Source: Promethearchaeota archaeon (GTDB lineage Archaea; Asgardarchaeota; Lokiarchaeia; Sigyniarchaeales; SOKP01). From it: 64,000 nt of DNA. The notes under the pieces were generated by a model. That model searched no databases. It saw only the letters and a program-made list of their open reading frames with translations, and was not told the origin of the DNA. The stretch's first letter is position 1. Every line of letters begins with the position of its first letter. The translations under genes and the position numbers were made by a program. Location of the stretch: assembly GCA_048938855.1 (NCBI GenBank), contig JBHLLT010000011.1, positions 1 through 64,000 of the forward strand. The letters are read 5' to 3'. This document shows positions 1 to 64,000 of the stretch, one piece after another.

Positions 1-161
1 GCCATTGAGATTTTTGTTAGATTACCAGTAGGTTCAATATCTTTTTCATTTTCTTTAGTAAATCTATAAAGTGTATCTACAATTGTTGTCTTTCCTGATC
101 CCGCCATTCCCCAATATAAGATTTTTATGTATACTTTATGATCTGCTGTGAATCGAACCAT
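1..161 (-). CDS. MglA-like small GTPase, N-terminal part (truncated by window edge)
   Basis: Manual translation: MVRFTADHKVYIKILYWGMAGSGKTTIVDTLY...; KIxYxG-x2-SGKTT P-loop typical of MglA/Arf-like GTPases. Confidence 0.8.
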   Translation of the reverse strand, partial: MVRFTADHKVYIKILYWGMAGSGKTTIVDTLYRFTKENEKDIEPTGNLTKISM

Positions 162-380
162 TAAGAATCTTCTCTTAAATATTAAATTTTTAACTAAGAA
201 AAATCGTTCCTTTGATATATTTCGCGAAGAATTTAAATAACGAAATAATCAATTAATTTTTATTAAAATATATTAATAGGTATTATTATAATTTAGTATT
301 TATAATTCCTATGTGATATTTTAACTTTTTGTTTAAACATTTTATAATGAATAGTAACATCTGTGTTTCTAATACAGTGT

Positions 381-623
381 TCATTCAAATTCTAAATAAG
401 TTTTACCCCTTCTAATCTTATAATTACACCATAGTATGAGTTTACTATAAATATCTCCAATATATCCTTCTCTAATGATTAAATTAATAATATCTGAGTA
501 CATGATATTCCTTCTCCCTTTGATTTTATTCTTAATTGTTTCTATAAGATTCTCTAATATTTTACAGTTACTTACTGAAAGATTTTTTATTTTATCCAGA
601 TTATTAGAAGTTTGATTCATCAA
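381..623 (-). CDS. hypothetical protein
   Basis: 80-aa ORF in the gap between genes; no recognised motif. Confidence 0.5.
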   Translation of the reverse strand: MMNQTSNNLDKIKNLSVSNCKILENLIETIKNKIKGRRNIMYSDIINLIIREGYIGDIYSKLILWCNYKIRRGKTYLEFE

Positions 624-855
624 AATTCAGATTATGCTATTATTAAATTTAAAAATCTAAATTTGTAAATTAGATTAATATAGCTCTAATTTGATCTTTT
701 TAAATTACCACATTTTTACTTTTAATCTTCTCTCTCTTTCTCTAAATAATTTTATTATACTTCATAGAAAAGAGATTCTTACTGGAAGTAATGTATCTTT
801 ACAAAATCAATAAAATATATCCCGCAGATTCAAAGCTTAAAATAATCCCAATAAA

Positions 856-1878
856 GTGATTAAAATTAGTTCATTTGAAAACGATCTTAATGAAACAGAT
901 AAATGTCCTGAATGTAAAGGGAAAGTAATTATAAATAGTTTTGAAAAAATTTGTAAGGACTGTGGATTAGTGATTAATAATTTCTTTAAAGAATCTGCTT
1001 TTGTTTTTAATGAGGTAAAAAATAACAATAGCTTAAACAAACAATATGTAGCCTTGGGTGAAAGAACAGACTTTATAGGAGGGTTAGGCTCGTTCATTGA
1101 TTATGAGAATTCCAAATATTTGAAAGATAAAAATGGAAAGCTTTTACCTCCCTGTGAACAAAAATTATTTCGGAGATTAAAAAAAAATTATGCTCAATTT
1201 TTACGTATTAAAAATCATGAGACAGAATACAGAGTATTTAATATATTAAACAAGATTACATTGTATCTTAATCTTAATAAGAATATACGAAATAACGCTG
1301 CCTATTATTATAAAAAAATCATTAAATCTGAAGAGAAGGTTGTAAATAATATTTCACTTATTGCCTTTTGTATTTTTTTTGCAGCAAGAAGAGAATTCCA
1401 AAATGCCCCTATAACTATTAATGAAATTTCAAGGGCATTTCAAAATTTCGGACACCGAGTAAATCCTAGATTAATTTTAAGAGATGGCATAAGATATAAA
1501 CAATATTTAAACGACGATACAATACCTCATAAAAGTGAAGATTACCTCATAAGGTTAATAGACGAAGTGATAAAACATAATTCTTTAAAAGAGAGGTTAA
1601 TGAAAAAAGAAGTGATGTTGACTGAAGTTGAATTTCAAAATAATTTGATAACGAAATGCCGAGAAATTTTGAAAAAATTACCAATACGCCAAAGAGGAGG
1701 ACGGAACCCTTTTATCTTGACAGGAGCAATAATATATTTAGCGGATAAGTTACTTGCTAAAGATAATAATCAAAAATCAATTCTTACACAAAAAATCATT
1801 TCTGAAGCAACTAAAATAGCAGAATATTCTATACGAGACCACTACGTAAATCTGTTAAAACCTATGTTTATGAATTGA
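856..1878 (+). CDS. divergent transcription factor B (TFIIB) paralog
   Basis: N-terminal Zn ribbon CPEC...CKDCGLV, two cyclin-like repeats, GRNP motif and C-terminal TQKIIS..IAEYSIRDHY resembling the TFB HTH. Confidence 0.8.
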   Translation: MIKISSFENDLNETDKCPECKGKVIINSFEKICKDCGLVINNFFKESAFVFNEVKNNNSLNKQYVALGERTDFIGGLGSFIDYENSKYLKDKNGKLLPPCEQKLFRRLKKNYAQFLRIKNHETEYRVFNILNKITLYLNLNKNIRNNAAYYYKKIIKSEEKVVNNISLIAFCIFFAARREFQNAPITINEISRAFQNFGHRVNPRLILRDGIRYKQYLNDDTIPHKSEDYLIRLIDEVIKHNSLKERLMKKEVMLTEVEFQNNLITKCREILKKLPIRQRGGRNPFILTGAIIYLADKLLAKDNNQKSILTQKIISEATKIAEYSIRDHYVNLLKPMFMN

Positions 1879-2047
1879 TTTACTTTCTAAATTCTATAAT
1901 AGATTGTAAATTCAATTATATTTCTTTTCAGATTGTTTCATTAATATTAAATTGACATAAATAAAGGATTTGAATGTATTAAATTTTTTATACGATATAA
2001 TTTTAATAATATTAGCTTATTTAGATAAAATAAATTACACTCTTTCT

Positions 2048-2159
2048 GCTTCTGTAGTGTAGTACGGTCAATCTATTATAGTTTTCATTATACTATGATG
2101 AGGATTAGGCATACGAGGCTCTCACCCTCGGGACCCGGGTTCGAATCCCGGCAGAAGCA
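2048..2159 (+). tRNA. tRNA-Glu(CUC) with a 37-nt intron (2072-2108) at position 21/22
   Basis: Acceptor stem GCTTCTG/CAGAAGC, anticodon arm CGAGG-CT CTC AC-CCTCG, T arm CCGGG TTCGAAT CCCGG; removing 2072-2108 restores the D arm GTGT...GCAT; BHB-like junctions. Confidence 0.93.
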
Positions 2160-2228
2160 TTAATTTTATTAGGATTATAATTAATTTTGAGTATAATGTA
2201 TAATAATAATTGAATTCAAAGGAAATAT

Positions 2229-2612
2229 CTAAATCTTATTTTCTTTCCCGAATGATAATTTATTAAGAATGTCAAGACAATTTGATAGTATTTTTGTAAA
2301 ATCTTCAATATTATGTAATTGAGTTTCATTTCTCAATTTTTTTATTACTATCTCAATTTTCTCGAGTATAACTTCCTCTAATGAAGAGAATATATCAATT
2401 TTTCTGTTATGAAGGTCTTTTCCTTGCCCTTCTTGATATTTTCCTCTTTGATAATGCTCCTTTTCTGTAACAGAGCTATCTTTAACAATTAAAACATTTC
2501 TGTTACATGTTGGACAAAAGGTATCTCCAACTTTATTTCTAAAAATTGGATTATTACAAACTGGACAAGCCATATTTAGCATTGTATTTCCAGATCTTAG
2601 AAGATCTGCCAT
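2229..2612 (-). CDS. UPF0148 / Sjogren autoantigen 1 (p27) family Zn-ribbon protein
   Basis: MADLLRSGNTML..CPVC..PIF...FCPTC pattern. Confidence 0.85.
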   Translation of the reverse strand: MADLLRSGNTMLNMACPVCNNPIFRNKVGDTFCPTCNRNVLIVKDSSVTEKEHYQRGKYQEGQGKDLHNRKIDIFSSLEEVILEKIEIVIKKLRNETQLHNIEDFTKILSNCLDILNKLSFGKENKI

Positions 2613-2701
2613 TTTTTTTATGTTATCGTTTATTTTAATCCCTATTTTTTAATTTTTGATCCATTTTATGTTTTAGAAAGAGATCCTATATCTTATTTAA
2701 T

Positions 2702-2896
2702 TTATTCTTTTTCTCGTATTTTTAATAAATTTACTATATACCCTGAGATTCTATTCCTTAGATGTTTTGAATCTATTTCAAGATATTTATCCAATAATCT
2801 CTTATTTATTTCAAAATCTGTAGTAAACACATTTGGATATTTAGATATTAATTCTTTCGAGACATTTTTGATTACAACAGTTCTTACTTTACCCAT
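2702..2896 (-). CDS. rps17e: 30S ribosomal protein S17e
   Basis: MGKVRT..IK...FTTDFE.NK...SKHLRNRISGY. Confidence 0.97.
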   Translation of the reverse strand: MGKVRTVVIKNVSKELISKYPNVFTTDFEINKRLLDKYLEIDSKHLRNRISGYIVNLLKIREKE

Positions 2897-3003
2897 CTCA
2901 ATTACATCTATTAATCTTTTCTTATTTTGAAATTAAATATTTGGTAAAATAAATTTTTTTGGAATTATTTGAGTTTTTATAGATTGAGCTAGAGAAATAT
3001 GGT

Positions 3004-4227
3004 GTGAAGAAAAAATATGCAATTATACTTCCAATTTTACTAATGGTAGAAGTATTTTGTGTTATCAATTGTGTAAATGCTTTTAGTTATAGTTTAATCC
3101 TTTTTAATACAGATCAAACTGAATATTATATTGATGATTCAATCAGAATTAGTGCTTCTTGGGATTTAAACTACAATGATAATATTGAAATTGCTTATAT
3201 TCAAATTCATATAGTTGATCAGTTTGATAAATTTGTATGGAATTCATCACAATATGATCAAATTGGCACTCATGAGAAGAATTGGACAGTTAATATTGAA
3301 GATTTTAATTTAAATGTTGAAAATTCTACCTTCGATCTGAACATAAAGTTTTACATATTTTATTTTCACATAGATACCGCAAGTACTATGAGTACTTATC
3401 TTGATAGTATAAATATTGAGGTGATAAAAAGAAAAATCTCATGTGAATTAGTTGGGTATAAAGATCGGATAAATCTAGGGGAAGACCTATCTTTCGAAGC
3501 TCACTTTTATGATGCAATTAATAATAGTACTCAATTTTTCACTAATCAAACAATCCAATTTATGATTTCTTTTAATGATTTAATTATCCACCAATATAAT
3601 TACACTACAAATCTATCAGGTGCAATTAAGATTCAATTGTCTTCACTCATGCATTTAAAACTTGGGCTTAATTATTTAATATTTTCAATATCAAACAACA
3701 AGTTATATAACGATTCCAGAATTGTATATGATTTACATGTTGAAAAAAATGATCCAATTATAGATGTTCTTAATTTTACTAATAATTTAGGCAAAGGTGA
3801 AGATTTAGATTTAAAACTGCATTGCTATTACTACTTTAATCATTCTTATTCACCATTATCGAATTATAAATTATTAGTTGCGATTTTTAATAATAATTCA
3901 TTAGCTTTTATTAGTGAATACGAAACTGATAATTCTGGAGTATTAGTAATTTCAATTCCTCAAAGCTCTTTCAGTTTCGATCAAATTTCTCAAAGTTTTA
4001 AGATTAGAGTTTCTTTAAATGAGACTCAATATGTAGATAATAAAACTATTTCTCTTGATCTTTCTTTAGATCAAAATAAGTACCAAGAAATACTTAATTC
4101 AATTCAAATTAAAATTTTCTCCTTTACCTCAGTTCTAATAATAATCTTAATATTTCTCTCTTATATTATTCTTAATAAAAAAGGTAAAAATGAGAAAATA
4201 CTCACAGAATTGATTGTTAGATATTAA
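3004..4227 (+). CDS. secreted, C-terminally membrane-anchored surface protein
   Basis: N-terminal signal peptide, beta-rich body with N-x-S/T sites, C-terminal TM helix followed by a basic tail. Confidence 0.7.
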   Translation: MKKKYAIILPILLMVEVFCVINCVNAFSYSLILFNTDQTEYYIDDSIRISASWDLNYNDNIEIAYIQIHIVDQFDKFVWNSSQYDQIGTHEKNWTVNIEDFNLNVENSTFDLNIKFYIFYFHIDTASTMSTYLDSINIEVIKRKISCELVGYKDRINLGEDLSFEAHFYDAINNSTQFFTNQTIQFMISFNDLIIHQYNYTTNLSGAIKIQLSSLMHLKLGLNYLIFSISNNKLYNDSRIVYDLHVEKNDPIIDVLNFTNNLGKGEDLDLKLHCYYYFNHSYSPLSNYKLLVAIFNNNSLAFISEYETDNSGVLVISIPQSSFSFDQISQSFKIRVSLNETQYVDNKTISLDLSLDQNKYQEILNSIQIKIFSFTSVLIIILIFLSYIILNKKGKNEKILTELIVRY

Positions 4228-4484
4228 TCCTAAGATATAAGTTAAGTAATAGTTCAAGATTTGATTTAATTTACAATTTTAAATTACGTTTTATCTTAAA
4301 CATGTTCAAATCGAAAATTTTTCATTTAATTCTTAATTCCAAATCAAAATCGTGTCAAATGGATTTTTTTCAGAATATTTGAGGGTATCTTTTTTGTAAA
4401 ATATAGAATTTAATGATAAAAAATTATTACTCTGTACTTTCTTATAAATGAATGTTTTCTTTAATCAACATAAAATCCCATTAA

Positions 4485-5699
4485 ATGAATTATACACGTA
4501 TGGAATACTTTGAAGAATTGTTAAAGAGAGAATCATTGTTCAAGGACGAAGCTAAACTTGATATAAATTACATTCCAAGTAATTTACCACATAGAGATAA
4601 AGAACTCTCAATATTATCTCAGCTTTTTCTAGGTTTAATAACTTATCCAAACTCAATATCCAGAAGAATCCTAATAACCGGAAAAACAGGAATAGGAAAA
4701 ACTGTAACTGTAAAGTTATTTGGAAACATAATAGAAAATGTATCAAAAAAACGAGGTATAAACATAAAATATGCTCATGTGAATTGCAGAAAAGAAAGAA
4801 CTAGCTATAAAGTCTTAATCCGGTTAATTCAATTACTAAATCACAGATTTCCTAAAAGGGGTTATTCATCACAAGATTTATTAGATATCTTAATTGAATT
4901 TCTTAATCGTTATAATATACATGTATTAGTTGTTCTAGACGAATTAAGTTATTTGATAAATAAACATGAAGATTTAATTTATTCATTAACAAGAATTAAT
5001 GATGATAACTTTAAAGGCGAACAAAGGCTTTCAATTATCGGAATTGTAAGAGAACTCTCGTGTTTAAACAATTTAGATAATAGTACAATGAGTACACTTC
5101 AAAGAAATATACTAAAATTTAAAAATTACACTGAAAGTCAAATTTTTGACGTTTTAAAATATCGCTCAGACAATAGTCTTAAAAAAAATGTATTATCTGA
5201 TAAAATGATAAAAATGATATCTGAAATTACTGCTAGTTCCGGTGATATAAGACATGGTTTGAATATTATATGGCGTTCATGTAAAATTGCTGAAAGCAAA
5301 AATTTAAAATATGTCAATGCTGAATGTGTCAGATTAGGAAACCAAGATTTACTGCCCTATTCTACATTAGACGTTTTGGAATATATGAATTCACAAAAAC
5401 TATCATTCTTACTAGCAATTATAAAAGCTTTAAATAATCATGATAATTTTAGGGTATCTTTTAATGAAGCTCTGAAAAGATATTATATGATTTGCGAAAA
5501 TCTTGGAATTAAACCTAGATCAAATTCTCAACTCTGGAATTATTTACAAGAGTTTAAGAGAGAAAACCTTCTAACAACTAATATTATAAGTGAAAAAATA
5601 AAAGGTAGACGGGCAATAATTGCAATTCCTGATTTGAGTTTACCCAATTTAGAAAAAAATGCAACAGAAATACTTAATTCCAAAGGACTTAAATTATGA
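4485..5699 (+). CDS. cdc6: Orc1/Cdc6 replication initiator
   Basis: YIPSNLPHRDKE, Walker A GKTGIGKT, VNCR, Walker B VLDE, GDIR sensor, C-terminal winged helix. Confidence 0.95.
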   Translation: MNYTRMEYFEELLKRESLFKDEAKLDINYIPSNLPHRDKELSILSQLFLGLITYPNSISRRILITGKTGIGKTVTVKLFGNIIENVSKKRGINIKYAHVNCRKERTSYKVLIRLIQLLNHRFPKRGYSSQDLLDILIEFLNRYNIHVLVVLDELSYLINKHEDLIYSLTRINDDNFKGEQRLSIIGIVRELSCLNNLDNSTMSTLQRNILKFKNYTESQIFDVLKYRSDNSLKKNVLSDKMIKMISEITASSGDIRHGLNIIWRSCKIAESKNLKYVNAECVRLGNQDLLPYSTLDVLEYMNSQKLSFLLAIIKALNNHDNFRVSFNEALKRYYMICENLGIKPRSNSQLWNYLQEFKRENLLTTNIISEKIKGRRAIIAIPDLSLPNLEKNATEILNSKGLKL

Positions 5700-5989
5700 T
5701 AGATAATCCACTGGAAAAGAAAGATTTAATTGAAGATTTATTAGGGTCAAGGGCTAGAATTAAAATTTTAAAATCGTTAGCTAAAAACGATGAACTTACA
5801 ATTTCATTAATAATAAAAAAGACTAAATTAAATTATAATTGCGTTTTAAAACACCTGAACTTCCTAAAATTACAGAACTTAATTCAAGAAAAAAAATTTG
5901 GTAGAATAAAAGTCTTTAGGTACAAATCTGAAAATACGAAAGCGAGGAGTTTAAAAAATTTTATTGAAATTTGGGAAGGGGATTATTAG
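5696..5989 (+). CDS. winged helix-turn-helix protein (ArsR-like)
   Basis: LLGSRARIKIL...HLNFL...KKFGRIKVF; overlaps the cdc6 stop. Confidence 0.8.
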   Translation: MIDNPLEKKDLIEDLLGSRARIKILKSLAKNDELTISLIIKKTKLNYNCVLKHLNFLKLQNLIQEKKFGRIKVFRYKSENTKARSLKNFIEIWEGDY

Positions 5990-5992
5990 TAA

Positions 5993-6666
5993 ATGGCCCG
6001 TATCAATTTTATTCTTATAGTATTATATGATATTATTGTGTTTTTTATAGTGTTATACTATGATTTAAAATATCGCGTAATTTCAAATAAAATATTTAAT
6101 TATGCTTTCTGCTTTGCTAGTATTCTAATTATAATGGAATCTCTTAGAAATACTAATTATTTATTAATACTTATTTTAGGAAGATTTTTTTTTTTTTAAT
6201 TGCCTTTCTTCTTTCATTTCTCTTATATACATTAAGAATAATAGGTGGAAGCGATGGAAAACTAATAATTTTAATATTCTTGGTCCATCCATTACAATTT
6301 CTAAACCTATTTTTTGTTATGTCATTTTTTTTATGGTTTTCAATTGCTATCATTTTGATATTCGTTCAGAATTTTATCTTAAATTCTTTTTATAAAAATA
6401 ATTGTTCCTTCTCTATTTTCCTTACCATCAATTCAAAATATTCAGGTTTTAAGAAAATTTATATCAAAAGTGCTTATAAATTCTTAAATTATACAAATTT
6501 AAGTGAACATAAAGAGGAGAAGCTTCGCTTAAAATCAAACTTATTAATATTTAATATAAAAAGAAGTAAATTTCAGATATTAGTTCAATATCGCCCTCCA
6601 CTTATCTTATTAGTTGTCTTAACATACTTAATTGCTTGGGTTGTTAAGCTTGCAATTAACTATTAA
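5993..6666 (+). pseudogene. A24-family prepilin peptidase interrupted by a frameshift in T13 (6185-6197)
   Basis: First frame carries YDLKYRVISN (Asp motif 1); after a -1 shift the frame reads LIAFLLSFLLYTLRIIGGSDGKL (GGxDxK motif 2) and joins ORF 6280..6666. Confidence 0.8.
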
Positions 6667-6744
6667 AGATCCAATTAATTTTAAATTTAAGAATTTTTAT
6701 TAAATTAATGAATTTTAATAATTTTTAACCGGAAAAAATAAAAA

Positions 6745-7137
6745 ATGGAGATTGAAAAAACACGAGAAACTTCGTGGAAAATTCAGTTAAAGAATAAGAA
6801 TGATAGTATTGAAATAACTTCTGTTGAAATTAGTGGTGAAGTTCGATTAATTAAATTGGCACTTTTAAATGGTGATAAGATTGTTAAAGTTAAAATGAAT
6901 AAAGAAGAATTTTTTAATTTTCTATCATTAATGTCTGCCTTTAAGGATGTAGTTATTGGCGAAGAATCTCTTACAATTGAGGAAGAGTTAAAACCAATTG
7001 ACGAGCAACCAGGAGAAATTCCAGAAAAACTCCCAGAATTAGATAATAATTTATACCAATTACACACGGATACTATTGAAGAAGATTTAGATAATGAGGA
7101 TGAAGAATTAAATCCCGAGGAATGGGATCCTTGGTAA
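6745..7137 (+). CDS. hypothetical protein with acidic C-terminal tail
   Basis: 130-aa ORF; beta-rich N terminus, then a helix and a D/E-rich tail ending EEWDPW. Confidence 0.7.
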   Translation: MEIEKTRETSWKIQLKNKNDSIEITSVEISGEVRLIKLALLNGDKIVKVKMNKEEFFNFLSLMSAFKDVVIGEESLTIEEELKPIDEQPGEIPEKLPELDNNLYQLHTDTIEEDLDNEDEELNPEEWDPW

Positions 7138-7147
7138 AAAATCTTAT

Positions 7148-7636
7148 TTATCTAATTTTTTCAATTTTATATTCACAGAAATCTAAATTTAGATCTTCTA
7201 GGCAACATTGAGTTTCTGTAATGTTTACTCTATAAAGTGCAAATTCCCCTATTCCTGTTAATAATCCAGTTATAAAATAGCAAAAATATTTTGATTTATT
7301 TTCTAATTGTGAAGAGATATTATGAAAGAGATTTAAAATAATTACATCTTTAGAAATTTGTTTTGGTACAAAACGCCCCCACCCATGGTTACTTAATACA
7401 TTACAACATTGATTTATTAAATCTTCTAAAGTTTTAGGCTTTAAATTCTCATCCCAATTTTGTATTAAATTCCATCCTGCTTTTTTACCGAGCCATACTA
7501 ATAATGATTTTACACCTTCTCCATAAATAGATGATAAAATATCTATAATTTGTGGAGGAAAAAATACAAATCGATCATTATAGAGGTTATACTTACCTTT
7601 ATTATATTTGAGTCCTTTTAATTTTAAATTTCTCAT
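7148..7636 (-). CDS. V4R-domain protein
   Basis: LGKKAG...GWG...CYFITGLLTG...ETQC...CEY, the V4R signature. Confidence 0.85.
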   Translation of the reverse strand: MRNLKLKGLKYNKGKYNLYNDRFVFFPPQIIDILSSIYGEGVKSLLVWLGKKAGWNLIQNWDENLKPKTLEDLINQCCNVLSNHGWGRFVPKQISKDVIILNLFHNISSQLENKSKYFCYFITGLLTGIGEFALYRVNITETQCCLEDLNLDFCEYKIEKIR

Positions 7637-7805
7637 AATTATTATCAGCTTTTTTTCTTATATAATATTTTCTAGCATTAGTATCTGTTATAAAATCTCA
7701 ATTGTCTGAATTATTCTATATAATGAAGCAATACTGAGTAATTATGTTTGTGAAAAACAATAATACAAGTCCTTTAAATAATTTCTGGAGCATATTATTT
7801 AAGAA

Positions 7806-8105
7806 ATGTTAGAATTTAATATCTTATTATTTGAAATCTTATTAATTTTGAGTATTAGTATTTTTATTTTCATATATTCGGCACTTTCTGCTGATTTGAT
7901 TACATCTTTCATTTCTTTTTTAATATTTCTAATTTTATTGATTCCGTTTTATTTATTATTAGAAAGATTAGAGTTAATAATATATATGAATAATTTAGAA
8001 CATCTTAGTTTTTTCAAATTAATTTTTTCTTATTCAACACTAATAAATGTTTTTATTGGATTATTTTTAGTAGTAGAGTCTATTTATCTTAGTGGTTTTT
8101 CTTAA
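7806..8105 (+). CDS. small membrane protein
   Basis: Three hydrophobic segments. Confidence 0.6.
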   Translation: MLEFNILLFEILLILSISIFIFIYSALSADLITSFISFLIFLILLIPFYLLLERLELIIYMNNLEHLSFFKLIFSYSTLINVFIGLFLVVESIYLSGFS

Positions 8106-8121
8106 CGATACATAATTAGAT

Positions 8122-9648
8122 TTAGATAAAGTTTAAAACATTAATGAAAGATGATAAAAAAGTTAATATAAAAATTAGGTTTGAAATTATAATTACTAGA
8201 AATTTCTTCGAATATTTAATTACTTCTAAGAAATAATTTGACGTAATTGATATACTAAAAGTAAAAACAATAAAAATCAAGATTGTGGAATAAAAATTTA
8301 TCAAATTGCTATTGCCAATTAGATTTAATGGAGAAATTAAATTAATATCTTTTGTGATTAAATTGAAAAAAGGAAATATCCCTGATATTGCTCCAATTAA
8401 TATTGGTAATAGAAAAATAAAAAAAAATATTTTAAATTTCTCTCCTTTAAGAATAATTTCTAGCTTATTTTCCAGTTTTTGATGAGTACTTAAAATATGT
8501 AATACATCGAATATTTTTTCTGTAGAATAGTATGGGTTCTCTGATACAAATTTTTCGATAAGATCCAATATTACTGAATATCTTATTGAGTTTAACTCAA
8601 TTTTAAAAAATTGAATCATATCAGAAAAAGAACAGTTGAAATTTAAAAGTCGAGTTAATTGATTTCTAAAAGTTCTATCTAAAACGAGGAATAAATTTTT
8701 GTTTTGTGAATAAGATTTTAGAAAAGCCTTTTCAGGAGAAATATTGTTTTTTAAATTTACAGCAAAACTCCTTAAAAATAATAAAAATTCATTAAATTTT
8801 TTTTTTTCCAAACCGGAGTAACTATTTAAGACACCAATCATGTATGAATTCTTTCTTATAAATTTACGGCATAAAAAATTTAAAATGAATAAGAATAAGG
8901 GTATAAGGACTAATAAGGAGAAGATATTAATTAATTGAAATAAAATCAAAAAACAAAGACCGATAGGGAAAAAAACTCCTATGAAAAATATAATACTAAT
9001 TTTTGTTTGAATTTCTTTTAAATAAATTTTAAAGTTTTTTTCTAATTTAGTTTCTGTAAGCTTATTATGTGAATAAATCTCATCAAAATCATTGATTAAC
9101 AAACCTTTTAAATATAAATTGAAATCTCTCGATGGTGTTAATACTTTCATCAATTCTTCTTCAGGAATTTCACCTTCATGAATATCAACCAAAATTTTAT
9201 TAAAATGATTCAAGATTGGGAGGTTGTATTCTTTAATTAGCATTATGAAACTTAAATACAAATCAGAACTAGGTTTTAATGTTTTTTTAATTAAAGAACA
9301 ATCTATTTTAATTAAATATAGTATGGCATTAATTTCCAGTTCTTTTTTATTAATATCTTGAAATATGATTAGATTGAATTTATAAGAAATGATAAAAGAG
9401 AAAATGGCTGAATATAAAAATATTATTAGAATATTTAAATTTATAATCAATATTGACAGAAACGAGGAAATTGTGAATGATATTAAGTAAATTACGAAAC
9501 TAGCTCTATTAATATCATCTTTATCAACTTTATATAAATTTTTATATAATTGATCGTATCTTTCATTCAAATCCTTGAACTTTAGTTTGAGCAAATGAGA
9601 ATTATGGAATTTTTTGCAAAAACTGATATAAGTTTTAAGATTTCTCAT
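8122..9648 (-). CDS. TadB/TadC-like (T2SS F family) pilus platform membrane protein
   Basis: Two repeats of soluble domain plus TM pairs (FLRSFAVNLKNNISPEKAF); co-oriented downstream of a secretion ATPase. Confidence 0.7.
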   Translation of the reverse strand: MRNLKTYISFCKKFHNSHLLKLKFKDLNERYDQLYKNLYKVDKDDINRASFVIYLISFTISSFLSILIINLNILIIFLYSAIFSFIISYKFNLIIFQDINKKELEINAILYLIKIDCSLIKKTLKPSSDLYLSFIMLIKEYNLPILNHFNKILVDIHEGEIPEEELMKVLTPSRDFNLYLKGLLINDFDEIYSHNKLTETKLEKNFKIYLKEIQTKISIIFFIGVFFPIGLCFLILFQLINIFSLLVLIPLFLFILNFLCRKFIRKNSYMIGVLNSYSGLEKKKFNEFLLFLRSFAVNLKNNISPEKAFLKSYSQNKNLFLVLDRTFRNQLTRLLNFNCSFSDMIQFFKIELNSIRYSVILDLIEKFVSENPYYSTEKIFDVLHILSTHQKLENKLEIILKGEKFKIFFFIFLLPILIGAISGIFPFFNLITKDINLISPLNLIGNSNLINFYSTILIFIVFTFSISITSNYFLEVIKYSKKFLVIIISNLIFILTFLSSFINVLNFI

Positions 9649-9662
9649 AAAATTTTTACTTC

Positions 9663-10085
9663 TTAATATAAATTATTAAAATTAACATTAATTAAAGTAA
9701 ACCTATAGGAGATATTCAAGAGATATGTCTCAGGAGTTATCTGTTGAAAATTTTGATTAATAAAACTCTCATTATACTCCTTTATTTTGATACAGAGTTG
9801 ATCTTCAATAAAAAATTCAAATTTAGCAATAGTAGTGTAAAAAGAAGCGTTTAAATTAATTGGATAATCAACAGTCTTTAAATAAATTTTATTTGGATTT
9901 TCAATTACGTAATTGATTCCTTGATCAATTTCATTAATAAAATACAAATATGATTCTAAATCATTTCTTCCATTTTGATTAAATTCTGCTAATGTTCCTA
10001 AAAAGGGAACAATAATAGAAGAAAAAATAGTTAGTGTGAAAATCCCAAACCCTAACAACAAGGATTTTTCAATAAGGTTAGTCAT
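9663..10085 (-). CDS. pilin/pseudopilin-like protein
   Basis: N terminus TNLIE followed by a hydrophobic helix; lies between the ATPase and platform genes. Confidence 0.55.
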   Translation of the reverse strand: MTNLIEKSLLLGFGIFTLTIFSSIIVPFLGTLAEFNQNGRNDLESYLYFINEIDQGINYVIENPNKIYLKTVDYPINLNASFYTTIAKFEFFIEDQLCIKIKEYNESFINQNFQQITPETYLLNISYRFTLINVNFNNLY

Positions 10086-10101
10086 ATTATTGAATATTGA
10101 T

Positions 10102-12282
10102 TTAAAAATTTAAACCTCGATTCTTTTTCCATAAGTTCCAAAAATGTTTTAATGAATTTAGAGAAATTTTTGAGTAATAAGCTATTTTGTGAAAGAAGTT
10201 AATTAATTCAATATTCGTGATTTTTTCTGAAATTGACAAAAACTCAAATATTTCATTGTATACTTTAATCAAAGCTAAGAATTTTTCTTCTGTTAAATTA
10301 TCATACTTAATTATTTCTAGAAACATATTAGTTTTACTAAGGGACTTTAACAGTACCCACTTATCTGTTTGTGGATTGTATTCGAAAATAGAGTTAAATA
10401 ATTTTTCATTAGATTCAAGAGATTTGTTAATTTCAAATATTCCAACAACTTTTCTATCATTATTTTTTTTTTTCATTAAGATTAAAATATCCAAATCATT
10501 AAGACATGATTTATTTATTTTAAAATGATATAGAAAACGATTCATAAGGGAATCAATATTTTTAGAATGTATTGTTTGGAAACCTCTTAAGCCAGCTGCT
10601 AAACATTGGAACATAGCTTCAGTTTCTTCTTTAGTGAGAATTTCACCTAAGTAAATAATATCAGGCGTTCTGTGTAAAAGAGTTTTAATTTGGTTGCTTT
10701 TTGAGTATTTTTCAACCATGGATTCTTCTAAAGAATCTACTTTGTATTTTAATTGGTGTTTACCATATGAAGTTTGATTTAATGATTCGATTACATTCTC
10801 CACATAAATTTTCCGAAACTCTTTTGGAGTTAGCAAATCTAAAGCATTAATTAATGTTGTCTTTCCTGTATCAGTTTCTCCTGTAACTGTAATGTTTTTC
10901 CTATGAAGAACATTGAAGTATAAAAATGCTGTTATTATTGGATCTACTGTTCCATTTTTAAGTAAATCTTGTATAGTAAAAATATTTTTATTTAATTTCC
11001 TTATATCTAAAGCAAAATTGCTGATTTGAATTGGTTCAACATCAATGGAAAACCTACAATAAAAATATTTATTCTTAATAACAAATTTGATAATTGGATT
11101 CTTGAAATCAAGCCTTTTTCCACTATATAATCTAATTAATGCTTTAATACGGTCTAGTTCTTTTAATGTAAACCTAATTTCCGTTCGACAACGGCCATAA
11201 ATTTGATGATTAATATAAATTTCATCTTTAGGAGAATCTAAAAATATTTCTTCAATAAAATCATCAATTAATAATGGAAATAATTTATCTAGGTTTAATT
11301 TTTTTATAGCTGCTAAAAATCCAATCTTCTGACTGACAGAATCTGAAAAATTATATTTGGATTTTATAACTTTCAAAGACTCTCTTTCATAGAATTCGAT
11401 TAACTGTTCAATTGGAATAATCTCAGTAAGTTCTATAATACTAATATTGTCGCAAATATCTTGTATTATCTTTTCTAAGTAAAATTCCTGAGATAGTCCT
11501 GCATAGAAGAACTCAATCCTATAACTTTTTTCAATTTCATACTCATTCTCGATTATAAAAACTTTGAAAATTTCAGAATTACCAAGATTGTATTTGTCTA
11601 ACAATTTCTTATCTTTACTTAAATTCTTTTCTTGGTTATCTTGAAGATTATTTAAAATTATTGAAGATCCTGAGAAGAAATACTCATAAAAACTTCTATA
11701 TTTTTTGCTAAATGCATCATCTTGTTGAAAACTTCTAAATTTTTGAATAATGCTTAAATTAGCCATTTCTTTAAATAGATTTTTTATAATTATTGCTATT
11801 GTAATAGAACATTTATGGCAGATTGGATCATTATTATCAACTTTCTCTAAATCTGATAATCCTTTATCATATATGTTAAAAATAAAAATTGGATCGAGAT
11901 ATTCATTATCTTTAATTTGATATATTGAAGAAATTGATGGTAATACTTTGCATTTAAATTCCTTATATTTACATTTTTGCATCCTGATCTTCTCAATTTT
12001 AGATTTGGTCTTTCTAACTGTTCTTAAAACTTTAAAGTATTCAAAAAATTCTTTGAATTTACTCGAATTGATTATAATATCTTGCCATAATACTGATATA
12101 TAGTCAAATCTTCGATTTCTACAACGGTATAAAGTTTCTAAAAAACAACTTACACATTTTTCAGATTTAAAGAAATTATTTTCTTTTTGAGGACAATCAA
12201 AACAATTTAGTGTTAAAATAACATCCTTTTTCCCATCCAAATTTTCTTTTTCTTTAAAATAGCTTGAATCATTTAGAGTCAT
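10102..12282 (-). CDS. type II/IV secretion system ATPase (VirB11/TadA/ArlI family) with Cys-rich N terminus
   Basis: DIRK, Walker A GETDTGKTT, HRTPDIIYLGEI, QTIHS. Confidence 0.9.
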   Translation of the reverse strand: MTLNDSSYFKEKENLDGKKDVILTLNCFDCPQKENNFFKSEKCVSCFLETLYRCRNRRFDYISVLWQDIIINSSKFKEFFEYFKVLRTVRKTKSKIEKIRMQKCKYKEFKCKVLPSISSIYQIKDNEYLDPIFIFNIYDKGLSDLEKVDNNDPICHKCSITIAIIIKNLFKEMANLSIIQKFRSFQQDDAFSKKYRSFYEYFFSGSSIILNNLQDNQEKNLSKDKKLLDKYNLGNSEIFKVFIIENEYEIEKSYRIEFFYAGLSQEFYLEKIIQDICDNISIIELTEIIPIEQLIEFYERESLKVIKSKYNFSDSVSQKIGFLAAIKKLNLDKLFPLLIDDFIEEIFLDSPKDEIYINHQIYGRCRTEIRFTLKELDRIKALIRLYSGKRLDFKNPIIKFVIKNKYFYCRFSIDVEPIQISNFALDIRKLNKNIFTIQDLLKNGTVDPIITAFLYFNVLHRKNITVTGETDTGKTTLINALDLLTPKEFRKIYVENVIESLNQTSYGKHQLKYKVDSLEESMVEKYSKSNQIKTLLHRTPDIIYLGEILTKEETEAMFQCLAAGLRGFQTIHSKNIDSLMNRFLYHFKINKSCLNDLDILILMKKKNNDRKVVGIFEINKSLESNEKLFNSIFEYNPQTDKWVLLKSLSKTNMFLEIIKYDNLTEEKFLALIKVYNEIFEFLSISEKITNIELINFFHKIAYYSKISLNSLKHFWNLWKKNRGLNF

Positions 12283-12408
12283 CTAAACTTTTTTTAAAAA
12301 AAAAAAATTTAAATATCCCTATTTTAGCCCTATGCTATATAACTAGTTTTAAAGGAAAAAATTTATTTATTTTAAAAAATTCATTTTCAAAAGCAGATGT
12401 GATAGATA

Positions 12409-13428
12409 ATGGGTCATCGAAAAAAGCACGCACCCAGACGTGGATCATTGGCATTTCTGCCCAGAAAAAGAGCTGTGCAAATAAAAGGTCGAGTTCGACA
12501 TTGGTTTGATAGCTTAGATGATATTAATTTTCTTGGTTTTGCAGGATTTAAAGCAGGTATGACGCATATTACTTATATTGAAGACCAAAAAAATAGTCCT
12601 TATTATGGAAAGGAATTAATGAAACCTGTAACTGTTATTGAAGTTCCTCCATTAATTTTAATAGGGATTAGAGTTTATAATGCTGATGAATATGGTAAGT
12701 ATATAGTCGGAGAATTATTTACAACTGAACTTAACAATTTCTTAGCTCGGAAAATAAATATACCAAATATAGAGAAAACTAAACAAAAAGATACTAAAAA
12801 AGAAATATTAAAAAAATTAAACGAGACTAGTGAGATTAGAGGTATTTTTCAAACTCAACCCTACAGAACATCAATACCTAGGAAGAAACCAGATATTATT
12901 GAAATAAAAATAAATTCAATAAATCAACCAAAAGAAGAGTTTAACTTTGTTTATAAAAACTTAGGCAAAGAAATCAAAGCTCGTGATATCTTAACTGAAG
13001 GGGAATTAGTTGATGTGATTGCTGTAACTAAAGGAAAAGGATTTCAAGGTCCTGTCAAGAGGTTTGGAATCAAGATTCTTACTCGAAAGAATAGTAAAGT
13101 AAGGAGAGCCGTTGCTTGTATTGGTCCCTGGCATCCTGCTAGAGTTCTTTATACAGTTCCACGAGCTGGTCAATTAGGATATCATCAAAGAACGGAATAC
13201 CATAAAAGAATAATGCAGATTGGTGAAAATGAAGAAGAAATAAATCCAAAAGGAGGATTTATACGATATGGCAAAATTAATGGCGATTATGTATTACTTC
13301 TAGGATCTATCCCGGGACCTAAAAAAAGATTAATTAGAATAAGAAAAACAATAAGACCATACAAATCTTTTGTTGTAGGTTCTCCAGAAATAACATTTAT
13401 TAGTCGAGAAAGTCAACAAAGAAGGTAA
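12409..13428 (+). CDS. rpl3: 50S ribosomal protein L3
   Basis: PRRGSLAFLPRKRA, GFKAGMTH, TKGKGFQGPVKR. Confidence 0.98.
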   Translation: MGHRKKHAPRRGSLAFLPRKRAVQIKGRVRHWFDSLDDINFLGFAGFKAGMTHITYIEDQKNSPYYGKELMKPVTVIEVPPLILIGIRVYNADEYGKYIVGELFTTELNNFLARKINIPNIEKTKQKDTKKEILKKLNETSEIRGIFQTQPYRTSIPRKKPDIIEIKINSINQPKEEFNFVYKNLGKEIKARDILTEGELVDVIAVTKGKGFQGPVKRFGIKILTRKNSKVRRAVACIGPWHPARVLYTVPRAGQLGYHQRTEYHKRIMQIGENEEEINPKGGFIRYGKINGDYVLLLGSIPGPKKRLIRIRKTIRPYKSFVVGSPEITFISRESQQRR

Positions 13429-13450
13429 TTTATATAATTCTGGTGATATT

Positions 13451-14239
13451 ATGGAAAAAATTAATGTATATAATTTAGATGGTAAGAAAAAAGGACTTAT
13501 TGATAAACCAAAAATATTTGATGTAAAACCTAGAACTGATCTTATTCAAATAGCAAATAATGTATCTCAGAGTAAAAATAAGCAATCTCAAGGAAGAGAT
13601 AAAAAAGCTGGGCTAAGAAATACAGCTGAAGGATGGGGAACAGGTCATGCATTATCAAGAGCTCCTAGAATCAAAGGAAGTGGATTCATGACCGCAAGAA
13701 CGGTGGGGCGCGTACCCTTTGCTAAAGGTGGTAGACAAACACATCCCATAAAAACGGAAAAAAAAATAAAAAAGAAAATTAATAAACGATTAAATAAACT
13801 CTCAATAATTTCTGCAATTTCTGCTTCTGGTGATAAAATTTGGGTAAAGAAAGGAGGTTATATCATTGATAATGTGCCTGAAATTCCTTTAGTTATTGAT
13901 GACAAAATCCAAACAATTAAAAAGACATCAGGGATTTATTCAATTTTGTGTAACCTTGGATTACAGGAGAGCTTAATTAGAATTAAGAAGAATATTAAGA
14001 TTAGAGCTGGAAGAGGGAAATCAAGAGGACGTAAATATAAAAAAAAAAAGGGAATTTTAATTGTAATAAAAGAAGATTTTGGAATCATTAAAGCTGCAAG
14101 AAATATTCCAGGAACAGATGTTATTAAAATTGAGAATTTATCAATTAATAATCTATCTCCCGGAGGATCAGCAGGAAGGTTAATAATTTGGACTCAATCT
14201 GCTATTAACGATTTACATAATTATGAGGTGTCTGTATAG
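13451..14239 (+). CDS. rpl4: 50S ribosomal protein L4
   Basis: AEGWGTG..RAPR, KIRAGRGKSRGRKY, GRLIIWT. Confidence 0.97.
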   Translation: MEKINVYNLDGKKKGLIDKPKIFDVKPRTDLIQIANNVSQSKNKQSQGRDKKAGLRNTAEGWGTGHALSRAPRIKGSGFMTARTVGRVPFAKGGRQTHPIKTEKKIKKKINKRLNKLSIISAISASGDKIWVKKGGYIIDNVPEIPLVIDDKIQTIKKTSGIYSILCNLGLQESLIRIKKNIKIRAGRGKSRGRKYKKKKGILIVIKEDFGIIKAARNIPGTDVIKIENLSINNLSPGGSAGRLIIWTQSAINDLHNYEVSV

Positions 14240-14503
14240 TTGGAAGTATTTTATAAAATTATTAAAAAACCATTAGTTACTGAGAAAACTTTTGATTTAA
14301 TTGAAAAGGAGAATAAATTGGTATTTATTGTTGATAGGCAAGCTAATAAGAATCAAATTAAAAAAGCAATAGAAAAAATACATAATGTAAAAGTAATAAG
14401 GGTCAATACAATGATTACTCCGAACGGAGACAAAAAAGCTTTTATAAAATTACATCCAGAATACTCAGCACAAGACATTGCGATTGATTTAGGAATATTT
14501 TAA
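14240..14503 (+). CDS. rpl23: 50S ribosomal protein L23
   Basis: PLVTEK...ENKLVFIV...VNTMITP.G.KKAFIKL. Confidence 0.97.
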   Translation: MEVFYKIIKKPLVTEKTFDLIEKENKLVFIVDRQANKNQIKKAIEKIHNVKVIRVNTMITPNGDKKAFIKLHPEYSAQDIAIDLGIF

Positions 14504-15621
14504 TTTTCATTTCTTTTAAGTTCATTATAATTAAAAGTTCGGATATCACTAGAATTAAGAATATTTATATTTTCTATTAATTTTATCGATTTTATATTTT
14601 GTAATTCTCTATTTCCTAAATCATTTAAAATTAATATATAAATGATATATTTAGAATGATATTTTTCGATGATTTTATAAATAATACTACTATCCAGATT
14701 CTCCAATATTAAAAAAATATAACTATCCTCAATAAATAATAGGTTTGTATTTAATCTCACGTAATCTATGTGGTTTTTCTTTAAGCATTCTTCAAATTGT
14801 TTATTCATTTCTAATACGTCTAAAGAATCAGATGAGGAATGAATATTGAAAAAGTCAGAATTATCATCTAAATAAAAGAAAATGTGATTAATTCCTAATC
14901 TCCAAAAATAATTAGCAAATGTTTTTATTTTGATATTCTGTTTTTTTAACACATTAGAATGAAAAAAATTATTAACTTTACTCTCAAGAGTAGAAATTTT
15001 CTCAATAGATTCTGATTCTAATACAAAATAAGGTGAAATTTTAATGTTTTCAGTATTATCTATTGCAAAATTGAGTATCAAATGACCCTTCTCTCTTATA
15101 TTATAGACAAAATCCAAGAAGTTTAATATAAACGTACGTTTCTTGTCGATATTCTCGAAATCAACTTTATAAAAATAAAGAGCTTTCAGTTTATTCTCTA
15201 CCGAAATTAAAATTGATTCAGAACTTCTTTTAATAGTTGTATTAGAACTAATAGTACGAAATATTATATCTAAAAATTTTTCTTCTAGGCGTTTTTCTTT
15301 CAAATATTTAATCGAAATATAGAGTTTTTCCAAATTTTGTTGTACAACATTAAAAGCTTTAATGATCTTTTCTTTTTCATTTTCTTCAAAATTTAGAATT
15401 AAGATTGTTTTATTTTTATTATTTGTATCTATTTGGATAGAGTAGTATTGAATTATTCTTCGTACAAGTAAGTCATTTAGAATGAATATTATTGATTTGT
15501 AGCTTAAACATTCTAAAATTGCAAATGAGACTATTTTACTCTTTTTTTTTGTACTCTTGTAGTAAATTAAACTATTTTCAACAAGATATGAAAAAAGTTT
15601 GTACTTACCTTTCTTAACCAT
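14500..15621 (-). CDS. hypothetical protein
   Basis: 373-aa ORF; no recognised motif. Confidence 0.65.
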   Translation of the reverse strand: MVKKGKYKLFSYLVENSLIYYKSTKKKSKIVSFAILECLSYKSIIFILNDLLVRRIIQYYSIQIDTNNKNKTILILNFEENEKEKIIKAFNVVQQNLEKLYISIKYLKEKRLEEKFLDIIFRTISSNTTIKRSSESILISVENKLKALYFYKVDFENIDKKRTFILNFLDFVYNIREKGHLILNFAIDNTENIKISPYFVLESESIEKISTLESKVNNFFHSNVLKKQNIKIKTFANYFWRLGINHIFFYLDDNSDFFNIHSSSDSLDVLEMNKQFEECLKKNHIDYVRLNTNLLFIEDSYIFLILENLDSSIIYKIIEKYHSKYIIYILILNDLGNRELQNIKSIKLIENINILNSSDIRTFNYNELKRNEN

Positions 15622-15783
15622 TTCACTAATATTTTAAATATAATTTATAAAAACACAAATTTTTTCTCGGTATCTGCATTTTCCCAAGTTAAGTCAATAA
15701 ATCTATTTCAGCACTTCAACACAATGTTAAACCAAAATTTAAAACCACAATAATGTTATAATAATTTAAATTAATCCCCTATT

Positions 15784-17058
15784 ATGGTAATGAATTTGCT
15801 ACAAGAGATAAAGAATTTTCTATTGAGTTTAAATCCTGATATAATAATTCAAGCTCCTTCACGGATTAATCTTATAAATCCTTTAGACGCAGTAGAAGGG
15901 GATTTTTGGATGCCTTCAGTAGCTATAAATGGTTTAGTAAACCCTCTCTCAACATTTTTATATATCAAAAAAATCGAAGACAAAAGCAGATTAAAAGTAT
16001 ATACATGGAAAAAAGTGATGAACAAGTACTTTTTTGAGATTAAAAGTGATGAATTAATATCAAAAAAAGACGTAATTACCAAGGCTAATTTTGGAAAGAA
16101 AAATAAATTAATTTATGCTAGTATTTATAAATTTTGTAGAGTGAGTTCACATTTTCGAAGAACATTCTTAAATTCAAATATAGAGGTTGGATTACTTACC
16201 ACCATCCCTGAAAAAAGTGGTCTTGGTGGTAGCGCTTCTATAATTATTGCTATACTATTTGGATTGGCTCATTTCTTTAATTTATATAATAATTTTAATG
16301 TATTAAAAGATAATGAATTCCCGATAAATAAAGATATAATTGCAGAAATGGCTACAAAAATTGAAGATGAGAATCTAAAAATAACCGCTGGATATGGTGA
16401 TAGGTATGTAATAAGCAGAGGTGGTTTAAGTTTTTGTTCTTATTATGGGAAGCTATATCATAAAAATTTATCAAATGAACCATTAGCAATCTATGACAGA
16501 ATCGACACAACTTATAAATTGAATAATATCCCGATAATTGTCTGTTATTCTGGAGTACATCATGAAAGTGGGGAGATACATAGAAAGTTGAGAAATATCT
16601 ATTTACAGAATAATCCATTCTTTTTGAGTAGTTATAAAAAGTTGGCTGAAATTGCCTGGAAATCTAGATTTGCAATAATGCGACATGATTGGGTGAAGTT
16701 AGGAAAGTTTTTCAAAGAAAACACAATAATTATGAACAATATTATGAAAGAAGCAGGGTTTAAAAATGGGATTGGACTAGCAAATAACATATTAATAGAA
16801 ATTTTAGAAAAACACCCCGATGTTTATGCTGCTAAACTAACTGGTGCCGGTGGTGGAGGTTCCGTTTTTGCATTAATCCGGCCAGAGAAAGCAAATACAA
16901 TTATAAATTATTGTCAGAATAAATTAAATGAATTATTTAAAAATATAGAAATAGATTCTTCCAAATTTCCCTCAGATTCATTAGAAATATTAAAAAAATT
17001 AAAAAATACTCAATTTTATGAAATAAAAATTGATAAGAAGGGAGTGAAAAAGTTATAA
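15784..17058 (+). CDS. GHMP-family kinase (sugar/mevalonate kinase-like)
   Basis: APSRINL, PEKSGLGGSAS ATP loop, AKLTGAGGGG. Confidence 0.9.
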   Translation: MVMNLLQEIKNFLLSLNPDIIIQAPSRINLINPLDAVEGDFWMPSVAINGLVNPLSTFLYIKKIEDKSRLKVYTWKKVMNKYFFEIKSDELISKKDVITKANFGKKNKLIYASIYKFCRVSSHFRRTFLNSNIEVGLLTTIPEKSGLGGSASIIIAILFGLAHFFNLYNNFNVLKDNEFPINKDIIAEMATKIEDENLKITAGYGDRYVISRGGLSFCSYYGKLYHKNLSNEPLAIYDRIDTTYKLNNIPIIVCYSGVHHESGEIHRKLRNIYLQNNPFFLSSYKKLAEIAWKSRFAIMRHDWVKLGKFFKENTIIMNNIMKEAGFKNGIGLANNILIEILEKHPDVYAAKLTGAGGGGSVFALIRPEKANTIINYCQNKLNELFKNIEIDSSKFPSDSLEILKKLKNTQFYEIKIDKKGVKKL

Positions 17059-17100
17059 TCCATTAACAATTATATAATTTATACTATCTGGAGAATTAAC

Positions 17101-17277
17101 TTGAGTAAATTCGAACGATATAATTCAAAAGCAGATACTTATATCTACCCTCACAAACACTGCAAAAAATGTGGAACGATGATTTCAGAGGCATTTACAT
17201 ATTGTACTGATTGTTATAATAATTTAAAAACAAAGAAAAAAAGAAGATGGTTCAGAAGAAAAAAGAAAGAATCTTAA
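17101..17277 (+). CDS. small Zn-ribbon protein (DUF2116-like), 58 aa, not in the ORF track
   Basis: MSKFERYNSKADTYIYPHKHCKKCGTMISEAFTYCTDCYNNLKTKKKRRWFRRKKKES; GGAGA just upstream of the TTG. Confidence 0.75.
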   Translation: MSKFERYNSKADTYIYPHKHCKKCGTMISEAFTYCTDCYNNLKTKKKRRWFRRKKKES

Positions 17278-17306
17278 TAGAGATTCCTAATTTTGTTTTT
17301 AAAATA

Positions 17307-19013
17307 TTAAATATCCAACCTTCTTAATAACCAATCTCTATCTAATAAGGAAAGGAAGGAGCCTAAACGTGGACCATTTTTTTTTCCTAAAATTATTTGA
17401 TAGATCAATTCAAAAAATTTTTTTGGAGTTAGATCTTGAACATCTTTGGCTATTGAGAAGATTTTATTTTGAATGGATTCTGCATTTAAACTCTCATTTT
17501 TTTCTAAATATTCTCTTAAAAGACGAATCCCTTTTATTTGGCTATATTGCATTTTTGATAATATAGATTCATCAACTTCTTCAGGAATCGTAAACAGTTC
17601 TAATTTTTTTATGATATTCTTCTTTGTTTTGGAATCTTTTTCATTTAGTAATATATTATTTACTTCCTCAATCCAGCTTGTTGTTCGAGTTAGTAATTTT
17701 TCGAATTCCTGCATGGTAATATTGACTTTAAAATCGTGACTTTTCATATATGATTTAGCTTTTTCATAAATTTTCTCCAAACTCAAAATATTTTGAATTT
17801 GGGCAAAAAATATTAGAAGTTTAAGAGGAAAACTGCTAACTTGAGTTTTAGGAATATCGTTAATTTGAGTTAAGGGATAGAGGTATTTAAAAAACATATT
17901 TTCCTCAGAATCTTCTGAAATTTCTCTATCATAATGAATATCTTCCATTCTTTTATAATAATCGTAATATTGTGGAATTTCTTCGATTCTAAAAGTAATA
18001 TGCTTCATAGGATTAGTCCTTAGAATTATTGATCTATAAATACTTGGATCAGCAATTTTTAAATAATTCTTAGGAGTAAAGACATAACCTTTAGATGTGC
18101 CCATATCTTTATCCCCAAGTCTTAACCATTCATAAGGAACTTTAACAGGCCCTTCGTAATCATACAAGACTTGACACAATTCAATACCGGTATCATATGC
18201 ACCTCCTTTTACGCTATGATCTTTGCCTGCAGGTTCACAAGTAGTCTTATACAGAGCCCATTTAGCAGGCCAATCAATACGCCAATTTAGTTTTAAATTT
18301 CCACTCCATATAGAAATCTTTCCAGAATAACCACATGCTTCACACTCGTATGAAACTGCTTCTTCATTTTGAAAATATCTTTTTATCCGATTAGGTCTAA
18401 TAGATCCTTCATTATCTCGAGATTGAATTCTATTACAATTTTCACAAATCGCCATTACTGGCATCCACTGTTTCTGCATTTCAATAAAGTCTTCTTTATC
18501 TTCTTCTTTTAATGTAGGGATTATATATTTTTGTAAGATTTTTTTAATTTTCTCTGTATTTTCTAAGGCAATTTTTATTTGTTTTTGCATTCGTTGAGTT
18601 TTATACAGCTCATGTGACCATACTACATTTAATTTAATTCCAAAATCAGGAAACACCTCGGATAATTCATTTCCAAAATGATGAGCATAACTTTCACAAT
18701 TACAATCCTTAAATGGACATGGAATCATAGAAAATGGTTTTCCTATGTGCTTAATTTGAAATTTTTTTTCAATATAAGGTGGAAAACGTTTAGCTGCATC
18801 TAAACTATCAAAGAATAATAGATTATTAACAATTTTACCATCTTTTTCAAAAATTCTTCTTAAAGCATCACATATTATTATTTCTCTCAATATCCCTAAA
18901 TGAATATGCCCCGAGGGAGTTTTACCTGTGGAAAGTGTTATTTCATTGGGTTTTCGTGAGTAAATTTCTTTAACAATTTCTTCTAACCAATGAACTGGAT
19001 AATATTGACTCAA
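17307..19013 (-). CDS. lysS: lysine--tRNA ligase, class I
   Basis: TPSGHIHLG, KLNWRIDWPAKW, EPAGKDH, DMGTSKG, GPRLGSF. Confidence 0.96.
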   Translation of the reverse strand: MSQYYPVHWLEEIVKEIYSRKPNEITLSTGKTPSGHIHLGILREIIICDALRRIFEKDGKIVNNLLFFDSLDAAKRFPPYIEKKFQIKHIGKPFSMIPCPFKDCNCESYAHHFGNELSEVFPDFGIKLNVVWSHELYKTQRMQKQIKIALENTEKIKKILQKYIIPTLKEEDKEDFIEMQKQWMPVMAICENCNRIQSRDNEGSIRPNRIKRYFQNEEAVSYECEACGYSGKISIWSGNLKLNWRIDWPAKWALYKTTCEPAGKDHSVKGGAYDTGIELCQVLYDYEGPVKVPYEWLRLGDKDMGTSKGYVFTPKNYLKIADPSIYRSIILRTNPMKHITFRIEEIPQYYDYYKRMEDIHYDREISEDSEENMFFKYLYPLTQINDIPKTQVSSFPLKLLIFFAQIQNILSLEKIYEKAKSYMKSHDFKVNITMQEFEKLLTRTTSWIEEVNNILLNEKDSKTKKNIIKKLELFTIPEEVDESILSKMQYSQIKGIRLLREYLEKNESLNAESIQNKIFSIAKDVQDLTPKKFFELIYQIILGKKNGPRLGSFLSLLDRDWLLRRLDI

Positions 19014-19152
19014 AATTTCTTCACTAATTAGCTTTTACTTAAATTTGGTAATATTTTGTATTACAAAAATTTTTCTATTATGTATAATTGTATAGTTTAC
19101 GTTAGAAAATTATATTTTTCATTTTTGCTTCTAAAACTTAGTGAGTTAAATA

Positions 19153-20982
19153 TTGAGGATTGCCGTTTTAAATAAGGATTTCTGTAAACCAGATAAATGT
19201 AGTCCTTTTGGGGTAAAACCATGTATAAAGTATTGCCCTAGGGTAAGAACCGGTGATAAAACAATAGTGTTAAGCCCGGATGAGAAATCAGTTATAATTA
19301 CAGAAAGTTTATGCTCAGGAGAGGGGATATGTATAAAAAAATGTCCATTTAAAGCAATTAATATAGTAAATTTACCTGATCCTTTAGAAGACCAGATTTC
19401 TTATAGGTATGGTCAGGATCAATTCTCACTTTTTCGAATGGCAATCCCTAAAAAAGGAAAAGTGTTAGGAATTGTAGGACAAAATGGAATTGGGAAAAGC
19501 ACATTATTAAAATTACTTTCAAATGAATTAAAAATTAACTTTGGGAGATTTGGAGATCAAGAACCAGAGTGGAGAGAGATAATTAATCATTTCAAAGGCT
19601 CTGAACTTCATCAATACTTCATTGACCTTAAAGAGAATAAAATGAACATTATACACAAACCTCAAAATATAACAGTGATACCGAAATTTGTTTCTGGTAA
19701 AGTAGTGGATCTTTTGAACAAAAATGACGAAGGAAATCAACTGGACAACATCATAGAGAATCTTAATCTTGTCGAGATTTTGGATAGAGATATCTCAGTG
19801 CTATCAGGTGGTGAATTGCAACGAGTAGCTATTGCTGCTGCATATCTTAAAGATGGGGAGGTTTATTTGTTCGATGAGCCCAGTTCATATCTAGATGTAA
19901 GTGAAAGAATAAATATGGCAAAACTAATTCGTTCTTTATCTGAAAAAAATAAAACAATAATAGTAGTTGAACATGATTTAGCGATTTTAGATTATTTGAG
20001 TGATTACGTTTCGATTCTGTATGGACAACCTGGTGTCTACGGAATAATATCTCATCCCCAGGGTGTTAGGGTAGGTATTAATATTTATTTAAATGGATAT
20101 ATTAAGGACGAAAATGTAAGATTTAGAGAAGAACCTATTATATTTCATGAAAGACCACCTCAAGATTCACTATTTGATTCTGGAGATGTTGTTTTCTCTT
20201 ATGATGATATTAAGATTTCATTAGGGAACTTTCATTTAAAAGCTCTAGGGAGTGAAATTCATGCTGGTGAAATAATTGGAATTTTAGGCCCGAATGGAAT
20301 TGGTAAAACTACATTTATAAACTCTATTGCGAATATTGTTAATGATGTCGATGATAATCTCTCTGATACTGAACCATTTGAAGAAGATTTAAATCCAAAA
20401 TTACGTGTTGCTGTTAAACCTCAATATATTAAAATGGATGAGGAAGGTATAGTCTCTGATCTCATTACGAAGATTAAATTAGCTCCTTATTTGAGTCAAT
20501 CTTATAAAAAAAGATTGATCAATAATTTAAATTTAGAAAATATAAAAGAGAGAAACTTTTCTGAATTAAGTGGCGGTGAATTGCAACGAATTGCCATCGC
20601 AAAATGCTTAGCTAGTGAAGCTGATATTTATCTGTTCGATGAGCCTTCAGCTTTCTTAGATGTTGAAATGAGATTACAGGTAGCTCAACTCCTTCGAAAA
20701 TCTATTGAAGAATTAAAAAAATCTGGATTTGTTGTTGAACATGATATTATAACTCAAGATTTTATAGCTGATTCAATATTAGTTTTTGAAGGGAACCCTG
20801 GACTGGCAGGTAATGCTTTACCTCCCCAAAATCTAAGAGATGGCTTTAATACTTTTTTAAAAAATATGGGAATAACTTTTAGAAGAGATACCATAACAAA
20901 ACGACCTCGTGTCAATAAAATTGGAAGTAATAAAGATATTCATCAAAAGCGTATTAATGAATACTATTATATTCCCAAATAA
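19153..20982 (+). CDS. rli: ribosome recycling ATPase ABCE1/RLI
   Basis: N-terminal Fe-S domain, two ABC cassettes with LSGGELQR, C-terminal FRRD...RPRVNK. Confidence 0.96.
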   Translation: MRIAVLNKDFCKPDKCSPFGVKPCIKYCPRVRTGDKTIVLSPDEKSVIITESLCSGEGICIKKCPFKAINIVNLPDPLEDQISYRYGQDQFSLFRMAIPKKGKVLGIVGQNGIGKSTLLKLLSNELKINFGRFGDQEPEWREIINHFKGSELHQYFIDLKENKMNIIHKPQNITVIPKFVSGKVVDLLNKNDEGNQLDNIIENLNLVEILDRDISVLSGGELQRVAIAAAYLKDGEVYLFDEPSSYLDVSERINMAKLIRSLSEKNKTIIVVEHDLAILDYLSDYVSILYGQPGVYGIISHPQGVRVGINIYLNGYIKDENVRFREEPIIFHERPPQDSLFDSGDVVFSYDDIKISLGNFHLKALGSEIHAGEIIGILGPNGIGKTTFINSIANIVNDVDDNLSDTEPFEEDLNPKLRVAVKPQYIKMDEEGIVSDLITKIKLAPYLSQSYKKRLINNLNLENIKERNFSELSGGELQRIAIAKCLASEADIYLFDEPSAFLDVEMRLQVAQLLRKSIEELKKSGFVVEHDIITQDFIADSILVFEGNPGLAGNALPPQNLRDGFNTFLKNMGITFRRDTITKRPRVNKIGSNKDIHQKRINEYYYIPK

Positions 20983-21286
20983 AAAATTCAGTCATTTATG
21001 TTTAATTTATTAAATATTTTTTTTATACTCCATAATTTCCATTGGAATTTTATTAAAAAATTTAGCTGTGAAAATTTAGAATGTGAGTATATTTACTTTT
21101 TAATAAAATTATTTAAATAATATTAATAAATAATTTACTGGGCTCTATTCTAAAATATATTAATTAATTTATTTTTACTATTCAAAAATTGAATTTACAG
21201 TGGAAGAATAGGACCATATATTGTTATTAGTAATATATTAATATATTATTAATAAGTGCTGAAAAAGAAGTTAAAAGAAAAAAAAT

Positions 21287-21541
21287 TTAATCCTTAAATT
21301 TCCAAAAAATGAGAGGGCGCCCTCTTTTTCCGTCATTACGTGAATATTTTTCAATTAATTTTCTTTTCTGAAGTTTTACTAAATTATCATATATGGTTGT
21401 TCTTGGAATTTTTAACTCTTTAACTAACTCCCTCCTTGTTAAAGGACCCTCATCTTTTAAAGTTTTGATCAAATTAAACTGAATAGGCGATAAGAAATCG
21501 TTTGATTCAGGATAATTTTCTGTTGAAGTTTTATTAGCCAT
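21287..21541 (-). CDS. TrmB-like winged HTH regulator
   Basis: LKIPRTTIYDNL..L...GRP. Confidence 0.8.
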   Translation of the reverse strand: MANKTSTENYPESNDFLSPIQFNLIKTLKDEGPLTRRELVKELKIPRTTIYDNLVKLQKRKLIEKYSRNDGKRGRPLIFWKFKD

Positions 21542-21747
21542 TTTTTATTCCTCCACTTTTAAAATAGATTTTAAAACGACAATTTAACGACTTTTTAATT
21601 TTTCGAGTGAAAAATTTTATTCTTATAATCTAGTAAATTCAAATTAATATATAAATGATGCTTATTTATGCATTATTATCATCAATTAGCATAAGATTTA
21701 AAAAGGAATATTATCGTATTCATATTGTACAAATTTTCATTAATACA

Positions 21748-22116
21748 ATGACTGAGACAACAAGAACAACGGTAACAATAAATAAAAGTTATATGAAATT
21801 AGTTGAAGAATTAGTTGATGTATTTGGATCTACAAGAGCCCAAGTTATCAATAACATCGTAGAATATTTCTTTAATGATAGCAATAATGATGCGCTCCTG
21901 GAAAAATTAAGGACAAGAAAAAAACAAGAAATTCTTCCTGATAAAGAAGATCTTGATAGAAAAATTAAAAAGTACCTACTACGAGCTGATAAAATTCCAT
22001 TCAATGTTTTCATCGATCATTTAAATTTAGATAAGGAATTTGTAATAAAAAACTTAGATAAGTGGGGAGAAAAATATAATTTTAGCCTTCTAGATAATAA
22101 AATAGTTAAAGAATAG
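21748..22116 (+). CDS. ribbon-helix-helix-like DNA-binding protein
   Basis: Probable start at ATG 21748 (MTETTRTTVTINK...FGSTRAQVI); RHH-like beta strand plus two helices. Confidence 0.6.
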   Translation: MTETTRTTVTINKSYMKLVEELVDVFGSTRAQVINNIVEYFFNDSNNDALLEKLRTRKKQEILPDKEDLDRKIKKYLLRADKIPFNVFIDHLNLDKEFVIKNLDKWGEKYNFSLLDNKIVKE

Positions 22117-22151
22117 CCATTTTTAATAAACATTTTAAAGAAATTTTGAAT

Positions 22152-22352
22152 TCAACCAAATAAGTTGAAAAAATCATTTGATAATCCTACTGTCCAATCT
22201 AGTAATGAAGTTACAACACCCACAATAATAAAAAAAATAAATAATGCAAAACCGACTAATAAAGCGTATTCGATAAGATTCCCACCATACTCATTTGTAA
22301 AAAATTCCTTTGTTTTAGAGAAAAATTTCTTAACATAACTTTTAGTATTCAT
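22152..22352 (-). CDS. Flp/Fap-type pilin
   Basis: FFTNEYG|GNLIEYALL followed by a hydrophobic helix matches the Flp motif G-x4-EY; 66 aa. Confidence 0.8.
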   Translation of the reverse strand: MNTKSYVKKFFSKTKEFFTNEYGGNLIEYALLVGFALFIFFIIVGVVTSLLDWTVGLSNDFFNLFG

Positions 22353-22424
22353 TTCAAACCTAATTTTTCACATATTTTTATAAACTCAACGAAATTAAAA
22401 TCAAATTAGAATTGAAAAAATGCT

Positions 22425-22838
22425 TCAACTTTTTAAGATATTTAAAATTTCCTCAAGCATATCTTCAGACGCTTGAGTCCTAGGAATCTCAATATGAAAC
22501 TTTTTATCATCAAAACTTCTAGGTATAATATGAACATGAAAATGTTTAATTACTTGACCAGCTGCTGCAAAATTATTTTGCAGAATATTATATCCATCAA
22601 CTTTTAAATTTCGATGAATTTTTACTGCTAATAGCTTTACTACCTTAAAAATCTCACTAAGATCATGATCGGGAATATCTTCTATATTTGAATAGTGGTT
22701 TTTAGGAATAATTATAGTATGACCGTTAGATATAGGAGAAATATCTAAAAAAGCAAGAGTAAAGTCATTTTCAAATAAAACTTTTGAAGGGATATCGTAA
22801 TTTGCTATTTTACAAAAGATACAATCTTTTTGTTTCAT
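22425..22838 (-). CDS. HIT family hydrolase
   Basis: DCIFCKI, GHTIIIPK, AGQVIKHFHVHIIPR. Confidence 0.95.
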   Translation of the reverse strand: MKQKDCIFCKIANYDIPSKVLFENDFTLAFLDISPISNGHTIIIPKNHYSNIEDIPDHDLSEIFKVVKLLAVKIHRNLKVDGYNILQNNFAAAGQVIKHFHVHIIPRSFDDKKFHIEIPRTQASEDMLEEILNILKS

Positions 22839-22969
22839 AATTTTTAATCCATTTTTTAGTTGAAGTTATAGTTTGCTTAATTTATATATTTAAATTTAAA
22901 ATTAAAAAATCTTTACTCAGTTTTATCATATTAAAACAATCAAATTTTTCCTATTTGCACTTGAACTGA

Positions 22970-23794
22970 GTGATTATCATGCAGTTTCAGGAACTTAAAA
23001 ACCTATTAACAAAAAGATTATCTCCAAAGGACTTTAAGCTTGATTCAGAGATTTATGGAGTACATTTCGGTAAAATTAAAAACAATCAGATTATAAAAAA
23101 AGTCATGTTAACAATAGATTTGAGTCTAGAAGCAATTCATTTTGCTTTAAAGAATAAATTCAGCTTTATAATATCTCATCATAGCTTGATCAACGAAGCA
23201 ATAAAAAATTTTGACCTATTTATAATAGATAAATTAACATTGCTTTCTAAATACCCAATATCAATATTTGTATTAAATTCCTCGTTTATAGCTGCAGAGG
23301 GAGGGATTTCAGATACTTTAGTTAATATTCTTTATTTAAAATTGGAAAATGTATTTGAAATTAAAAATAAAGATGGAAGAAAGATCCCTATCGGTAGAAT
23401 TTGTTCAATATTAAATTATCCAAATGAAAAAACACCGATTACGTTAGAAGATTTAATTCAAAGAATTAAGAGAAACCTAGGTCTAAGTTCAGTGCCATTT
23501 GTAGGTGAACTTAGAGGAGTCATAAAAAAAATTTGTATTATGGGAGGAAGTATATCAAACACCAAACTTATAAAAAAAGCAATAAATTATGGATGTGATT
23601 GTTATATTTCAGGTAAACTTAATTACTTTGAAGCTCTTTATGCAAGAGATGTAGGTTTAAACCTTATTGAAATATCCCCTTATAAAAATGAAATTATAGC
23701 AATGAAAAAACTATGTCATATCTTAAGTTTAGAATTTCCACATGTTGAATTTGAATTATTTGAATCTAAAAACCCTATAAAGACCTATATCTAA
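22970..23794 (+). CDS. Nif3-like (DUF34) protein with degenerate metal ligands
   Basis: MLTIDL, IISHHSL, PIGRI, DCYISG. Confidence 0.8.
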   Translation: MIIMQFQELKNLLTKRLSPKDFKLDSEIYGVHFGKIKNNQIIKKVMLTIDLSLEAIHFALKNKFSFIISHHSLINEAIKNFDLFIIDKLTLLSKYPISIFVLNSSFIAAEGGISDTLVNILYLKLENVFEIKNKDGRKIPIGRICSILNYPNEKTPITLEDLIQRIKRNLGLSSVPFVGELRGVIKKICIMGGSISNTKLIKKAINYGCDCYISGKLNYFEALYARDVGLNLIEISPYKNEIIAMKKLCHILSLEFPHVEFELFESKNPIKTYI

Positions 23795-23890
23795 ATAGAT
23801 TAAATAAAAATTTAAATTTCTTGAGAAATAAATTGAATTTAAATATTAGCATTTATACCTTATTTTTATAATTAATATAGTGAAGATTTT

Positions 23891-24472
23891 ATGCCGATAA
23901 TAGAATATAATGGAAAAAAACCAAATATTAGCCCAAATAGTTATGTATCCCCAATGTCAACTCTTATAGGGGATGTGAGTGTCAACGACAATGTCATAAT
24001 TTGGCCCGGATCAATTATTCGCGCAGAGAATTCTCCAATTAATATAGGGGAATATACAACTATCTTTGACGGTGTAATGATGTTCACACGGTCTCAGAAA
24101 AGTTCAATAAATATAGGAAGATATTGCATAATTGAATCAGGAGTTACACTTTTAGGGTGCTTCTTAGAAGATTATGTACAAATTAAAGAAGGAACATTAA
24201 TATACGACGAAGCATCAATTGGAGAGGGTGTAATTATTCTAAATCAAAGTCAAGTCCCACCTGGCTTAACTATTCCTGCCCGAGCAGTAATGAGGGGAAT
24301 TCCTGTTGAACCAGTAAGAGAACAAACTCGTAATGATGTACTGAAACAAAAAGAAAAAGCTGAAAACTATTCTCACTTATTTATAAAAATCAAGGATCTC
24401 TTACCAAATGCTCAAAGTTATCTATTAACTTTACCGGATTTTATAAAAATAATGTTAAAAAAAGAAGAATAA
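23891..24472 (+). CDS. gamma-carbonic-anhydrase-like hexapeptide-repeat protein
   Basis: LIGDVSV..IWPGSIIRAE..INIG left-handed beta-helix, GIP C-terminal motif. Confidence 0.85.
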   Translation: MPIIEYNGKKPNISPNSYVSPMSTLIGDVSVNDNVIIWPGSIIRAENSPINIGEYTTIFDGVMMFTRSQKSSINIGRYCIIESGVTLLGCFLEDYVQIKEGTLIYDEASIGEGVIILNQSQVPPGLTIPARAVMRGIPVEPVREQTRNDVLKQKEKAENYSHLFIKIKDLLPNAQSYLLTLPDFIKIMLKKEE

Positions 24473-24487
24473 AAAACTAAGATTATT

Positions 24488-25375
24488 TTAAACCATTAAA
24501 TTTAACATTTTTACGAGTTCTTTATATCTTGAGCGAAGAGTAACTTCTGTAACTCCTACCAGGTTTGCAATATCTTTCTGGGAAACCTTCTTGTCTTTCT
24601 TTTTACATACTAAATATAGTGCTCCTGCACATAATCCTTTTGGATCCTTTCCACTTGTAGAAAATTTAGATGTAAAGCTTTGTAAAATCTTTATAGTTGC
24701 ATTTTCTGCGTCAGCATCTAATTCTAATTCTGCTATAAATCTAGGGATAAGAGAAATAGGATCTGTCGAAGGAGCTTTTAAATTTAGCTCTCTAATCAAA
24801 GTTCTATAACATCTTCTAACATTTTTAGCACTAATTGAGGTTTGTTCTAAGATTTCTTGTAATGTACGAGGAATTTTTCTCTCTCTACAAGCAAAGTATA
24901 AACATGCAGCAACCATTCCATTAATAGATCTCCCTCGTAGAAGTTTCTTTTTAAAGGCTTCGATGTATAACCTTATTGCTGCTTTTTTTACATGATTCGG
25001 TAAATTAAGATTACTTCCAATCCTCTTTAACTCAGTTGTGGCAATTAACATATTCCTTTTATCCCAAGTCATACGAGAATTCCATTTAGCAGCTCTTTTC
25101 AAATCGGGGCTTTTAATATTCGCTTTATCTATTATTGTACTTAACCCCATATCAGGCAATAAAATCGAAATCGGAGATCCTGTTCTTTCTCTACTTTCCT
25201 TCTCCTGTTTTGTAAAAGCTCTTTTCCCACTATGAGAAATATCAACTATTCGCTCACTTATAACTAAACCACACTGTCCACAAACGCTTTCGCCCTTCTC
25301 ATGAAGTAAAATAATCTTACCACCACATTCTGGGCATAAATTTGATAAATTACTTAAATCTGATTCAACTTCCAT
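24488..25375 (-). CDS. tfb: transcription initiation factor IIB
   Basis: CPECG..CGQCGLV, RAF..RERTGSP, LRGRSI, GKDP.G, SQKDIA..VTEVTLRSRYKE. Confidence 0.97.
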   Translation of the reverse strand: MEVESDLSNLSNLCPECGGKIILLHEKGESVCGQCGLVISERIVDISHSGKRAFTKQEKESRERTGSPISILLPDMGLSTIIDKANIKSPDLKRAAKWNSRMTWDKRNMLIATTELKRIGSNLNLPNHVKKAAIRLYIEAFKKKLLRGRSINGMVAACLYFACRERKIPRTLQEILEQTSISAKNVRRCYRTLIRELNLKAPSTDPISLIPRFIAELELDADAENATIKILQSFTSKFSTSGKDPKGLCAGALYLVCKKKDKKVSQKDIANLVGVTEVTLRSRYKELVKMLNLMV

Positions 25376-25552
25376 AATATCAACCCAATTATATTTTTAA
25401 AATTACAAAAAATTCCAAATGTATTAATATTGAAATTTTCCAAGCAAATTTTAACCCGTGTACCGAATTAAATATTATTTTGAAACTGAAAATCTATACG
25501 TGACTGAAACTCTAATATATTCTTTGATGCAAATAATATAAATATAAATATA

Positions 25553-25569
25553 TTATATAAATGTTTCGC
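25553..25569 (-). promoter_or_regulatory. BRE-TATA promoter candidate for tfb
   Basis: Minus strand GCGAAACATTTATATAA, about 180 nt upstream of the tfb start. Confidence 0.5.
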
Positions 25570-25624
25570 TCAGAATTTGACTGTATTCCTAATTTGTAAC
25601 ACATTTTTTGGAATAATTATATAA

Positions 25625-26269
25625 TCATAGGAAAAATGGAAGGCCTGTATTAAATCCAAATAATATACCATCTATAACACCATTAATTAACCACATGAAT
25701 GTTTTTCTTGGATTATTAATTAATCGATTGTTATTAATTAAATACCATAAACTTATTAATATTGTTAATAAAGCTCCTAAAGATCCGAATGAGAAACAAT
25801 AGTAAATCGTTATTTCATGAGGAAATTGAGAAGTACTAATATCCATGATACCATTCAAATAATAAGGATCAATCTCACTAAATGTAAGGAAACTGAAAAT
25901 CAATCTGTCAGGTAGGGGATCTAAAATCCAAATTAAAAAATATGTAAGATAATTGAATAAAATTCCAAAAGCTAAAACAATATAAGAACATCCTAAGATC
26001 AACCTTGGCCTTATAAATTGATCGTCCTGTTTATCTTTACTAACTAACCTAGATTGTCTATAAACACCCCTTAATCTTAATAAAGTTAGAATTCCGATGG
26101 TTAAAATGATAAAAACGAAAATATACTTTAAGTATTGACATAAAATCAAAAAGAAATTGTTGAAAGCAATACAAAAATTCTCGAGTCCGGCAATTATATT
26201 CTGAAGAACATCTTCTGCAGAGAGTAAGTACTTAATGCTTTGACCATACAAAGACATAACATAATACAA
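25625..26269 (-). CDS. membrane protein
   Basis: Several TM segments. Confidence 0.7.
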   Translation of the reverse strand: MYYVMSLYGQSIKYLLSAEDVLQNIIAGLENFCIAFNNFFLILCQYLKYIFVFIILTIGILTLLRLRGVYRQSRLVSKDKQDDQFIRPRLILGCSYIVLAFGILFNYLTYFLIWILDPLPDRLIFSFLTFSEIDPYYLNGIMDISTSQFPHEITIYYCFSFGSLGALLTILISLWYLINNNRLINNPRKTFMWLINGVIDGILFGFNTGLPFFL

Positions 26270-26312
26270 TTTAATATTACGTATTTAAAGTCTACAAAAT
26301 CTTTACTTTAAA

Positions 26313-26744
26313 CTATGTTATTTTTTCACACTCTTCATTAATTACTTTCATTGTAGCATTAAAATCCTGCCACCAGTCTTGCCCTTGCTGTGAAACTAAC
26401 ATCGGATCTATTTTCCTAGAATCCAAACATCTAATTTCTTCTTTTTGGGCTTTAATTTTGCCTTTCCATATTTGAGAAATTATATTTTGTAAATTAATTT
26501 TAACCATTTTAATAAGTTCCTCGTATGGTACTGAGACATCTTCAGTCTTCTGTAATCTTTGTAGTTGGTCAAACTTTACTTTTTCCTTTGCCCTATTTAA
26601 ATCACTACAACTTATTTTTATGGAAAAAGGTTCATCCTTACCAAATTTACAATATTTTTGAATTTCACATAAAGAACAATAACTTTCAAAACTTATCGTA
26701 TAATCTTCTAAACCGACTATTGAATAATTTAAAATTTTTGGCAT
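26313..26744 (-). CDS. hypothetical Cys-rich protein
   Basis: CSLC...C...C motif; 143 aa. Confidence 0.7.
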   Translation of the reverse strand: MPKILNYSIVGLEDYTISFESYCSLCEIQKYCKFGKDEPFSIKISCSDLNRAKEKVKFDQLQRLQKTEDVSVPYEELIKMVKINLQNIISQIWKGKIKAQKEEIRCLDSRKIDPMLVSQQGQDWWQDFNATMKVINEECEKIT

Positions 26745-26881
26745 TGCTGATTAATATAAAATACAACCTTTTATCTATTATATTTTAGGTCAAAAAATTT
26801 TTTAAATACGATTTATTAAAATTATACATCAAAAAGCGTTTTTTAAAACTTAAATTTTCATAATTTAAGCATTCCCATTCT

Positions 26882-26955
26882 GGGAGAGTGGCTTAGCTTG
26901 GTATAGCGCACGGCTGATAACCGTGAGGTCGGGGGTTCGAAGCCCCCCTTTCCCA
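26882..26955 (+). tRNA. tRNA-Ile(GAU)
   Basis: GGGAGAG/CTTTCCC acceptor stem, CACGG-CT GAT AA-CCGTG, GGGGG TTCGAAG CCCCC. Confidence 0.97.
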
Positions 26956-27030
26956 TTATTTTTACCTTGAATTAATTTCAAGATTATTCATTTATTTTTT
27001 TAATTATCTTACTCTATTATAAACTTAGAA

Positions 27031-27624
27031 ATGAAAAATATTATAATTTCCGGAACACCAGGATGCGGAAAAACATCAGTAGCAAAAGAAATAATTAATT
27101 TACTACCAGCAAAAATGATCTCACTGAATGATTTAGCAATCTCTGATGATTTTTCCTTTGAATATGATGAAGAAAGGAAAACCTACTTAGTCGATTTTGA
27201 AGTATTTTTACCTTATGTGCTGAAAAAGATTGATGAGATTAAATACACTAAATCAAAATATCTAGTAATTGAAGGACATTTCTCTGACATTATTCCAGAT
27301 AATTTTATTGATTATGCGTTCATTTTAAGATGTGATCCGGATGTATTATATACTAGATTAGAACAAAAAAATTACTCTCAAGCAAAAATTATTGAAAATA
27401 TTCAAGCAGAAATTTTAGGTAATTGTGTAAATTATTTTATACAAAAAAAAGCAGCATTTCCACTTTTTGAAATTAATACAGCGAATCTAAGTATTAATTC
27501 AATCGCAATGATTATTGTTGATATTATACTGGGAAATAAAGACGGAACTCAATATGAAATCGGGAAAATAGATTGGTTAGAAAAATTGTTTCAAGAAAAT
27601 AGATTAGAAGAATTTTTTGACTAA
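27031..27624 (+). CDS. atypical adenylate kinase (AK6/Fap7/hCINAP family)
   Basis: ISGTPGCGKT, IEGH, LRCDP..L..RL..K.Y...KI.EN..AEI. Confidence 0.92.
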   Translation: MKNIIISGTPGCGKTSVAKEIINLLPAKMISLNDLAISDDFSFEYDEERKTYLVDFEVFLPYVLKKIDEIKYTKSKYLVIEGHFSDIIPDNFIDYAFILRCDPDVLYTRLEQKNYSQAKIIENIQAEILGNCVNYFIQKKAAFPLFEINTANLSINSIAMIIVDIILGNKDGTQYEIGKIDWLEKLFQENRLEEFFD

Positions 27625-27642
27625 ACATTAAATACAAAAAAA

Positions 27643-29298
27643 GTGATTAATATGAAATGGGAGATCTCTGATTTTGATGCTTTAGGAAGAATTGGAAAAT
27701 TAAATATAAATAAAAAGCATATGATAACTCCCAATCTGTTTCCTGTGGTTCATCCTTATAAAAATACTATTTCACCTTTAGATTTACAGAAAATCGGAGC
27801 TCAATGTGTCTTTACTAATGCTTATATAATATATCAGAAGACTCAAATCCGAGATGATGTATTAAGAAAAGGGTTACACTCACATTTAAATTTTGATGGA
27901 ATAATAGCTACAGATAGTGGTGCCTTTCAAAAATATATGTACAATAAAGACAAGCTAGATATTCGAGCCTCAGATATCGAAAAGTTTCAAGAGGATATTG
28001 GTACCGATTTTGCGGTGATCCTCGATGAACCTGTCCAACCTGATGATGAGTATAATATCGCTAAAAAAAAAGTGGAGATAACAATTGAAAGAGCACGGGA
28101 TAATATTTCTCGAAGATCCAAGGAAAGTTGCTATTGGTTTGGCCCAATTCACGGAGCGAAATATGAAGATTTATTAAAAGCAAGTACAATTGAAATGAAT
28201 AAACTAGATTTTGGAGTTTATGCGATAGGAGGTTTGGTTAAATCTTTTTTAGACTATAGATTTGATTTAGTTGTAAAAATTCTTCTAAATGTTAAAAAAA
28301 ATTTAGTTTGGAATAAACCTGTACATTTATTTGGATTAGGCTTACCTCAATTTTTTTCATTAGCAGTTGCATGTGGTTGCGACCTAATGGATTCCGCTGC
28401 ATACATATTGTTTGCTAAAGAAAATAGATATTTCACGTTGTCTACAGGGACAAGGAAATTGGAGGAACTAGAAGAATTTCCATGTCATTGCCCCATATGT
28501 TGTGAATATAATCCTAAAGAAGTGTTGAAATTCGATGAAAACTTTCGAACTGAACTAATTGCAAAGCATAATTTACATGTATCTTTTTCAGAATTAAGAA
28601 CAATAAGACAAGCTATTAAAGAAGGTAATTTATGGGAGTTGGTAGAACAACGAATTCGAAATCATCCCTCTTTAGTAAAAGCTTCAAAATTAATTAGATC
28701 TTATTTACCATTATTCGAAAAGCACGAGAAGCTGTATAAGACTCATGGTAGGCTCTATTCTTCTCCGGAAAGTGTAGAAAGACCTCTGATTTACCGTTAT
28801 GGATCCAAATTAAAAAATAATTATAGAGTTCCGGAAAATGTAAACTTTTTAATCATTCTACCTGAATTGGATATAAAAGGTGAAAAATCTCCAAGTATTA
28901 AATATTGGTTAGAACAAATTGATAACAACACAATAATCCCCAGAAATCTACTTCATGTGGGGTTTTTCTCTGATATTTATGGAATTATACCTTTAGAACT
29001 TAGTAGATCTTTTCCTATGGGACAATATGAATCAATAGATCTAATAACAGAAAATGAGACAATGATCAGGAATTTTGAGCAAAAAATTGAGCTTTTTTTC
29101 GAGTATTACTCTCCATTTTATTCAAAATGTGGGATATTAATTCCTGAAGAAGTTACTAATCAATTCAATGAAACTGTCCAATTCTCTAAAAAAAATATTA
29201 TATCTAAGCTAGTCAAGAAATTAAAATCTAATTATAAACTAGAGATTGCTACATTCAAGGAAATTAGTGCCTTAATTAACTTTTTTAAAAGTGATTGA
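27643..29298 (+). CDS. tgtA: archaeosine tRNA-guanine(15) transglycosylase
   Basis: TPNLFPV, TNAYII, TDSGAFQ, HLFGLG, DLMDSAAY, CHCPIC Zn site. Confidence 0.93.
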   Translation: MINMKWEISDFDALGRIGKLNINKKHMITPNLFPVVHPYKNTISPLDLQKIGAQCVFTNAYIIYQKTQIRDDVLRKGLHSHLNFDGIIATDSGAFQKYMYNKDKLDIRASDIEKFQEDIGTDFAVILDEPVQPDDEYNIAKKKVEITIERARDNISRRSKESCYWFGPIHGAKYEDLLKASTIEMNKLDFGVYAIGGLVKSFLDYRFDLVVKILLNVKKNLVWNKPVHLFGLGLPQFFSLAVACGCDLMDSAAYILFAKENRYFTLSTGTRKLEELEEFPCHCPICCEYNPKEVLKFDENFRTELIAKHNLHVSFSELRTIRQAIKEGNLWELVEQRIRNHPSLVKASKLIRSYLPLFEKHEKLYKTHGRLYSSPESVERPLIYRYGSKLKNNYRVPENVNFLIILPELDIKGEKSPSIKYWLEQIDNNTIIPRNLLHVGFFSDIYGIIPLELSRSFPMGQYESIDLITENETMIRNFEQKIELFFEYYSPFYSKCGILIPEEVTNQFNETVQFSKKNIISKLVKKLKSNYKLEIATFKEISALINFFKSD

Positions 29299-29736
29299 AT
29301 GACTATTTTAGACAAAATTGAGGCTTTTGGCCATGAAAATATATTAAGTACTCATAAAACTACAATTGAAATTACCAAAGTTAGTACTTTAACAAAAAAA
29401 GGAAATTGTATAGTAGGGATTAATGCTACAAAAGCTTGCTACGACCTTAGTTCCACTCTAAAAGATAAAATTGCGAAAGGAAGAAAAATAAAAGTTACTC
29501 TAAAAGTAGATGATATTCAAGATTCCTTCTATGGTTTTGGAAATAAAGAATTAAGATTATTAGATAAAGATGATATTGTCTTTCGTAAAAGTAGTTATAA
29601 ATCAGACAGGACCATCCTAATTAATTGCACAAAATCATCCAACGAGATAAGTCGGGAATTAGTAGAAAGATTAAAAGTTCCGAGAAAAAAATTATCAATT
29701 ATATTTGAAATAAATGAGACTGATGAAGATCAATAA
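29299..29736 (+). CDS. DUF371 family protein
   Basis: GHENILSTHKTTIEITK..GNCIVGI...FRKS. Confidence 0.9.
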   Translation: MTILDKIEAFGHENILSTHKTTIEITKVSTLTKKGNCIVGINATKACYDLSSTLKDKIAKGRKIKVTLKVDDIQDSFYGFGNKELRLLDKDDIVFRKSSYKSDRTILINCTKSSNEISRELVERLKVPRKKLSIIFEINETDEDQ

Positions 29737-30874
29737 AAACCAAGATATTACTTATATTAAATTGAATAAGAAAGATGGACAACAATTCATTGATATTATA
29801 AAAAATAACTTTAAAAACACACAAACCATTAATCATAGGTTTAAAACTTTATATGAAAATGATTATGTATTATATCCCTTAATATCTAACCAAGAACTAA
29901 TTGATAGAATGAAAAATGTTGTAGGTATTAAAATTAATTATGAATTTATATCTAAAATAGGAATCCCTAATGAAAATTATAAATATAAAACACTTCAAGA
30001 AGCTCTAGAAGATAATATCTCTAATATGTCTTTAGAATTAATTCCAAAATCATATGACATCATTGGAGATATCGCTATTATTGAATTCGATAAATTTAAA
30101 GCTCAAATGTCTAATATTGATTATTTAGATTTTAAAGATAAAATTGCTAAAGCAATAATTGACGTAAATACTAATGTTAAAGCGGTTTATGAAAAGAAAA
30201 GTGAAGTAAAAGGAAAATTTCGCTTAAGAGAATTAGCCCTTTTACATGGTGAAGATAAATCTGAAACAATTCATAAAGAAAATGACTGTACTTTCAAACT
30301 TGACATTAAAAACACTTATTTCACTCCAAGATTGGTATTTGAAAGACGTAGGGTTGCTTCCAGCGCAATTATGGAGAATGAATTGATAATAGACATGTTT
30401 GCCGGAGTTGGTCCATTCTCTATACAAATTGCTAAAAACCAAAATGTCAAAATCTATGCTTTTGATTTAAATCCCGATGCATACAGATATCTGAAAGAAA
30501 ATATTACACTAAATAAGCTTAAAGGAGAAATTTTCCCATATCATGTTGATATTAAAAACCTTCTTGAGCCTACAAATCAATTAGGTCAATCCTTAATGCA
30601 TAAAGTAGACAGACTTATAATGAATTTACCTGAGAGTTCTATTAATTTCATTGATGCCGCTTGTTTTTTAATGAAAGAGTCTGGAGGGATTTTGCATTTC
30701 TATCAATTCTCAGAAAAGCCAAATCCAATCGAAAAGACTTTGATGAAACTTGAAAATGAACTAAGAACTTATAATTGGGAAATTGAATCTATTCTTACTT
30801 CTAAGATTGTAAAGCATTACTCACCCAAATCTGAATTAGTTGTTGTAGATTTGAAAATAAAAGCTTTAAAATAA
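29714..30874 (+). CDS. trm5: tRNA (guanine37-N1) methyltransferase Trm5 family
   Basis: SYDIIGDIA, YFTPRL..ER, DMFAGVGPF, IMNLP. Confidence 0.93.
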   Translation: MRLMKINKNQDITYIKLNKKDGQQFIDIIKNNFKNTQTINHRFKTLYENDYVLYPLISNQELIDRMKNVVGIKINYEFISKIGIPNENYKYKTLQEALEDNISNMSLELIPKSYDIIGDIAIIEFDKFKAQMSNIDYLDFKDKIAKAIIDVNTNVKAVYEKKSEVKGKFRLRELALLHGEDKSETIHKENDCTFKLDIKNTYFTPRLVFERRRVASSAIMENELIIDMFAGVGPFSIQIAKNQNVKIYAFDLNPDAYRYLKENITLNKLKGEIFPYHVDIKNLLEPTNQLGQSLMHKVDRLIMNLPESSINFIDAACFLMKESGGILHFYQFSEKPNPIEKTLMKLENELRTYNWEIESILTSKIVKHYSPKSELVVVDLKIKALK

Positions 30875-30878
30875 GATG

Positions 30879-30953
30879 CGGGCCTAGCAGGATTCGAACC
30901 TGCGACTTTCGGATTAGAAGTCCGACGCCCAATCCAGGCTAGGCTATAGGCCC
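30879..30953 (-). tRNA. tRNA-Arg(UCU)
   Basis: Minus strand GGGCCTA...TCGGA-CT TCT AA-TCCGA...GCAGG TTCGAAT CCTGC TAGGCCC G. Confidence 0.97.
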
Positions 30954-31090
30954 TGTCGGTAGTAATTCAATGTCTTATACTTATAAAATTATCTAAAATG
31001 ATGTTTAAACTTTATTATAACCTCTGATAGATTTCACCCATTTTAAGCATTTATGTAGTATTTTAAATACTAAATTATAGATTATTTTTT

Positions 31091-31234
31091 ATGAATTTTC
31101 AAACCGCCATTTATATTGAATGCCCATCCTGTAAGACTCCAATACATTTGAATTCAAAATGCAATTACTGTTATGTTTGTGGTAGATTTTTTAACTCTCT
31201 TGAATATCATGATTTGAAACCTAAAATAACCTAA
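31091..31234 (+). CDS. small Zn-finger protein (47 aa), not in the ORF track
   Basis: MNFQTAIYIECPSCKTPIHLNSKCNYCYVCGRFF...; CPxC plus CxxCG. Confidence 0.55.
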   Translation: MNFQTAIYIECPSCKTPIHLNSKCNYCYVCGRFFNSLEYHDLKPKIT

Positions 31235-31362
31235 TAATTTTTTATTTTTTAAATCATACTATGAAATTATTAAAAGCAAAAGAATCTGAAATCTTATTTT
31301 AAGAAATTTTAAATCAAAATATAAAAAAATTATTTAAAACTTAAGCATTTTCCTTGATATCT

Positions 31363-31509
31363 TTAAGATTTGCAATCATTATCGATGACGACAGTTGTCT
31401 TATCAGTAGAATAATCAAAAGGCATACCACACATTGGACACAGATCTATTTTAAATAAAACATCAAAATCTATACACAATCTACAATTAGGGCATTTAAT
31501 TAATTTCAT
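31363..31509 (-). CDS. small Zn-finger protein (48 aa), not in the ORF track
   Basis: MKLIKCPNCRLCIDFDVLFKIDLCPMCGMPF...; CPxC plus CPxCG. Confidence 0.6.
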   Translation of the reverse strand: MKLIKCPNCRLCIDFDVLFKIDLCPMCGMPFDYSTDKTTVVIDNDCKS

Positions 31510-31613
31510 GAAACTTAATCCAAAATTATATTTTTAAACTCCACCACATAAAAACGATCTGATCAATCAGAATTTTTCAATTGGTTTAATTAGATATTCT
31601 GAGATAAAATAAT

Positions 31614-32954
31614 ATGCTTACTCATGAAAGCTTAGAGAAAAAATCTGAAAGGGAAAATATTCAAGAAACACTAAAAAAAATTAAAAACAGAAAGAATAAT
31701 TATGTAGTTTTTTCCCTAGTTTATTTCATTATTAGTTTAATTCAAATTTACGTTCTCGTATATATCCCCTTGTTTCATTTCGATGTTTTAAATGTAGATA
31801 GATCCAGCTTATCCTTAATACAGAGCTTATCATATCTCGTTTTATTTTCATTCCCAGCATTGGGATTATTTTTTGATAAATTTTCAAGATATAAGAATAA
31901 GATAATTATTTTCTTTAGCTTTGTCTTATCTTTAAGCTTTTTAATGTTTATTATGTATAATCAATTTCTTCTTAGTTTTTCCATATTTTTGGTTCTATTT
32001 CTGATAAGTACAGCAGTAATTAGAACAGGAATGTCAAAGCTACTTTTAGAGGCTCCAGATAAAAAGAGTGAAAAAAATTTAATTATATTAATCAATTCCT
32101 GCTCCTCAATAGGGATATTACTTTCTTCATTTTTGTTTAAATTTTGTGTGAAAGAAATCGATTCTTTAGATTTTTGGAATGTTTTCTTTATAGTTGGATG
32201 GTTAATAACTTCCCCCTTATTAGTCATATTCGTTTTTATGAGAAAGACCGCTCTAAGAGAACCATGTCAAGAATCTTTTAAAGAGACTTTTAAAGAACAA
32301 GATCATTTGAAGTTTTTTTCAATTTTAATGATATCTCTTATATTTTTAGCATATTTTTTTTTATGGAGTGATAGATTAATAGCTTACCCTTTTAGTTCTT
32401 ACGTTCTTTCCCGATTTGGAGAAGGAGGTTTTACATTATACTCAGATTTTTATGTAATTTTTACTCTTTTCAATATATTGGGTTTCTATATAGCAAAGAG
32501 ACTGCTAAACAGAATAAATTTCAATGAAGATCCAACTATTAATCAGTATAAAAAATTTTTTCAGATTGTTATTTTTCTCACATTAATTTATGTGCTTAGT
32601 TTAATATTACTGCTGTTTTCAGATATAATAATTCTATTAGCTACTTATTCTTTAATTTATCTCTTAGGCGGTCTGTTTGTGGTGCTATATACAACCATCT
32701 TTCTCCAGATCTCTAGAACTGGAAAAAATGAGAATCTAAGGTATTGGATTATGTTACTATCATCTAATTTAGCGAGTATTACATTTTTACCTCTCGGCAC
32801 ATTCCTTTCTCAATATATATCAATGGAGATCTTAATCACAATGGTTATTTCTTTAACTTCCGTATCGATTTTATTAATTTATTTGTCAAGGAAATCTATC
32901 GGATGTGGGAATATATTGAAAAAAGAAATAGAAAGTAAATGTCAATCCCTATAG
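31614..32954 (+). CDS. MFS-type permease
   Basis: About 12 TM segments; GLFFDKFSR resembles MFS motif A. Confidence 0.8.
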   Translation: MLTHESLEKKSERENIQETLKKIKNRKNNYVVFSLVYFIISLIQIYVLVYIPLFHFDVLNVDRSSLSLIQSLSYLVLFSFPALGLFFDKFSRYKNKIIIFFSFVLSLSFLMFIMYNQFLLSFSIFLVLFLISTAVIRTGMSKLLLEAPDKKSEKNLIILINSCSSIGILLSSFLFKFCVKEIDSLDFWNVFFIVGWLITSPLLVIFVFMRKTALREPCQESFKETFKEQDHLKFFSILMISLIFLAYFFLWSDRLIAYPFSSYVLSRFGEGGFTLYSDFYVIFTLFNILGFYIAKRLLNRINFNEDPTINQYKKFFQIVIFLTLIYVLSLILLLFSDIIILLATYSLIYLLGGLFVVLYTTIFLQISRTGKNENLRYWIMLLSSNLASITFLPLGTFLSQYISMEILITMVISLTSVSILLIYLSRKSIGCGNILKKEIESKCQSL

Positions 32955-33210
32955 AACTTGTATAATGGGAAAGCTTTACAAAATAGGTTGTACTTCATAA
33001 CCGGGCATAATATTGTTATGTATTTAGTTATTTAAAATCAGATTAAAATTTTAAATATCAATATTAATAGCATTTTTAACAATTACCAAGGAAAAAGAGA
33101 AATAGAATGTAAATGTCCAAAGGGACAATTACATAATCATTTTATGGCATTCCTTCCCAGCCTGGCATAATAATATTCTTTAGATATTCTTTTAAACTAA
33201 ACGAAAAAAA

Positions 33211-36200
33211 TTAGTCTTTATCTTCTTTTAAAAGGGCTGGATAAAGCTTCTCAAACTTTTCTGTATATAATTTATAATTAATCCAGATTTTATCCTTTTC
33301 ATTCCATTTTAAATTGAATAATGGATTAAAAGAATTTAGAAAACTTAGGTCTTTATATATATTACTAAGAAGATTCTTTCCATTAGTTAAATCTGTTAAA
33401 ACAATGTAATTATTTATTTCAAAATATTCAAGCAATAAATCAAATAATTTTAAGAATTCATCAAGCTCACATTGAGGTAAATATAATATTATCATCAGTC
33501 CATTTTCAAATCTAATTTGTTCTGTTAAGCCATGAATATAATATTCTCCTTCTATCTCATAAATAAAGCCATAATTAAAGAAATTAAAAATTTTTATAAT
33601 AGTCTGATTTAATCCTTCTTTTACATCAGGTAAAATTAGAGAGATCTTATCTTGAAAGTTTAAATTTCTTAACTTAATATAGGGAAAAATTAAATTTTCT
33701 GCGACAAGTTTTTTAAAGTTATTAATAACTGAGTAGTTACGCGTAGCTAAGAATGATTTAATATCTATAGACCTCCAAGTGTATATTTCAGTTAATGCGT
33801 TGAAGTATGTAGACTTAAACCCAATATATTTCTCTTCAGGGGTTTTCATCATATTAAATTGCCTTAATTTAGCAAATTCTACTTTATAGTCCTGATTAAA
33901 AAGAATATTTTGCATATATATTTTGAATCGATTTGAATCATAATTCCAACCTGTAAAGCTTAGGTTATAATTAAAATTTAGAATTTGATATACTTTTTTG
34001 ATTGAAAATAGACAATACTCCTGTATAATATGTTTTGTCTTTGTATACCAGTTAAGATGTTTCATGTTGGGATTTCTAAATGGAAAGATATACTTAATTA
34101 AAAAAGAGCTAGTATCATCAATGGATGTTGGATATTTAATAGTTTGAAAAGTATTAATCAATAGGTGCTTAAAATCTACCTCATTTACATTTGAAGGGCG
34201 AATATATAAGTAATATTGATCTAACCCAAAAGCTTGAAAATTTGGAATAAATTTTATTGATTTTATAAAATTTTTAAAGAATTTTTCATTCTGAACGCTC
34301 CTGAAACTTTCTGGATCAAGAAGAATAGTAGTTAATTCTTTATTAAATTCAGATAATGACCTAAATCTTTTAATATTAAAATTTTTTTGTTCATATGAAA
34401 CACGCTTATTTACCTTGTTTACTAATTTAAGGATATTGTGTTCTTTTCCCCAAAAATGCTCTTGAGACGCACTCCTAATTACTTGGAGCGGTCTACTTAA
34501 TTCTCCTAATTGATTTTGAATAGATAGAAAACTCTGTTCAAATAAATCTTTGGTAAAAAAAAACTCATTTCTATCGAAGTCATAAAAATCTTTGACTAAT
34601 ACAAAGCCAATTAAACCGCTTGTGAAATACCTATTTAATTTGAGAAGATCTTCTTTGAAAATATTATATATAATCGAGCAAAATAGTTCTTTTTCCTTAA
34701 TATTTAAGAAATATGTAAATAGGATTATGTTATCTTCTTTACTAAATAAATTTTCTACTCTTTGAAAAATAACTCTTGGAAAGAATTTTAAAATCTTCTC
34801 AATTTTGTATATGACTTTTTGGGTGCATTTTAATATTAAGAGAGGGTGAAATTTTGCAAAAGAACTTACAATAATTGTCTTAATGAGTTCTGGTGAGATT
34901 AAATCTTTTTCAATAAATTTTTTGAGTATTGAATCTAGGATCTGGTTAGTAATTCTATAGGGCTTAAATTTGGCAAAAGATTGTGCAAGTTTTTTTTCTT
35001 TTGTCCTATATATTTTTTCGATCAATTTTTCATTTTTTAGAATCTGTTTCATCGATTCAATACTGAAGATTTTTAAATTCCTACATAAAGTAAATAATTC
35101 AAGGAAGTGGGAATATTTTTCTTTCAATATATAATATTTTTGAACTGAACTAAAATAAAGTGGTAGTATATCTCTAAATATGATTAATTGAATATCTTTA
35201 TTTTTAAAATTTGTATTAACTTCGATCAAATTAGAAATTTTGTGAGTTTTTAAGAATTCTTGGAGTCTGAACAAACTATTAATATCAGAATTCTGTGTAA
35301 TTAAGTTTTCAATTAAATTTAAGGACGTAATTATTTGTTGAAGCATATCTCCAATATAAAAAAAGCCATACATTCTATTTTTTTCCAAAAAGTTAATTAA
35401 ATCCTCCTTTAGTTCCCTAGAAGCATTTATAACATTAAGAGAAGCTTTTAGATCCGAAATTAAAACATTTTCACTTTCGATGTGGTTAAGTACTTCATCT
35501 TTGAGTGATTTAAGTGTTTCTTCCCTACGTTCGAATCCAAAACCAGTAAGACTTGTTTGTCTAACTCGCTCAAAAACAATCCAATCTAAAAGATCCAAAT
35601 TAATTGACTTTTGCGGTGCGTTATACTTTTTTGAGAATTCAAGTTCAAATTGATTGCTATATTCTTTATGGTTTGGATTTATGATTTTACGTAAATCGCT
35701 AAATTTGTTTCTGAAATAATTCAAATTTAAAAAATTTTTATACTCTTTCCAGATATAGCATTCTTTATTAATAGTATAACCAAAAATAAATAAATTTTCA
35801 ATCAATTTTAACAAATCAACAAGATAAATTCTGGGGATTACAAATAAACAATGAATTTCTTCAGAAAATCCTTTTTTCGCCAAAAATTTACTGTTTAAAA
35901 ATGGTATTTTGTCTAAGATTTTATAAATATCCTTTCGATTTAATATGGGATTAAATTTAAGAATTGAAATTACCACAGCGATGTCAATTTTATGGTAAAT
36001 TGGTTGAAAAGAGGGAGATATAATAGTATATTTATTAATCCAACGTAAATTCTCACTAAACTTTCTTTTACTTAAAGTAGTTGAAATTATTCCCTTTTCT
36101 TTAAAATCTTGAAAATAAGCTTCAAATTCGTTGTAATTTTTAAAAAGTTTCACATGATAGAAAATTTCTACAAGAATTCTTATAGTTTCTAAAATTTCGT

Positions 36201-36819
36201 CGTTATAAAGAGATTTTGAAATTTTATATATAAATTCTTCATAAAGAATGTCATAAAAATCATCCATCTTGTCATGAATTAAAGGGATGTTTCTGCGTAT
36301 AAACTCAAAAAAGAATTGTGTTGGACTTTGGGTGGTTTCTGTTGCTTCAAGTTTAAAAAATTTATCAAGTTTATCAAATTGAGATGATAAGAAGTTATAA
36401 TTAATAATTTTACTACGAACTAATTTTTTCCATTCATCTATTACCTCTAATTTAAAAAGATCACTTTCTATTATTTCATGAATGACAATTTGGATAACCT
36501 TATTCTCTCTTAACTCATATGGGATAAATACTAAGTAAGATTCCCTGAGCAAGATAAATTCTAAAAGCTTTAAATATTTTTCTGAGATTTTTATTTGATT
36601 TTGATTATTTATCAATGTTCTCCTTACACCAAGATTAAAAAAATCATCTGAATATTCTTTTTGATCTTTTGTAATTATGATTGACATATTTGGATTAATT
36701 GGAGCTAAATCAAGATAATTTTGAATTTCATTCAAAAGATTACTGAAGATTTGGTTTACGTCCTTTATTATAGTCTCCTTTGGTGTATTTATCAAAATAT
36801 CTAAATTTAGAGTATTCAT
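33211..36819 (-). CDS. large hypothetical protein with repeated Lrp/AsnC-like modules
   Basis: 1202-aa ORF with internal repeats (PIYHKIDI / PNFQAFGL / PYIKLRNLNF, each followed by beta-alpha segments). Confidence 0.7.
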   Translation of the reverse strand: MNTLNLDILINTPKETIIKDVNQIFSNLLNEIQNYLDLAPINPNMSIIITKDQKEYSDDFFNLGVRRTLINNQNQIKISEKYLKLLEFILLRESYLVFIPYELRENKVIQIVIHEIIESDLFKLEVIDEWKKLVRSKIINYNFLSSQFDKLDKFFKLEATETTQSPTQFFFEFIRRNIPLIHDKMDDFYDILYEEFIYKISKSLYNDEILETIRILVEIFYHVKLFKNYNEFEAYFQDFKEKGIISTTLSKRKFSENLRWINKYTIISPSFQPIYHKIDIAVVISILKFNPILNRKDIYKILDKIPFLNSKFLAKKGFSEEIHCLFVIPRIYLVDLLKLIENLFIFGYTINKECYIWKEYKNFLNLNYFRNKFSDLRKIINPNHKEYSNQFELEFSKKYNAPQKSINLDLLDWIVFERVRQTSLTGFGFERREETLKSLKDEVLNHIESENVLISDLKASLNVINASRELKEDLINFLEKNRMYGFFYIGDMLQQIITSLNLIENLITQNSDINSLFRLQEFLKTHKISNLIEVNTNFKNKDIQLIIFRDILPLYFSSVQKYYILKEKYSHFLELFTLCRNLKIFSIESMKQILKNEKLIEKIYRTKEKKLAQSFAKFKPYRITNQILDSILKKFIEKDLISPELIKTIIVSSFAKFHPLLILKCTQKVIYKIEKILKFFPRVIFQRVENLFSKEDNIILFTYFLNIKEKELFCSIIYNIFKEDLLKLNRYFTSGLIGFVLVKDFYDFDRNEFFFTKDLFEQSFLSIQNQLGELSRPLQVIRSASQEHFWGKEHNILKLVNKVNKRVSYEQKNFNIKRFRSLSEFNKELTTILLDPESFRSVQNEKFFKNFIKSIKFIPNFQAFGLDQYYLYIRPSNVNEVDFKHLLINTFQTIKYPTSIDDTSSFLIKYIFPFRNPNMKHLNWYTKTKHIIQEYCLFSIKKVYQILNFNYNLSFTGWNYDSNRFKIYMQNILFNQDYKVEFAKLRQFNMMKTPEEKYIGFKSTYFNALTEIYTWRSIDIKSFLATRNYSVINNFKKLVAENLIFPYIKLRNLNFQDKISLILPDVKEGLNQTIIKIFNFFNYGFIYEIEGEYYIHGLTEQIRFENGLMIILYLPQCELDEFLKLFDLLLEYFEINNYIVLTDLTNGKNLLSNIYKDLSFLNSFNPLFNLKWNEKDKIWINYKLYTEKFEKLYPALLKEDKD

Positions 36820-37142
36820 AAGAATCCTGTTATCTTTTACCCCTTCCTTTAGTGTTTAGGCTTAAAAAATCACTCAAATACAAATTATTTCTTTATCTTC
36901 GTTAAAATATTACCAATAATCTATTTAAAAGTTTAGCAAATTTAGAGGAATTTTTAACAATATCGTCTTAATACTTAATTTTCTAAATCAAATATTAATG
37001 TCGGGAGATAGTGAAGAAGTAGGTTTACTAAATTAATAAATTGTTAACATATTGTTTTTAATAAGTGAAATTCTTTAAATTAATTTAGGATTTATATTAA
37101 CTATAATAGAAAGATTTGGTTAATAAAAAGAGAGTATAGATA

Positions 37143-37871
37143 TTGTTCAATCTAAAGATTAAGACTTACATCCATCAAAATATTCCTTATTCCTTTAATT
37201 GGAATAAGGAGCATCATAAAGAAAAATACTCTCAAATAATTTCTAATCGAGATGAGTTAAATAAACTAAAGATTCATTTTAAAAGAGTTTACGAAGGGGT
37301 AATCCCCAACAGATTATTCAACTCAAGAGAATTTCCTAGGGTATCTCAATTTAAAATTAAAGGTTTAAAGTCTGCTTTTATTAGGAGTTTCAGCAAAAAC
37401 TTAATTAGATCTGGTAAAATTCGATATTATGATTCTGCGGCAAAATTACCAGGATATGCTCAAAAAGTTTTTGAAAATTATCAAAAAAATGATATACCGG
37501 GATTCCCAGGCCATGAACCAATCTTGAAAAATATTTTAATTAAGGATAGGGATGCTGTTGCAATAGAAGTCCCGATATGGGATAAAAAACAATATGTTGC
37601 AGTTACCGGCCACATTGATTTGATTCAAATAGAAAGTGATATTATTAAAGTGGTTGATTATAAGCCAGAAGGAAATTTCTTACTGTCGCTACCTCAAGTT
37701 GCTATGTATGGGCACTTAATTAAATCTAAATTAAATATTAATAAGGTTAAATGTGTTTCATTTAATAAACAAGGAGCTTGGGAATATGATCCAAATATAT
37801 TGAATGAAGAAATTAAAGAATTTTTAATTTCACACCATATCGATGAGAGACCGTGGGAAATATTTATTTAA
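37143..37871 (+). CDS. PD-(D/E)XK nuclease family protein
   Basis: IEVPIW...GHIDLI...VVDYKP...QVAMY, RecB-like motifs. Confidence 0.85.
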   Translation: MFNLKIKTYIHQNIPYSFNWNKEHHKEKYSQIISNRDELNKLKIHFKRVYEGVIPNRLFNSREFPRVSQFKIKGLKSAFIRSFSKNLIRSGKIRYYDSAAKLPGYAQKVFENYQKNDIPGFPGHEPILKNILIKDRDAVAIEVPIWDKKQYVAVTGHIDLIQIESDIIKVVDYKPEGNFLLSLPQVAMYGHLIKSKLNINKVKCVSFNKQGAWEYDPNILNEEIKEFLISHHIDERPWEIFI

Positions 37872-37883
37872 AATAATCTATTG

Positions 37884-38159
37884 TTAGAGTTTCTTACCTT
37901 TTGATGCAGAAGGTTCTTTTTCATTAGCGGTTTTTAAATAACCACGTATTAGAAAATAACACAAGACAAGAGCGATAAATTCCACGATAATACTAACAAA
38001 AGTAATGATTGTGCCATTATACCCTATATATCTCAAAAATATAGCGCAACCTAATCCACTCGAGGCAAAACCAACAAGTAATAATGCTTTAATTATTTGA
38101 GATAAAGAACTGAATATGTATCCGATTTCTTTTTTAATCCAAGAAAATACTGAAGCCAT
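37884..38159 (-). CDS. small membrane protein
   Basis: Two TM helices. Confidence 0.7.
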   Translation of the reverse strand: MASVFSWIKKEIGYIFSSLSQIIKALLLVGFASSGLGCAIFLRYIGYNGTIITFVSIIVEFIALVLCYFLIRGYLKTANEKEPSASKGKKL

Positions 38160-38292
38160 AAGAATCTATCACTTCTTTCTACTTTAGTAAAGTAAAGAAC
38201 GTATATTTTAATATTTTTTTCATTTTAAAAATTAATTTTAAAATAATAAGTCAAATATTAGGAACAAAATTTTAAAAGAGATAAGAGAAGAT

Positions 38293-40698
38293 TCACTTCT
38301 TACTTTTGAATTTAGTATATAATGCTTTGTCAAGGAACTTACCGATTTTTACAGCAATTTGATTTCCGATTTCATAGCGTTCACCGTCAAGCAGATTCTT
38401 TTTCTGTTCAGGAGAAGGGGTAACTTTAAGTCGTTTTACTAAAGTTTTTTCGATAATTTCATTAACAATCTCTATGGACTTTTCATAATCTGGAAGTTTT
38501 ATTTCCGGTTCAAAACTTTTAATCTTCTCCATGGCAAAATTAAAAAATTCAGAAATTAGCTCAACAGGCTCTCCTTTCAATTCACTATGAAGTTTAATAT
38601 TATCTGTAGCTATTTTAGTGTCTTTCTCCTGCCAGTATAACTGATTTGGGTTAATACCGGGACTAGTTATCCTCATTAGTGAACTGGTGATTCTACGTTC
38701 AATCCAATTTAGAGTGCTTATTTCTTGTACTTCCCGAATTTTTTTAGCCTTCTCTTCTTTTATTTTCTCTTTTGTTTCGATTATTCGTTCTACCTCCGCT
38801 TTACGATTTGCCTCAGAATTTTCAAATCTTTTTATGATATCATATCCTATACAATATGAAATTGGAGAGATAATGTCGGATTTTAACTTTAAATTAACAA
38901 CATCTTGATATAATAAACTTGGATTATTTCTTAATTCTGACATCGCTTCTTTTAAAGAAGATTCGGTTATTCTTGCAAATATAAATCCATTGACTAGAAA
39001 CGGTTGATTGTTTGCATTAAGCACAGTGACAAGTTCTTCTTGTCTTTTATTTAATCTCTTAATAATCAATTCTTCAAGTTTAACTTTTATCCATTCCTCT
39101 GATTCAGTAGTCCCATCAATTTTTTTTATTGCTAATAGGTATAGAGATCTGTCATTAGACACTTTAGAATATACTTCTATTATTCTACTCAGTTGCCTCA
39201 GAATTTTTGATAAAATATAAAAGAAAATATCCTTTGTTATTCTATTAAGAATCTCTTCAAATTCTAAAACAAATAAGATATGAGAATAATTTTTAAGTTT
39301 TAACTCACCTAAAAAGACTTTATCAATCGCTTGCTTCTTTCTAATATACTGACGAAGATTATTAATATTAATCCTTGTTTTTTCTTCCAATACTCTTATT
39401 AATGCTTGATTTTTCGCGGAATCTTGATTTAAAATATTTAGTAAATCGAATTCAGAGATATCTTCAGCTAAATTTAAAAAATTTTTAACATCTTGAGAAT
39501 AACTTTCTGAAAGTGCTTTTTTCGCTAAGTATATTAAGTTTTGGTTAGGATCATTTAAAGATATAATATCCAACTTTTGTACATTGTACCTAACCATATT
39601 TCTTTTTACTTGAGCTGTAAGTTCTTCATCAACATTTATTAGATGCAGAATATTGAATACACCATATCTCTTTAGAGTATAAATTATCTCATCAAAACTA
39701 CATTCATTCATGCACTGTAAGAAGTAAATAAAATCATTTGGATGTTCCTTGAGCCTTCTAATTAATGCAAATTTTAAAAAACTCAAAATTTTATTTTCAA
39801 ACTGGTCATAATCGATTTTTTCTTCAAGAGCACTCTCCATTTTATAAATAAGATCTTTTTTTAGATCATTTGCTTCAATAAACACCTTCAAACCTGGTAT
39901 AGATATAGGAAATTTGTTAAAGTTGTAATCAATAATCTTTCTTTTTATCATTCTTACCGGCATTGCTTCAATTTGCAATTCCTTATATGATTTAAATTCA
40001 AAATCAGTACGTATTTTATCTATAAGACGCTTTAAAGTAGCTAATTCAATGAATTTATCTTCCTTTTCTTCCAATTTTAATCTTTTTTCTAATTCAACAG
40101 ATATGTCTTTAAAAGCCGCAGATTCTTCAAGAATTTCTCTTTTAACATCATTATTTAGCCCAATCATTTCCCCGATTAAATCATAAAAGTAAAATTGAGG
40201 ATAATTGATTATAATTTCTTGCAATTCTTGTTCAATATGGCTTTCAAGATCTTTTAACATATGCTCTTTATGAATTTCTTGAACTTCTTCTTTTCTTTCT
40301 TCGATCAAAAAAGAAAGAAATCTATTTTCTAATTCAATTATCTTGTTTAAAAGATTTATTTCTAATTTCAAGGAATCTTTTAATAGTGAATTGACTTCAT
40401 CAATTATAGTTTTCTTTTCAGTAATTTCTAAGTTTTTTGTTGAGTCAAAAGTGAAATTATCCCTATCCGTAAGTTTTTGAACTCGAATTCCTAAATTGTG
40501 GTAAATATGAATAGTGGCAGTTGCAATCAGTAAATCTTTAAAACTAGTTTTTTGACTAACAAGTTCAAAGATTTTATTTTTGTCTGCCTCTCTTTTAAAA
40601 TGTGAGATTATTAAATCAACCGTCTGAAAAAATCGGAAAGTACTCTCAATAGCAGTTGTTTTTCTTTTAACACCACTAATCATAATTCCTTCACCCAT
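38293..40698 (-). CDS. large helical hypothetical protein
   Basis: About 800-aa ORF, coiled-coil rich; start may be ATG 40683. Confidence 0.75.
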   Translation of the reverse strand: MGEGIMISGVKRKTTAIESTFRFFQTVDLIISHFKREADKNKIFELVSQKTSFKDLLIATATIHIYHNLGIRVQKLTDRDNFTFDSTKNLEITEKKTIIDEVNSLLKDSLKLEINLLNKIIELENRFLSFLIEERKEEVQEIHKEHMLKDLESHIEQELQEIIINYPQFYFYDLIGEMIGLNNDVKREILEESAAFKDISVELEKRLKLEEKEDKFIELATLKRLIDKIRTDFEFKSYKELQIEAMPVRMIKRKIIDYNFNKFPISIPGLKVFIEANDLKKDLIYKMESALEEKIDYDQFENKILSFLKFALIRRLKEHPNDFIYFLQCMNECSFDEIIYTLKRYGVFNILHLINVDEELTAQVKRNMVRYNVQKLDIISLNDPNQNLIYLAKKALSESYSQDVKNFLNLAEDISEFDLLNILNQDSAKNQALIRVLEEKTRININNLRQYIRKKQAIDKVFLGELKLKNYSHILFVLEFEEILNRITKDIFFYILSKILRQLSRIIEVYSKVSNDRSLYLLAIKKIDGTTESEEWIKVKLEELIIKRLNKRQEELVTVLNANNQPFLVNGFIFARITESSLKEAMSELRNNPSLLYQDVVNLKLKSDIISPISYCIGYDIIKRFENSEANRKAEVERIIETKEKIKEEKAKKIREVQEISTLNWIERRITSSLMRITSPGINPNQLYWQEKDTKIATDNIKLHSELKGEPVELISEFFNFAMEKIKSFEPEIKLPDYEKSIEIVNEIIEKTLVKRLKVTPSPEQKKNLLDGERYEIGNQIAVKIGKFLDKALYTKFKSKK

Positions 40699-42986
40699 TC
40701 TCTATAAACTTCTTTAAAATTATCTGATAATTCAAATCGAGCATTATTATGCCAAAATTTAAAATCTAATACATGAAATAAATCTCCGTTAAATAAATCT
40801 CTCTCTTCATTCGTTAGAGTGTGTTTTAGAATAACAGTTAAAGGTCGTGGCACTAATTTTGAAAAATATTTGAGTTCTGTATTTTTTATATAATCATAAA
40901 ATGTTTCCTTGCCATCAAAGTTGAAGAAATTAAAAGGAATAAGATTTTCTTCTTGATGATTGAGATTATTCAACTCATTTTTAATACTATTTCTGACATA
41001 TTTAGGAAATTCAGTATTAATACCAATACTAGATTCATAATTTTTATAAAATTCAAACAATAGATTTTTTTCTTCAGGATTGGTTAACTTAGCGATATAT
41101 GTATCTAAAAATGTAAGGAAATTCTCGATATTTTGTTCGTTTCCTGCTCGCTCTTCAAAATACCCTATAAAATCATTGTATACTTCATCTAATGTCCAAA
41201 TTCTTTGCGCTTCTGGCCTTAAATATTTCTTAGAATAATCTATAATCCAATCTAAGACATAAAACTTCCATTCTAAGTTTATTCCTCCTATTCTTTTTTC
41301 TAGAAACCTATGAAATCTATTTGCAAAGCTGACAGGGTCACTTATTTCTTTATCAGGCTCATCTTTGATATAACGATTTATTGTAGAATATCTTAACACA
41401 TAACTTAATAGAAAATTTAATTCTGTTGAATATTTTTTAAACTTTTCAATATGATTTTTTATAATATTTATTTTAGATTCCATTTGAATCTCAGTAAATG
41501 ATATTAAATCTTCTATTTTTAATTCAATTTCATTAAAAAATACATCAATACTATTATCAACCAAAGATTTAAACTCTTGTATTAGTTCTCTTTCATTAAA
41601 TTTTATTTCTTTCTTAAAAAAAGATGGATGTGTTTCAATATGATTAAAGAGTAATAATTTAAATTTATCTACCAATTTTAATCCTATTATTTTAGCAGGT
41701 TTTTGTTCTTGGTTAAATTTTTCATAGGTTTTATCTGTTAATTTATTAGTTAAAGCTTTTAATCGACGATATGCAAGAAATTTCGGAAGTGATAATACAA
41801 CTATATTTTTTCCTTTATTAACCAACTCTGAGAAATAGCTTAAAACTGAATTTAATTCAATTATTCTCAGATTTTTTTTTTGGGTCATCGATTGATTTAT
41901 ATATTTTTTAGCCATTTCCCAGATTGGAGAGAAATCCACACTTTCTAATTTCCCTTTGTTTAATAGAAAATATTCAAATTTGTTTAATAATATATCAAGA
42001 TCCCCAATTTCGCCGGAACTAAGGAAGTTTTTAGAATACTCCAAAAATTTATTTATATAACTTTGTAGATCAATTAGTTTTGAATTTACAGTAGAAATTA
42101 ACCATTCCGCATTATGAGGATCATGATATTTTTTAATTTCTTGTGTGATGTAATCTACAATAAAAATAACGATCTCATCAAGAGATTCATCTATAGTCCC
42201 TGTATTTGCTAAATTGATAAGATTTGTTCCCAAATTTAAGGTTTTATCAACAATAAAATTCGCACTAGGCTCTGATATTGAGAATTTAAGATGTTCAATA
42301 GCTTGTTGGCCATCATAAGAGGTCTTGATTTTTTGGAATTTTGAATTTAACAAATTAATCTCCATAGGCTTTTTATACCATGAAATCTCAACATTAGAGA
42401 TAACTCTAGCATATGTATTCAGCATTTCTTGTTCTGTTGGTAGAGTTTTGCTTATTCCTATTAGTTTTTTATTCCATTTTTCTTCAACTATTTCACCATA
42501 AAGCTTTTGATTAAATCTCGAAGCAAATTTACGATATAACTGTTGTTTATTATGTTTATTTAATTCTGGACGATCTGAAAACTCTTCCACCTCAAAAAAA
42601 AGTCTACTTATATTGTTCAGTGATTCTCTTGATTTATGTATATTTAAAACGCCTGTTTCAGGTTTTAAAGCAAGTAACAAGCTTTCACAATCTTTATATT
42701 TACCAGGTATGAAAACCATTGATTGTGGATAAATATTAACTTGAGCACTCTTTTCATCAATGTTAAACAAATCAAATTCAATGCTGAAAACCTCTGCTCC
42801 GGAATAATCTCGTAATACTGCGTTATACATTGTTAAGTATTTTATAACCTCTTGGGAAAGCTCACTCACTTTTTCAGCTGTAAGTCGACCAGGTCCAATT
42901 ACATCTCCCACAATAACCTCATTTGGTGAGGAATAGCCAAATATTAAAGAATACTGATAATTAATAAATTCTCGCGTTGTTATCAT
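40680..42986 (-). CDS. large hypothetical protein
   Basis: 768-aa ORF coupled to the downstream large ORF. Confidence 0.75.
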   Translation of the reverse strand: MITTREFINYQYSLIFGYSSPNEVIVGDVIGPGRLTAEKVSELSQEVIKYLTMYNAVLRDYSGAEVFSIEFDLFNIDEKSAQVNIYPQSMVFIPGKYKDCESLLLALKPETGVLNIHKSRESLNNISRLFFEVEEFSDRPELNKHNKQQLYRKFASRFNQKLYGEIVEEKWNKKLIGISKTLPTEQEMLNTYARVISNVEISWYKKPMEINLLNSKFQKIKTSYDGQQAIEHLKFSISEPSANFIVDKTLNLGTNLINLANTGTIDESLDEIVIFIVDYITQEIKKYHDPHNAEWLISTVNSKLIDLQSYINKFLEYSKNFLSSGEIGDLDILLNKFEYFLLNKGKLESVDFSPIWEMAKKYINQSMTQKKNLRIIELNSVLSYFSELVNKGKNIVVLSLPKFLAYRRLKALTNKLTDKTYEKFNQEQKPAKIIGLKLVDKFKLLLFNHIETHPSFFKKEIKFNERELIQEFKSLVDNSIDVFFNEIELKIEDLISFTEIQMESKINIIKNHIEKFKKYSTELNFLLSYVLRYSTINRYIKDEPDKEISDPVSFANRFHRFLEKRIGGINLEWKFYVLDWIIDYSKKYLRPEAQRIWTLDEVYNDFIGYFEERAGNEQNIENFLTFLDTYIAKLTNPEEKNLLFEFYKNYESSIGINTEFPKYVRNSIKNELNNLNHQEENLIPFNFFNFDGKETFYDYIKNTELKYFSKLVPRPLTVILKHTLTNEERDLFNGDLFHVLDFKFWHNNARFELSDNFKEVYREWVKEL

Positions 42987-43366
42987 AATTTAAATTCAAA
43001 TTTGTTTCATAATTCTTAAATTCATAAATTTAAAATATAAAAAACTTAAAACTAAACCTCGAAACTAAATTTAATGGCTTTTTAAATATTTTAAGTTTTA
43101 TAAGTTTTAAAATTTATTTTTGAATACTAAATAAAGTATAGATTTAAAAATTTTAATGAAGAAATAAGAGAAATTGGTACTTCGGTAAGTAAAAAGTCAA
43201 ATTTTACCATACTTAAAATTTTAGATTTGGGTTATTTGGATCGTATTAAAAACCTATCCAAATTTCGAAAATAAAAATATAATAAGACAAAAATTATTAT
43301 AATTATAATAATCATTATAATATCTAAAAGCAAGAAAGGTGGAGAGATATTCAATTCGGGTCTGAC

Positions 43367-43753
43367 TTGGGAATAAATCAAGATGATATTGAAAAAATTA
43401 GTCCTCAAATTACTTTTATAACATCGAACGCAGATATTGAGGCGATTGCACTTGTATCTCAAGAAGGGTACCAAATAGCATTTAGTGCATTACCACATTA
43501 TCATGTTGATGGAGATCAATTTTGCGGACTCTCAAGTGCATTACTAATGACGGGAAGATCAACAATTCAAACATTATTTCAAGAAGATCTAAGTGAGATT
43601 ATTGTTCGAGCTCAAGATGGATATATTGTAATTACCAATGCAGGGAGATTAGTCATTGTGTGTGCTGGTACTATTATTGATACACTAATGAAGACTGTAA
43701 AGGTTATGAGAATTGCTGCTAAAAATCTTTATAAAATTTTTGAAGATCGTTAG
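43367..43753 (+). CDS. roadblock/LC7 (MglB-like) domain protein
   Basis: IEAIALVSQEGYQIA...LSEIIVRAQDGYIVITNAG. Confidence 0.9.
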   Translation: MGINQDDIEKISPQITFITSNADIEAIALVSQEGYQIAFSALPHYHVDGDQFCGLSSALLMTGRSTIQTLFQEDLSEIIVRAQDGYIVITNAGRLVIVCAGTIIDTLMKTVKVMRIAAKNLYKIFEDR

Positions 43754-43872
43754 CTTAAATTATCTTTTTTACTAATTTTAAATATTATAACAATTTGTAC
43801 CCTAAATCAATAGGTTTTTAAATAACTTACTATATTTAAAACAGAATAATAAGTCATTAATTATTTTTATTC

Positions 43873-43920
43873 ATGTCGATTCTAAGAAATATAGCGTGGC
43901 AGTGGCTTTATTGGCATTAA
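43873..43920 (+). CDS. putative Trp-rich leader peptide (TrpL-like), MSILRNIAWQWLYWH
   Basis: 15-codon ORF with three TGG codons among the last seven, about 150 nt upstream of trpB2. Confidence 0.7.
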   Translation: MSILRNIAWQWLYWH

Positions 43921-43975
43921 AGCCAATTGCATTTGATATTTCTTAATCTTATTTTTTCATTTTAATATTTTTACT
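43878..43975 (+). promoter_or_regulatory. putative attenuator: long hairpin over the leader ORF followed by oligo-T tracts
   Basis: TAAGAAATAT(43883-92)/ATATTTCTTA(43936-45) and TGGCTTTA(43903-10)/TAAAGCCA(43918-25); T tracts from 43949. Confidence 0.6.
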
Positions 43976-44071
43976 TCAGAATATTAAAAACTCTTCCTAA
44001 ATGCGCGTTAATTATTTTGATTTCCAATTTATTAATGACACACATCTTAAGGTGTGAAAAAACGAATATAA

Positions 44072-45487
44072 TTGGTAACTAAAATGATAGATTACTTTAA
44101 AGGAAGAATTATATTACAGCCAAATGAAATTCCAAAAGATTGGGTAAATATATTACCGACATTACCCTCTCCTATGACGCCCTTAATTAATCCGATGGAT
44201 GGGAGACCTGCACCCCCAGAAATGGCATTTGCTATATTCCCAAAAGAGTGTGTTAAGCAAGAGTTCTCTCTAGAACCTACAATCCCCATTCCAAAAGAAT
44301 TAAGGGAAATTTTTGCAAATTCATATAGACCCAGCCCTCTACATCGGGCATTAGGTTTAGAAAAAGAGTTAGGAATAGAAGGAGAGAAAATCAAAATTTT
44401 TTATAAAAATGAATCAACATCTCCTACTGGCTCTCATAAGCCCAATACTGCCATAACACAAGCATATTATGCTAAAAAAGAGGGACTAAGTGAATTGGTT
44501 ACTGAAACAGGTGCAGGACAGTGGGGATCTGCTTTAGCTTATGGATGTTCCCTTTTTGGCCTTAAATGCACAGTATATATGGTGAGAGCAAGTTATTTCC
44601 AAAAGCCAGGGAGAAAAATTATGATGAGATGTTTTAATGCTAAAGTACATCCAAGTCCTTCAAAATTAACAGAATCTGGGAAAAAATTCCTAAATAAGGA
44701 TCAAGAACACCCCGGTAGTTTAGGAATCGCCATATCTGAAGCAATAGAACATAGTATGAGAAGTGATAAAATTAAATATTCTCTTGGAAGTGTAGTCAAT
44801 TTTGTTCTTCTACACCAGACTATTATTGGACAAGAAGTGAAAATACAATTAGCAAAAGTAGGTATTCAACATCCTGATGTAATAATAGGCTGCATGGGTG
44901 GAGGTTCCAACTTTGCAGGTCTAATGCTACCATTTGCAAAAGATAAACTAGAAGGTCAGAGTCAAGATATGGAAATAATAGGCGTTGAACCTCGGGCATG
45001 TCCCAGTGTATGCAAAGGAGAGTATAGATGGGATTTTGGGGACTCTTCAATGAAAGGGCCAATATTAAAGATGTACACATTAGGTCATAATTTCATCCCT
45101 AGCCCAATTCATGCAGGGGGATTGAGATATCATGGAATGGCTCCGATAATTTCCATATTAAATAATCACGAGATTATAAAAACTACAATGCATCATCAAA
45201 CTGAAGTAATTGACGCAGGTATTCAATTTGCTAAAGCAGAAGGTATAATTCCAGCTCCAGAAAGTGCTCATGCTATAAAAGAAACAATTGATCAAGCTCT
45301 CAAAGCTAAAGACAACAATGAAAAAAAAGTTATTTTGTTCAATCTTAGTGGTCATGGTTTCTTTGATCTGTTAGCTTACGAAAAATATATGAATGGAGAA
45401 TTAGTGGATTATGAATTGCCTACAAGTCAAATTCAAAATTCACTCAAATCAGAAGAAATGCCAAAGATTGATGAATCTCAATTTTAA
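44072..45487 (+). CDS. trpB2: tryptophan synthase beta chain 2 (TrpB2), PLP enzyme
   Basis: SPTGSHKPNT (PLP Lys), TETGAGQWG, GGGSNFAG, IHAGGLRYHG, APESAHA, NLSGHG; start may be ATG 44084. Confidence 0.95.
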   Translation: MVTKMIDYFKGRIILQPNEIPKDWVNILPTLPSPMTPLINPMDGRPAPPEMAFAIFPKECVKQEFSLEPTIPIPKELREIFANSYRPSPLHRALGLEKELGIEGEKIKIFYKNESTSPTGSHKPNTAITQAYYAKKEGLSELVTETGAGQWGSALAYGCSLFGLKCTVYMVRASYFQKPGRKIMMRCFNAKVHPSPSKLTESGKKFLNKDQEHPGSLGIAISEAIEHSMRSDKIKYSLGSVVNFVLLHQTIIGQEVKIQLAKVGIQHPDVIIGCMGGGSNFAGLMLPFAKDKLEGQSQDMEIIGVEPRACPSVCKGEYRWDFGDSSMKGPILKMYTLGHNFIPSPIHAGGLRYHGMAPIISILNNHEIIKTTMHHQTEVIDAGIQFAKAEGIIPAPESAHAIKETIDQALKAKDNNEKKVILFNLSGHGFFDLLAYEKYMNGELVDYELPTSQIQNSLKSEEMPKIDESQF

Positions 45488-45492
45488 ATCAA

Positions 45493-45512
45493 TTTTTTTT
45501 TTTAAAAAAAAA
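45493..45512 (+). terminator. oligo-T terminator candidate after trpB2
   Basis: T11 followed by A9, starting 6 nt after the stop codon. Confidence 0.5.
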
Positions 45513-45584
45513 CCATTATTAATTCAAGAAAATCTTAAAATTGAAGGATCTTTTAAATATTAAAATTGATGAATTTGATTCTTC

Positions 45585-46613
45585 TTGAATGTTATTTCCA
45601 TAATAATTATATGTTTCTTATACCTGTACGGGTTAATAATTTTTTATATAACTTATTTAGCAAAAAAAAAGAACGAAAAAGGAGCTTTTATAAATAACTT
45701 AACAAACGGATTAATTTTCATATCTTCAATTTCGATTAATTTAATTATCTCTAATTTATATGACTTCCCAATTAGAGAGTTTATTGATTTTCCCTTAAAT
45801 ATTTTAATGATTATTTTAATTATATTTTTTCTACCATTATTTTACATCTTCATAACTCGAGAGAAACACAGAATTAAAAAAAGTAAAAAAAATATTAATA
45901 AACTCGAGCTTCAATCTTCTACAGAACTTCCTCTTAAATATGATATATATAGAAAATTAACACATTTTGTTGTATTAGGAATTATTTTCTTTTATTTCAG
46001 TCTAGGTCTTTTATTACAAAACCTTTTCATTAGTATGGGCTGGGATATAATGATCTTTTCACAAAATTTAGTAGTCTTCTTGGTTATGATTTCTTTAATA
46101 GGTTTACTAACCGCGGATTTTGTGAGAATATTACAACCAGAGTTTTATCCATTAAAACCAGTCAATCAACTATTAAGGGAAAAGGAACTTCATATGAGGT
46201 TAGGACCTCATATTTCCATGAGTATTGGATGTTTTTCCATAATTTTACTTTACGGTATAATTCAACCAATTGGACCAGTGATAATCTGTACTTCAATGGC
46301 AATGTCTATTTTTGGAGATGCCACAGCAAATTTAGTAGGGAGGACAATTGGTCAAAAAAATATTAGAAACACTAAAAAAACATATGTAGGATTAATTGGA
46401 GGTATGATTGCAGCTTTTCTCTCTGGAATAATTGTATTATTTATATTAAGAAATTATTATAGATTTACTATTCCAGGGTTACTACTGATTCCCTTAATCG
46501 GAATGATGATCATTGGAATAATTGATTATTTGGATTTAGAGATTGATGATAATTTAACATTTAATTTTGGTGTTTCAACAATATTATTTTTTTGTTCATT
46601 TTTAATATTATAA
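45585..46613 (+). CDS. SEC59/DGK1/VTE5-family CTP-dependent lipid (polyprenol/diacylglycerol) kinase
   Basis: RKLTH, LLREKE, FGDATANLVG..G...KKT..G, IDDNL. Confidence 0.85.
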   Translation: MNVISIIIICFLYLYGLIIFYITYLAKKKNEKGAFINNLTNGLIFISSISINLIISNLYDFPIREFIDFPLNILMIILIIFFLPLFYIFITREKHRIKKSKKNINKLELQSSTELPLKYDIYRKLTHFVVLGIIFFYFSLGLLLQNLFISMGWDIMIFSQNLVVFLVMISLIGLLTADFVRILQPEFYPLKPVNQLLREKELHMRLGPHISMSIGCFSIILLYGIIQPIGPVIICTSMAMSIFGDATANLVGRTIGQKNIRNTKKTYVGLIGGMIAAFLSGIIVLFILRNYYRFTIPGLLLIPLIGMMIIGIIDYLDLEIDDNLTFNFGVSTILFFCSFLIL

Positions 46614-46653
46614 TTAGGTATCAAAAATTTTTTCAATCATAATTATTTTTTTT

Positions 46654-47166
46654 ATGAAAATGTTGGAAGAAAAATTAAAAATTGATAAAATATCTAAAGG
46701 AACTGTTATTGATCATATAGATGCAGGATATGCAATAACAATTCTTAATCTTACTGGTATTGATGAATCAAAAAATTTAATGACAATTGGTGTAAATGTC
46801 TTATCAAAAAAATTCAAGACAAAGGATATTATTAAAATCGAGAATGTTTTTCTGAATGAAACTCAAATGCAACAAATATCTATACTGTCACCTAATGCTA
46901 CAATTTCCCTAATTGAAAATTATAAAGTAATGGAAAAGAAAAAGGTGGAGCTTCCTAAGATCATTAAAAAATTGATATTATGTGTTAATCAAACCTGTAT
47001 AAGTAATTCGGAAAAAGAGCCTATTGACACGGAATTTCTAGTATTAGAAGAAAAACCCCTGAAAATTCAATGCGTTTATTGCGAACGTATATATAAATTA
47101 GAAGAAATTGTTTTCACTTCGAAAGAAAAAAAAGAAATGAAGGTAAAACAAAGAATTCAACTTTAA
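46654..47166 (+). CDS. pyrI: aspartate carbamoyltransferase regulatory chain
   Basis: GTVIDHI, KDIIKIE, CVNQTCISN, CVYCE. Confidence 0.95.
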   Translation: MKMLEEKLKIDKISKGTVIDHIDAGYAITILNLTGIDESKNLMTIGVNVLSKKFKTKDIIKIENVFLNETQMQQISILSPNATISLIENYKVMEKKKVELPKIIKKLILCVNQTCISNSEKEPIDTEFLVLEEKPLKIQCVYCERIYKLEEIVFTSKEKKEMKVKQRIQL

Positions 47167-47182
47167 AATAACATTGATACAT

Positions 47183-47623
47183 TTATAAAAAGAGTTCAAG
47201 AATTGATGAGAAATTAGGAATAAAATTTAGTAAAGTATGAAGAAAAACACCAACAAGCATAAATAAGAGAAAGAATATGCCAATTCCTGGCAGTATAATA
47301 TTTTTCCAATGCCATTCTTCTTTATCATATTCATATTTTAAAATATTGAAACTAACCACAAAGGGAAATAGAAACCACCATAATAACATCCACATTAACA
47401 TAAACCAACCTATCAATCCAAAGATCAAACGACCTACTAAAGCACTTAATGCTCCCGTAACTGCCCGAATCCAATATAATTTTGTTTCCCTTTCCATACG
47501 AAGATCAAATGATTTTAAAGGCCTTTTTTCGACTTGAGATAATTGTTTTTTTTGTTCTTTTTTCTTCTGGTGTAAAAGCCTTTTTCTTCTTTTTTTAATA
47601 TCTATCTTCTTGCGTCTTCGCAT
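47183..47623 (-). CDS. EMC6/Rab5ip-like three-TM membrane protein
   Basis: LYWIRAVTGALSAL..G, three TM helices, GIGIFFLLF. Confidence 0.6.
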   Translation of the reverse strand: MRRRKKIDIKKRRKRLLHQKKKEQKKQLSQVEKRPLKSFDLRMERETKLYWIRAVTGALSALVGRLIFGLIGWFMLMWMLLWWFLFPFVVSFNILKYEYDKEEWHWKNIILPGIGIFFLLFMLVGVFLHTLLNFIPNFSSILELFL

Positions 47624-47695
47624 AATTATTATTATAAATATTAATTATTATAAAAATCATTATATAATATTGATAAACTAGAATTTAAACCTAAT

Positions 47696-49750
47696 ATGAT
47701 TAAACCATCAACAGAATTTACTAATTTTGACGTTTTTGCCATCGTAAAAGAATTAGATTTATTATTGTCTAATGGTGCAATTTTAAATATATATGAAGTA
47801 GAGGATATATTGATATTAAAAATCAATACTAATTTTGGAAAGAAAAATTTACTTATCAAAAAGGATTCAAGGATTAATTTAACCGAATATGATTATCCTA
47901 TCCCTAAATACCCTAGCCAATATATAATCTCTCTCCGAAAGTTATTAAAAAATCGGAAAATCTTAAAAATTAGTCAACACCAATTTGATAGAATTGTTAT
48001 AATTGAATTAAGTGATATTTCAGCTCAACCCTGGAAATTTGTAATAGAACTTTTCAACAAGGGAAATTTCCTTCTATTAGATGAAAAGAATAATATAAAA
48101 GTTGCTAAGAAATATAGAAAGTTCCGGGATAGAGAAATTCTACCAAATAAAGAATATATTTTTCCTCGTTCTCTTGAAGCAGATTTTTTAACTTTAAATA
48201 ATGATGAATTTAGGACATATTTTTTTAATTCTGATGTAGAGATTGTTAGAGATCTATCAAGAAAAATTCATATCTCTGGATTATATAGTGAAGAAATATG
48301 TCATAGAGCTAATATTGATAAAATTATTTTGGGAAAAAATCTAACAGATGATCAGTACAATAATTTATATTCTGCATTTAAGAAGTTAAGAAATCAATTA
48401 TTATTCGGTGAGACAAATGCTATTATTGTTTTTGATAAAGATGAAAATCAAATTTCTGTGCTTCCCTTTGAAATCGATATTCTTAAACAATATAGTAAGG
48501 AACATTATGATACATTTAATGAAGCAGTAGACAAATATTTCTCAAAAATGGATTCTGAAACCTTAAAAAGTCCTAAAGATCAAAAAATTGACAAGCAAAT
48601 TAAAGCTCAAAAAAAAATTTTAAAAAATCAAGAAGATTATCTTGAAGAACTTAAAATTAAAAAAGATAAATATTATAAAATTGGAGAACTAATCTATGCC
48701 AACTTGAGTTCCTTAGAAAAATTAAAAACCGTAGTCATGGATGCAAAAAAAAAAGGGTACTCATGGGAAACTATTAACAACAAACTTAAAGAAGCAAAAT
48801 TGGAAAATTTAGACGGTGCAGAATTCTTTGATAAGATCATACCCTCTACTGGCCAGATTATGATATGCATTAATGGGTACAGTATTAAGCTTGATTTAAA
48901 TAAAAGTATAGGAGAAAATGCTAATAGTATCTACTCTAAAGGGAAGAAAGCCGATCAAAAATTAAAAGGTACAATAATTGCCAGAGAAAAAACCAAAGAA
49001 AAACTTGATAAGTTAATGATTGATCGAGAGTCAATTGAAGCAGAAATTGATTTTTTGATTAAGAAACCAAAGAAGAATTGGTATGAGAAATTTAGATGGT
49101 TTTTTTCATCTGATGAATATTTAATTATAGGAGGTAGAGATGCAACTTCAAATGAGATAATTTTTAGAAAGCATATTGACCAGAATGACTTAGTTTTTCA
49201 CACGAATTTCCCAGGATCTCCATTAGTAATAATTAAAAATCCAAATAACACGCAAATTCCTATAACAACTATTAAAGAGACTAGCGAATTTGTCGCAACC
49301 TATTCAAGAGCATGGAAAGAGGGTTGGGGTGTAGTCGATATATTTTATATTAATCCAGATCAAATTTCTAAAACTCCTCCCTCAGGTGAGTTTTTACCAA
49401 AAGGATCCTTTATAGTTTCAGGTAAAAAGAACTTTATTAAAAATGTTAAAACTGAATTAACGATTGGATTATTATTCATTGAATTAGAGGCAAATTCTAA
49501 AGAACATCAGGAAATACTTTATCCTAAAATTATATCCGGCCCAAAATCTGCAGTAAAGAAACAAACTAATAATTATATAACAATAATCCCAACAAAATCT
49601 GACGGTTTTTCTAAAGGAAAGCTAGCAAAAGAGATACTTTCTACTTTTTATAAAGATATTGAAAAGGAATTGAAAATTTGGTTAAGTCTTTTATCCATAG
49701 ATGAGCTCCTTCTTTATTTACCTAGTGGGATATCTAAAATAAAGACATAA
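47696..49750 (+). CDS. rqcH: ribosome quality-control protein RqcH/NEMF (NFACT)
   Basis: QFDRIV, IELFNKGN, WYEKFRWF.SS, GGRDATSNE, SGEFLPKGSF. Confidence 0.94.
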   Translation: MIKPSTEFTNFDVFAIVKELDLLLSNGAILNIYEVEDILILKINTNFGKKNLLIKKDSRINLTEYDYPIPKYPSQYIISLRKLLKNRKILKISQHQFDRIVIIELSDISAQPWKFVIELFNKGNFLLLDEKNNIKVAKKYRKFRDREILPNKEYIFPRSLEADFLTLNNDEFRTYFFNSDVEIVRDLSRKIHISGLYSEEICHRANIDKIILGKNLTDDQYNNLYSAFKKLRNQLLFGETNAIIVFDKDENQISVLPFEIDILKQYSKEHYDTFNEAVDKYFSKMDSETLKSPKDQKIDKQIKAQKKILKNQEDYLEELKIKKDKYYKIGELIYANLSSLEKLKTVVMDAKKKGYSWETINNKLKEAKLENLDGAEFFDKIIPSTGQIMICINGYSIKLDLNKSIGENANSIYSKGKKADQKLKGTIIAREKTKEKLDKLMIDRESIEAEIDFLIKKPKKNWYEKFRWFFSSDEYLIIGGRDATSNEIIFRKHIDQNDLVFHTNFPGSPLVIIKNPNNTQIPITTIKETSEFVATYSRAWKEGWGVVDIFYINPDQISKTPPSGEFLPKGSFIVSGKKNFIKNVKTELTIGLLFIELEANSKEHQEILYPKIISGPKSAVKKQTNNYITIIPTKSDGFSKGKLAKEILSTFYKDIEKELKIWLSLLSIDELLLYLPSGISKIKT

Positions 49751-49758
49751 ATCCTATT

Positions 49759-50502
49759 TCAATTTTTGCAAAACAGACGTTTAATCGTTTCTATATTTTT
49801 ATAGTTATCGAATAAAATTCCATCAATGCCTAAATCAACTAGAGATTTAATTTTAGATATAGGATTTTTGTATAATATAAAATCCCATGCTAAAGATTTA
49901 ATTTTAAATTCATGACATATCAATATGAATTTCTTAGAAACTAAACTGGATCTTAAACTTATCATATCTGGTTTTATATCTTTCTTTAATAGGCTCTTAA
50001 AATTTAAAAGATCATTTAGAGTGAAACCTAAACCCTTTGTAATATTGTAGCATATTCGACTTTCATTGTAAACTTTCTTTATTGCGATTAATTCCTGTAA
50101 ATTCCTTCCACTAAAAATACAATCATCCAGTAAGCCAAATTTGTTGACAATTTTTATAATTTTATTATATATGTTATCAACTTTCAACTCAATCATAAAT
50201 TTTGTTTTTCCCTTTAAGACTTTTAATACTTCTGATAAGGTAGGGATTTTACTGCCATAATTTTTCGTTCTAATTTCTTTAATTTCATTTAAATGAAGAC
50301 TTTTTAGTAAACCTGAACTTCTTGTCGTTCTATCTAAATTAGGATCATGTAAAATTATCAAATTTCCATCCTTACTCCTTCGAACATCAAATTCAATACA
50401 ATTAGCACCAGAGTCTAATGCTTTTTCAAAAGCAATGATTGTATTTTCATCAAAATCAGTTCTAGTTCCTCGATGTCCTATAAATAGAAATTCTGAGTCC
50501 AT
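49759..50502 (-). CDS. glycerophosphodiester phosphodiesterase
   Basis: IGHRG, ENT..AF, IEFDV..SKDG..IILHD..LDRTT, IELK. Confidence 0.93.
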   Translation of the reverse strand: MDSEFLFIGHRGTRTDFDENTIIAFEKALDSGANCIEFDVRRSKDGNLIILHDPNLDRTTRSSGLLKSLHLNEIKEIRTKNYGSKIPTLSEVLKVLKGKTKFMIELKVDNIYNKIIKIVNKFGLLDDCIFSGRNLQELIAIKKVYNESRICYNITKGLGFTLNDLLNFKSLLKKDIKPDMISLRSSLVSKKFILICHEFKIKSLAWDFILYKNPISKIKSLVDLGIDGILFDNYKNIETIKRLFCKN

Positions 50503-50526
50503 AGCAGAATTTTAAAAATATCACAT

Positions 50527-50940
50527 TCACTCTTGAATAAGAAATAAGTAGATTACTATTATAAATATTCCAATAAGAGTAAGAGTAAAAACTGAGAGAT
50601 TTAATAAAGTTTGTCCAATGGATAAGAGAATGAACATAAGTAATTCTTTCCAGTTCAATCGTTTACCAACCAATTCTTTATAATTTGCATAACTGGTAAT
50701 TATAAATATAAAAAACAATAAAACAACAATTACTTTTATAACCACATCAATAATCGTCCATAACAAATCTATATTCATTAGAATTGTTATTATCTCTAAA
50801 TTAAATAATATTGAGACAATAAAACATATAGTTCCTAATACTGCTGATATAGTTATTGATCTATAAGCAAAAGTCTCATCGGAACGACTCTTTTCCAATT
50901 TCATCTGTTTCCCTTCCGATAATTTAGGAATTTTTGACAT
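50527..50940 (-). CDS. membrane protein
   Basis: Probable start ATG 50940 (MSKIPKL...), adjacent to the upstream stop; four TM segments. Confidence 0.7.
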   Translation of the reverse strand: MSKIPKLSEGKQMKLEKSRSDETFAYRSITISAVLGTICFIVSILFNLEIITILMNIDLLWTIIDVVIKVIVVLLFFIFIITSYANYKELVGKRLNWKELLMFILLSIGQTLLNLSVFTLTLIGIFIIVIYLFLIQE

Positions 50941-50941
50941 A

Positions 50942-51751
50942 TTATCTTTTATATCTTTTAATTTTTTCTTTAAGTTTAAAAATTCTATAAATAAAAATAC
51001 CCAGGAAAATACCCATAATACTAAATAATAATGTAGTAAACACATAAATTGTAGCAAAGAAAATTGGAAATGTTGTAGTGGAAACTGATTTAATATTGAT
51101 AAGTACAATCGCACTTTTTTTGATACCATTAGGGAAAGCTGATGTATCTCCATAAGTAATATTGAAGGCATAAGCATTACCAAAATCTAATGCAGCATCA
51201 TCTTTATTTGATTTATCACCTTTAATTGGTAAAGAAAATTCATAAATAGAAGTGAGGTCTTCAAGCGTAGCAGCACCTTTGCCATTTTGTTCTGTATCGA
51301 TAGTGAAATCAGTATGACCAGACTCACTATGACTAACATTATAATCAAAATAACTATATTCATTTGCAGAAATATTTGTAAATTGTATAATTTTAGCATC
51401 TATAAATTCAGTATTATCCTCAGAAGAACTATTTGATATAATTAAACCTACAAATTCATTTGTACTGTGATAACCAGATTCTAAATCAAATTGCACAGAA
51501 ATATAAAGATTTATTTCATCTTGCATGACCCATAAACTAATATTTAAATCATCTAGTGAAATACCTCCCTTGTAAGCGTCCCTCCATTCATGCGTTGATA
51601 TATCAATATAACCATCAATTACTGGAGTTTCTCCATATTTTGAGTCTATTTCTTGTGTAGCACATTTCCCGTTTGATAAAAAAAATAGAGAAGCCACAGT
51701 CAAGTTTATTATTACAATACATGCTAAAATTCTAAAATTTATTTTCTCCAA
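50942..51751 (-). CDS. secreted DOMON-like protein with C-terminal anchor
   Basis: Signal peptide, PVIDG....EW, NLYI, YEFSLP, C-terminal TM helix. Confidence 0.65.
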   Translation of the reverse strand: MEKINFRILACIVIINLTVASLFFLSNGKCATQEIDSKYGETPVIDGYIDISTHEWRDAYKGGISLDDLNISLWVMQDEINLYISVQFDLESGYHSTNEFVGLIISNSSSEDNTEFIDAKIIQFTNISANEYSYFDYNVSHSESGHTDFTIDTEQNGKGAATLEDLTSIYEFSLPIKGDKSNKDDAALDFGNAYAFNITYGDTSAFPNGIKKSAIVLINIKSVSTTTFPIFFATIYVFTTLLFSIMGIFLGIFIYRIFKLKEKIKRYKR

Positions 51752-51942
51752 GATCAGAAAGCCTTAAATTTTTAAATATTTCTATTTTCTGTTATGCCAA
51801 ATATAAAAATTGATAATTAAAATTGAATTTAATATTTTTCGTATAAAATATCTCTTTTACAAAAAATCTGACATCTAATTCTACAAATATAAAATTCTCC
51901 TAAATCAATAATTTTTTTTTCAATTAAAAAGAGATATATAAA

Positions 51943-52422
51943 CTATTGAAGAAAATTAGGAAACATAACAATACAGTTAAATTTGTTTAAATAAACAATA
52001 ATATAGTTCAACAGGCGTTTAATATCTCTTTTAGCTTCTAATAAATTCTGGTTATTATATTCAGCGAATGGTTTAGGACCAATTCCGACTAAAATACCTG
52101 ACAAATCTTTTTCCCTTTTAATGAAAAACCAAAAAGGCATCTTTTTTTCATTATCTTTAACTAGTAAAAGCATCCATGGATTTTCCGTCCAATCATCATC
52201 ATTAGGACCAATGACTTTTTCAATCGTTTTTTGGGTTTGATACTTTTTAGTCATTTTTATAGTCTTTACCAAAGCATTAAAATAACTTCTTTTTATTTTT
52301 AGATACCCCCCAAAATATCCTTTAGTATCAAATAATTCTATCTCTTTTTTCTCTCCATCTGGTAATTTCAAAAAAACTTTCCAATTATTCATGATAGATT
52401 TACTTATGTTTTTTAAGTCCAA
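51943..52422 (-). CDS. hypothetical protein
   Basis: 159-aa ORF in a co-oriented run with the RNase P genes. Confidence 0.65.
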   Translation of the reverse strand: MDLKNISKSIMNNWKVFLKLPDGEKKEIELFDTKGYFGGYLKIKRSYFNALVKTIKMTKKYQTQKTIEKVIGPNDDDWTENPWMLLLVKDNEKKMPFWFFIKREKDLSGILVGIGPKPFAEYNNQNLLEAKRDIKRLLNYIIVYLNKFNCIVMFPNFLQ

Positions 52423-52834
52423 TTTCTTCTATTATTATTTGTTTAAATATGTTTTTAATCTTATTTAAAGAGTCATTTAATCCTGTTGCTTTTGCTTCAT
52501 TTAAATTTAAATTCAAATAACTCTCATAATAGAATTGATTTTCAATAATTAAAACTCCTGATGTATGAATAATTTGATAATTTTGAAGTATATCAGAAAT
52601 TTTATCAAACATTTCTTTTGAAAAGTCATTTGTAGAAAAGGTTACTTTTATTATTTTCTCTTTATTTAAAGGATAAATTGTAAGTTTTATAGAGTTCTCT
52701 ATAATTGATTGAATTATTAAAAGAAAAGGATTATGCTTTAGATCTTTAATATCTAATAATGAAAGTTTAAATTTAATACCAGATATATCCTTGATACGCT
52801 GTATTTTTGCTTTTGTTAAATTGTATACTTTCAT
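52400..52834 (-). CDS. hypothetical protein
   Basis: 144-aa ORF; IIHTSG...YESY beta-alpha C terminus (ACT-like?). Confidence 0.6.
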   Translation of the reverse strand: MKVYNLTKAKIQRIKDISGIKFKLSLLDIKDLKHNPFLLIIQSIIENSIKLTIYPLNKEKIIKVTFSTNDFSKEMFDKISDILQNYQIIHTSGVLIIENQFYYESYLNLNLNEAKATGLNDSLNKIKNIFKQIIIEEIGLKKHK

Positions 52835-52858
52835 TTTCTAAACATACTATTTGTTATA

Positions 52859-53203
52859 TTATATTGTATATCTATTTTTTTTATTAATTCTCTTTTTTAG
52901 TGATGATATAGTTCCTGAAGTCTTAAATGGCGAGAGAATAACTTTAACTCCTTCGATTTCTTTAACAAGACTTATGGCAGAAATTATAGTCTCTTTCGTC
53001 AAGTGAGAACATCTAATAATCCCGTAATCTTCATCCATATTAAGCTCTAGAAGCCATAATCCAATTTTGTTTGCCTCTTTCAAACCAAAATATCGCCAGA
53101 TTGATTGCCAAATTGATTTTAAAAGGGAATTTTTAGTGATCTCCTTTTCATTTTCTTTAATTATTTTAAAATAAATATATCTTTGTCGTTCTTTTTGATT
53201 TAT
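52859..53203 (-). CDS. rnp2: RNase P protein Pop5/Rpp14; start probably non-canonical (ATA 53203)
   Basis: Open frame upstream of the called TTG encodes KERQRYIYFKI...SIWRYFG; GIIRC and TSGTI motifs. Confidence 0.85.
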   Translation of the reverse strand: MNQKERQRYIYFKIIKENEKEITKNSLLKSIWQSIWRYFGLKEANKIGLWLLELNMDEDYGIIRCSHLTKETIISAISLVKEIEGVKVILSPFKTSGTISSLKKRINKKNRYTI

Positions 53204-53205
53204 TT

Positions 53206-53925
53206 TTAATCTCCCTCCTTAATTAATCTAACCTCTGGTTCAATATTATCGTTAAAATGTTTTTCTTTTCGCTCCAATAATAAAATTGGGTTTTTCATGA
53301 AGATTTTCTTAGCTTTTTCTAAAGAGATACCTAAAAGCGAATTGCAAATACTTAACAATGCTCTTGGATGCCTAAGATCATACAAATCATCAAAATTTCC
53401 ACTAATGATACAATTTGCTTTATTTTTTAAAGCCAATTGGATAAATCTGTATAAATTTCTGAAATTCTTTGATTGAATTGTCTTGTTTGATATTGTAATT
53501 GAAGCTAATGAGAATTCTAAAAACGAATTATTTTGTTTTGTAAGTGATATTACTCCCGGAGTAAGAGTCTTAATAATTTGTGGATCAGAAAAGGAGATAA
53601 TATCAACTCTTGAATCTTTCGCTGCTTGTAATTGAACTTCTTTATTAAAGGATTCAATTGAGAGAATATCAGGAAAATGGTTGTAGAATTTAATCTTATT
53701 TTTAAAATCGTCAAGATTCTCAATCCTTAAATTAATTCGAAAAAAGATATTTAGTTTTGTTTTACTCCATATTTTTTTTTTAAATTGTGGTGGAATCAAC
53801 TTTGTATTTTTTTTTGGCTCTAAAATAACATTTTTAATTCTTAACTTTTCACAAAATTCTAGTTTTTCAGAAATTTCAGTAAAATTATCAAAATCTACGG
53901 GGAGCCTTGATTCAAAATATGGCAA
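53206..53925 (-). CDS. rnp3: RNase P protein Rpp30
   Basis: AAKDSRVDII, LEFSL, ISG..D.YDLRHPR, LGIS. Confidence 0.85.
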   Translation of the reverse strand: MPYFESRLPVDFDNFTEISEKLEFCEKLRIKNVILEPKKNTKLIPPQFKKKIWSKTKLNIFFRINLRIENLDDFKNKIKFYNHFPDILSIESFNKEVQLQAAKDSRVDIISFSDPQIIKTLTPGVISLTKQNNSFLEFSLASITISNKTIQSKNFRNLYRFIQLALKNKANCIISGNFDDLYDLRHPRALLSICNSLLGISLEKAKKIFMKNPILLLERKEKHFNDNIEPEVRLIKEGD

Positions 53926-54050
53926 AAATGATATAACCTCAAAAAACTATTAAAATCTCTATATTAATCTAAAGAACTGTAAAAATAAAAAAATTTTATT
54001 ATAAATAAATATTAAAGATTTTAGTTTTTGAATTTATGTGAGGATTTCTC

Positions 54051-55340
54051 GTGGCAAAAAAAAGAAAGCTTTCAGAAATCAGAAAGAAGGTTGAAGATGG
54101 GTCTGCTATTGTATTAACAGTCCAAGAGTTAATAGATCAGATAAGTGAAGGTGAGAAAATTAAATTTGAAGATGTAGATATTGTTACAACCGCTACAAAA
54201 GGACTTATGAGTGGAATTATGGGAATTTTCTCGTTTCGTCTTTCACCACCGAAAACTTTAAGAAAATTTACCGAAGTTGATATCAATGGAATTCCAGCTT
54301 TCCCTGGTCCGTGTCCAAATGAATATTTAGGTATAGTAGATTTAATTATATATGGAACTACTCAAAGTCGTACGAAAGATAACTATTGTGGTGGTTCCTT
54401 ATTTAGAGAAATTGTTGAAGGGAAACCTATAAATGTCTTAGCTAAGAGTGCTGAGGGTGAAACTATCGAAAAAATAATGAAATTAGAAGATATGCAATTT
54501 GCTAAATTAATAGGAACTAGACAAGCCATTAAGAATTACAATGCAATGATTAACTGTGAGAATTATCAAGTTAATACAATTTTCTCATGTCTTCCTTTTG
54601 AACCAGGTAAAACAGAACTTACATTTTCTGGATGTGGAGCACTTAATCCATTTCAAAATGATCCCAATTTTGCATCATTCGGAGTGGGTTCTCCGGTTCT
54701 TGTAAACGGAAATATAGGCCATCTTATGGGTCCTGGAACTCGTAATTATATTGAAAAACCTAATATGATGACAATCGCTCCTTTCGATGGAATGAAACCA
54801 GACTATATGGGAGCTTTTAAAACTTCTTATGGTTTAGAACCAATTTGTAGCTTAGCCTTACCGATTCCTATATTAAATGAAAATATTTTCAACAATTTAG
54901 CAAAATCTGATAAATTGGTTAAATTACCAATTTTAAGTCTAGTAGGACGGGAGAAGGTTGGAGAAATTACCTATGGCGATGTTTGGGACAATAACTATCT
55001 CATGAGGTTTGATCCAGATGCTTGTAAAAACTGCGAAGAATGCAAAGCTATTGATAAATGCCCTACTAATGCGTTTATTATAAAAGATAGCAGGATTTCT
55101 GCTATAGATCGCTCGCGTTGTTTCAATTGTGGCAATTGTACTCATATATGTCCCGATGCATTTGAATTAGATTTAAAAACAATTAAATTTGAAGGAGATA
55201 ATCTTCCAGTTGTTTTAAGACAATCAGATAGATATGGCGCAATAAAGTTAGCTGAACAACTAAAATCAATGATATTAAAAGGGAACTTTCCCTTAAGAAA
55301 ACCAATTAGTAAATTACAATTTGCAGAAGAAGTAAAATAA
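54051..55340 (+). CDS. methanogenesis marker 16-like metalloprotein (homocysteine-biosynthesis/DUF39 superfamily) with 2x[4Fe-4S] domain
   Basis: VDIVTTATKGLMSG, GPCPNE.LG.VD, SGCG.LNP.QND, CKNCEEC..CP and CFNCGNC..CP. Confidence 0.8.
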   Translation: MAKKRKLSEIRKKVEDGSAIVLTVQELIDQISEGEKIKFEDVDIVTTATKGLMSGIMGIFSFRLSPPKTLRKFTEVDINGIPAFPGPCPNEYLGIVDLIIYGTTQSRTKDNYCGGSLFREIVEGKPINVLAKSAEGETIEKIMKLEDMQFAKLIGTRQAIKNYNAMINCENYQVNTIFSCLPFEPGKTELTFSGCGALNPFQNDPNFASFGVGSPVLVNGNIGHLMGPGTRNYIEKPNMMTIAPFDGMKPDYMGAFKTSYGLEPICSLALPIPILNENIFNNLAKSDKLVKLPILSLVGREKVGEITYGDVWDNNYLMRFDPDACKNCEECKAIDKCPTNAFIIKDSRISAIDRSRCFNCGNCTHICPDAFELDLKTIKFEGDNLPVVLRQSDRYGAIKLAEQLKSMILKGNFPLRKPISKLQFAEEVK

Positions 55341-55431
55341 AAATAAGTGAATATCTTTAGGCAATAATTTTACATATTTGTTCATCTCAACTTATAAAAA
55401 ACTTTATTTTTAATTTGTAATAGGTTTAAAT

Positions 55432-57168
55432 ATGTCAAGTCAAATATTTGATGGTGGCGATTTAGTTGTTAAATGCCTCATAAAAGAGGGTATAACAAAG
55501 ATATTTGGATTAGTCGGTGGAGAATTATTAAGAATCTATGATGCTATTGAAAGATGGGGCAGAGACCAAGGTATAGACACAGTAATGGTTAGACATGAAC
55601 AAGCTGGAGGACATATGGCAGATGCTTGGGCCCGATCTACTGGAGAAATAGGAGTCTGTCTTGGAACGGTTGGTCCAGGAGTAACACACCTAGTACCTGC
55701 TGTAGCAGCAGCTAATGCGGACTCAATTCCTCTGCTTGTTATAGGGGCACAAATTGGTCGAATGTTTGAAGATACTGGAATTTTACAAGGAGGAATTGAT
55801 CAACTAGCCCTAATGAAGCCTATAACTAAAACTCAGATACAAGTTGAAGAACCTGAAGAAATTCCACGCGCAATTCAAAAAGCCATAAAAACTGCTCTAT
55901 CTGGAAGAAGAGGTCCAGTTTATTTAGAATTCAGGGAGACTGCATTGGTAAGGACTGCTACAAAAGAAGATTTCCAAAAGATTTTGGAACCGGAAAAATA
56001 TAGAGCATTATATAGACCTAGCGGTGCTCAAGTAGAAATTGAAAAAGCTGTTGATATTTTAAATAATGCTAAAAAACCATTAATGATAGCTGGTGGTGGA
56101 GTAATTGCTTCAGAAGCTTCAGAAGATATAAAAATTCTGTCAGAAACATATATGATACCAACAAGTACTACTATTAATGGCATCGGTTCGATTGGAAGAG
56201 ATAAAAAGACATTTTTAGATTCTTATTTAATTAATAATGCATATAGAACAGCAGCCTTACAAGCGGATGTAGTTTTATCATTTGGCTGTAAATGGGATTA
56301 CTCAATATTTTATGGGGCACCTCCGTTATGGAATCAAAATCAGAAAATTATTCAAGTTGATATTGATTCAAACGAAATTGGGAAAAATAGACCCATTGAA
56401 ATAGGTTTTGTCAGTGATTGCAAAGCTGTAATAAGACAATTATTAGATAAAATGGAAAAAACCTTACCAAAGAGTAAAATATCAGAATGGTCAGAATGGA
56501 ACACTTATTTACAAGAACTCTGTAAAAATCAATTAGATACAAATTTAAAAATCCTTAATTATAAGAAGTTACCAATGAAACCTGAACGGCTTATTTATGA
56601 AGTATTTGATTATATTCCTGAAGACGCACAAATTGTTCTTGATGGAGGGGATATTGTAGTTTTTTCTTATAAATTTATTAATTTAAAACCGCGACCTCCG
56701 CGGTCCACATTTTATCCAATATCTATGGGGCATTTAGGAGTAGGTATACCATATTCAATTGGAGTAAAAATGGCGAAACCCGAAAAACTTGTTATTTGTC
56801 TAACAGGAGATGGAAGTTTTCTCTTTAATGTTCAAGAGTTAGAAACTGCTGTAAGATTAAATTTACCAATAATAATAGTTATTGCAAATAATTGTGCATG
56901 GGGAATGATAAAGAGTAATCAGAAAAAAAGTGTAAATAAAAGATATTGTGATGTAGATTTTCCTCCAATTGATTATTCTAAAATTGCAGAAGGTTTTGGG
57001 TGTTATGGAGAAAAAATTGAAAATCCAGATGATATAAAACCAGCTTTAAAAAGAGCAATTGAGTCAAAAAAACCTGCAGTTTTAGATGTTAATATTGCAT
57101 TTGAAACACCTCCTCCAATGAGCTTATTAGCTCAATATAAAAAAAATAAAGGTTTATTTGGTAAATAA
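55432..57168 (+). CDS. thiamine-pyrophosphate enzyme (acetolactate synthase / 2-hydroxyacyl-CoA lyase-like)
   Basis: VRHEQAGGHMADAWAR, GPG, GDGSFLFN..ELET, NN.AWG. Confidence 0.9.
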   Translation: MSSQIFDGGDLVVKCLIKEGITKIFGLVGGELLRIYDAIERWGRDQGIDTVMVRHEQAGGHMADAWARSTGEIGVCLGTVGPGVTHLVPAVAAANADSIPLLVIGAQIGRMFEDTGILQGGIDQLALMKPITKTQIQVEEPEEIPRAIQKAIKTALSGRRGPVYLEFRETALVRTATKEDFQKILEPEKYRALYRPSGAQVEIEKAVDILNNAKKPLMIAGGGVIASEASEDIKILSETYMIPTSTTINGIGSIGRDKKTFLDSYLINNAYRTAALQADVVLSFGCKWDYSIFYGAPPLWNQNQKIIQVDIDSNEIGKNRPIEIGFVSDCKAVIRQLLDKMEKTLPKSKISEWSEWNTYLQELCKNQLDTNLKILNYKKLPMKPERLIYEVFDYIPEDAQIVLDGGDIVVFSYKFINLKPRPPRSTFYPISMGHLGVGIPYSIGVKMAKPEKLVICLTGDGSFLFNVQELETAVRLNLPIIIVIANNCAWGMIKSNQKKSVNKRYCDVDFPPIDYSKIAEGFGCYGEKIENPDDIKPALKRAIESKKPAVLDVNIAFETPPPMSLLAQYKKNKGLFGK

Positions 57169-57191
57169 TATCTATCTAAATGTGAACAAAT

Positions 57192-57998
57192 ATGTCAGAA
57201 GAAAACTTTTTAAAAGGAAAAGTCGCTTTAATAACAGGTGCAGGTGGAGCTGGATTTGGAAGAGAAATGGCAAAAGCATTTGCTAGCAAAGGAGCAGATT
57301 TAGTTATTAATGATATTAATGATGAAGGGTTAGATCAAACACGCGAAATTATTCTTAAAGATTATAACGCTGAAGTTTTTATAGCTAAAGCTGACATTTC
57401 TGATTCTGAACAAGTGAAAGAAATGGCTGAGAGTGTGCTTGAGAAATTCGATAATATTTTTTTATTAGTCAATAACGCAGGAATTGATGGTGGATTGTAT
57501 ACCACTTTAAAACAAAAAGAAGCGATGTATGATAAGATCATGGGGATTAACTTGAAAGGTGCTTGGAATGTTACTAAAGCCTTTTATAAACAAATGAGAA
57601 GACAAAAGCATTTTATTCCAATTGCAGGAAAAATAATCAATATTGTTTCATGTGCAGGTACAGCAAATGGTGCTAATCCCCAAGTAGGCATCTATAGTGT
57701 AAGTAAAGCTGGTTTATTAGCATTTACCAGATTATGGGCTCTTGAATTGGGTAAGAACAATATTACTGTTAATGCTATTTCTCCAGGAGTATTCTTAACA
57801 CCGATGTATAACAACGACCCTAAACTTATCAGAGATTTTTTGAAAACTAGAGGTGTAAGATTACCTATTGATAGAATTGGAGAAAAAAAAAGTGTTGCTG
57901 ATGCCGCGTTATTCCTAGCTTCACCAGGAGCAGACTATATCACTGGTCAAAATATAATAATTGATGGCGGAATGACAATTAGTGTAAATAAATTGTAA
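57192..57998 (+). CDS. short-chain dehydrogenase/reductase
   Basis: TGAGGAGFG, NNAG, YSVSK, ITGQ. Confidence 0.92.
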   Translation: MSEENFLKGKVALITGAGGAGFGREMAKAFASKGADLVINDINDEGLDQTREIILKDYNAEVFIAKADISDSEQVKEMAESVLEKFDNIFLLVNNAGIDGGLYTTLKQKEAMYDKIMGINLKGAWNVTKAFYKQMRRQKHFIPIAGKIINIVSCAGTANGANPQVGIYSVSKAGLLAFTRLWALELGKNNITVNAISPGVFLTPMYNNDPKLIRDFLKTRGVRLPIDRIGEKKSVADAALFLASPGADYITGQNIIIDGGMTISVNKL

Positions 57999-58042
57999 TT
58001 TTATCTAAATTTTTTAAAAAAAGATAATGCAAAGATATTAAT

Positions 58043-58627
58043 CTATTTACCGCGTCCTTTATTGGCTCTAATACTTGGCCGAGTTTTTTCAGAACCCCAT
58101 CCTCTTTTATGTAAACCTCGTGCTCTGTTTCCAGCAGAAGTTAGGCCCCGAGTTACTCTTTTTGTATGTTGTGGTTCAGATATCCATGTTATTTTTGGAT
58201 CTGCTTTAATAACGGGGTGGTTAGGATCTACTAAAATTGTTTCATAGTACCAATGTTTCCCATCAGCATATACTTTGTAACTATTTAAGACCTGCATGTT
58301 TGGATATTTTCTCTGAACTCGTTCCTCAGCGATCCATTGAAGGTTCTTCCCAGTAGTATATTTAGAAACACCCATTGCTCTTGGTTTTCTTCCTCGCTTC
58401 GGACGAACTTTATGCATTCCTCCTTTTCTTATTCTTGCTCGAACTATTATGTATCCCTGCTTTGCCTTATACCCTAATGTTCTAGCTCGATGAATATTTG
58501 TAGGTTTTTCAACTCTTTGGATTGATTTACCTTTACGATATTCAACTCCGCGATACCAGTGTGGTGTTTGAAATCCTTTTTCATGTTTCTCAAACGTTTC
58601 TTTCACATAACTATATCCTGACTTCAA
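58043..58627 (-). CDS. rpl15e: 50S ribosomal protein L15e
   Basis: ARTLGYKAKQG, IAEER, VLNSY, RGLTSAG. Confidence 0.97.
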   Translation of the reverse strand: MKSGYSYVKETFEKHEKGFQTPHWYRGVEYRKGKSIQRVEKPTNIHRARTLGYKAKQGYIIVRARIRKGGMHKVRPKRGRKPRAMGVSKYTTGKNLQWIAEERVQRKYPNMQVLNSYKVYADGKHWYYETILVDPNHPVIKADPKITWISEPQHTKRVTRGLTSAGNRARGLHKRGWGSEKTRPSIRANKGRGK

Positions 58628-58781
58628 CTTTACACTGCACTCTATTGTTTTATTATATCCTTAAAAGTTAACAGAAATTAATTAATTTTATTATTTTCTA
58701 TTATGAGCAAAAATTTTAGGATGCTCTCTAACTATATTAATTAGAAACTATTTAATAAAAAGCCATGGAGAATCAGTTATA

Positions 58782-59267
58782 GTGAAAAAAACGAATAGAA
58801 ATGGAAAAGATTCAAAAAAAGTTGAAATTGAAGATTCAAACGGTTTAAAAATTTCCTATGATAAAGACGAATTAAGCAACCAATTTCCTCATTTGATTGA
58901 GGAAATTTCAACTAAAAAGAAATCTTTAAAAATTGAATCAATTAATATGGATATAGAACCAGAAAAAGAGAAGACGCCACAGAAAACTAACAATCTTTAT
59001 CTTAATGAATTATACAATCCTGGTGTAGTAGACTTTTTAAGAAGATGCAAAAGTACGGAAGACGCAATTGATATATTGGAATACTTAATGACAAGAAAAG
59101 AAATTTCCCTTGAAGATTACAATAAATATAAGAAAATCATTTCACAAGAAGGAGGATTAAAGCAACTTATTAATGAACATGGTGGCTTAAAAAGACCAGG
59201 ATATTATATGAGAAAGTATTATAAAAAAGAGAATAATAATCAAGAATTAAATACTAAACCAGATTAA
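58782..59267 (+). CDS. DUF2095-like protein
   Basis: FPHLIEEI...YNPGVVDFLRRC...EDAIDILEYL...GYY. Confidence 0.75.
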   Translation: MKKTNRNGKDSKKVEIEDSNGLKISYDKDELSNQFPHLIEEISTKKKSLKIESINMDIEPEKEKTPQKTNNLYLNELYNPGVVDFLRRCKSTEDAIDILEYLMTRKEISLEDYNKYKKIISQEGGLKQLINEHGGLKRPGYYMRKYYKKENNNQELNTKPD

Positions 59268-59275
59268 TATCTATC

Positions 59276-59348
59276 GACAGATGATGAACTTATGACAAAG
59301 TTAGCTACTTGCTCGGTAGCAATGACATTGTCGCCCCAAACTGATGTC
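59276..59348 (+). ncRNA. box C/D sRNA, predicted guide for the 23S rRNA Gm2251-equivalent
   Basis: Box C ATGATGA (59281-87), box D CTGA (59341-44), terminal stem GACA/TGTC, internal hairpin GCTAC/GTAGC, D guide TGTCGCCCCA. Confidence 0.8.
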
Positions 59349-59360
59349 ATTTCTTATATA

Positions 59361-59612
59361 TTAAATTCCTGCTAATCTCTTTCTAAAACGAATTCCTTTC
59401 TCTGTTAAAAAATATTCATCATTATTCTGTTGAATAAGACCTAAATCACGTAAAACAGGTATCCTCCCATTTATACAAGATATAGGTAAACCAGAAAATA
59501 ATTTTATAGTTTCATAGTTTTTAGCTCCATTATTAATAGCAACCAGTATTTCAATTCCCATATAACCTAAGAGATTTTTCAAATCCTCATAAGTTTCTTC
59601 GTTTTTGGGCAT
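59361..59612 (-). CDS. small winged-helix protein
   Basis: LRDLGLI...YFLTEKG wing motif. Confidence 0.75.
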   Translation of the reverse strand: MPKNEETYEDLKNLLGYMGIEILVAINNGAKNYETIKLFSGLPISCINGRIPVLRDLGLIQQNNDEYFLTEKGIRFRKRLAGI

Positions 59613-59731
59613 TTTTATCTAATCTTAAAAATATTATTTTCTGGGAGTTACTTTTTTTTAGAATTTCTGCTTTTTTTATTTTTTGCTGATCCTTCACTTT
59701 CATTTACTTTTTTTTAATCTGCAATTACGGG

Positions 59732-60853
59732 TTAAGATTCTTTTGGTAGTAGTTTTCTCATCCATTCCGGAAATGCTGTTGTTATTTGCAAATTAGTTTT
59801 TAAAACAATATATGTCTCGCCATTGTAGTTTAATTCTTCAATTACATCAAAACTTTTCAGGAAATCTATATTTTCCATTAAAGAATCTAAAGATTTTTTA
59901 GAAATTTTTTTTGGCAATTTATCTTTTGATATCAAACCGTTTCTTAATTCTGAAAGAATATTATATTTTTTTGGATCCGCCATAACTTGATATAATGTAA
60001 AAGCATCTTCCTTAATTTGCTCCCGGGTTTTCTTTTCATATTCACTAAAATATTCTTGCACTTTTGGGAGGAGTATTTCAATCAATTCTGGTTTATCATC
60101 AATATATTCAATAATACTATCTGGAGGTATTCTTTCAGCATTTACTTCTTTTACAAGAAGTACATACTTTTCAACTAATCCTATTTGATTAATGAAAATA
60201 AATTGTCGTTCATCTAGGATTTCAATAATTTCATTAAACTCTTTTTCTGGAAAATTCTCAACAAACCATTCTCTAAGGCCTTCTAATAAGATAGGACCTT
60301 CAGATAACTTCTCTAATGTCATAAAAATGTGTTTATCATTTAATAAGATAGCAATTTCTTCTTCTTCGGTTTTTTCCCTTGTATCCTCAATAATTAACCA
60401 GTATAGATTATCTACCCAGACTTTAATTAAAGCTTCATTTTTCCGGATACTCTCCTGATCTTCTTCCTCAAAATTATTTATATCATTTATATAAAATGCA
60501 GTATAAATTTCTTCATTTGATTGTAATTGTTCAGAAAATTCTGTACATAAAATTGAGATTTTTTCTTCATCTTCAGTAGGAATTTGCTGGTCAATAATTG
60601 TTGAAACCATCAGCATTTCTTTGTTTCCTCTAGCCCAATCAGAATGGATCTCGAAATAATAATTTAATGATTTAAGATTTTCAAAAGAATGTGTAAAAAA
60701 ACCTTCACTAAATTGCTGATCCATAATATTAGCTATTTTAAGAGATAATTCTTTTTCCAACGTATCCGCTGGGTAAGAATAAAAAACAATTGGACCAATT
60801 TTACGATGAAAGTATGATAAAGTAACGATGGTTTTCAATAAATGGATCTCCAT
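59732..60853 (-). CDS. longin/uDENN (folliculin/NPRL2-like) domain protein
   Basis: LSYFHRKIGP..FYSYP longin start, YFEIHSDWARG motif, wHTH-like C-terminal segments. Confidence 0.7.
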   Translation of the reverse strand: MEIHLLKTIVTLSYFHRKIGPIVFYSYPADTLEKELSLKIANIMDQQFSEGFFTHSFENLKSLNYYFEIHSDWARGNKEMLMVSTIIDQQIPTEDEEKISILCTEFSEQLQSNEEIYTAFYINDINNFEEEDQESIRKNEALIKVWVDNLYWLIIEDTREKTEEEEIAILLNDKHIFMTLEKLSEGPILLEGLREWFVENFPEKEFNEIIEILDERQFIFINQIGLVEKYVLLVKEVNAERIPPDSIIEYIDDKPELIEILLPKVQEYFSEYEKKTREQIKEDAFTLYQVMADPKKYNILSELRNGLISKDKLPKKISKKSLDSLMENIDFLKSFDVIEELNYNGETYIVLKTNLQITTAFPEWMRKLLPKES

Positions 60854-61044
60854 TAAGATTTAATTATTAAAATTGAAGAACAGCTTTTTTTATCTATTAC
60901 CTAGAAAAAATTAATATTGAAGATTATATATTATTAAAGATAAATAAATTTATCTTAACTCAACATCTAATATCATAGAGTAATTAATTTTAGCAAATAG
61001 TATAAAAAATTTTATGGAATTTAAGACAAAATCAAAATCTAAAA

Positions 61045-61800
61045 ATGAGCCCTATAAAATTAATCGGATTTGACTTGGATGATTGTTTATTTGATTCAAC
61101 TGGTTTATCTGAGAAAGCAAGAATTAAAGGTCTCGATGCAATGATTAGATTGGGATTAGATATTGATAAAGAGAATGCTGTTCGGATTTTAAGGGAAATA
61201 GTGAATGAATATGGCTCAAATTCCTCAAAACATTACAATTATTTCATAAGAAGATTAAATCAAATGGAGGATAGTATTAAAAATATTTCCTATAATGATA
61301 GTTATAAATATATAGCAGCAGCAGTCATGGCATATCATACAGAAAAGGTAAATTCTATAAAACTTTATGAGGACGTAGAAGAGAATTTGAATAAATTAAA
61401 AGAACTCTCAATAAAAACAGTCATTATAACTGATGGAATTCCGATAAAGCAATATGAGAAAATTTTAAGACTTAATATTGATAAATTAATTGATTTAGTA
61501 GTTATATCCGATGAAATTGGTATAAAAAAGCCCAACCCAGAATTATTTAATTATTGTTTGAAAAAATTTGGAGTTAATGGCCGAGAGACCATATATGTTG
61601 GAGATCGTATTGATATGGACATAATTCCAGCTAATTTAAACGATATATATAGTGTTTATGTACATCGTGGAGGTAAATATGATAGTTATAAAGCAAATCT
61701 TTCTATTCAAGGAGATTTTCAGCCAGATTATGAGATAACAAATTTAAGCGAATTATTTAATATAATCCAAGAGATTAACGCGAAAGAAAAAAGTTTATAG
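61045..61800 (+). CDS. HAD-superfamily hydrolase
   Basis: FDLDDCL, IITDG, KKPNP, YVGDR..DI. Confidence 0.92.
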   Translation: MSPIKLIGFDLDDCLFDSTGLSEKARIKGLDAMIRLGLDIDKENAVRILREIVNEYGSNSSKHYNYFIRRLNQMEDSIKNISYNDSYKYIAAAVMAYHTEKVNSIKLYEDVEENLNKLKELSIKTVIITDGIPIKQYEKILRLNIDKLIDLVVISDEIGIKKPNPELFNYCLKKFGVNGRETIYVGDRIDMDIIPANLNDIYSVYVHRGGKYDSYKANLSIQGDFQPDYEITNLSELFNIIQEINAKEKSL

Positions 61801-61808
61801 TATTTAAA

Positions 61809-62627
61809 ATGAGAGTCGCATGTATTCAACCCGAATTATTTGAAAATAGAGAGAAATGCTATAAAGAAATAGAAAATATTTTAAAAAAATTGTTAGAAAC
61901 ACATAAAAATTGTGAAATAATATGCCTTCCAGAAAGATGGGTGCCTTATTTTAGAGACTTAAATCAAAATTTTCAAGAACAAAGGGGAAATGACTATACC
62001 TTTATTAAAAATTTGGCTAAAGATTATAATCTCAAAGTGATATCAGGTGCAATTTGGGAGAAACGGACCAATTCAAAAAAACCTGCAATAACATGTTATT
62101 TTTTTGATGAAAATGGTGAAGAAATTGGAAGACAAGATAAAATTCACTTATATTCTTATGAACGTGAACATTTTGAACCTGGTAAGGAATTACAGATATT
62201 TAAATTACGAAATTCATATTGCTTCACAATCCTTATTTGTTTTGATATGGCATTTTTTGAAACTCCTAGATTGGCTGTAGAAAATGGTACTGACCTTTTA
62301 TTTTCACCTACTCAAATCAGGGAAGATGGGATGTTAAACTGGCACGTATATCTACAAGCGCGTGCTTTAGAGAATCGAGTACCCATTGTGGCTTGTAATA
62401 CCTTTGGTTCTTATTTGAAAAGAAATTTTGTAGGTAATAGTAAAATAATTTCTTTTTATAAAGGAAATATATCTCCATCTAAACTAAAAATTACTGAAGC
62501 CCCTAAAGGTAAAAGTGGTTTTGCCTTTGATGATTTAGATTTAACCTTCCCTAGAAAATTGAGAGAAATTCGTTTTAAAGAAAGAATCGATAAAACCAAA
62601 ATCAAAATTAATATAATTAGTACATAA
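61809..62627 (+). CDS. carbon-nitrogen hydrolase (nitrilase family)
   Basis: LPE, KIHL, ICFD catalytic E-K-C triad; ARALEN. Confidence 0.9.
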   Translation: MRVACIQPELFENREKCYKEIENILKKLLETHKNCEIICLPERWVPYFRDLNQNFQEQRGNDYTFIKNLAKDYNLKVISGAIWEKRTNSKKPAITCYFFDENGEEIGRQDKIHLYSYEREHFEPGKELQIFKLRNSYCFTILICFDMAFFETPRLAVENGTDLLFSPTQIREDGMLNWHVYLQARALENRVPIVACNTFGSYLKRNFVGNSKIISFYKGNISPSKLKITEAPKGKSGFAFDDLDLTFPRKLREIRFKERIDKTKIKINIIST

Positions 62628-62655
62628 GTAAAATCATTAAGATCCTTAAAATGAT

Positions 62656-63612
62656 ATGAGTGAATCAAAATATTTTAAAAAAATACTATTCTGTGGTTTG
62701 GAGAGTGGTGGAAAGACATCAATTTTATTGTTATTAGATAAAAAATTTAGTTTATTAGCCTCAGTTAAACCAACTATAAAAGCTAAAAGAACCTTTCATA
62801 CGAATTCATTATTAGGCACCACTATTGTTCGTTGGGATTTAGGTGGCCAAAAAGGTTATAGGAAAGTATATTTGGGTGATAAAAGTAAGTACTTTACTGA
62901 AATGCAATCAATATTTTATGTTATAGATATCCAAGCACCAAAAAAATTTGAGGAAGCTCTAACTTTCCTTAAGGATATTATAAATATCACTTCAGAATCG
63001 CGTCCTGAGAACTTTCAACTCTTAATTCTCCTCCATAAGTGCGATCCAGATATTAAAAATAAGAAAAATATCATTATTAACATCAAATTCTTAGAAAATG
63101 AAATTAAATCTATTTTAAAAGAAGTGAAATATTCTATTTTAAAAACTTCTATTTATGATGAACCAAGTTTATTAAAGGCTTTTTCTGATGGTGTTTTTTA
63201 TGCTACTCATCGATCAAAGATGTTTCAAACCTTATTAAAAGATTATATGGGCAAAACTTACAATAGCTCTACACTTTTATTAGATCAGAATTGTTTTATA
63301 ATCGCTAGTAGAAGTACTTATCAAGCTTATCAAGAAATTTGCGAAGCGATAGCCCCGAGATTAACTCAAGCTTTGGAAAAATTAGAAGAATGGGATATTA
63401 ACACAATTGACATTGTAACAAATATTGAATTTCCTGAAAAACAGTCAGAGTCTCAAAAAGAAGGGATTATTTTCTTAAGAAAACTAGATATTGAAGATAC
63501 TAGACTATATCTAGTTGCACTGTGTTTGAATAAGAATGTGAAGATCAAATCCTATGAATATTTACCGTTATTGGCAGAAAATTTAAAGAATTTATTAGAG
63601 GCATTTGATTAA
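62656..63612 (+). CDS. Rag/Gtr-like small GTPase with C-terminal roadblock-like domain
   Basis: GLESGGKTS, WDLGGQ, HKCD, TSIYDEPSLLKAFS; about 130-aa C-terminal domain with LLDQNCFIIAS. Confidence 0.8.
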   Translation: MSESKYFKKILFCGLESGGKTSILLLLDKKFSLLASVKPTIKAKRTFHTNSLLGTTIVRWDLGGQKGYRKVYLGDKSKYFTEMQSIFYVIDIQAPKKFEEALTFLKDIINITSESRPENFQLLILLHKCDPDIKNKKNIIINIKFLENEIKSILKEVKYSILKTSIYDEPSLLKAFSDGVFYATHRSKMFQTLLKDYMGKTYNSSTLLLDQNCFIIASRSTYQAYQEICEAIAPRLTQALEKLEEWDINTIDIVTNIEFPEKQSESQKEGIIFLRKLDIEDTRLYLVALCLNKNVKIKSYEYLPLLAENLKNLLEAFD

Positions 63613-63827
63613 AAATATATTTTAATCTAACGTCCATTTCTAATAATCTACTTTTTGATTTAAAATAAACCTTATCATTCAATTCATCGAAAGTTGTTAA
63701 AATTCTTTTTTTAATGAATTTTGGATAATAACTTTTACAATAAAAAATTTTAATTTTACTTCCAATCTCCTCTCTGGGGGTGGAGTTTAAATATATCTAT
63801 CCAAAATCAATTTAAAAAAAGGTAAAA

Positions 63828-64000
63828 ATGATGATTATAAAATCTAATGTAAATAAAAATTATATAGGTCCTAGAGCCCTATTTGACCCAAATTACATTC
63901 CCCCAAATTTATTATACAGAAAAAAAGAGGAGACTTCTCTATTTTCAATTTTGAAAGATTCAATATCTGATGAGTTTTGTCTTAACATCATTTATCATGG
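63828..64000 (+). CDS. cdc6: second Orc1/Cdc6 paralog, N terminus (truncated by window edge)
   Basis: Manual translation: ...ALFDPNYIPPNLLYRKKEE..LFSIL...NIIYHG, leading into Walker A. Confidence 0.75.
   Translation, partial: MMIIKSNVNKNYIGPRALFDPNYIPPNLLYRKKEETSLFSILKDSISDEFCLNIIYH

Follow-up and report, generated by a model that had tools for sequence, protein, structure and literature searches.

In the window, by which we mean the whole stretch of 64,000 nucleotides that was analysed, a short upstream open reading frame (uORF) rich in Trp codons precedes trpB2, a stand-alone gene for a TrpB-like enzyme. The anatomy of this leader is conserved among Asgard relatives, and the leader is linked to genes for Trp synthesis; both are direct observations. 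Overall, it is probably best explained as an attenuator consisting of a hairpin and oligo-T tracts; in this explanation we infer that the uORF is translated, that it shares one transcript with trpB2, that termination is the output and which way the response goes. We consider it very likely that the leader is a ribosome-stalling Trp sensor acting in cis. That the output of this sensor is termination or read-through at oligo-U terminators has, in our view, an even chance of being correct. A Trp-sensing leader had already been proposed in a sequence-only reading of the window, and this idea gains support from conserved uORFs, a hairpin at the stop codon whose pairing is preserved, T-runs on the sense strand and leaders of the same kind at trpDCFBA operons. 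All features described below lie on the forward strand.

The Trp-rich uORF and its relatives

The regulated gene, trpB2 (44084..45487), encodes a stand-alone TrpB-like PLP enzyme (PF00291; NF009057; TIGR01415) and starts at the ATG at 44084, not at 44085. Its product is a TrpB2 equivalog, with 642.8 bits against NF009057 (cut-off 366) and 595 bits against TIGR01415 (cut-off 518.85). The genome, which is 97% complete, contains one TrpB-like gene and gave no match to TrpA, IGPS or TrpE, whereas all 14 control genomes did; trpB2 is the sole Trp-synthesis gene detected in it. TrpB2 presumably acts as an indole-salvage step that converts indole plus serine to Trp.

Direct reading of the sequence confirmed the ORF MSILRNIAWQWLYWH that had been noted upstream of trpB2. 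This leader uORF (43873..43920) consists of 15 codons plus TAA, with the ATG at 43873, TGG codons at 43897, 43903 and 43912 and the stop at 43918-20; three of its 15 codons encode Trp, and relatives have three to five. The G+C content of the genome is about 27%, and 80 of its 39,484 short ORFs (ATG start, 8-30 codons) contain at least three Trp codons, mostly inside genes in other frames. Among 3,666 intergenic uORFs, taken upstream of crude gene calls, a single one has at least three Trp within seven codons, and this is the leader uORF of trpB2. Together with the searches for TrpB-like genes, TrpA, IGPS and TrpE, this count means that the one Trp-rich uORF of the genome fronts its one gene for a Trp-forming enzyme. 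The Trp-rich leader uORF is not a chance occurrence. As candidates for other leaders, uORFs rich in His, Cys, Thr or Met were rejected because the genes downstream of them are unrelated (peptidase M50-like, glyoxalase, TPR protein, acetyl-CoA synthetase, SDR and flavin reductase), and leaders for other amino acids in this genome gave no support for a general attenuation regulon.

The upstream neighbour of the leader is a Roadblock/LC7 gene (43367..43753; Pfam PF03259, E = 6.8e-08), which lies outside the element. As this gene has its own T6 run (43765-43770) ahead of the promoter-like box of the leader, its end does not depend on the T-tracts that follow the uORF. The box itself, CAATAGG-TTTTTAAATA (43808..43825), is a TATA-like block conserved in the genus alignment, about 50 nt from the uORF ATG, and is the putative promoter of the leader transcript. 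Other genera have a TTTATAA-type box 45-65 nt 5' of the uORF ATG. The genus alignment and these other genera place the conserved box at 43815-43824, instead of at 43831-40, where a TATA-like element had been suggested. In this genus, no Shine-Dalgarno-like motif precedes the uORF. No tRNA genes were found in the leader region and no Rfam match at E <= 10, except for a chance sRNA match inside trpB2; the Rfam Trp_leader model did not match the window's leader, and ten other Asgard leaders contained no known RNA family. A repeat or mobile element was also ruled out, as the intergenic region has no further copy in the genome apart from one weak 39-nt match.

Trp-codon uORFs upstream of related trpB2 genes, which had been proposed as a check of the leader, were found at 16/16 same-genus loci, at 38 of the 51 family loci and in several other Asgard families. 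Each of the 16 same-genus loci (78-85% protein identity) has an in-frame ATG-to-stop mini-ORF of 13-22 codons with three to five Trp, located about 210 nt 5' of trpB2 and with the consensus WQWPWxWQ. In the genus alignment of 17 sequences, the ATG is invariant, the N-terminal half is variable and TGGCAGTGGCCTTGG is almost invariant. Indels inside the mini-ORF are multiples of three only, and the stop lies 0-3 codons past the last Trp in all 17 sequences except L012, where it is seven codons past it. The window's copy has lost one CCT-TGG unit compared with its relatives, which explains its private 8-bp stem and the presence of three Trp rather than four.

The 51 family loci comprise the 38 with an ATG-initiated form containing WxW, three with a TTG start, three with a two-Trp variant and seven with none. 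Trp-rich frames ending 50-140 nt before trpB2 were also found in further families of a 201-genome sample of the phylum, including ..SWHPWRSWRWQ in the Borrarchaeum family, QW[LH]WGPxGPV in a Thorarchaeota family, ..FWAWRWLLWP in a family of 1.4-Mb genomes and the frames of several further families. None of 12 non-Asgard archaeal trpB2 loci had a Trp-rich leader; some bacterial trpB2 loci have classical WWW leaders. The genes 5' of the leader differ from family to family, so the leader is not tied to the Roadblock/LC7 gene. It travels with trpB2.

This pattern of conservation argues for the uORF being a translated reading frame, with translation itself inferred from the sequences. Of random intergenic TGG triplets in this genome, 18.7% have an in-frame ATG before the first upstream stop, 27.7% a stop within four codons downstream and 4.2% both. 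At the leader, the in-frame ATG and the near stop are kept in lineage after lineage while the flanks turn over, which is why we read the uORF as a coding frame. The best explanation is that selection on the leader ORF acts only on the start codon, the alternating run of Trp codons and the stop codon. A frameshift at hungry Trp codons, into a hidden frame running to trpB2, was also considered. Although a few relatives have long +1 frames (160 nt in L009 and L013, 262 nt in L021), neither the -1 nor the +1 frame is open to trpB2 in any of 48 loci, and in the window these frames end 26 and 16 nt past the uORF stop. As no shifted frame reaches trpB2, we rejected the frameshift switch and give it a negligible probability.

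Hairpins and T-runs around the uORF stop

The 131-nt leader has a predicted fold of -29.9 kcal/mol (z = -4.25), and none of 200 dinucleotide shuffles folded as well. The hairpins described in the sequence-only reading are all present when the sequence is read directly: a perfect 10-bp outer stem (43883-92/43936-45), a GCAGT/ATTGC stem with one G-U pair, an 8-bp inner stem (43903-10/43918-25), an alternative stem ATTGGC/GCCAAT (43910-15/43922-27) that competes with the extended hairpin, and a separate hairpin CACATC/GGTGTG (44041-46/44051-56). Their conservation is another matter, as the 10-bp outer and 8-bp inner stems are not kept in orthologues and the stem labelled 'alternative' is the conserved one. 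The extended hairpin (43878..43948), formed by the outer, GCAGT/ATTGC and inner stems, is the MFE structure of this genome only. The hairpin with which it competes, H1 (43910..43927), consists of ATTGGC, a loop ATTAAA that holds the stop, and GCCAAT; it is conserved across relatives, and its 5' arm includes the last Trp codon.

A predicted hairpin encloses the uORF stop in 43 of 48 loci, with a mean MFE of -11.4 kcal/mol in a 43-nt window, compared with -2.8 for 1,421 control uORF stops. Compared with shuffled sequences of equal composition, the stop hairpins stand out only moderately (median z = -1.6; -3.9 for the one in the window analysed here). The stems differ by genus and include TTGGC/GCCAA, AGTGGC/GCCACT, GGCGTT/AACGCC, GTGGCA/TGTCAC, GGCGCC/GGCGC and GGCGACCG/CGGTCGC. 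The loops vary as well (AATAGA, CTTAAA, CATGAA, TTTAATCA, GGTAATA), and the in-frame stop is almost always inside. A stem that changes its sequence but not its position is stronger evidence than the excess in MFE.

The near-invariant synonymous sites in WQWPW suggest an added constraint at the nucleotide level, namely the hairpins. It could also be argued from the near-invariance of TGGCAGTGGCCTTGG at these sites that the TGG periodicity is an untranslated RNA or DNA motif, with TTGGC every 6 nt bound by an oligomeric protein in a TRAP-like manner, and that the ORF is a by-product. We regard this as very unlikely, since the in-frame ATG and near stop are kept across lineages (null 4.2% per site), loops that differ in sequence nearly always contain an in-frame stop, and other families have WAW, WPW, WWW or WxxW without a TTGGC repeat.

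Four helices were tested together in the genus alignment: H0, in which the start region pairs with the first Trp codons, and H1, H2 and H3. Of their positions, 85% are paired, compared with about 40% for slid controls, and ten pairs have changed on both sides. H2 (43960..43989) is a predicted hairpin with a 12-bp A/U-rich stem, six pairs of which show changes on both sides; it is followed by CTCTTTTT in most relatives and is deleted in one orthologue (L008). In H3, the CACATC/GGTGTG hairpin (44041..44056), 7 of 17 sequences have U-A in place of a C-G pair. An outer extension of H1 (GGCCUUG with CAAUGG) gave no covariation signal, its 5' side being invariant, and RNAalifold on the whole leader recovered only H1-like and inverted-repeat helices with little covariation.

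The oligo-T tracts (43949..43975) are a candidate archaeal termination or pause signal, based on the sequence and on T-run statistics. Their three runs were read directly and lie where they had been placed before, with T6 at 43952-57, T4 at 43960-63 and T5 at 43968-72. Runs of T5 or longer occur within 60 nt of the uORF stop in 35 of 48 loci, as against 36% of controls; for runs of A5 or longer, the figures are 5 of 48 loci and 35% of controls. The distance from the uORF stop to the start of a T6 run is exactly 31 nt in 12 same-genus loci, and one more has a T5 there. A strict hairpin-plus-T site was found in 21 of the 48 loci (44%) versus 4.8% of controls, and the only strict match in the window is the genome-specific inner stem. 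The T-run directly follows H1 in one genus (AACGC then TTTTT), and one other family has a 13-bp hairpin whose 5' arm contains the stop and after which a T-run follows; in this genus, the T6 run is separated from H1 by about 25 nt. T-runs are common in DNA of 27% G+C, as they occur in 36% of controls. Oligo-T is an archaeal pause and termination signal that works together with FttA (PMC8716108, PMC11616081).

In the mechanism that we propose, ribosomes on the leader ORF would report the supply of charged tRNA-Trp. If Trp is plentiful, the ribosome would pass the Trp codons, terminate at the stop in the hairpin loop and leave. H1, or its longer form in this genome, could then fold behind RNA polymerase, which would slow on the oligo-T tracts 30-55 nt downstream, so that transcription would end and little trpB2 mRNA would be made. 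If Trp is scarce, the ribosome would stall on the Trp codons that form the 5' (or outer) arm of the hairpin and prevent its folding; with the hairpin blocked, the polymerase would leave the T-tracts and trpB2 would be expressed. Hairpin formation would thus favour termination and a stalled ribosome read-through. The spacing of 31 nt would mean that the 3' arm is just out of the polymerase when the latter reaches the T6 run. The hairpin would also be opened by a ribosome that sits on the stop, so the model works only if there is a kinetic window, which is assumed to come from polymerase pausing on oligo-T. It also counts against the model that stalling at the first Trp codon would not keep the inner hairpin from folding.

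A mutually exclusive (2:3) antiterminator was not recovered: when nine loci were folded with the ribosome-covered stretches masked, no recurrent alternative helix appeared. The absence of an antiterminator in these folds would fit a Trp-sensing uORF of the same kind with a different output, such as translation of trpB2, protection from 5'-to-3' decay or blocked access of FttA. The spacers of 100-350 nt contain further conserved hairpins, H1 and the T-tract are separated in this genus, and FttA has been proposed to compete with a coupled ribosome (PMC11616081), all of which agree with such an output. However, we found no conserved pairing that hides the Shine-Dalgarno motif or start of trpB2, and a ribosome stalled 45-65 nt behind the polymerase would not obviously exclude FttA. 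As the enrichment of T-runs on the sense strand and the hairpin-plus-T sites in 44% of loci point to termination, we see another output as possible but rather unlikely.

Leaders of trpDCFBA operons and known attenuators

In other genera and families, trpDCFBA operons carry the same kind of Trp-rich leader uORF. Within the family, full-length TrpA occurs in four genera only, three of which are the genera whose trpB2 has no leader. The seven leaderless trpB2 loci of the family fall in these three genera, and TrpA is present in six of the seven genomes; in all five that could be checked, the operon carries a leader instead. The fourth TrpA-bearing genus (g18) has leaders on both trpDCFBA and trpB2, and in genera without TrpA the leader is on trpB2. 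The leader thus follows whichever unit makes Trp, which is the classical comparative argument for an attenuator.

One of the operon leader peptides, ..STWFWVWCWHA, has its stop in the loop of GCACGC/GCGTGC with a T-run after it, and ..ITWFWAWRWRA is another found before trpDCFBA. As the post-stop sequence of a third, ..GWQWPWRFE, is that of the trpB2 leader, the two leaders are homologous. Two further families have ..WRSWWWI and ..WFCWLFWYW directly 5' of trpD. In Asgard families that lack the leader, trpE is preceded by pairs of TGTACA boxes with a distance of 10 nt between them; we take TGTACA to be the TrpY operator motif (TRP box). There is no TGTACA in 43754-44083, and the nearest copy in the window is at 45072, inside trpB2. 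Control of the window's leader through a TrpY operator was rejected, as the required TGTACA repeats are missing from the promoter region.

The operon leaders also bear on the idea of a TnaC-like arrest peptide, in which the nascent peptide and free Trp would stall the ribosome at the stop codon. Induction by Trp would make no sense for genes of Trp synthesis, including trpDCFBA. Moreover, the C-terminal residue varies (Q, R, S, F, A, H, W) and the Trp run is preceded by anything from 3 to 15 residues. The conserved non-Trp residues Q and P in WQWPW and the stop close behind the last Trp would be expected of an arrest peptide, but we find this explanation hardly credible.

Returning to attenuation by stalling at Trp codons, its fullest form would be that Asgard Trp synthesis is under true ribosome-mediated attenuation, in which a stalled ribosome decides whether a Pol II-like polymerase, alone or with FttA, terminates at oligo-U. 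Such a system would be the first amino-acid attenuator in Archaea, minimal in design, with one hairpin and the stop in its loop, and old enough that Loki-, Thor- and Borrarchaeum-type families share it and that it has switched between trpB2 and the trp operon. We put this forward tentatively, as its chances seem to us slightly short of even.

The Asgard leader resembles the enterobacterial trpL leader (Rfam Trp_leader RF00513) and the his, leu, thr and phe attenuators in that a short ORF rich in the cognate codon stands before biosynthetic genes, only the codons and the frame are conserved, and a hairpin and a U-rich tract follow. It differs from trpL in being archaeal and in its alternating Trp codons (WxWxW), which in trpL are side by side. 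It also has a single hairpin, with the Trp codons as the 5' arm and the stop in the loop, no 2:3 antiterminator that we could find and no Rfam match, and its termination would use archaeal oligo-T and FttA signals. Seven bacterial trpB2 loci with WWW leaders (L037, L045, L050, L070, L081, L084, L103) share the target family and have a Trp-rich uORF 100-300 nt upstream; unlike in the Asgard leader, three or four Trp are adjacent, and these loci cannot be aligned with it. In the pyrBI attenuator of E. coli, the ribosome physically masks the terminator hairpin, and UTP is sensed through polymerase pausing. As in the Asgard leader, the ORF overlaps the only hairpin, the position of the ribosome alone decides on folding and no antiterminator is needed, whereas the signal of pyrBI is UTP via polymerase pausing and not an amino acid via codon stalling. 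We rate the Asgard leader as following the logic of trpL in another domain, where the anatomy is different and simpler and the termination machinery is not the same.

In bacteria, the functional coupling of transcription and translation has its textbook proof in leader-peptide attenuation, and Asgard archaea are the closest known prokaryotic relatives of eukaryotes. As a conserved and easily mutated cis element, the Asgard leader would make it testable whether ribosomes control termination by an archaeal, eukaryote-like polymerase (oligo-U, FttA), and in what relation the uORFs that sense amino acids in the three domains stand to each other. The leader also marks trpB2 as a Trp-responsive salvage step in lineages that have lost the de novo pathway, which bears on cross-feeding of indole and Trp in syntrophic Asgard consortia.

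Regulation of the same pathway in archaea is known from TrpY (Methanothermobacter) and Tar (Thermococcus), which, unlike the Asgard leader, are DNA-binding proteins acting at promoters (PMC6737238). A 2019 study noted how little, TrpY apart, is known about the control of Trp in archaea (PMC6737238). The mycobacterial polycysteine short ORFs (bioRxiv 10.1101/834739) are similarly unannotated, rich in one amino acid and in control of downstream genes, but they are bacterial, leaderless, Cys-responsive attenuators. In the literature that we searched, there was no report of an archaeal Trp leader peptide or leader-peptide attenuator, only of bacterial leaders, and archaeal Trp control was represented only by the protein regulators TrpY and Tar. 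One tool paper contains the general statement that uORFs regulate archaeal genes, without giving an example.

The conserved block next to trpB2

The most conserved non-coding stretch (44000-44060) contains a 10-bp palindrome, a long inverted repeat and H3. In its first part, a near-palindrome AATGCGCGTT and an inverted repeat around TTGATTTCCAAT (44000..44037) are highly conserved in the genus alignment. This block may be either part of the 5' UTR or an operator plus the proximal promoter of trpB2. Two loci that lack a uORF (L125 and L127) retain its distal part, with unchanged spacing to the trpB2 ATG. Because the block, at -95 to -25, is partly kept there, it may represent a proximal promoter plus operator, and transcription of trpB2 might then not depend on the leader.

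At its strongest, this would mean that trpB2 is driven mainly by a proximal promoter and a protein operator in 44000-44060, and that the leader forms a short transcript of its own, which does no more than modulate expression. The palindrome and inverted repeat, the fixed distance of the block from the ATG even where the uORF is absent, and the fact that known archaeal Trp control involves DNA-binding proteins (PMC6737238) are in line with such an arrangement. On the other hand, the change from C-G to U-A in H3 suggests that this portion of the block is transcribed, and a merely adjacent unit would not explain why, throughout the phylum, the leader stays with trpB2 or the trp operon although the neighbouring genes change. 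We therefore think it improbable that the proximal promoter is the main driver, and the two readings, proximal promoter and attenuating leader, are not mutually exclusive.

A long-range pairing of the conserved block with the Shine-Dalgarno motif of trpB2 was considered and rejected, as it appears in the fold of this genome only and not in relatives. The motif itself, a Shine-Dalgarno-like GGT (44074..44076), lies 8-10 nt before the trpB2 ATG and is conserved as GGTAA in the alignment, and other families have GAGGTG as the Shine-Dalgarno-like motif of trpB2.

Variant leaders and small ORFs upstream of trpB2 in Asgard relatives

The Trp-codon leader upstream of trpB2 takes several forms in other Asgard genomes. 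In genus g2 (L026, from a closed 4.4-Mb genome, and L031), it has shrunk to a six-codon ORF with a single Trp codon (MAWHSL and MAWHRL, respectively), and the long hairpin and T-run of the family are retained. At six loci (L004, L009, L010, L011, L120 and L123), a four-codon mini-ORF in the -1 frame (M-D-x-x-stop) directly follows the 3' side of H1, the hairpin conserved in relatives that carries the uORF stop codon in its loop (43910..43927 in the window). The stop codon of this mini-ORF is conserved 26 nt past that of the uORF, and no such mini-ORF follows H1 in the window. Three distant Asgard families, represented by L151, L153, L165, L172 and L173, have long Trp-rich frames that share a further motif, GGGAYTDGCKWTAAC, at their 5' end, ~280-400 nt before trpB2. 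At two of these loci, the motif overlaps a very short ORF, MF[RQ]DWR.

Regions flanking trpB2 in the window

Between the leader and trpB2, positions 44000-44060 form a strongly conserved block with a palindrome and an inverted repeat. Part of this block is retained at -67 to -25 in L125 and L127, two trpB2 loci without the leader. It may represent an operator and proximal promoter, or else a structure in the 5' UTR. Further along the window lies pyrI (46654-47166), the gene for the aspartate carbamoyltransferase regulatory chain. The position before it is taken not by a recognisable pyrB, but by a 342-codon ORF (45585-46613) that had no match in Pfam or NCBIfam.

Leaders and operator-like boxes at other loci

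The gene trpB2 is commonly described as stand-alone. In several bacterial phyla, ORFs containing WWW or WWWW runs lie upstream of this gene (L037, L045, L050, L070, L081, L084 and L103); presumably, these are classical attenuators.

At the trpE loci L189, L190, L199, L205 and L206, which come from other Asgard families, a Trp-rich uORF is absent, and paired TGTACA boxes with 10 nt spacing are found 100-200 nt ahead of the gene. TGTACA is the TrpY operator motif, and the arrangement looks like TrpY-type operator control. If so, Asgard archaea would have two distinct modes of Trp control.

In genus g12 (L188, L193 and L194), the leader belongs to the trp operon and lies ~420-480 nt upstream of trpD. 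This gap is occupied in L188 by an ORF of ~90 codons that is unannotated and overlaps the trpD start.

Follow-up and report, generated by a model that had tools for sequence, protein, structure and literature searches.

A longin protein resembling NPRL2 and folliculin is encoded beside a Rag-like GTPase in four families of an archaeal order

In the window (the whole 64,000-nucleotide stretch of DNA analysed here), the gene for a longin protein with a predicted NPRL2-type layout, P0001, lies close to the gene for a Rag-like GTPase, P0002, and the two genes stay together across the order through several rearrangements. The preliminary description of this DNA had proposed a prokaryotic GAP-GTPase pair, a reading that our results partly support. 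We give about an even chance to the proposal that P0001 binds P0002 and stimulates its GTP hydrolysis through Arg75, with an assembly role for the winged helices and a possible metabolic tie. The features of the locus are:

59361-59612, minus strand: small winged-helix protein, 83 aa (Pfam HTH_45, E 1.4e-7)
59732-60853, minus strand: longin gene P0001, an ORF of 373 aa
60854-61044, no strand: AT-rich spacer of 191 bp between the longin gene and the HAD-hydrolase-GTPase run (coordinates, sequence)
61045-61800, plus strand: HAD-superfamily phosphatase of the TIGR02253 subfamily, P0003 (NCBIfam TIGR02253, Pfam HAD)
61809-62627, plus strand: carbon-nitrogen hydrolase of the nitrilase superfamily, P0004 (Pfam CN_hydrolase, E 8e-31)
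62656-63612, plus strand: Rag/Gtr-family small GTPase with a C-terminal extension, P0002, 318 aa (Pfam Gtr1_RagA, E 4.2e-23)

The longin ORF exists on the minus strand as first described, and the coordinates agree with the placing of the GTPase gene at the end of a divergent HAD-nitrilase-GTPase run, its start 1.8 kb from that of the longin gene. Gaps of 8 and 28 bp separate the three genes of this putative operon, and the spacer is the presumed site of a promoter region shared by both sides. The HAD protein scores 180.8 bits against the NCBIfam TIGR02253 cut-off of 169.75, and P0004 carries the motifs of the Glu-Lys-Cys triad (LPERW, DKIHLY and ICFD). The HTH_45 gene closely follows the longin gene and shares its strand; most orthologous loci have such a gene nearby, and whether it is part of the system is uncertain. 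A roadblock gene at 43367 is real (Robl_LC7 match) and lies 16 kb from the longin-GTPase pair, to which we found nothing connecting it.

In the AlphaFold2 model of P0001 (pLDDT 92.1) a longin domain stands at the N-terminus and two winged helices come after it, as in NPRL2 and NPRL3; the real start of the protein is probably codon 6 or 7 of the annotated ORF. Its parts are:

60374-60838, minus strand: longin domain (residues 6-112) and two long helices (113-160), from the secondary structure of the model (beta-beta-alpha-beta-beta-beta-alpha)
60791-60796, minus strand: Gly20-Pro21 'GP motif' at the start of strand beta2 (strand 20-27), from alignment to NPRL2 and conservation
60629-60631, minus strand: Arg75, candidate arginine finger in the beta4-beta5 loop (SDWARGN), from model and conservation
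60119-60373, minus strand: first winged helix, residues 161-245, acidic, pI 4.4 (models; winged-helix matches, Z 7-8.3)
59768-60025, minus strand: second winged helix, residues 277-362, ArsR/SmtB-like (HlyU, SrnR/ArsR and SmtB matches)

Foldseek with this model placed NPRL2, Npr2, NPRL3 and FLCN chains on top, the alignments to NPRL2 being full-length (E 1e-5). In VIA the model matched a Loki longin (Z 13.7), FLCN (13.1-13.6, with P0001 residues 7-159 aligned to FLCN 2-268), NPRL3 (12.8-12.9), NPRL2 (12.0-12.6) and Npr2 (11.3-11.4), while SNARE longins reached Z 10-10.7, a margin over generic longins of only 2-3 Z units. Beyond model residue 157-159 P0001 no longer aligns to FLCN. The model and both searches bear out the folliculin/NPRL2 kind of longin fold anticipated for this ORF. 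As modelled, P0001 has the complete NPRL2-type layout, and we assign it to the Asgard members of the NPRL2/folliculin/SMCR8 longin class.

P0001 has no Pfam or NCBIfam match. The Pfam NPR2 model matched neither P0001 nor 50 relatives at E up to 1, and the Folliculin model failed on P0001, the 50 relatives giving sub-threshold hints of Afi1 (in 8) and Folliculin (in 2). Among PDB sequences, neither phmmer nor a 50-sequence profile reached NPRL2 or FLCN, and the only matches were weak ones of ArsR/HlyU to the second winged helix; the ESM Atlas returned just Promethearchaeota clusters without names. A separate model of the C-terminal half again shows two winged helices (pLDDT 89.8). Its matches in Foldseek and in a wide VIA search are generic winged helices, with NPRL2 and NPRL3 not among the matches listed, and hence we make no specific claim for this half.

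The second winged helix does resemble ArsR/SmtB repressors (HlyU profile, E 0.007; Foldseek SrnR/ArsR, E 2e-3; VIA SmtB, Z 7.3), and divergent orientation beside regulated genes is the classical layout of a local regulator. P0001 could then be a transcription regulator whose winged helices bind the spacer and control the divergent run, with the longin domain as a sensor or as an input that binds a GTPase. We hold this to be very improbable. P0001 is strongly acidic (pI 4.6 overall, 4.4 and 6.5 for the first and second winged helices), the longin gene of genus g9 is in tandem with the HAD gene and not divergent, and the winged helices of NPRL2 and NPRL3 sit within a protein complex. The acidic winged helices of P0001 would probably serve protein-protein assembly (self-association or paralogue binding) rather than DNA binding.

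The longin domain carries two conserved elements. P0001 contains LSYFHRKIGPIVFYSYP, where a longin/uDENN signature F-x3-GP-x5-P had been noted; the motif is present, with each spacing off by one, the count being F15-x4-G20-P21-x6-P28. Hhalign places residues 10-36 onto human NPRL2 10-36 (37% identity), G20-P21 falling on G20-P21. The second element, YFEIHSDWARG, includes R75 in a loop (residues 71-77) that the model sets between strands 60-70 and 78-87. It had been likened to the folliculin segment FFIKDSLARG with R164, a segment that we confirmed in the PDB sequence. The arginines compared are R78 of human NPRL2, in KKYSRN, and R164 of FLCN, in DSLARG; VIA aligns P0001 residues 5-224 with NPRL2 5-238 (Z 12.0), ranges that keep the numbering of R75 and R78 in register. 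Among 74 P0001 relatives (orthologues and paralogues), G20 is conserved in 74, P21 in 73 and R75 in 73, which, together with hhalign and the model, upholds the claim of a Gly-Pro motif and an arginine conserved in the equivalent loop.

According to the 2025 survey of longin GAP complexes (PMC12290439), where the GP motif is defined, only GAP-type longins combine this motif with an arginine in that loop, a combination missing in FNIP2, NPRL3, adaptins, TRAPP subunits and DENND proteins. The near-invariance of both elements here argues against P0001 being instead a platform, exchange factor, effector or scaffold for Rag-like or other small GTPases, with an arginine that is structural or binding and not catalytic; so does the fact that its best structural matches are GAP-complex longins. 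We consider this alternative unlikely. It draws on the matches of the P0001 longin domain to the GEF-type longins of DENND1, TRAPP and Fuzzy-Inturned (Z 8-9.6), on the persistence of P0001 without P0002 in 30 genomes, and on the finding that longin/roadblock platforms act mainly as GEFs (PMC10933270).

Judged by its sequence, P0002 is a genuine Rag/Gtr-family GTPase. It scores 82.4 bits against Pfam Gtr1_RagA (cut-off 22) over profile positions 1-225 of 232. In a search of the PDB with its family profile, the Loki Rags 8yl2 (1.5e-59) and 8zla (9.5e-45) rank above RagA (1.8e-26), Gtr1 (2e-23) and Arl3 (1.5e-11), that is, Rag is closer than Arf. The Rag/Gtr hallmarks attributed to this protein at the outset (HKCD, TSIYD and LLKAFS) are indeed there. 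Motif reading gives:

62695-62721, plus strand: P-loop GLESGGKTS
62833-62850, plus strand: WDLGGQ
63034-63045, plus strand: HKCD
63145-63159, plus strand: TSIYD

We take the P-loop to resemble the Arf GLDxxGKT pattern. A C-terminal roadblock-like domain, as suggested for this protein at the outset, has indirect support. The length of 318 aa compares with 313 for RagA and 310 for Gtr1 in full-length PDB chains. Read by eye, the C-terminus (residues about 185-318) has an alpha-beta-beta-alpha-beta-beta-beta-alpha pattern, and a language-model (Atlas) look-up pointed weakly to C-terminal fragments of Rags (score 0.85); residues 191-318 alone had no PDB sequence match, and hhalign found no link between the C-terminus and the roadblock protein at 43367. 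Among the roughly 11 Rag-like paralogues of the genome, P0002 does not come first in likeness to Rag.

Related longin domains occur elsewhere in this genome, one fused to an Arf-like GTPase (P0241) and others beside Rag-like and Arf-like GTPases. P0001 also has paralogues, of which the one on contig C91 keeps both the GP motif and the arginine. Its gene follows a Rab-like GTPase gene; we discarded this adjacency as supporting evidence, as it is absent from the C91 orthologues. On contig C74, two proteins of 367-370 aa that resemble only the C-terminal half of P0001 follow giant Ig-like proteins.

We then come to the gene pairing, counted in a sample of 61 genomes of this Lokiarchaeal order. 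A P0001 orthologue is present in 55 of them and both genes in 25; the pair is adjacent in the 23 of these 25 for which the layout is settled, and is seen apart in none. It occurs in four different gene orders in four families, and in family f29 the longin and GTPase genes are directly divergent with no HAD gene between them. The neighbourhood is thus conserved as a longin-GTPase pair across the order through several rearrangements. A set of 12 loci, drawn from the family of the window and its nearest neighbour, suggested a linkage limited to three genera; more distant GTPase orthologues, with the loci that surround them, overturned this. The 3.95 Mb contain about 11 full-length Rag-like genes, so that any one gene has a chance below 2% of having such a gene no more than 3 kb away (11 x 6 kb / 3.95 Mb = 1.7%); because of this, and because the pairing recurs in four families, the proximity goes beyond chance. 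The distances of P0001 and P0002 correlate (r 0.93), which shows their co-inheritance only and not an interaction.

The pairing is not obligatory, since 30 of the 55 genomes with the longin gene keep it, arginine included, without a P0002 orthologue; P0001 must therefore have other clients or another role. The HAD phosphatase is a steadier neighbour of the longin gene than the GTPase, being in its cluster (beside the longin gene or an intervening GTPase gene) in 21 of the 23 orthologous loci examined. Of these loci, the ones with the C-N hydrolase in the cluster come from families f1 and f28, apart from a single f2 locus (L031). Of the link to two metabolite hydrolases that had been suggested, the HAD part is therefore broad and the nitrilase part essentially confined to two families.

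The steadiness of the HAD gene would also suit a simple inheritance of gene order without any direct link, in which the Rag-like gene is a passenger of the HAD operon and P0001 acts on other GTPases or on none. The GTPase gene has been lost from the locus in many genera where the longin gene stayed and is strongly constrained, the adjacency of the C91 paralogue is not conserved, and as a rule Loki GTPase genes do not share operons with longin genes (PMC10933270). Nevertheless, the pair survived at least four arrangements, including the direct divergence in f29, and none of the 25 genomes with both genes shows them apart; we find this explanation quite unlikely.

In the preferred reading, P0001 would most likely bind P0002, encoded across the shared divergent promoter region, and stimulate its GTP hydrolysis. 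Arg75, beside the Gly-Pro motif, would enter the nucleotide pocket from the beta4-beta5 loop, in the way NPRL2 Arg78 acts on RagA and folliculin Arg164 on RagC. The GTPase switch may be tied to a metabolic process, since the GTPase gene is co-oriented and nearly contiguous with those of the HAD phosphatase and the C-N hydrolase. GAP activity has several points counting against it: the 30 of 55 genomes without P0002, the small Z margin, the fact that P0002 is not the most Rag-like paralogue, the generic C-terminal matches, and the failure of the Pfam NPR2 and Folliculin models. Longin and roadblock platforms are, moreover, mostly GEFs or scaffolds. A bolder version, which we judge unlikely, is a true arginine-finger GAP-substrate pair dating from the ancestor of the order, a minimal GATOR1-Rag core without TOR, its co-transcription with the HAD gene and, in some families, the C-N hydrolase then implying a switch that reads or controls a specific metabolite pool.

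Having been kept through four rearrangements, the pair is a concrete, small and soluble candidate (373 aa and 318 aa). If the GAP activity is true, the arginine-finger longin mechanism of GATOR1 and folliculin predates eukaryotes, and the recurring HAD phosphatase would hint at what the switch responds to; were the metabolite reading true as well, the locus would represent nutrient-linked Rag signalling in a form older than eukaryotes. If it is false, the locus is one more of many with Asgard longin and GTPase genes.

NPRL2, like yeast Npr2, is the catalytic subunit of GATOR1/SEACIT and the GAP for RagA/B and Gtr1 (Arg78). P0001 shares with it a length of about 370-380 aa, the N-terminal longin domain followed by repeated winged helices, an identically numbered FH...GP...Y..P.D pattern (F15, H16, G20, P21, Y25, P28, D30), the beta4-beta5 loop arginine (R75 versus R78) and, in its genes, a Rag-family GTPase alongside. 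It differs in having no Pfam NPR2 match, in a C-terminal half that alone gives generic winged-helix matches only, and in having no assigned counterpart of NPRL3, the arginine-less heterodimer partner of NPRL2, or of DEPDC5, the third subunit; we also know of no TOR in the host archaeon. Repeated winged helices form the C-termini of both NPRL2 and NPRL3 (PMC3747258). With FLCN, P0001 shares the F.I....ARG segment and the GP motif, and its longin domain has its highest Z to any eukaryotic chain there (13.1-13.6), whereas FLCN has a C-terminal DENN domain in place of winged helices and works with FNIP. Folliculin/Lst7 is the GAP for RagC/D via Arg164. Bacterial MglA-MglB offers a comparable arrangement, in which a GAP of the roadblock/longin superfamily, encoded nearby, regulates a prokaryotic small GTPase; MglB is a roadblock homodimer without the FLCN/NPRL2-type arginine finger, and the GTPase family differs.

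On the GTPase side, P0002 resembles RagA/Gtr1 and the crystallised, published Loki Rags (PDB 8YL2, and 8ZLA/9M28 'LokiRagM') in fitting Gtr1_RagA nearly end to end, in HKxD and TSI[WY]D, and in length (318 versus 313 aa for RagA); to 8YL2 it shows no more than moderate identity. Asgard 'NPRL2-like' proteins (Liu et al., bioRxiv 10.1101/2020.10.19.343400) and Asgard longins with GP motif and arginine finger (Traffic 2025, PMC12290439) have been published and are of the same class as P0001 with the same GP and arginine arrangement; one family among them, known from Thor and a few Loki genomes, has an NPRL2-type C-terminus. The clients of GAP-type Asgard longins, Arf-related or Rag/Gtr, are an open question according to PMC12290439. 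We found no published report of a fixed gene partnership between a longin and a Rag-like GTPase. P0001 and P0002 are a further case of the published kind; where the available portions of those papers do not single out a fixed GTPase partner, the longin gene is here linked across the order to one group of Rag-like orthologues.

The window belongs to a 97%-complete genome of 3.95 Mb, of which it is contig C45; its G+C content is ~27% overall (21-34% in 2-kb bins), and the metagenome bins that supply the nearest relatives of its proteins mostly bear the names Lokiarchaeia or Promethearchaeota. Here the gene of an NPRL2/folliculin-type longin protein (P0001) faces a divergent run of three genes that ends with a Rag/Gtr-family GTPase (P0002):

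59732-60853, minus strand: longin gene, ORF of 373 aa (P0001)
191 bp, AT-rich: spacer between the longin gene and the divergent three-gene run
61045-61800, plus strand, divergent from the longin gene: HAD phosphatase, TIGR02253 subfamily (180.8 bits, over the cut-off)
61809-62627, plus strand, divergent from the longin gene: carbon-nitrogen hydrolase (E 8e-31)
62656-63612, plus strand, divergent from the longin gene: GTPase P0002, 318 aa

Intergenic gaps within the run are 8 and 28 bp, and because the HAD, hydrolase and GTPase genes form so tight a run, co-expression of the GTPase with metabolite-handling enzymes is suggested. On the strand of the longin gene and 120 bp downstream of it lies a gene for an 83-aa HTH_45 winged-helix protein (59361-59612, minus strand), which recurs close to the longin gene in most orthologous loci and may be co-transcribed with it. 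The flank beyond (54051-58627), whose synteny is conserved across the family, encodes an HcyBio homocysteine-biosynthesis enzyme with a ferredoxin domain, an acetolactate-synthase-type thiamine-pyrophosphate enzyme, a short-chain dehydrogenase, ribosomal protein L15e and a DUF2095 protein. In the longin gene, the stop codon (TAA, 59732-59734) occupies a Glu position of the homologues (...LLPKES-E-PVIAD-K...), a second in-frame TAA (59714-59716) stands in place of a Lys, and past these stops (59648-59734, minus strand) the homologues' lysine-rich tail of ~30 aa is still discernible (PVIAD..., KSRNSKKK). This looks like a recent truncation of a tail that is probably dispensable, or else like a sequencing or read-through issue.

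P0001 found no match among Pfam models, NCBIfam models or PDB sequences. It is strongly conserved, with 562 matches in a word-indexed search (the best 120 at 77-100% identity) and 382 relatives among cluster representatives in an exhaustive one. Some relatives share the N-terminal domain only, set in other architectures, such as the longin-Arf GTPase-PAS-GAF-kinase fusion P0241. An AlphaFold2 model of P0001 built on a 50-sequence alignment (pLDDT 92.1) is organized as follows:

residues 8-112: longin domain, beta-beta-alpha-beta-beta-beta-alpha
residues 116-158: two long helices
residues 163-242 and 277-360: two winged helices

When this model was searched against the PDB with Foldseek, NPRL2 chains came top (E 1.1e-5 to 1.8e-4; alignments of 287-406 columns), followed by yeast Npr2, NPRL3, chains of the folliculin-FNIP2 complex and a Lokiarchaeal longin crystal structure. 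Re-alignment of the model with VIA gave the following scores:

Loki longin 8yqg: Z 13.7
folliculin: Z 13.1-13.6
NPRL3: Z 12.8-12.9
NPRL2: Z 12.0-12.6 (193 residues aligned, model 5-224 on chain 5-238)
Npr2: Z 11.4
Lst4: Z 11.3
Ykt6, VAMP7 and Sec22b: Z 10.0-10.7

Taken together, the Foldseek and VIA scores make the longin fold of the modelled protein certain; its leaning towards the longins of GAP complexes is consistent but modest, with a margin of 2-3 Z units. As the C-termini of NPRL2 and NPRL3 are described as a series of at least two winged helix-turn-helix domains (Levine et al., PMC3747258), P0001 as a whole is laid out like NPRL2. The C-terminal half modelled separately (pLDDT 89.8) retrieved generic winged helices only (ArsR/SmtB and MecI, Z 7-8.3; best Foldseek E 2e-3), and for this half we claim an architecture shared with NPRL2, not specific homology. 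Winged helices raise the alternative of a local transcription regulator; P0001 is acidic (pI 4.6 for the whole protein; first winged helix 4.4, second 6.5), which counts against DNA binding.

PMC12290439 describes a Gly-Pro motif where strand beta2 begins, adjoining the arginine finger, as a specific mark of the GAP-type longins FLCN, NPRL2, SMCR8 and C9orf72. The preliminary description had quoted for P0001 the signature F-x3-GP-x5-P and the segment YFEIHSDWARG; both are present, with each of the quoted GP spacings off by one, the sequence reading F15-x4-G20-P21-x6-P28. Both human segments used for comparison were confirmed on PDB sequences: folliculin residues 152-179 have R164 within DSLARG, and NPRL2 residues 7-83 contain F15, H16, G20, P21, Y25, P28, D30 and R78. 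With hhalign, P0001 residues 10-36 align on NPRL2 10-36 at 37% identity (pairwise E 7.7e-4). In the AlphaFold2 model G20-P21 open strand 20-27, and the candidate arginine finger R75 sits in loop 71-77, flanked by strands 60-70 and 78-87. Among 74 orthologues and paralogues from genomes, G20 is conserved in 74, P21 in 73 and R75 in 73. The usual strand order of a longin sheet brings the beta1-beta2 and beta4-beta5 hairpin loops to one end, and from this topology GP and R75 should therefore be neighbours in space.

The identification of P0002 as Rag-like was borne out: it matches almost the whole Pfam Gtr1_RagA model with a score above the cut-off, and a 19-sequence family profile ranks Rag chains top in the PDB:

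Lokiarchaeal Rag-like structure 8yl2: E 1.5e-59
Lokiarchaeal Rag-like structure 8zla: E 9.5e-45
RagA: E 1.8e-26
Gtr1: E 2e-23
RagC: E 6e-14
Arl3: E 1.5e-11

Its motifs are the P-loop GLESGGKTS, WDLGGQ, HKCD and TSIYD, with the switch I threonine in P39-T40, and residues ~185-318 may form a roadblock domain, for which the evidence is indirect. The genome holds 48 small-GTPase matches, ~11 of them full-length Rag-like proteins, among which P0002 is not the top scorer. A further Rag-like paralogue is encoded at C3:7881-8492. A stand-alone roadblock/LC7 protein (43367-43753, plus strand; Pfam Robl_LC7, E 6.8e-8) is encoded 16 kb away from the pair, and no tie between them was found.

Among 12 loci sampled first, drawn from the window's family and a neighbouring one, all had the longin-HAD pair but only two the GTPase; P0002 orthologues were not found in genera g2-g5. 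Around distant P0002 orthologues (31-41% identity), a longin orthologue (36-45% identity) adjoins in almost all loci. Across 61 genomes of the order, 55 carry a longin orthologue, 26 a P0002 orthologue and 25 both. Where both occur, they lie on one contig at most 3 kb apart in 23 of the 25 genomes, two being undecided owing to contig ends and none having them apart, counts that come from kindred genomes and are not independent events. That this adjacency is inherited synteny without function is a rival reading, and the correlation between pairwise distances of P0001 and P0002 orthologues (r = 0.93) fits joint vertical descent, no more. The linkage is nonetheless informative, because the gene order around it has been rearranged into four forms (<>, divergent junction):

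longin <> GTPase: family f29
longin <> GTPase-HAD: family f29
longin <> HAD-GTPase: family f2
longin <> HAD-hydrolase-GTPase: families f1 and f28, window included

On the other hand, 30 genomes have the longin gene, usually with its HAD neighbour and an unchanged R75, without a P0002 orthologue, which speaks against an exclusive partnership; loci from genera g2, g3, g4, g5, g6, g9 and g10 showed no GTPase of any kind within ~8 kb.

We propose that the longin face of P0001 most likely binds P0002-GTP and that R75 would act on it as an arginine finger, P0001 possibly working as a dimer or jointly with a paralogue and its winged helices serving as putative assembly modules. In lineages without P0002, it would presumably serve other Rag-like or Arf-like GTPases. 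Alternatively, P0001 might be a non-catalytic platform or a GEF, a reading against which the near-invariant GP and arginine count.

The same genome contains further longin-GTPase neighbourhoods. On contig C91 (L045:2757-4376), the gene of a 204-aa Rab-like GTPase lies 127 bp ahead of that of a P0001 paralogue in which both GP motif and arginine are conserved and whose ORF extends into a stretch of unknown bases; this adjacency is absent from the orthologous loci of four related genomes. A second cluster, on C43 (95524-99162; L046:3524-7162), has three genes within 4 kb, for a 304-aa Rag-like GTPase, a 351-aa Arf-like GTPase with an N-terminal extension and, convergent, a 552-aa longin-PAS-GAF protein. 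C74 (L043:14019-18784; L044:2955-8449) carries two tandem units in which a giant protein (1219 and 1460 aa, weak Ig-like or macroglobulin-like matches) is directly followed by a 367-370-aa protein resembling the winged-helix half of P0001 only (22-24% identity); the same contig carries, 6 to 21 kb upstream, two Rag-like GTPase genes.

Several elements of this system are known. Liu et al. (10.1101/2020.10.19.343400) describe, from Thor and a few Loki genomes, NPRL2-like proteins whose C-terminus is of the NPRL2 type, as well as NPRL2-like longin domains fused to signalling modules. Asgard Rag-like GTPases have been published (PMC10933270), and structures are in the PDB (8YL2, 8ZLA and 9M28). 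[quoted passage not shown] The constant pairing of the P0001 orthologue group with a single group of Rag-like orthologues and an HAD phosphatase was not found in the literature searched, and the pairing of the longin protein with P0002 provides a useful, testable partner assignment.
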